Below are positions 1 through 15,042 of a DNA stretch of 15,042 nt, in pieces. The notes under the pieces are model-generated. The model did no database searches, had not been told where the DNA came from, and worked only from the letters and a program-made list of their open reading frames with translations. Numbering within the stretch: position 1 is the first letter of the stretch; each line of letters begins with the position of its first letter. This DNA is from an uncultured Candidatus Saccharibacteria bacterium (lineage in GTDB: Bacteria; Patescibacteriota; Saccharimonadia; Saccharimonadales; Saccharimonadaceae), in contig CAUQXD010000015.1 in NCBI GenBank assembly GCA_963521995.1, positions 1 through 15,042 on the forward strand, given 5' to 3'. Made by a program: the position numbers and the translations under genes.

Positions 1-212
1 TTTTCCAAGCAGTCAATCCGCTGGTGCCGATGACTTATTCTATTCGGGCGCTGCGCCAGGCTATATCGGGAGGTTTAGGCGGTTCGTTCTATAGCGATAG
101 CATGTGGGTGCTGGCTGGATTCTTGCTGGCAGCTAACTTGTTGACAATCGGTTTCTTTATCTACCGCGGCAAGCGCAAATTTGCTCATACTTCGGTGGAT
201 GGCGACGATTAA
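1..212 (+). CDS. C-terminal fragment of an integral membrane protein (YhgE/Pip-like or ABC-2 permease-like); 5' end lies outside the window
   Basis: Frame 3 is open from the window edge (FQAVNPLVPMTYSIRALRQAISGG...) to TAA at 210-212. It ends in a hydrophobic helix (WVLAGFLLAANLLTIGFFIY) followed by a basic RGKRK patch. The family assignment is by resemblance only. Confidence 0.45.
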   Translation, partial: FQAVNPLVPMTYSIRALRQAISGGLGGSFYSDSMWVLAGFLLAANLLTIGFFIYRGKRKFAHTSVDGDD

Positions 213-233
213 ACCTCTTTCAAATTTCTAAGG

Positions 234-273
234 AAATGCCGGCGTCTTAAGGGAAAACGGCGCTGGCATTTTA
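234..273 (+). terminator. Rho-independent terminator of the upstream membrane protein gene
   Basis: AAATGCCGGCG (234-244) pairs with CGCTGGCATTT (261-271), giving an 11-bp stem with one G-U pair. The T run at 269-272 is short. Confidence 0.55.
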
Positions 274-291
274 GTTGGCGCAGGGTCATTT

Positions 292-320
292 TTGACAAAA
301 TACGGGCAGTTTGCTAAAAT
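292..320 (+). promoter_or_regulatory. Sigma70-type promoter for rnj (TTGACA-17 nt-TAAAAT with TGc extended -10)
   Basis: TTGACA lies at 292-297, followed by a 17-nt spacer that ends in TGC, then TAAAAT at 315-320. The predicted TSS is near 327, which leaves an ~83-nt leader before the SD-led ATG at 410. Confidence 0.6.
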
Positions 321-409
321 AAAGCTACTAACGAGAGGGATTTCTAGCGAGTAAAAGCACCTCTCTACCTGGTTTTTAGATTATTGTAATAAAAAAGGAG
401 TATAACAAT

Positions 410-2578
410 ATGGGTCAGCGGCGACTGGCAACACCGCAGAAGGACGATACTAAAAAGCGTCCACAATCGAAAAAAAGCAACAATGCAGTATTAAACAGCA
501 CTACCACTCGTAAGGGTGAAGTTTTTCGCGCGCAGCGACGAACAAGCGAGAACGTTAATCTCAGAGCGTCGCAGCACGTGATCGATATTCCGGTCAACAA
601 ATCAGTTTACAACGGCTATGGCGGCGAGCAATTTAGCGCCAAAATGCAGCCAAAACGTACTCGCGGCGGCAAGCCAAAACTACGAATCATCCCAATCGGT
701 GGTGTCGGCGAAATGGGCATCGGTAAAAATATGAACGCCATTGAGTATGACGATGAGATTATCGTTGTCGATATGGGCTTCCTGTTTCCAGGTAGTGATT
801 ATCCAGGCATCAACTACATTACGCCAGACATCACCTGGCTAGAAGAAAATAAGCACAAGATTAAGGCGCATGTGTTTACTCACGGACATCTGGATCACAT
901 AGGTTCTTTCCGGCACTTTATTCACCGAATTCCAGCGCCGGTCTACGCGTCGAAGTTTACTATCGGTATGCTGGATAAGTCGATGGCTGATGCCGATACT
1001 GATTTCCAGCCAGACTTTCGGGTGATGGATCCATTGAGCCATGAAATTGTTCAGGTATCGAAGCACTTTTCGGTGGAGTTGGTGCGGGTAAACCACTCGA
1101 TTCCTGACTCGACAGCGGTGATTATTCGGACACCATTGGGTGTGATAATTGACTCTGGTGACTGGCGATTTGAGGAAAGTCCGGTTGACGGTCAGAAGTT
1201 TGATCTCAAGCGGATGACCGAAGTGGCGTCCAAAGAAGGCGTGTTGATGTTCATGAACGAATCGACCAACTGTGAGTCGGCTGGTACGCACACGCACACT
1301 GAGTTTGATATTCAATATTCCATTGGTCAGGTGATGGATAAATTCAGTAACAGTCGAGTGATTTTGAGCTGTTTCTCATCGCAGGTGCACCGCTTGCAAT
1401 TGATTTTGGAAGAAGCACACAAGCACGGCCGCAAGGTGGCATTTGCCGGCTTTTCAATGATTCAGAACCTGGAAGTGGCGCTGCGTTCAGGAACTATCAA
1501 GATCCCGAAAGATACCGTCATGAAGATGGAGGATATCATCAAGCTGCCGGATAACCAAATCACCGTGGTCTGTACTGGTTCGCAGGGTGAATTTAATGCC
1601 GTGTTGAGCCGCATGGCGACTGGCGCGCATAAATACATGAAGATTAAAGGCTCTGACGTGGTGGTGTTTAGCTCTAACCCAATTCCGGGCAACGAGAAAA
1701 ACGTGGTGCGAACAGTTGATGGCTTGATGCGCGAAGGTTCTGATGTGATTCAGAACGGCAAGACACACTTGACGGGGATTGGACCGCTGCATTTGTCGGG
1801 TCATGGTTACTACGACGATCACGTTAAGTTGATTAACGCCCTGAACCCAACGTACTATATGCCAATTCACGGCGAATTTCACATGTTGGTTTACAATGCT
1901 CGGCTGGCAGAAAAAGAGTGCGGGATTCCGCGGAAGAATATCTTTGTGTGCGACGCCGGCGATATTATTGAAATTGATATTGAGCGGCAAGCTAAGAAAG
2001 CCGGTCGGATTCAGGCTGGCGGCGTGATGTATGATGATACGGGCGCTATCGTTTCTGAGGTGGTATTGAAAGACCGCATTCATATGTCTCAAGAGGGAAT
2101 GTTTGTAGTAGTCCTGACGGTGCAGCGCGGTACAGGACGGCTGTTGACTAGCCCGGATATCATTTCCCGCGGTTTCATATATCTACGCGATTCCGAGGAA
2201 TTGATGAATATGATTCGCCAGTACTTGAAGCAGAAGGCAGCACGCAGTTTTGTTGGCAAGTACGACCTTGATGTGGTAAAGAAAGAAATTAAGGATGAAA
2301 TTACCCATATATTATATGACCAGACCAGGCGGACGCCGATCGTTATTCCGGTAATTAACGAGGTTGGCGGTTTGAAAACGGTAAAATCGACTGCTGCTTC
2401 GAATACTTCTATCGCAAAGACACCGGTGCGCAGCAAAAAATCTGCCGCCGCTTCAGCGGAAGAGCCAAAAATGACTCTGTCAACTATGCCGCGCCGCCGT
2501 TTCCCGCGCCGCCAGGTGCCAGACACCGAGGCGAATGATACGAAGGCCCGGGAACGACATGACGTGCGTCCGTACTAG
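410..2578 (+). CDS. rnj: Ribonuclease J (metallo-beta-lactamase/beta-CASP RNase) with N- and C-terminal basic low-complexity extensions
   Basis: 722-aa ORF with SD AAGGAG (395-400) 9 nt before the ATG. It carries the HxHxDH motif (HVFTHGHLDHIG). The core from about aa 90 (LRIIPIGGVGEMGIGKNMNAIEYDDEIIVVDMG...) is collinear with the start of Bacillus RNase J1. The ~560-aa core length fits the MBL + beta-CASP + C-terminal domain layout. Confidence 0.9.
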   Translation: MGQRRLATPQKDDTKKRPQSKKSNNAVLNSTTTRKGEVFRAQRRTSENVNLRASQHVIDIPVNKSVYNGYGGEQFSAKMQPKRTRGGKPKLRIIPIGGVGEMGIGKNMNAIEYDDEIIVVDMGFLFPGSDYPGINYITPDITWLEENKHKIKAHVFTHGHLDHIGSFRHFIHRIPAPVYASKFTIGMLDKSMADADTDFQPDFRVMDPLSHEIVQVSKHFSVELVRVNHSIPDSTAVIIRTPLGVIIDSGDWRFEESPVDGQKFDLKRMTEVASKEGVLMFMNESTNCESAGTHTHTEFDIQYSIGQVMDKFSNSRVILSCFSSQVHRLQLILEEAHKHGRKVAFAGFSMIQNLEVALRSGTIKIPKDTVMKMEDIIKLPDNQITVVCTGSQGEFNAVLSRMATGAHKYMKIKGSDVVVFSSNPIPGNEKNVVRTVDGLMREGSDVIQNGKTHLTGIGPLHLSGHGYYDDHVKLINALNPTYYMPIHGEFHMLVYNARLAEKECGIPRKNIFVCDAGDIIEIDIERQAKKAGRIQAGGVMYDDTGAIVSEVVLKDRIHMSQEGMFVVVLTVQRGTGRLLTSPDIISRGFIYLRDSEELMNMIRQYLKQKAARSFVGKYDLDVVKKEIKDEITHILYDQTRRTPIVIPVINEVGGLKTVKSTAASNTSIAKTPVRSKKSAAASAEEPKMTLSTMPRRRFPRRQVPDTEANDTKARERHDVRPY

Positions 2579-2579
2579 A

Positions 2580-2608
2580 TTGATTTTATGAACAAATCAT
2601 GTTATAAT
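2580..2608 (+). promoter_or_regulatory. Distal promoter upstream of ftsK (TTGATT-17 nt-TATAAT with TGt extended -10)
   Basis: TTGATT lies at 2580-2585, starting 2 nt after the rnj stop. A 17-nt spacer ends in TGT, followed by TATAAT at 2603-2608. The predicted TSS is near 2615. Confidence 0.5.
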
Positions 2609-2622
2609 ATGGAGGTGTAGCA

Positions 2623-2657
2623 GGTTAACGTTTCTATCTGTTAAGAAGCGTTAAACC
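2623..2657 (+). promoter_or_regulatory. Hairpin in the rnj-ftsK intergenic/leader region
   Basis: GGTTAACG (2623-2630) pairs with CGTTAAACC (2649-2657), an 8-bp stem with one bulged A and an 18-nt loop. No U-tract follows, so it is not a canonical terminator. Confidence 0.35.
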
Positions 2658-2661
2658 AGTG

Positions 2662-2667
2662 TATAAT
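2662..2667 (+). promoter_or_regulatory. Proximal -10 box (TATAAT) 10 nt upstream of the ftsK ATG
   Basis: TATAAT at 2662-2667 is followed by agaaac and then AGTTATG. There is no Shine-Dalgarno. The -35 is weak (TGTTAA/TTAAGA around 2639-2646). Confidence 0.4.
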
Positions 2668-2677
2668 AGAAACAGTT

Positions 2678-4891
2678 ATGGCAAAAAAACGAAAGAGTTC
2701 AAAAAAATCTACACCTGTTAAGCCGCAGCACAGTTTGCCAGCGGGCTTTTGGTCGCAAGTTGGGGCGGTACTGCTAATATTACTATCGTTGTTATTGGTG
2801 GTATCATGGTTTGGCGTTGGTGGTCCGGTCCTTCGGTGGATTGATATGGCGGCCACTAAGACAATTGGCTACACCGCTTATGCTTTACCGGTATTATTGA
2901 TTTATTTGGCGGTTGAGACTTTTCGGGCGGAGGATAACCAGTTGCCGGTGGTGGTGAAATTTGCGGCGGTTTTAGAGATTGTCTGGTTTTCCGGGTTGTT
3001 TGGGTTGCTAAAGACATCTTTGAGACCAGATGCTGGCGGATTTGTTGGTGACATATTGAATACAGCTACGTTGAAGATGGTGGATTCGGCAATTGCTGCA
3101 ATATTTTACCTAGTTATGGCGTTTATTACAGTGCTATTTATTACTCAGACGTCGCCGTTTACGGTATTTAGTAAGTTATGGCAAATGATTAAAAGCGATA
3201 GATCAGAAGACGACAAAAATCGTTCTATCATGAAGCAGGCGGCAAAATCCCAATCAACGGATGAAGATAAAAAGGTGAGTTTGGGGGATATTAAGCTCAA
3301 TGCTGGTGTGCCAATTATTAATACAAATAAAGAGAAAAAGAGTTTATTAAAGCGAGCAGAAAAGCCAGAGAAAGTCAGTGAAGAACAGGCCTTGGTGGCA
3401 ACTCGTGATCCGAATTGGCAAGCACCAAGCTTAGACCTGTTAGAGAAGAATGAAGGTGGTGCGGATGCTGGTGATACGAGGCAAAATGCGCAGATTATTC
3501 ACGATACGCTGTCGGAATTTAACATTGATGCAGCAATGGGCGATATAAACGTTGGGCCGAAGGTAACTCAGTACACCCTAAGACCACCAAGTGGTGTGAA
3601 ATTGACGCGAATTACAGCTCTGGAGACAAATATTGCGCTTAATTTGGCAGCACAAAGCTTGAGGATTGAAGCGCCGATTCCTGGCCAAAAAGCAGTGGGA
3701 ATTGAGGTGCCAAACCGTAAGGCGGCTGAGGTGCGTCTTTATAGTACTTTGGTTTCAAAGCAGTGGACGACGTCGCGCGATCCGCTGAGTTTTACTATTG
3801 GTAAGGATATTTCTGGGCAAGTCGTGGTTGGTGAACTGGGAAAGATGCCGCACTTGTTGATCGCTGGACAGACCGGTTCTGGTAAGTCGGTGATGATCAA
3901 TACGCTGCTGTCTAGTTTGCTTTACCGTAATAGTCCGAGCGACATGAAACTGATTTTGGTTGACCCGAAGCAGGTGGAAATGGCACCGTATGAGGATATT
4001 CCGCATTTGCTTACCCCTGTTATTACCGAGCCAGAAAAGACGATTTCGGCGCTGAAGTGGGCGGTTAACGAAATGGAGCGGCGATATAAATTATTGGCGG
4101 CAGAGAAAATTCGCAATATTCGAGATTATAATAAAAAGTTGCAGTCGCGCGCTAAAAAGATTGCTATCGCTGATGAAAACGGCAATGTCCAGCAGCATGA
4201 GGACGGTTCGATGCCGTACATAGTGATCGTGGTGGACGAAATGGCGGATTTGATGATGATTGCCAAACGCGATGTTGAAGCGCTAATTGTTCGCTTGGCG
4301 CAGAAGGCCCGTGCGGTTGGTATTCATCTGGTGCTGGCGACGCAACGCCCGAGTGTTGATGTGATCACTGGTTTGATTAAAGCGAATGTGCCAGCGCGTA
4401 TTTCGTTTACGGTCGCTAGCCAGGTGGACAGTATGACGATTTTAGACCAAGCGGGCGCCGAAAAGCTGCTGGGCCAGGGCGATATGCTATTCTATACGCC
4501 AAGCATGAGCAAGCCGAAGCGCATCCAGGGCGCGTGGGTAACCGACGATGAAGTGAATAAAATAACTGATCATTTGCGAATGCAGATGGCGCCGCAATAT
4601 AACGATGAGGTGGTGGCGCAGCCGGTACAATTGAACGGCAAGGGCGGCGTGGTGATGGATTTCTCTGAGGGTGGCGATGATAAATTTAAGGATGCGGTAC
4701 GCGTGGTGGTTGAGCGGCGTAAGGCTTCGACAAGTATGCTACAGACTCGGCTAGGTATTGGCTACCAGCGGGCGGCGCGGATTATTGAAGAGATGGAGGA
4801 GCGGGGTATTATTGGTGCAGCGAATGGTTCAAAGCCGCGCGATGTGTTAATCTCTAGTGTCGAAGAATTAGATGAACTGTTGGCGGAATAG
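2678..4891 (+). CDS. ftsK: DNA translocase FtsK/SpoIIIE
   Basis: 737 aa. The N-terminus has several hydrophobic helices, followed by a charged linker. The motor has Walker A GQTGSGKS, Walker B YIVIVVDEMADL and the LATQRPS motif. The C-terminus has a gamma winged-helix domain (STSMLQTRLGIGYQRAARIIEEMEERGIIG). Confidence 0.93.
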   Translation: MAKKRKSSKKSTPVKPQHSLPAGFWSQVGAVLLILLSLLLVVSWFGVGGPVLRWIDMAATKTIGYTAYALPVLLIYLAVETFRAEDNQLPVVVKFAAVLEIVWFSGLFGLLKTSLRPDAGGFVGDILNTATLKMVDSAIAAIFYLVMAFITVLFITQTSPFTVFSKLWQMIKSDRSEDDKNRSIMKQAAKSQSTDEDKKVSLGDIKLNAGVPIINTNKEKKSLLKRAEKPEKVSEEQALVATRDPNWQAPSLDLLEKNEGGADAGDTRQNAQIIHDTLSEFNIDAAMGDINVGPKVTQYTLRPPSGVKLTRITALETNIALNLAAQSLRIEAPIPGQKAVGIEVPNRKAAEVRLYSTLVSKQWTTSRDPLSFTIGKDISGQVVVGELGKMPHLLIAGQTGSGKSVMINTLLSSLLYRNSPSDMKLILVDPKQVEMAPYEDIPHLLTPVITEPEKTISALKWAVNEMERRYKLLAAEKIRNIRDYNKKLQSRAKKIAIADENGNVQQHEDGSMPYIVIVVDEMADLMMIAKRDVEALIVRLAQKARAVGIHLVLATQRPSVDVITGLIKANVPARISFTVASQVDSMTILDQAGAEKLLGQGDMLFYTPSMSKPKRIQGAWVTDDEVNKITDHLRMQMAPQYNDEVVAQPVQLNGKGGVVMDFSEGGDDKFKDAVRVVVERRKASTSMLQTRLGIGYQRAARIIEEMEERGIIGAANGSKPRDVLISSVEELDELLAE

Positions 4892-4900
4892 TATAAAAGA

Positions 4901-4929
4901 TTGACCAAATAATATCTATATTGTAAAAA
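4901..4929 (+). promoter_or_regulatory. Possible promoter of the 210-aa ORF (TTGACC-17 nt-TAAAAA)
   Basis: TTGACC at 4901-4906 is followed by a 17-nt spacer and TAAAAA at 4924-4929. The ATG at 4935 has no SD. The -10 lacks the conserved final T, so this call is weak. Confidence 0.3.
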
Positions 4930-4934
4930 ACTTT

Positions 4935-5567
4935 ATGAATGAGCATTTTCCCGGAAGTTATGACTTAGCTCCTGACCAAGATACTCTTGTCACTATAGTA
5001 CAAGCAGCAGGTAAAGTTCTTAAAGAGAAGGGTATTGAAGGGCTAGAGAATGGTCGCTATAAAATAGACGATAGTAGTGCTGCTGCGAACATTTTTACAT
5101 GTAAACTATCGCCAGAAATAGTATATCATATTTTTTCAATTCCACTAGAAACCATTCGCGTTTCTTCGGACGGTCATGCGGAGGGGTGCGAAATAATCTA
5201 TTTACCAGAATCTATGTTGGAAGATGGTAAACAATGTTCCGCTGAATTAGGTTTGTACGTTACTGAGGCGGTAGGTCGTTCAGGTGGCTTACCGCCACTT
5301 CATATAGAGCACAGCTGGATTATTAGAGGTTGGAAGGATCAATGTCTTGAGGGAGAGTATAAGGTCGAATATTCCATAGATGGACGAAGAGTAAGTCTGA
5401 GTAATCTTGATCTAGAAAGTTTGGATTTGAGAAACCCTGAAGATATCAGAAGATTAATCGCCGACATAAGAAACAGTACTAAATCTCTCGGTGTTGACGA
5501 TATAGATACTATCTACAGGCTAATTGACACGATATCGCAGAGTGGGTATAATATAAGCAAATATTAA
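4935..5567 (+). CDS. Hypothetical acidic cytoplasmic protein, 210 aa, no family recognised
   Basis: A long ORF fills the whole ftsK-rpsF gap on the same strand as its neighbours. It has no TM segment or signal peptide, is D/E-rich, and has no motif I can assign. Confidence 0.55.
   Translation: MNEHFPGSYDLAPDQDTLVTIVQAAGKVLKEKGIEGLENGRYKIDDSSAAANIFTCKLSPEIVYHIFSIPLETIRVSSDGHAEGCEIIYLPESMLEDGKQCSAELGLYVTEAVGRSGGLPPLHIEHSWIIRGWKDQCLEGEYKVEYSIDGRRVSLSNLDLESLDLRNPEDIRRLIADIRNSTKSLGVDDIDTIYRLIDTISQSGYNISKY
5524..5552 (+). promoter_or_regulatory. Perfect-consensus sigma70 promoter for the rpsF-ssb-rpsR operon, embedded in the 3' end of the 210-aa ORF
   Basis: TTGACA (5524-5529), an exactly 17-nt spacer (cgatatcgcagagtggg), then TATAAT (5547-5552). 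The predicted TSS is near 5559-5560, giving a ~64-nt leader. Confidence 0.65.
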
Positions 5568-5623
5568 CCTAAGCTTATGTGAGACAGCGTAAGCATCCGT
5601 AAATGGATTCCAAAGGAGGAAAC

Positions 5624-5977
5624 ATGAACGAATATGAGCTAACCGTTCTTATTCACCCGGATTTAGAGTCTACTTTAGATTCGGCGTTGGATAAGGTTCG
5701 CGGTTTAATCACCACCAACGGCGGTGAAATCACCAAAGAAGATAATTGGGGCAAGAAAAAATTGGCCTACACCATCAAACGTGAAGATTTTGCTATTTAC
5801 GTTTGTTTTGAGGTAAAGCTGCCAGCGCCAGCTTTATTGAAGATTTCCAATACGCTTAACATTACTGACGAAGTACTACGCTACCTGTTGGTAAAAACTG
5901 ATGAAAAAACTCGCCAGGCATTAAGCGAGCAAAAAGCACGCAACGAAGAAGCTGATTCAAGCGAATCAAATAAATAA
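5624..5977 (+). CDS. rpsF: 30S ribosomal protein S6
   Basis: MNEYELTVLIHPDLES matches the canonical S6 N-terminus (M-x-x-YE-hydrophobic...HP). SD AAGGAGG (5613-5619) lies inside the longer ORF-track call. The ATG at 5603 has no SD, so I place the start at 5624. Confidence 0.9.
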   Translation: MNEYELTVLIHPDLESTLDSALDKVRGLITTNGGEITKEDNWGKKKLAYTIKREDFAIYVCFEVKLPAPALLKISNTLNITDEVLRYLLVKTDEKTRQALSEQKARNEEADSSESNK

Positions 5978-6012
5978 GCCTAACTGCCGCAAGGTAAAAG
6001 AGGGGATAGAAT

Positions 6013-6435
6013 ATGGCACGAAGCATCAATCAAGTAATTTTACTGGGTAGATTGACACGCGATCCAGAGCAGCGAACAACAGCTTCTGGCAAAAACGTAG
6101 TCAGTTTTAGTATCGCGGTTGATCGACCAACTCAGGATGATCAGGCAGACTTTTTCAATATTACCGCCTGGGAAAAACTTGGTGATTTGGTGATGCAATA
6201 TTTGAGTAAAGGTCGTCGGGTTTTAGTGCAGGGACGACTACGGCAAGACAGTTGGGAAGATAAGGAAACTGGCAAAAGACAGAGTCGAATTGAAGTTACC
6301 GCTTCAGACGTAACATTCTTGGACGGTCCAAGTGGCGATAATTCAGGCTCTGCAGCACCAAAGACTACTAAAAAAGAGGAAGTTGTGACGGAAATTGACG
6401 ATAAGCCAATTGACCTGAGCGAAATCCCATTCTAA
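6013..6435 (+). CDS. ssb: Single-stranded DNA-binding protein
   Basis: OB-fold N-terminus ([19 protein letters not shown]...), a flexible Gly/Ser-rich linker and the C-terminal acidic tip DLSEIPF. It sits in the conserved rpsF-ssb-rpsR position, with SD AGAGGGG upstream. Confidence 0.92.
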
Positions 6436-6448
6436 TAAGGAGATAATA

Positions 6449-6646
6449 ATGGCACAAGTGAAGAAAAATCCACCAATTATTTTTGACTATAAAGACGTAA
6501 AGACTTTACAGCGCTATATCAATGTTTATGGTCAAATCGAGCCGATCAGCAAGACTGGCTTAAGTGAAAAGCAACAGCGAAGTTTGGCGGTAGCAATTAA
6601 GCGAGCTCGCCATTTGGCGCTATTGCCATTTGTGGCTAGCAACTAG
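6449..6646 (+). CDS. rpsR: 30S ribosomal protein S18
   Basis: 65 aa with [13 protein letters not shown]...[21 protein letters not shown], the typical S18 signature. SD AAGGAG lies 7 nt upstream. Confidence 0.92.
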
Positions 6647-6660
6647 GAATATTAAACAGG

Positions 6661-6703
6661 ATATCTCGTTGCTATTACATATTTGGCAGCGAGATATTTT
6701 ATT
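6661..6703 (+). terminator. Rho-independent terminator after rpsR
   Basis: ATATCTCGTTGC (6661-6672) pairs with GCAGCGAGATAT (6686-6697), a 12-bp stem with one G-U and a 13-nt loop, followed by TTTATT. Confidence 0.75.
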
Positions 6704-6717
6704 GGAAGGGAATATGT

Positions 6718-7278
6718 ATGTATCAACCAACTGATTTGAAAAAAGGAGTAGTTTGTCAGATTGACGGTAAGCCGTATCGAGTCGTGGAGTACGGACAGAA
6801 GGTCATGGGTCGTGGCGGCTCAATCGTTAACGTTAAGCTGAAGAATTTGATTGACGGTAGTGTTATTCCAAAGACGTTTAAGGGTCAAGAGCGTATCGAG
6901 GCTGCGGAAGTAAACAATAAGACTGCGCAATATTTGTATAACGACGGCAATAAATTTTACTTTATGGATCCGGTTAGCTTTGAGCAGTTTGAATTGGCGG
7001 CGGAAATCGTGGACGATGCCAGCAAATATTTGAAGGAAGGTGACGAGTTAAGTCTGCAATTCTTTGACGGTCGAGTAATTAATGTCGAATTGCCAAAGAA
7101 CAAATATTTGGAAGTTACTTATACCGAGGACGTAGTGAAGGGCGATACGACCTCATCAGTATTAAAGGATGCTACATTGGAAACTGGTTTGGTGGTAAAA
7201 GTTCCAGCGTTCATTAAGCAGGGCGATATTATTAGTGTCGACACATCAACGGGCGAGTATCGCGAGCGAAAGAAGTAG
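6718..7278 (+). CDS. efp: Translation elongation factor P
   Basis: 186 aa, collinear with E. coli EF-P over its full length (e.g. YLYNDGNKFYFMD vs YLYNDGEFWHFMN; VVKVPAFIKQGDIISVDTSTGEY vs [23 protein letters not shown]). Confidence 0.92.
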   Translation: MYQPTDLKKGVVCQIDGKPYRVVEYGQKVMGRGGSIVNVKLKNLIDGSVIPKTFKGQERIEAAEVNNKTAQYLYNDGNKFYFMDPVSFEQFELAAEIVDDASKYLKEGDELSLQFFDGRVINVELPKNKYLEVTYTEDVVKGDTTSSVLKDATLETGLVVKVPAFIKQGDIISVDTSTGEYRERKK

Positions 7279-7290
7279 TAATTTTTTTAA

Positions 7291-8013
7291 ATGAAACAGC
7301 GATTAGATAAGGCTCTAGTCGAGCGTGGGCTGGCGTCAACACGTTCTCAGGCGGATAATTTTATTCGCTTGGGTTACGTTTATTTGAATAAAAAAGTTGC
7401 TCAAAAATCAGGGGCAATGGTATCTGATACTGATACGATAACGCTAAAAAAGACAGAGACTTATGTGTCGCGGGCTGGCTTAAAGCTGGCTAGTGTAGCC
7501 AAATATTTTAAGCTTAATTTTCAAGATAAAATAGTACTAGATATTGGTTCAAGCACCGGTGGTTTTACTGACTATTCGTTGCGTCATGGCGCTAAGAAAG
7601 TTTTCGCTGTTGATGTCGGTACCGACCAACTTCATCCAAGCTTACGCTCTAACCCAAAGATTATCCTCAACGAAAAAACCGACATTCGTAATTTTTACAC
7701 AGATGAAGTGATTGATGTGATTGTAGGAGATGTGTCGTTTATATCACTACGGGAAATTTTACCACATGTAGCTAGCGAACTGATGAATGAAAGTACCACA
7801 CTCATTGCTATGGTTAAGCCGCAATTTGAGGCAGGGCGACATCAAACTAATAAAGGCATTATTAAAAACGATAAGGTGCGACGGCAGATCTTAACTGATT
7901 TTGAAAATTGGGCAAAAAAATATTTTGTTATTTTAGACAAAAAGGATAGCGAAGTTGCTGGAAGTAAGGGAAATCTTGAGCGATTTTATAAATTGCAATT
8001 AGCTAAACGTTAA
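7291..8013 (+). CDS. tlyA: TlyA-family rRNA 2'-O-methyltransferase (S4 domain + FtsJ-like methyltransferase)
   Basis: N-terminal S4-like RLDKALVERGLASTRSQADNFIRLGYVYLN; YVSRAGLKL; and the SAM-binding motif LDIGSSTGGFTDYSLRHGAKKVFAVDVG. Confidence 0.85.
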   Translation: MKQRLDKALVERGLASTRSQADNFIRLGYVYLNKKVAQKSGAMVSDTDTITLKKTETYVSRAGLKLASVAKYFKLNFQDKIVLDIGSSTGGFTDYSLRHGAKKVFAVDVGTDQLHPSLRSNPKIILNEKTDIRNFYTDEVIDVIVGDVSFISLREILPHVASELMNESTTLIAMVKPQFEAGRHQTNKGIIKNDKVRRQILTDFENWAKKYFVILDKKDSEVAGSKGNLERFYKLQLAKR

Positions 8014-9082
8014 ACCTAAATTCAACAACATCATTTGGTTGCATGACGTACGTTTTGCCTTCAGTGCGAATCTTACCAGCCTCGCGAGCTTTTACTTCTG
8101 ATCCGGCAGTAATCAAATCATTAAAATCAACAATTTGTGCAGCAATAAAGCCTCGTTCAAAGTCTGAATGGATAACTCCAGCGGCTTGTGGCGCCGTCCA
8201 GCCTTTATGGATTGTCCAAGCGCGCACTTCTTTTTCGCCGGCAGTCAAGTAGCTTTGTAGTCCTAATGTATCGTAAGCGGCGTGAATTAGTTTGACTAAT
8301 CCGGTTTCCTGAACTCCATAGCTTTCCAGGAGTTCTTTGGCATCATCTTCTGACAAGCCCTTCAACTCTTCCTCTAATTTTGCACAGATGAAGACAGTTT
8401 TTGCCGGATGTACCAGTTCTTTTAATTTTCCTTGCAGAGAGGAATCGCTTAGTCCTTCTTCGTCAACATTGAAAGCATAAATAACTGGCTTGGCAGTGAG
8501 TAGATGTAGATCAGCAATTGCTTCAAAGTCTACGTCGGTCAGGGCAGAAATTGGCGTCCCTGACTGTAAATTATCTGCTAGTGATTGTAAGTAAGATACT
8601 TTTTGGCGGGCTTCTGGACTAGCCTTAGCCTCTTTTTGTAGCTGTGGCAGACGTTTCTCGATTGTTTGTAGGTCGGCTAGAATTAATTCGGTATTGATAA
8701 TATCGATATCTTTTTTAGGGTCAATTGGCGCTTCGTCGTGTCGCAAAATCTTTGAATTTTCAAAAGCACGAACAACGTGAATAATGGCGTTACACTCTCT
8801 GATATTGTGAAGAAACTTATTACCTAGACCTTCGCCTGTGGAAGCGCCAGCAACTAGTCCTGCAATATCAACAAAAGTAACGGTGGCTGGGATGATTTTT
8901 GGGGCGTGATAAAGCTCGGCCAGGGCTTTTAGGCGGTTATCTGGTACAGGAACAATTCCCGTATTTGGCTCGATGGTCGCAAATGGATAATTAGCGGCTA
9001 AAATATCGTTATTAGTTAAGGCATTAAAAAGTGTCGATTTGCCGACGTTTGGCAAGCCGACGATTCCAATAGATAAACTCAT
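8003..9082 (-). CDS. ychF: Ribosome-binding ATPase YchF (Obg-family P-loop NTPase)
   Basis: N-terminal [19 protein letters not shown]-loop, [10 protein letters not shown], and a C-terminal TGS-like [31 protein letters not shown]. The length of 359 aa is typical. Confidence 0.93.
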
Positions 9083-9088
9083 ACATTC

Positions 9089-9097
9089 ATTATATCA
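9089..9097 (-). promoter_or_regulatory. Extended -10 promoter (TGATATAAT) for ychF, 6 nt from its ATG
   Basis: The minus strand reads TGATATAAT-gaatgt-ATG, with the start codon at 9080-9082. There is no SD. Confidence 0.55.
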
Positions 9098-9110
9098 TCT
9101 ACGTAATATT

Positions 9111-9119
9111 TGATATAAT
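9111..9119 (+). promoter_or_regulatory. Extended -10 promoter (TGATATAAT) for the 982-aa ORF, 7 nt from its ATG
   Basis: The plus strand reads TGATATAAT-cataagc-ATG (ATG at 9127). There is no SD. Confidence 0.55.
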
Positions 9120-9126
9120 CATAAGC

Positions 9127-12075
9127 ATGAGCAGAAAATACTCATTGCCTCGGATGGGCATGCTGGCAATGGTAGTGGCCTTAGCTGTTTCAATAACGGC
9201 GTTTTTTATCTATACGTATGCATCCCCAAGCACTACAACTTGGACTATGACTGGGCGATCTTGGGTTACCAAACAGTTTAATCCGTCGGATACGAACAGC
9301 TATGGGTCTGGTTGGAAATCATCGCCTGAGCGCTTAAAAAATCTCAAACCTGGTGATACTGTTGACTGGTGGCACAGCATATTTGTTAGCGGCGGGACGA
9401 CGGAACATGTCATAACTGGTGTGCAGCAGGATGTGTTTGATCTTAGTTCAAATCAGCCAATTGATGGCGATAACAGCCTTAATAACAGGGGTGCTTGGCA
9501 TAATGAAGATTCGCGACAATATGGAAATATTTCTGATTGGAAGGGATATGCTTGGAAGCGGATGAATAACCCGGCGGATTATAAGAATACTACAATGGAG
9601 GCTCTGAACGGCAAATCGCGTCTCGAGGACCTTCATGGTGAACTAGGTAAAAATAAGTTTATGTACACGCGGGTTATTCGAAAAGAAGATATGGGCAAGC
9701 GGATTTGTCAGCGTATTTATTGGAGTAAGCGTGGCTCTGGCTCGACGGCGGGCTGGGGATATTCACCTTATTCTTGTGTTGAAGTACCATACGATTATGA
9801 CATCGAGCCGTCCGTTAGCGTTGCTTCTGATCATATTGATACGGATAATGTTACAAGCCTTGATGGTATTAATGCGGCTTTAAACAATAAGGGGTCAGTA
9901 AAATCACAGAGTTCAGCCTATGCAATTACTCGATTTATTGCTAGGGGTACGGAAGTATCAAGTATTGGTGGGGTCAATACAGTTTCGCTGCCGGGTGGTA
10001 CGGTTCACGATTGGTCGTGTGCGGTTGTGCGACTAATAAAAGGACAACATCCAGACCTAAATGTTGATAGCGGAACATGTAAGGAAATCATTGGAAATGG
10101 CGGCAAGAACCAGATTAATCCCGGACAGACGGCAATTGCTACAAATGCGACAGACTCCCTGAGTGGGTCAACTCTGAACGCTAATGATAGCCTGTGTTAT
10201 GTGGCAATGGTCAGTGATTATAATGGCTCAGCGCCTTCGACAGACTTTAGGTACGCGATTAGATGTATTAGGACGTCAAAAAAGCCAAAAGTCCAAGTTT
10301 GGGGTGGTGATATTAAAACTGACAAAGAAGTGATCACTAGCAACACGTCTAACACTCTGCTTGGACCAGATAATCAAAGTATTATTGATAAGTCGACGCT
10401 ACAATCAATGGGCTTTTGGGGTACGGGTGTGGATAATAACGGTAATACTCTTGGGGAAAAACCAACGTTTGGGCCGAGTGAATATACTTATAAGGGCGGA
10501 GATAAAGTTGATCCGCACTGGTCAGTAATTTGCTCTCAAGACTCTTATGGCGGCAGTGGTAACCAGCGGGCTTATAGCAAGGCTACAAATAGCCCGGCTG
10601 ATTTACCAAATTGTCGAGATAATGCTATAAATTTAACGGCTGAATATCAGGCCAGAACAGTAGTAACAACTCAATGGTATCAATCTGGCGTGGGTAATCG
10701 TCAGCAGGATGGTTGGATTCCGTGTTCTGATATACCGAACAAGGATTTAATTGGTGATACGCGGATCATTACACACAATCCTGATTGTCGTAGAGGTACT
10801 TGGAGAACTTCAAATAAAGCTAAGTGGATTAGTATTAATAGTTTTGGGCGTCATACACATTCTGCATCAAAGCCCGATTCAAGCGTTGCAGCTGGCTGTT
10901 TGGGCGCTACAGGAACTGCCGTTTTGAATTGTGGAAATACCTATGTATTTAGGTTGAAAAATGTTAAATTGGGCGATTTGAAGAATGCTAAAAATCTAAG
11001 GTTTAACTTCTCAGGTTCAGCGGATAATTTTATTCGAGTAAAAATTAATGGACACGAAATGGACGTTAAGGGAAATGAAAATGGCGCCAGACCTGATGGT
11101 ACGCAATACTCAGGATGGGGACTTCCAGGATTTAGTGAGAATTCGGCATTTACGGCTGACATCAAGCCAGGCACTGTTTTGTATAGCGATGGAAATATTA
11201 TTGATATTTATATCAAGTCTAGTCCGTCGCACATGGGGTTGATAATTGAAAATATTACGTTATCCTACACGATGGATCGTGCCTATCAAAAAATACACGG
11301 ATCTTGGGCTGAGTATGGAATTATTGCTGGCGGTAAGGCGGAGTCGGCTTCCGGGGCAGGTTTGTCATCATCTTTCAATGGTCGTGAAAATGTGACAGTA
11401 CGTGATTATAATAAGTTGACGTTTGCCAATACACCAAAGTTTGGTAATTTTAGTAGCTCCAGTCTCGTTCCTGACAATTTTACACTACCATCTGTCGGGG
11501 GTATAAAAGGAAATGTTTCAGGGGTTGTCGCTACCAACAATTTGGTGACGGGCGAATATGCCGCCGGAAATATCACTTTAGCCGGATCAAGGCTCGACGC
11601 AGGAAAGAGTATTGTCATCAAATCTACTGGTACGGTCAGGATTTCGGGCGATTTGTTGTATAGTGATCCAGGTAATGCGCGGACACTACCACAACTAATT
11701 ATCTATGCTAAAAATATTATTATTGACCCTTCGGTTGGTGAGGTTAATGCTTGGTTAATTACTCCTAAAGACGGTTATGTTAGCACCTGTGGGGCTGTGT
11801 TAAATATGACACATTGGTTGAGTGGGGTCTCCGAGGCTTCATGTGGCAAGCAACTACGGATTAATGGACCAATTAAAGCCGGTCATCTATTTTTGCGACG
11901 TACATATGGTGGTAAACATGCGTCATCAGCCAAAAATGACCCAAATATGCATCCAGGGACTCCAGCAGAAATCATTAACTTGCGGGCAGATGCCTACATT
12001 TGGGCATATAACAATTATCGGAATACGGGCGCAATTAGCACAATGAACTTACGCGAATTGCCACCAAGATATTAA
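9127..12075 (+). CDS. Large secreted/surface protein, 982 aa, multi-domain with paired cysteines; function unknown (candidate adhesin)
   Basis: N-terminus: basic residues (RK..R), then the hydrophobic core MGMLAMVVALAVSITAFFIY and TYA/SP, which reads as a Sec signal peptide or signal anchor. The remainder is N/G/S/T-rich and has 14 Cys in seven consecutive close pairs. There is no LPXTG, lipobox or prepilin motif. The long ORF is free of internal stops and has a plausible promoter. Confidence 0.8.
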   Translation: MSRKYSLPRMGMLAMVVALAVSITAFFIYTYASPSTTTWTMTGRSWVTKQFNPSDTNSYGSGWKSSPERLKNLKPGDTVDWWHSIFVSGGTTEHVITGVQQDVFDLSSNQPIDGDNSLNNRGAWHNEDSRQYGNISDWKGYAWKRMNNPADYKNTTMEALNGKSRLEDLHGELGKNKFMYTRVIRKEDMGKRICQRIYWSKRGSGSTAGWGYSPYSCVEVPYDYDIEPSVSVASDHIDTDNVTSLDGINAALNNKGSVKSQSSAYAITRFIARGTEVSSIGGVNTVSLPGGTVHDWSCAVVRLIKGQHPDLNVDSGTCKEIIGNGGKNQINPGQTAIATNATDSLSGSTLNANDSLCYVAMVSDYNGSAPSTDFRYAIRCIRTSKKPKVQVWGGDIKTDKEVITSNTSNTLLGPDNQSIIDKSTLQSMGFWGTGVDNNGNTLGEKPTFGPSEYTYKGGDKVDPHWSVICSQDSYGGSGNQRAYSKATNSPADLPNCRDNAINLTAEYQARTVVTTQWYQSGVGNRQQDGWIPCSDIPNKDLIGDTRIITHNPDCRRGTWRTSNKAKWISINSFGRHTHSASKPDSSVAAGCLGATGTAVLNCGNTYVFRLKNVKLGDLKNAKNLRFNFSGSADNFIRVKINGHEMDVKGNENGARPDGTQYSGWGLPGFSENSAFTADIKPGTVLYSDGNIIDIYIKSSPSHMGLIIENITLSYTMDRAYQKIHGSWAEYGIIAGGKAESASGAGLSSSFNGRENVTVRDYNKLTFANTPKFGNFSSSSLVPDNFTLPSVGGIKGNVSGVVATNNLVTGEYAAGNITLAGSRLDAGKSIVIKSTGTVRISGDLLYSDPGNARTLPQLIIYAKNIIIDPSVGEVNAWLITPKDGYVSTCGAVLNMTHWLSGVSEASCGKQLRINGPIKAGHLFLRRTYGGKHASSAKNDPNMHPGTPAEIINLRADAYIWAYNNYRNTGAISTMNLRELPPRY

Positions 12076-12079
12076 AAGT

Positions 12080-12108
12080 TTGCAAATTAAAACGCTAATG
12101 TATATAAT
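12080..12108 (+). promoter_or_regulatory. Sigma70-type promoter of the pilus operon (TTGCAA-17 nt-TATAAT)
   Basis: TTGCAA at 12080-12085, a 17-nt spacer, then TATAAT at 12103-12108. The pilM ATG at 12120 has no SD. Confidence 0.6.
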
Positions 12109-12119
12109 TGGTACTAGTT

Positions 12120-13166
12120 ATGAAATTAATAAAAGGGTTGGGCGACTTCTTCGGACTGGACATCGGCACAAACGCGGTGCGGGTGGTTCAGTTGTCTCGT
12201 ACTGGTGCGGGTTGGAGTCTGGTCCATTATGGCTATACGCCAGTTGATTCTAAAATAACAAGTGGCGATTCGCCAGAGGCGCGACGACGTTTGGGCGAAG
12301 CAATTATGACAGCAGTTGGTCAAGCTGGAATTAGGACCTCTAATGTGGCTATTGGCCTACCGTCAAATAAAACATTTTCAACCGTAATTGACGTTCCGAA
12401 GGTTTCTGAACAAGAACTAAAGGCAATGATGAAATATCAGGTCGACCAGTACATTCCAATGTCTTCGGATGAGGCGGAGGTAGACTGGGTGCTGTTAGGC
12501 GAGAGCTTACATGCCCAGAACCAATATGAGGTTTTGCTGACCAGTACGTCAAAAACATACGCAGAGGAAAGGCTGGAGCTGGTCGAGGGGCTTGGTTTCA
12601 ATGTTATCGCTGAGGAACCAGATGCTATTGCAATGGTGCGCTCTTTATCTGTTACTGATTCACAGGATGCTCGCTTAATTATTGATATGGGCGAGAATTC
12701 GACAGATTTGGCAGTAGTTTACAACGGTGCGCCAAGGCTAATTCGTATGATTCCAACGGGACTATCTTCGTTAGTGCGAGCAGCAGTCCAAAATCTTAAT
12801 GTCCAAGAAGATCAAGCGCGTCAATTTATCCTGAAATTTGGTCTAGCGCCGGATAGGTTGGATGGACAGGTGTTAAGAGCAATCGATTCGACGCTTGATA
12901 GTTTCTCATCAGAGTTAATCAAATCGATTAAGTTTTTCCAGACTAGATATCCAAACACTGCCGTCTCTGGAATTTTACTGTCAGGCTTTGGCTCAGTTAT
13001 TCCGCAGCTTGATAGTTATGTTATGAATAAAGCTGGCATTCAGTCAATTGTTGCCGATCCGTGGCAGCGAGTTCAGGTTTCTCAGTCTGATCAGCAACAG
13101 TTGGCGCCGATTGCCTCAGAGTTTGCTATTGCTGTCGGCTTGGCGCAAAGGAGCAATGCATCATGA
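12120..13166 (+). CDS. pilM: Type IV pilus assembly protein PilM (actin-like ATPase fold)
   Basis: N-terminal FFGLDIGTNAVRVVQL (actin/FtsA-like phosphate-1 motif), internal LIIDMGENSTDLAVV, and a ~350-aa length. It is directly followed by pilN with an ATGA overlap. I prefer ATG 12120 to the ORF-track TTG 12108, because that TTG sits inside the -10 box. Confidence 0.85.
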   Translation: MKLIKGLGDFFGLDIGTNAVRVVQLSRTGAGWSLVHYGYTPVDSKITSGDSPEARRRLGEAIMTAVGQAGIRTSNVAIGLPSNKTFSTVIDVPKVSEQELKAMMKYQVDQYIPMSSDEAEVDWVLLGESLHAQNQYEVLLTSTSKTYAEERLELVEGLGFNVIAEEPDAIAMVRSLSVTDSQDARLIIDMGENSTDLAVVYNGAPRLIRMIPTGLSSLVRAAVQNLNVQEDQARQFILKFGLAPDRLDGQVLRAIDSTLDSFSSELIKSIKFFQTRYPNTAVSGILLSGFGSVIPQLDSYVMNKAGIQSIVADPWQRVQVSQSDQQQLAPIASEFAIAVGLAQRSNAS

Positions 13167-13909
13167 TTGAAATTAATCTTATACCGAACGTCAAGCGAGA
13201 GCTACTAAAAACTCGTGCGATGCGTAATCGTGTTATTTCAATGTCGTTTTTGATAGGAGGCGCTTCTATTGCCGCAGTAGTTGCTTTGGCGGTGATTTTG
13301 GGCGGTCAACTTGCAGCTGAGGTGGTACAAAATAGCGGCATTAAAGATCGAAGCGATAAACTTATGGCGGTAGAAGATCTCAATAAGGTGGTGACTATTC
13401 AAAATCAATTGTCAAAAATTAACGCCCAACACTCTGGTAAGAAAATTAATTCGCGGATTTTTGATGTAGTATCTGCGGTTAATCCACCAGCACCAAACAA
13501 TGTTAGCTTTTCAAGCATTAAGGTTAATCCTGAATTGAAGACAATTACTCTGGAGGGTAGTGCTGCTAACGGCTACGGTGCGTTGGAGACCTTAAAAAAG
13601 ACTATTTTAAGCACTAAAGTTCGGACAACCGATGGAGCTAACACTTCAGAGGTAGAACTGACTAAGGATATAAAAGATGGTGACACTAGCTTTGGTGAAA
13701 ATTCGGAGGGTAAAAAAGTATTGCAGTTTTCTTTCTCGTTTGAATATAATGAAGCGCTGCTGGCGCCTGCAAACAATGGCATAGTTTCAGTTATAACACC
13801 AACGACTAAAATTGATATGACCGACTCACGCCAAGGAATTCCAGATAGTTTATTTAAGAGTAAAACTGATAATTCGGCAAAACGGGAGAATGGTAATGCC
13901 AACCGATAA
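13163..13909 (+). CDS. pilN: Type IV pilus assembly protein PilN (bitopic)
   Basis: The N-terminal MIEINLIPNVKRE matches the conserved PilN INLLP motif that binds PilM. A single TM follows (SMSFLIGGASIAAVVALAVILGG), then a periplasm-facing domain. SD AAAGGAG lies upstream and the start overlaps the pilM stop. Confidence 0.8.
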   Translation: MIEINLIPNVKRELLKTRAMRNRVISMSFLIGGASIAAVVALAVILGGQLAAEVVQNSGIKDRSDKLMAVEDLNKVVTIQNQLSKINAQHSGKKINSRIFDVVSAVNPPAPNNVSFSSIKVNPELKTITLEGSAANGYGALETLKKTILSTKVRTTDGANTSEVELTKDIKDGDTSFGENSEGKKVLQFSFSFEYNEALLAPANNGIVSVITPTTKIDMTDSRQGIPDSLFKSKTDNSAKRENGNANR

Positions 13910-14564
13910 TAAAGAAGTTGCAATTCGCAAACGTCAGCAAATTGATTCGTCAAAAAAGACAATGTTTGTTTTTGTGGCGAGCGCGGCGTTTTTAGCGGGG
14001 ATTGCGCTAGTTGTCAGTATTTTCTTGATTCAACAGATTATCTTTCACTCAAAGATTATTATTGAAAAGCAAAGTACGATTTCGCGACTGGATAAGAATC
14101 TAACGACAATTGACGAGTTAAAGAAGAATATCCGAGTTCTAGACACAAATACAGCACTTAATTCTGTCAAGGCAAGTAATGAAAGTAGTGCACTACAGGC
14201 GATTTTAGATGCATTGCCAGATAATCCTAACGCTGATGCTTTTGGCGCTTCACTTAAGAACAAGTTTATTGATACAACCACTGGTTTGACGATTCAGAAT
14301 TTGTCGGTGACGCAAGTCGCATCTGATAGTGATAGTTCTGGATCAACTTCAGCGAATACGGTGTCGTTTATCATGGAAGTGAGCGGGCCAGCTGATAAAT
14401 TGAAAGAGCTATTGACAAAACTTGAAGCTTCGATTCGCGTAATTGACTTAAAAACAGTAGAAATTCAGCGTAGTGAAGATAAATTGAGTTTGGTTGTTCG
14501 GGGTGTTGCTTACTATGAACCAGCACAAACAGTACAATTAGAAAATAAGGTGGTAAAGCCGTGA
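13896..14564 (+). CDS. pilO: Type IV pilus assembly protein PilO-like (bitopic)
   Basis: Short cytoplasmic N-terminus, one TM (MFVFVASAAFLAGIALVVSIFLI), a coiled-coil-like stretch, then the PilO-style C-terminal pattern VSFIMEVSGPADKLKELLTKLEASIRVIDLKTVEI...LSLVVRGVAYY. It sits directly after pilN. The start is 13896, with GGGAGA 8 nt upstream; 13890 is the alternative. Confidence 0.65.
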   Translation: MPTDNKEVAIRKRQQIDSSKKTMFVFVASAAFLAGIALVVSIFLIQQIIFHSKIIIEKQSTISRLDKNLTTIDELKKNIRVLDTNTALNSVKASNESSALQAILDALPDNPNADAFGASLKNKFIDTTTGLTIQNLSVTQVASDSDSSGSTSANTVSFIMEVSGPADKLKELLTKLEASIRVIDLKTVEIQRSEDKLSLVVRGVAYYEPAQTVQLENKVVKP

Positions 14565-14791
14565 AAAAAACAGATATAGCAATGGTGGTATTAATTGCTG
14601 GTGTGGGTGTGGCAATTGGTTATCTTGTCGCCTCCAACATCTCCTTTTTAAAGGTCCCAGAGCGTGGTATGAAAGTACAAACTATTCGGGAGATATCATC
14701 TGACGTTGAAAAGCCAAATCCAGCGATTTTCAATAGTAATGCGATAAATCCAACTGTTGAGGTGCTTGTGGGTCAAGATGCGGCCAAGTAG
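14561..14791 (+). CDS. Small bitopic membrane protein (76 aa) of the pilus operon, unassigned
   Basis: The GTG start overlaps the pilO stop (GTGA). A strong SD, AAGGTGG (14547-14553), lies 7 nt upstream. One N-terminal TM (IAMVVLIAGVGVAIGYLVA) is followed by a ~45-aa polar tail. Confidence 0.6.
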   Translation: MKKTDIAMVVLIAGVGVAIGYLVASNISFLKVPERGMKVQTIREISSDVEKPNPAIFNSNAINPTVEVLVGQDAAK

Positions 14792-14805
14792 AGAAAGGAC
14801 GTAGC

Positions 14806-15042
14806 ATGGCTTTACTGACGGATGATATCCAAGATAAGTTGATTAAACTGCTTATAAATGAAGGACTTATCGAAAAGTCGGTTATTGATGATGCCTTAAA
14901 GCGTGCTACTGAAAATAATAAGCCGCTATTTAGCTTGTTGAGTGACGAAGGCTTGCTTGATAACGAGTTGCTGGTTCATGGCGTAGCGCAGGTTTCGGGT
15001 GTGCCATACGTTAATTTATCGAATAGTGTTATCACTCAGGAT
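14806..15042 (+). CDS. pilB: Type IV pilus assembly ATPase PilB/GspE family, N-terminal part (3' end outside the window)
   Basis: The frame is open from ATG 14806 (SD GAAAGGA upstream) to the window edge. MALLTDDIQDKLIKLLINEGLIEKSVIDDALKRATENNKPLFSLLSDEGLLDNELLVHGVAQVSGVPYVNL matches the T2SSE_N/MshEN-type N-terminal domain pattern. The ATPase core is not visible. Confidence 0.7.
   Translation, partial: MALLTDDIQDKLIKLLINEGLIEKSVIDDALKRATENNKPLFSLLSDEGLLDNELLVHGVAQVSGVPYVNLSNSVITQD

Follow-up and report, generated by a model that had tools for sequence, protein, structure and literature searches.

What is the large gene that lies directly in front of the pilus assembly genes of a Saccharibacteria epibiont, and does its product work with the pilus? 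Both main genetic studies of pili in Saccharibacteria let the essential pilus-1 (T4P-1) locus begin at pilM and left the preceding gene out of account. The window analysed here, a 15,042-nt stretch from a Candidatus Nanosynbacter genome (Saccharibacteria/TM7), contains this gene together with its neighbours:

8003-9082, minus strand: ychF, divergent, bounding the variable cassette upstream (TIGR00092, 2e-133)
9111-9119, plus strand: extended -10 promoter-like element TGATATAAT (consensus match; 7 nt before the ATG)
9127-12075, plus strand: coding sequence of the predicted exported, modular 982-aa surface protein, stop codon included (open reading frame list and translation)
12080-12108, plus strand: promoter-like TTGCAA-17-TATAAT in the 44 bp between the large gene and pilM (10/12 consensus match)
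12120-13166, plus strand: pilM, 348 aa, first gene of T4P locus 1 (PF11104, 3e-39; TIGR01175, 4e-49)
13163-13909, plus strand: PilN-like gene (position and length as pilN1 of TM7x and SEML1_0105)
13890-14564, plus strand: PilO-like gene (position and length as pilO1 of TM7x and SEML1_0106)

The open reading frame of the 982-aa protein runs from ATG to TAA without interruption and is the largest in the window, as the original prediction stated and as the open reading frame list and the translation confirm. Its predicted 44-bp distance to pilM on the same strand holds when the conserved ATG at 12120 is taken as the pilM start, which gives 348 aa as in relatives, rather than the TTG at 12108 used in the open reading frame list. 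The PilN-like and PilO-like copies in the window have no Pfam match. The proposal that both genes have their own promoters agrees with the conserved promoter-like elements in front of each, which are predicted from consensus matches. The 44-bp spacer between ychF and the large gene is near-invariant (98% identity across eight Nanosynbacter loci). Because the putative -10 element at 9111-9119 lies only 7 nt 5' of the ATG, it implies a leaderless or near-leaderless transcript of the 982-aa gene. The TTGCAA-17-TATAAT element is kept even in distant loci, where the upstream protein is just 29-48% identical, and inspection of the gap sequence showed no terminator-like site between the 982-aa gene and pilM.

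The gene had been taken for an orphan, which database searches refuted. A word-indexed search with the 982-aa protein returned 304 matches, the best 120 of which are full length with 67-100% identity, and an exhaustive search (E ≤ 1e-3) yielded a family of 1,501 representatives of 50%-identity clusters. The original difficulty in assigning the protein to a family was borne out: it has no match in Pfam, NCBIfam, PHROGs or PADLOC, and a Pfam scan of 53 diverse family members gave no match above threshold. Sub-threshold matches among the 53 members to DUF11 (five), CARDB (three) and DUF7507 (three) fall in a conserved sandwich region, with best E-values of 0.0054 for DUF11 and 0.016 for CARDB in a few members only and none in the window protein. 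The likeness to DUF11/CARDB surface repeats is thus a resemblance below all Pfam thresholds that covers a small part of the protein. Neither phmmer of the 982-aa protein nor profiles of the insert and of an alignment of 145 family sequences, headed by the C-terminal module, found anything meaningful among PDB sequences, and a profile search with distant family members returned the query alone. The searchable literature contains no mention found of the family protein, 'TM7x_00410' is absent from the published full texts and supplements searched, a cluster look-up for the TM7x orthologue yielded no names, and a search for it with the C-terminal module gave just short fragments. The family is large, unnamed, unannotated and, as seen so far, confined to Saccharibacteria.

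The predicted model of the protein is all-β with a pLDDT of 79. Conservation and the model divide the protein in good agreement with the segment bounds proposed originally (35-225, 226-385, 386-615, 616-715 and 716-982):

9127-9222, plus strand: Sec-type N-terminal signal, aa 1-32, cleaved or a signal anchor (rule-based reading; pLDDT <50)
9223-9666, plus strand: variable N-terminal β-sandwich, aa 33-180, in which 115-176 form a disordered loop (model; low family occupancy and identity)
9667-10281, plus strand: conserved β-sandwich region, DUF11/CARDB-like, aa 181-385 (family conservation; pLDDT 80-93)
10282-10338, plus strand: conserved KPKVQVWGGD...TS segment, aa 386-404 (94% identity among orthologues)
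10339-11286, plus strand: inserted 'head' module, aa 405-720 (family occupancy; model, pLDDT mostly >90)
11287-12072, plus strand: constant C-terminal module, aa 721-982, β-solenoid-like with a flanking helix (conservation; model)
12055-12072, plus strand: C-terminal motif ELPPRY-COOH in the low-confidence tail (family tail consensus)

The N terminus consists of a basic n-region, a hydrophobic segment of 20-24 residues and the small-residue site TYA|SPS, which by rule-based reading fits the predicted Sec-type signal. A basic n-region and a hydrophobic segment are found in 125 of the 150 family representatives, and AxA-type sites in most of the family N termini inspected by eye. Gly, Ser, Asn and Thr make up 36% of the residues, which together with the all-β model agrees with the extracellular-looking body described originally. 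Likewise, no sortase, lipoprotein or prepilin signal was found in the 982-aa sequence: it has no lipobox Cys (the first Cys is residue 194), no LPXTG with a TM segment (the protein terminates in ...RELPPRY with nothing beyond) and no pilin-type G/F-x-x-x-E signal, the family N termini being ordinary AxA signal peptides. Its N terminus, MSRKYSLPRMG|MLAMVV, is without Glu5, there is no N_methyl match, and neither a pilin helix at the N terminus nor a lollipop shape is seen in the model. All 14 Cys residues are kept in 120 orthologues, and their spacings suggest seven local pairs. DsbA-like genes are present in a related genome.

Within the conserved sandwich region, conserved Cys pairs are formed by residues 194/217, 298/318 and 357/380, of which C194, C357 and C380 are near-invariant. 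The following segment has the family consensus PKVQxWGGDV..TS and is succeeded within ~8 residues by YGSWxEYG. Since it leads almost directly into the C-terminal module in most members, aa 386-404 are probably the first part of the C-terminal solenoid. The insert at aa 405-720 comprises a disulfide-rich sub-domain (Cys 469/496, 533/554 and 591/602) and a jelly-roll-like sandwich (~aa 600-720). It occurs in just about half of the family members, an unrelated module of ~430 aa occupies the same insertion site in others, and it is aa 405-600 that diverge most between orthologues (51% identity). The C-terminal module, which defines the family, is common to proteins of 256-1358 aa. Its invariant residues are W727, E729, W876, C888, C906, G914, R925, E948 and R981, and its pLDDT exceeds 90 over ~aa 790-930. 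The tail consensus [RKT]ELPPR[FYL] is present in nearly all 150 representatives with P980 and R981 invariant, and the pLDDT of aa 970-982 is below 50.

Comparisons of closely related loci showed at least four mutually unalignable 'head' cassettes in Nanosynbacter backgrounds of ≥95% identity. The cassettes replace the gene from the start codon to ~codon 725, leaving the C-terminal module constant. In three such loci compared with a fourth (L066, L073 and L081 vs. L016), the flanks are ~95% identical and the heads mutually unalignable; DNA homology breaks off ~30 bp ahead of the start codon and resumes at codon ~726-731. Across these exchanges the C-terminal module retains a DNA identity of ~95%. 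All upstream of ~codon 725 behaves as an exchangeable cassette, and the C-terminal ~260 residues are constant. Preservation of the module through the head swaps points to a conserved partner for it. The dN/dS of the gene is 0.16, compared with 0.026 for PilM and 0.021 for YchF (~6-fold), a value that at the sequence level shows purifying selection on the 982-aa gene. The dN/dS is highest in the N-domain (0.19) and the insert, where dS is also inflated (0.71 in the N-domain).

The protein is tentatively explained as a Sec-exported, disulfide-stabilised modular surface protein acting as a variable-head host-recognition adhesin that works with type IV pilus 1, a reading that falls somewhat short of an even chance. 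The adhesin idea gains indirect backing from the exchange of the first ~725 codons as a cassette between near-identical genomes and from the elevated dN/dS. The architecture would comprise a signal, a variable β-sandwich, DUF11/CARDB-like sandwiches, a solenoid split by the head insert and the ELPPR[FYL] tail. The variable head may bind a surface structure of the host bacterium, plausibly a cell-wall glycan; counting against a glycan, the insert call draws on matches to BetaGal_ABD2 and CE2_N that are sub-threshold. The constant module and the tail would dock the protein to a conserved partner, which may be the T4P-1 filament tip or its minor pilins (cf. PilY1/PilC), or the envelope beside the machine. 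The protein would thereby help to set the hosts available for epibiont attachment, and recombinational exchange of heads would diversify host specificity. Against a role in host choice, phage or immune pressure can also diversify surface proteins. Saccharibacteria studies have shown that T4P-1 is essential and that binding to the host depends on glycans, and the literature already contains a proposal of 'additional close-proximity adhesins'.

In its logic, the closest match to this adhesin reading is provided by PilY1/PilC. These are the non-pilin T4P tip adhesins of Pseudomonas, Neisseria and Myxococcus, and PilY1-type adhesins are usually encoded among minor-pilin genes. Like them, the present protein has ~1,000 aa, is predicted to be Sec-exported, is a non-pilin encoded in a T4P cluster and combines a conserved C-terminal domain with variable N-terminal parts and the occurrence of paralogues. 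However, neither the 982-aa protein nor the 53 members match their Pfam family, and the constant domain is modelled as a β-solenoid whereas theirs is a β-propeller. The gene lies in the T4P-1 cluster before pilMNO and not among the minor pilins, which are ~8-10 kb downstream; this position counts against the adhesin reading and its putative association with the pilus.

The best PDB fold match to the constant module is Thermus thermophilus ComZ (6qvi; E 0.24, prob 0.96), a weak match with TM-scores of 0.32/0.18 and no sequence similarity. ComZ is a competence pilus tip pilin, the inserted β-solenoid of which is a triangular β-helix resembling ice-binding proteins and binds DNA; the 982-aa protein, unlike ComZ, lacks both a pilin domain and a pilin-type signal. 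Given the weakness of the fold matches to the constant module (E 0.24, TM ~0.3) and the DNA binding of the ComZ solenoid, the fold tells little about docking. The module may also resemble the IBP-1/DUF3494 fold (e.g. FfIBP, 4nu2) in its right-handed β-solenoid and flanking α-helix, and several ice-binding proteins align with it over ~135-170 columns with an r.m.s.d. of ~4.2-5.4 Å and weak E-values of ≥0.9. However, Ice_binding (PF11999) has no match in the 53 members even at E ≤ 10, and only the family of the window protein has the Cys pair, the invariant motifs and the ELPPRF tail. The supplementary tables for Southlakia contain no ComZ, ice-binding or solenoid annotation. The modular minor pilins PilX1 and PilX2 of Nanosynbacter lyticus TM7x come from the same group of organisms, belong to the same pilus systems and have jelly-roll or propeller modules of lectin-like type, for which binding of host glycans has been proposed; deletion of PilX2 slows host binding in TM7x. 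Both have a pilin fold with a hydrophobic helix at the N terminus and are encoded with the pilins, whereas the 982-aa protein is a Sec-type non-pilin encoded outside the published locus. Identity with PilX1 was rejected, as PilX1 is a pilin encoded among the locus-one pilins and pilM1 (TM7x_00415) opens the published T4P locus 1 of TM7x.

The proposed linkage to the pilus genes extends well beyond the window: homologues lie directly 5' of pilM-N-O (and of pilB-pilT where the contig extends) at ~60 loci of GTDB species representatives with downstream sequence, at a distance of 36-60 bp and down to 29% identity, and seven of seven distant family representatives also sit before pilM. A 161-aa ORF precedes the gene in some loci, and its identity as a pilin was rejected. 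The protein could instead be a stand-alone variable surface protein without a pilus link, either a close-contact adhesin or an antigenically or phage-driven coat component, its place before pilM reflecting inherited synteny and an operon boundary that tolerates a hypervariable gene. Such an origin is rather unlikely. In its favour, the ftsK-rpsF-ssb-rpsR-efp-tlyA-ychF neighbourhood is just as syntenic as the pilMNO linkage, making the linkage weaker evidence of functional coupling, and pilM has its own conserved promoter-like element. One paralogue is located away from the pilus genes, next to the arginine deiminase operon. Southlakia epibionticum ML1 retains an essential T4P-1 locus in which pilM lies 11 bp from ychF with no such gene between them, indicating that the 982-aa protein is not needed to build T4P-1, and the T4P inventories published for TM7x and Southlakia managed without the gene. 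However, in every locus examined the gene is on the same strand as pilM with a gap of 32-60 bp and no terminator, the slot is kept by alleles at 29% identity and after tandem duplication of the gene, and survival of the constant module through head swaps implies a conserved partner.

Another reading makes the protein a structural accessory of the T4P-1 machine in an envelope without an outer membrane or secretin: PilN/PilO might hold it as an extracellular collar, a guide or an element that spans the wall, and its variable parts would simply be the exposed surface. The gene adjoins those of the alignment complex, pilM-N-O, rather than pilins, the constancy of the C-terminal module and the invariance of the tail point to one fixed partner protein, and the long hydrophobic N terminus of the window-type allele could anchor in the membrane. 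Nevertheless, this role is improbable, as Southlakia assembles its essential pilus without the gene at the locus, and two-thirds replacement, unrelated inserts and lengths from ~670 to ~1,360 aa are unlike a fixed machine part. No similarity to the PilP, PilQ or TsaP families was found.

Equally doubtful is a secreted enzyme, in which the solenoid would be a catalytic domain, such as a polysaccharide lyase or hydrolase of the tailspike kind, remodelling host cell-wall glycans and the sandwiches and jelly-roll would be carbohydrate-binding modules. β-Solenoids often bear such activities, according to the ComZ paper, the charged residues E729, E948, R925 and R953 of the constant module are invariant, and the insert weakly matches accessory domains of carbohydrate-active enzymes. 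However, no lyase or hydrolase match exceeded chance (PL6 alginate lyase, E 3.5, prob 0.02), no Pfam, PDB profile or PHROG match was obtained, and the best fold relatives, the ice-binding proteins and ComZ, are non-enzymatic. Foldseek of the whole model against the PDB and the viral library BFVD gave only generic multi-sandwich alignments (TM ~0.1), with tandem Ig-like ectodomains in the PDB, and no specific tailspike or receptor-binding-protein relative; such whole-model alignments do not address individual domains. Homology to a characterised enzyme, which the original prediction held to speak against an adhesin, was found by none of the sequence, profile or fold searches. An S-layer protein was rejected by reasoning alone, given the 14 conserved Cys residues and the wholesale replacement between strains.

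A bolder form of the host-recognition adhesin would make the family a class of host-specificity determinants, unrecognised until now, that are associated with pilus 1 without being pilins and in which cassette exchange re-targets the epibiont to other host cell-wall glycans. This extension is speculative and on balance unlikely. Docking to the tip or the machine of T4P-1 would be through the constant solenoid and its ELPPR[FYL] tail, and the cassette would be the first ~725 codons, sometimes together with a small membrane-protein gene.

The slot before pilM holds a large, unnamed and fast-evolving family with a docking-type constant module and exchangeable heads. Such a combination is what one would expect of a receptor-binding or host-range determinant, and it bears on host recognition and attachment by ultrasmall epibionts from the candidate phyla radiation. 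If the adhesin reading fails, the family would still be a widespread surface protein worth naming. Saccharibacteria epibionts are naturally transformable, and one transformable strain, TM7-008, has the gene (locus L024). If the adhesin reading is true, the family would offer a handle on host specificity, on strain competition in the oral microbiome and on the cultivation of new epibiont-host pairs; if the host-specificity class is real, a single locus would be a main genetic switch for host range.

The big gene encodes the 982-aa window protein and is the largest ORF in the window, as originally predicted. The features of the window concerned here are:

4935-5567: 210-aa ORF between ftsK and rpsF, with no Pfam match
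8003-8013: 11-bp overlap between the 3' ends of the convergent genes tlyA (plus strand) and ychF (minus strand)
8003..9082, minus strand: ychF, the 5' neighbour of the big gene
9127..12075, plus strand: the big gene, 982 codons, unbroken
14561-14791, plus strand: gene for a 76-aa single-pass membrane protein, flanked by the PilO-like gene and pilB

Beyond ychF, away from the big gene, lie tlyA, efp, ssb, rpsF, ftsK and the RNase J gene. On the 3' side, pilM (TIGR01175, E 4e-49), PilN-like and PilO-like genes and the gene for the 76-aa membrane protein follow on the same strand. The order in Candidatus Nanosynbacter sp. TM7-074 is pilM-N-O, the 76-aa gene, pilB, pilT, pilC, a pilin gene, pilD and further pilin genes. 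This cluster is the "T4P locus one" (type IV pilus 1, T4P-1) of Nanosynbacter lyticus TM7x, published with pilM1 (TM7x_00415) as its first gene. All loci seen keep the 76-aa protein. Its equivalent in Southlakia, SEML1_0107, was scored essential, and the published TM7x pil gene table omits the TM7x one (presumably TM7x_00430); the protein has no name and is a T4P-1 component, probably an integral one. The tlyA/ychF overlap is also present in TM7-074 and Southlakia. The ORF between ftsK and rpsF has 205 aa at the same position in TM7-074 and is shorter (112 aa) or missing in other loci.

In the mechanical ORF list, pilM begins at TTG 12108. ATG 12120 is the likelier start, because it is conserved in all aligned loci and yields 348 aa, the pilM length annotated in relatives. 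With this start, the predicted same-strand gap of 44 bp between the two genes holds, and no terminator-like site was found within it. The prediction of a separate promoter for each gene also agrees with the alignments, in which promoter-like elements, consensus matches as opposed to mapped starts, are conserved across loci before both: TGATATAAT 7 nt upstream of ATG 9127 (window 9111-9129), and TTGCAA-17-TATAAT ending 11 nt upstream of the pilM ATG (window 12080-12122). These distances of the -10-like hexamers leave no room for a Shine-Dalgarno sequence, suggesting that both mRNAs are leaderless or near-leaderless.

The original prediction called the protein an orphan, which is refuted by an exhaustive HMMER search that retrieved 1,501 cluster representatives (50% identity) at E<=1e-3, 388 of them at E<=1e-30. 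Among named homologues, a hypothetical protein of TM7-074 comes closest, and Saccharibacteria account for all 76 related loci in GTDB species representatives; the window is thus derived from an oral-type Nanosynbacter. Its other statement, that no family can be assigned, stands: scans of the window protein with Pfam, NCBIfam, PHROG and PADLOC models were negative, as was a Pfam scan of 53 diverse family members, and nothing among the PDB sequences matches, profile searches included. A search of the Saccharibacteria pilus papers, with their supplements, and of the wider full-text literature yielded nothing on the gene. The big gene is real and belongs to a large, unnamed family, so far only in Saccharibacteria, of which the window protein is the founding example for this window. 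In Candidatus Minimicrobia vallesae IHU2 (NZ_CP076459.1; L068, about 6001-8968), a locus 92% identical throughout to that of strain TM7-087, the big gene has a broken reading frame and a 217-aa terminal ORF is all that is left; either this cultivated strain carries a pseudogene or the assembly contains frameshift errors.

The N-terminus has a basic n-region and a hydrophobic stretch of 20-24 residues followed by TYA|SPS, and relatives carry ordinary AxA signal peptides. No lipobox, LPXTG plus anchor or pilin-type leader was found in the window protein. Both results agree with the prediction of a Sec-type protein lacking sortase, lipoprotein and prepilin signals, as does the G+S+N+T content of 36% with the predicted N/G/S/T-rich body. 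Each of the 14 cysteines is conserved across 120 orthologues, and their spacings of 11-27 residues suggest seven local disulfides; DsbA-like genes are present in a related genome. Many alleles carry just 5' a 155-163-aa ORF that overlaps the big gene start and moves with the head cassette:

L081, 4523-5008: small ORF before the big gene
L079, 4529-5014: small ORF before the big gene
L082, 3562-4029: small ORF before the big gene
L085, 793-1284: small ORF before the big gene
L066, about 4620-5140: small ORF before the big gene

Its product is a membrane protein with an N-terminal TM helix and a helical ectodomain, with no Pfam match. The window-type allele lacks this ORF, yet its hydrophobic N-terminus is unusually long; each of the two may be a different solution to anchoring in the membrane. 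In one environmental lineage, a gene two genes upstream of a family member has a weak Sortase Pfam match (L079 3665-4393; L080 633-1085).

Family alignments revealed two conserved blocks (aa ~181-404 and ~721-982), the first preceded by a variable N-terminal domain. About half of the members lack the part between the blocks (aa ~405-720), and most join the motif PKVQxWGGDV..TS almost directly to YGSWxEYG, indicating that aa 405-720 of the window protein are an insertion into the C-terminal domain. The AlphaFold2 model (53 sequences) is all-beta with a mean pLDDT of 79, rising above 90 across much of 420-720 and 790-930; the relative domain arrangement is unreliable because the whole-protein pTM is only 0.47. 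Foldseek matched the whole model to strings of Ig-like ectodomains (integrin legs, complement MG domains, RbmA and a Bacteroides surface glycan-binding protein), and the conserved sandwich region has recurrent sub-threshold matches to DUF11, CARDB and DUF7507. The insert consists of a disulfide-rich half and a jelly-roll-like half, and its motifs GLWKTGVD, ARWIGxNxYG, GAVDNxVKFxVNG and SHTGLLI are kept in members only about 25% identical. Its BetaGal_ABD2 and CE2_N matches, all sub-threshold, hint at a carbohydrate-binding-type sandwich. In three members (P0125, P0135 and P0139), the insertion point is occupied by an unrelated ~430-aa module of beta-propeller-like repeats with no Pfam match.

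Modelled alone, the C-terminal module (pTM 0.74, core pLDDT >90) shows stacked short strands and a flanking helix. Its best PDB fold match is the beta-solenoid of Thermus ComZ (E 0.24, probability 0.96, TM 0.32), and several ice-binding proteins align over about 135-170 columns with an rmsd of about 4.2-5.4 Å; the ComZ solenoid itself was reported to be closest to FfIBP. These are the closest folds, if weakly so, and the resemblance is a fold-level lead rather than evidence of homology. The window protein has no pilin domain and is distinct from the modular minor pilins PilX1 and PilX2 of TM7x, which are pilin-fold proteins. The C-terminus of almost all family members is [RKT]ELPPR[FYL]-COOH, located in the low-confidence tail of the model; this ELPPRF motif differs from the canonical sortase signal.

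Among Nanosynbacter orthologues, identity to the window copy is 67-71% for the big protein, about 90% for PilM, about 91% for YchF and about 99% for EF-P. Within the protein it rises from 51% in the first half of the insert (aa 405-600) through 66% in the sandwich (226-385) and 81% in the C-terminal module to 94% in the KVQVWGGD segment. Pairwise Nei-Gojobori analysis of 16 loci (120 non-independent pairs) gave dN/dS of 0.16 for the big gene, 0.026 for PilM and 0.021 for YchF. Among its regions, the N-domain has the highest value (0.19), the insert halves have 0.16 and 0.13, and the C-terminal module has 0.084. In the N-domain and insert, dS is inflated (0.7-0.8 vs. about 0.3 elsewhere), a sign that the alleles were imported or are ancient and not simply under relaxed constraint. 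The DNA sequences of L066, L073, L081 and L016 (TM7-087), compared directly, confirm this. L066 and L016 share 95-96% identity on both sides of an unalignable stretch that extends from 30 bp upstream of the start codon to codon ~726. L073 has the same two breakpoints, and the heads of L066, L073, L081 and the window/L016 type are mutually unalignable. The L066 allele (737 aa) has its own signal peptide, no insert and a C-terminal module 80% identical. This swappable-head architecture is striking, and head swapping is the most informative result of the analysis.

The prediction had placed the gene beside the pilus operon, and homologues do flank pilM in relatives: pilM-pilN-pilO begin 36-60 bp after the homologue's stop in about 60 GTDB loci with downstream sequence. 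The slot is kept even where the homologue is only 46%, 39% or 29% identical, and all seven distant representatives looked up individually occupy it. In L078 (388-5300), pilM is preceded by two tandem family genes of 774 and 819 aa with 52% identity across about 600 aa, a situation similar to the PilC1/PilC2-type adhesin gene duplications of other piliated bacteria. Thus, the linkage is real and old. It is no proof of functional coupling by itself, since the upstream housekeeping genes show equally strong synteny, 11 bp without any gene separate ychF from pilM in Southlakia epibionticum ML1, and a 1,247-aa paralogue in L069 (5428-9171) with the same constant module directly follows the arginine deiminase operon arcA-arcB-arcD-arcC. 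Two DsbA-like thioredoxin-fold genes with a 205-aa ORF between them lie 3' of this paralogue. The family is tied to the T4P-1 operon tightly, not universally. A stand-alone variable surface protein, placed before pilM by inherited synteny, is a possible but rather unlikely explanation. Most T4P-1 locus genes are classed essential in Southlakia. The pilus machine cannot require the window protein; an extracellular accessory that the machine can do without is improbable. A secreted glycan-active enzyme is just as improbable.

A constant module with exchangeable distal parts is the pattern of receptor-binding proteins that dock by their constant end to a conserved partner, such as PilY1/PilC and phage tail fibres, and by analogy it may apply to the window protein. 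PilY1/PilC is closest in logic, but the window protein does not pass the domain test that defines this family, and its gene lies in another part of the cluster. We tentatively put forward, as the likeliest reading and a reasonable hypothesis, though one somewhat short of an even chance, that the window protein, exported by Sec and disulfide-bonded, serves at the surface as an adhesin or in host recognition and works with T4P-1. The analysis shows the export signal, the modular build, the conservation pattern, the linkage and the exchange of cassettes; retention at the surface, ligand binding and docking to the pilus are inferences. The variable head would bind to some structure on the host surface. 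A cell-wall glycan is a plausible target, as rhamnose inhibits host binding by TM7x and this binding depends on the host wall polysaccharide. The constant solenoid and tail would hold the protein on a conserved partner, by which it may dock to the pilus.
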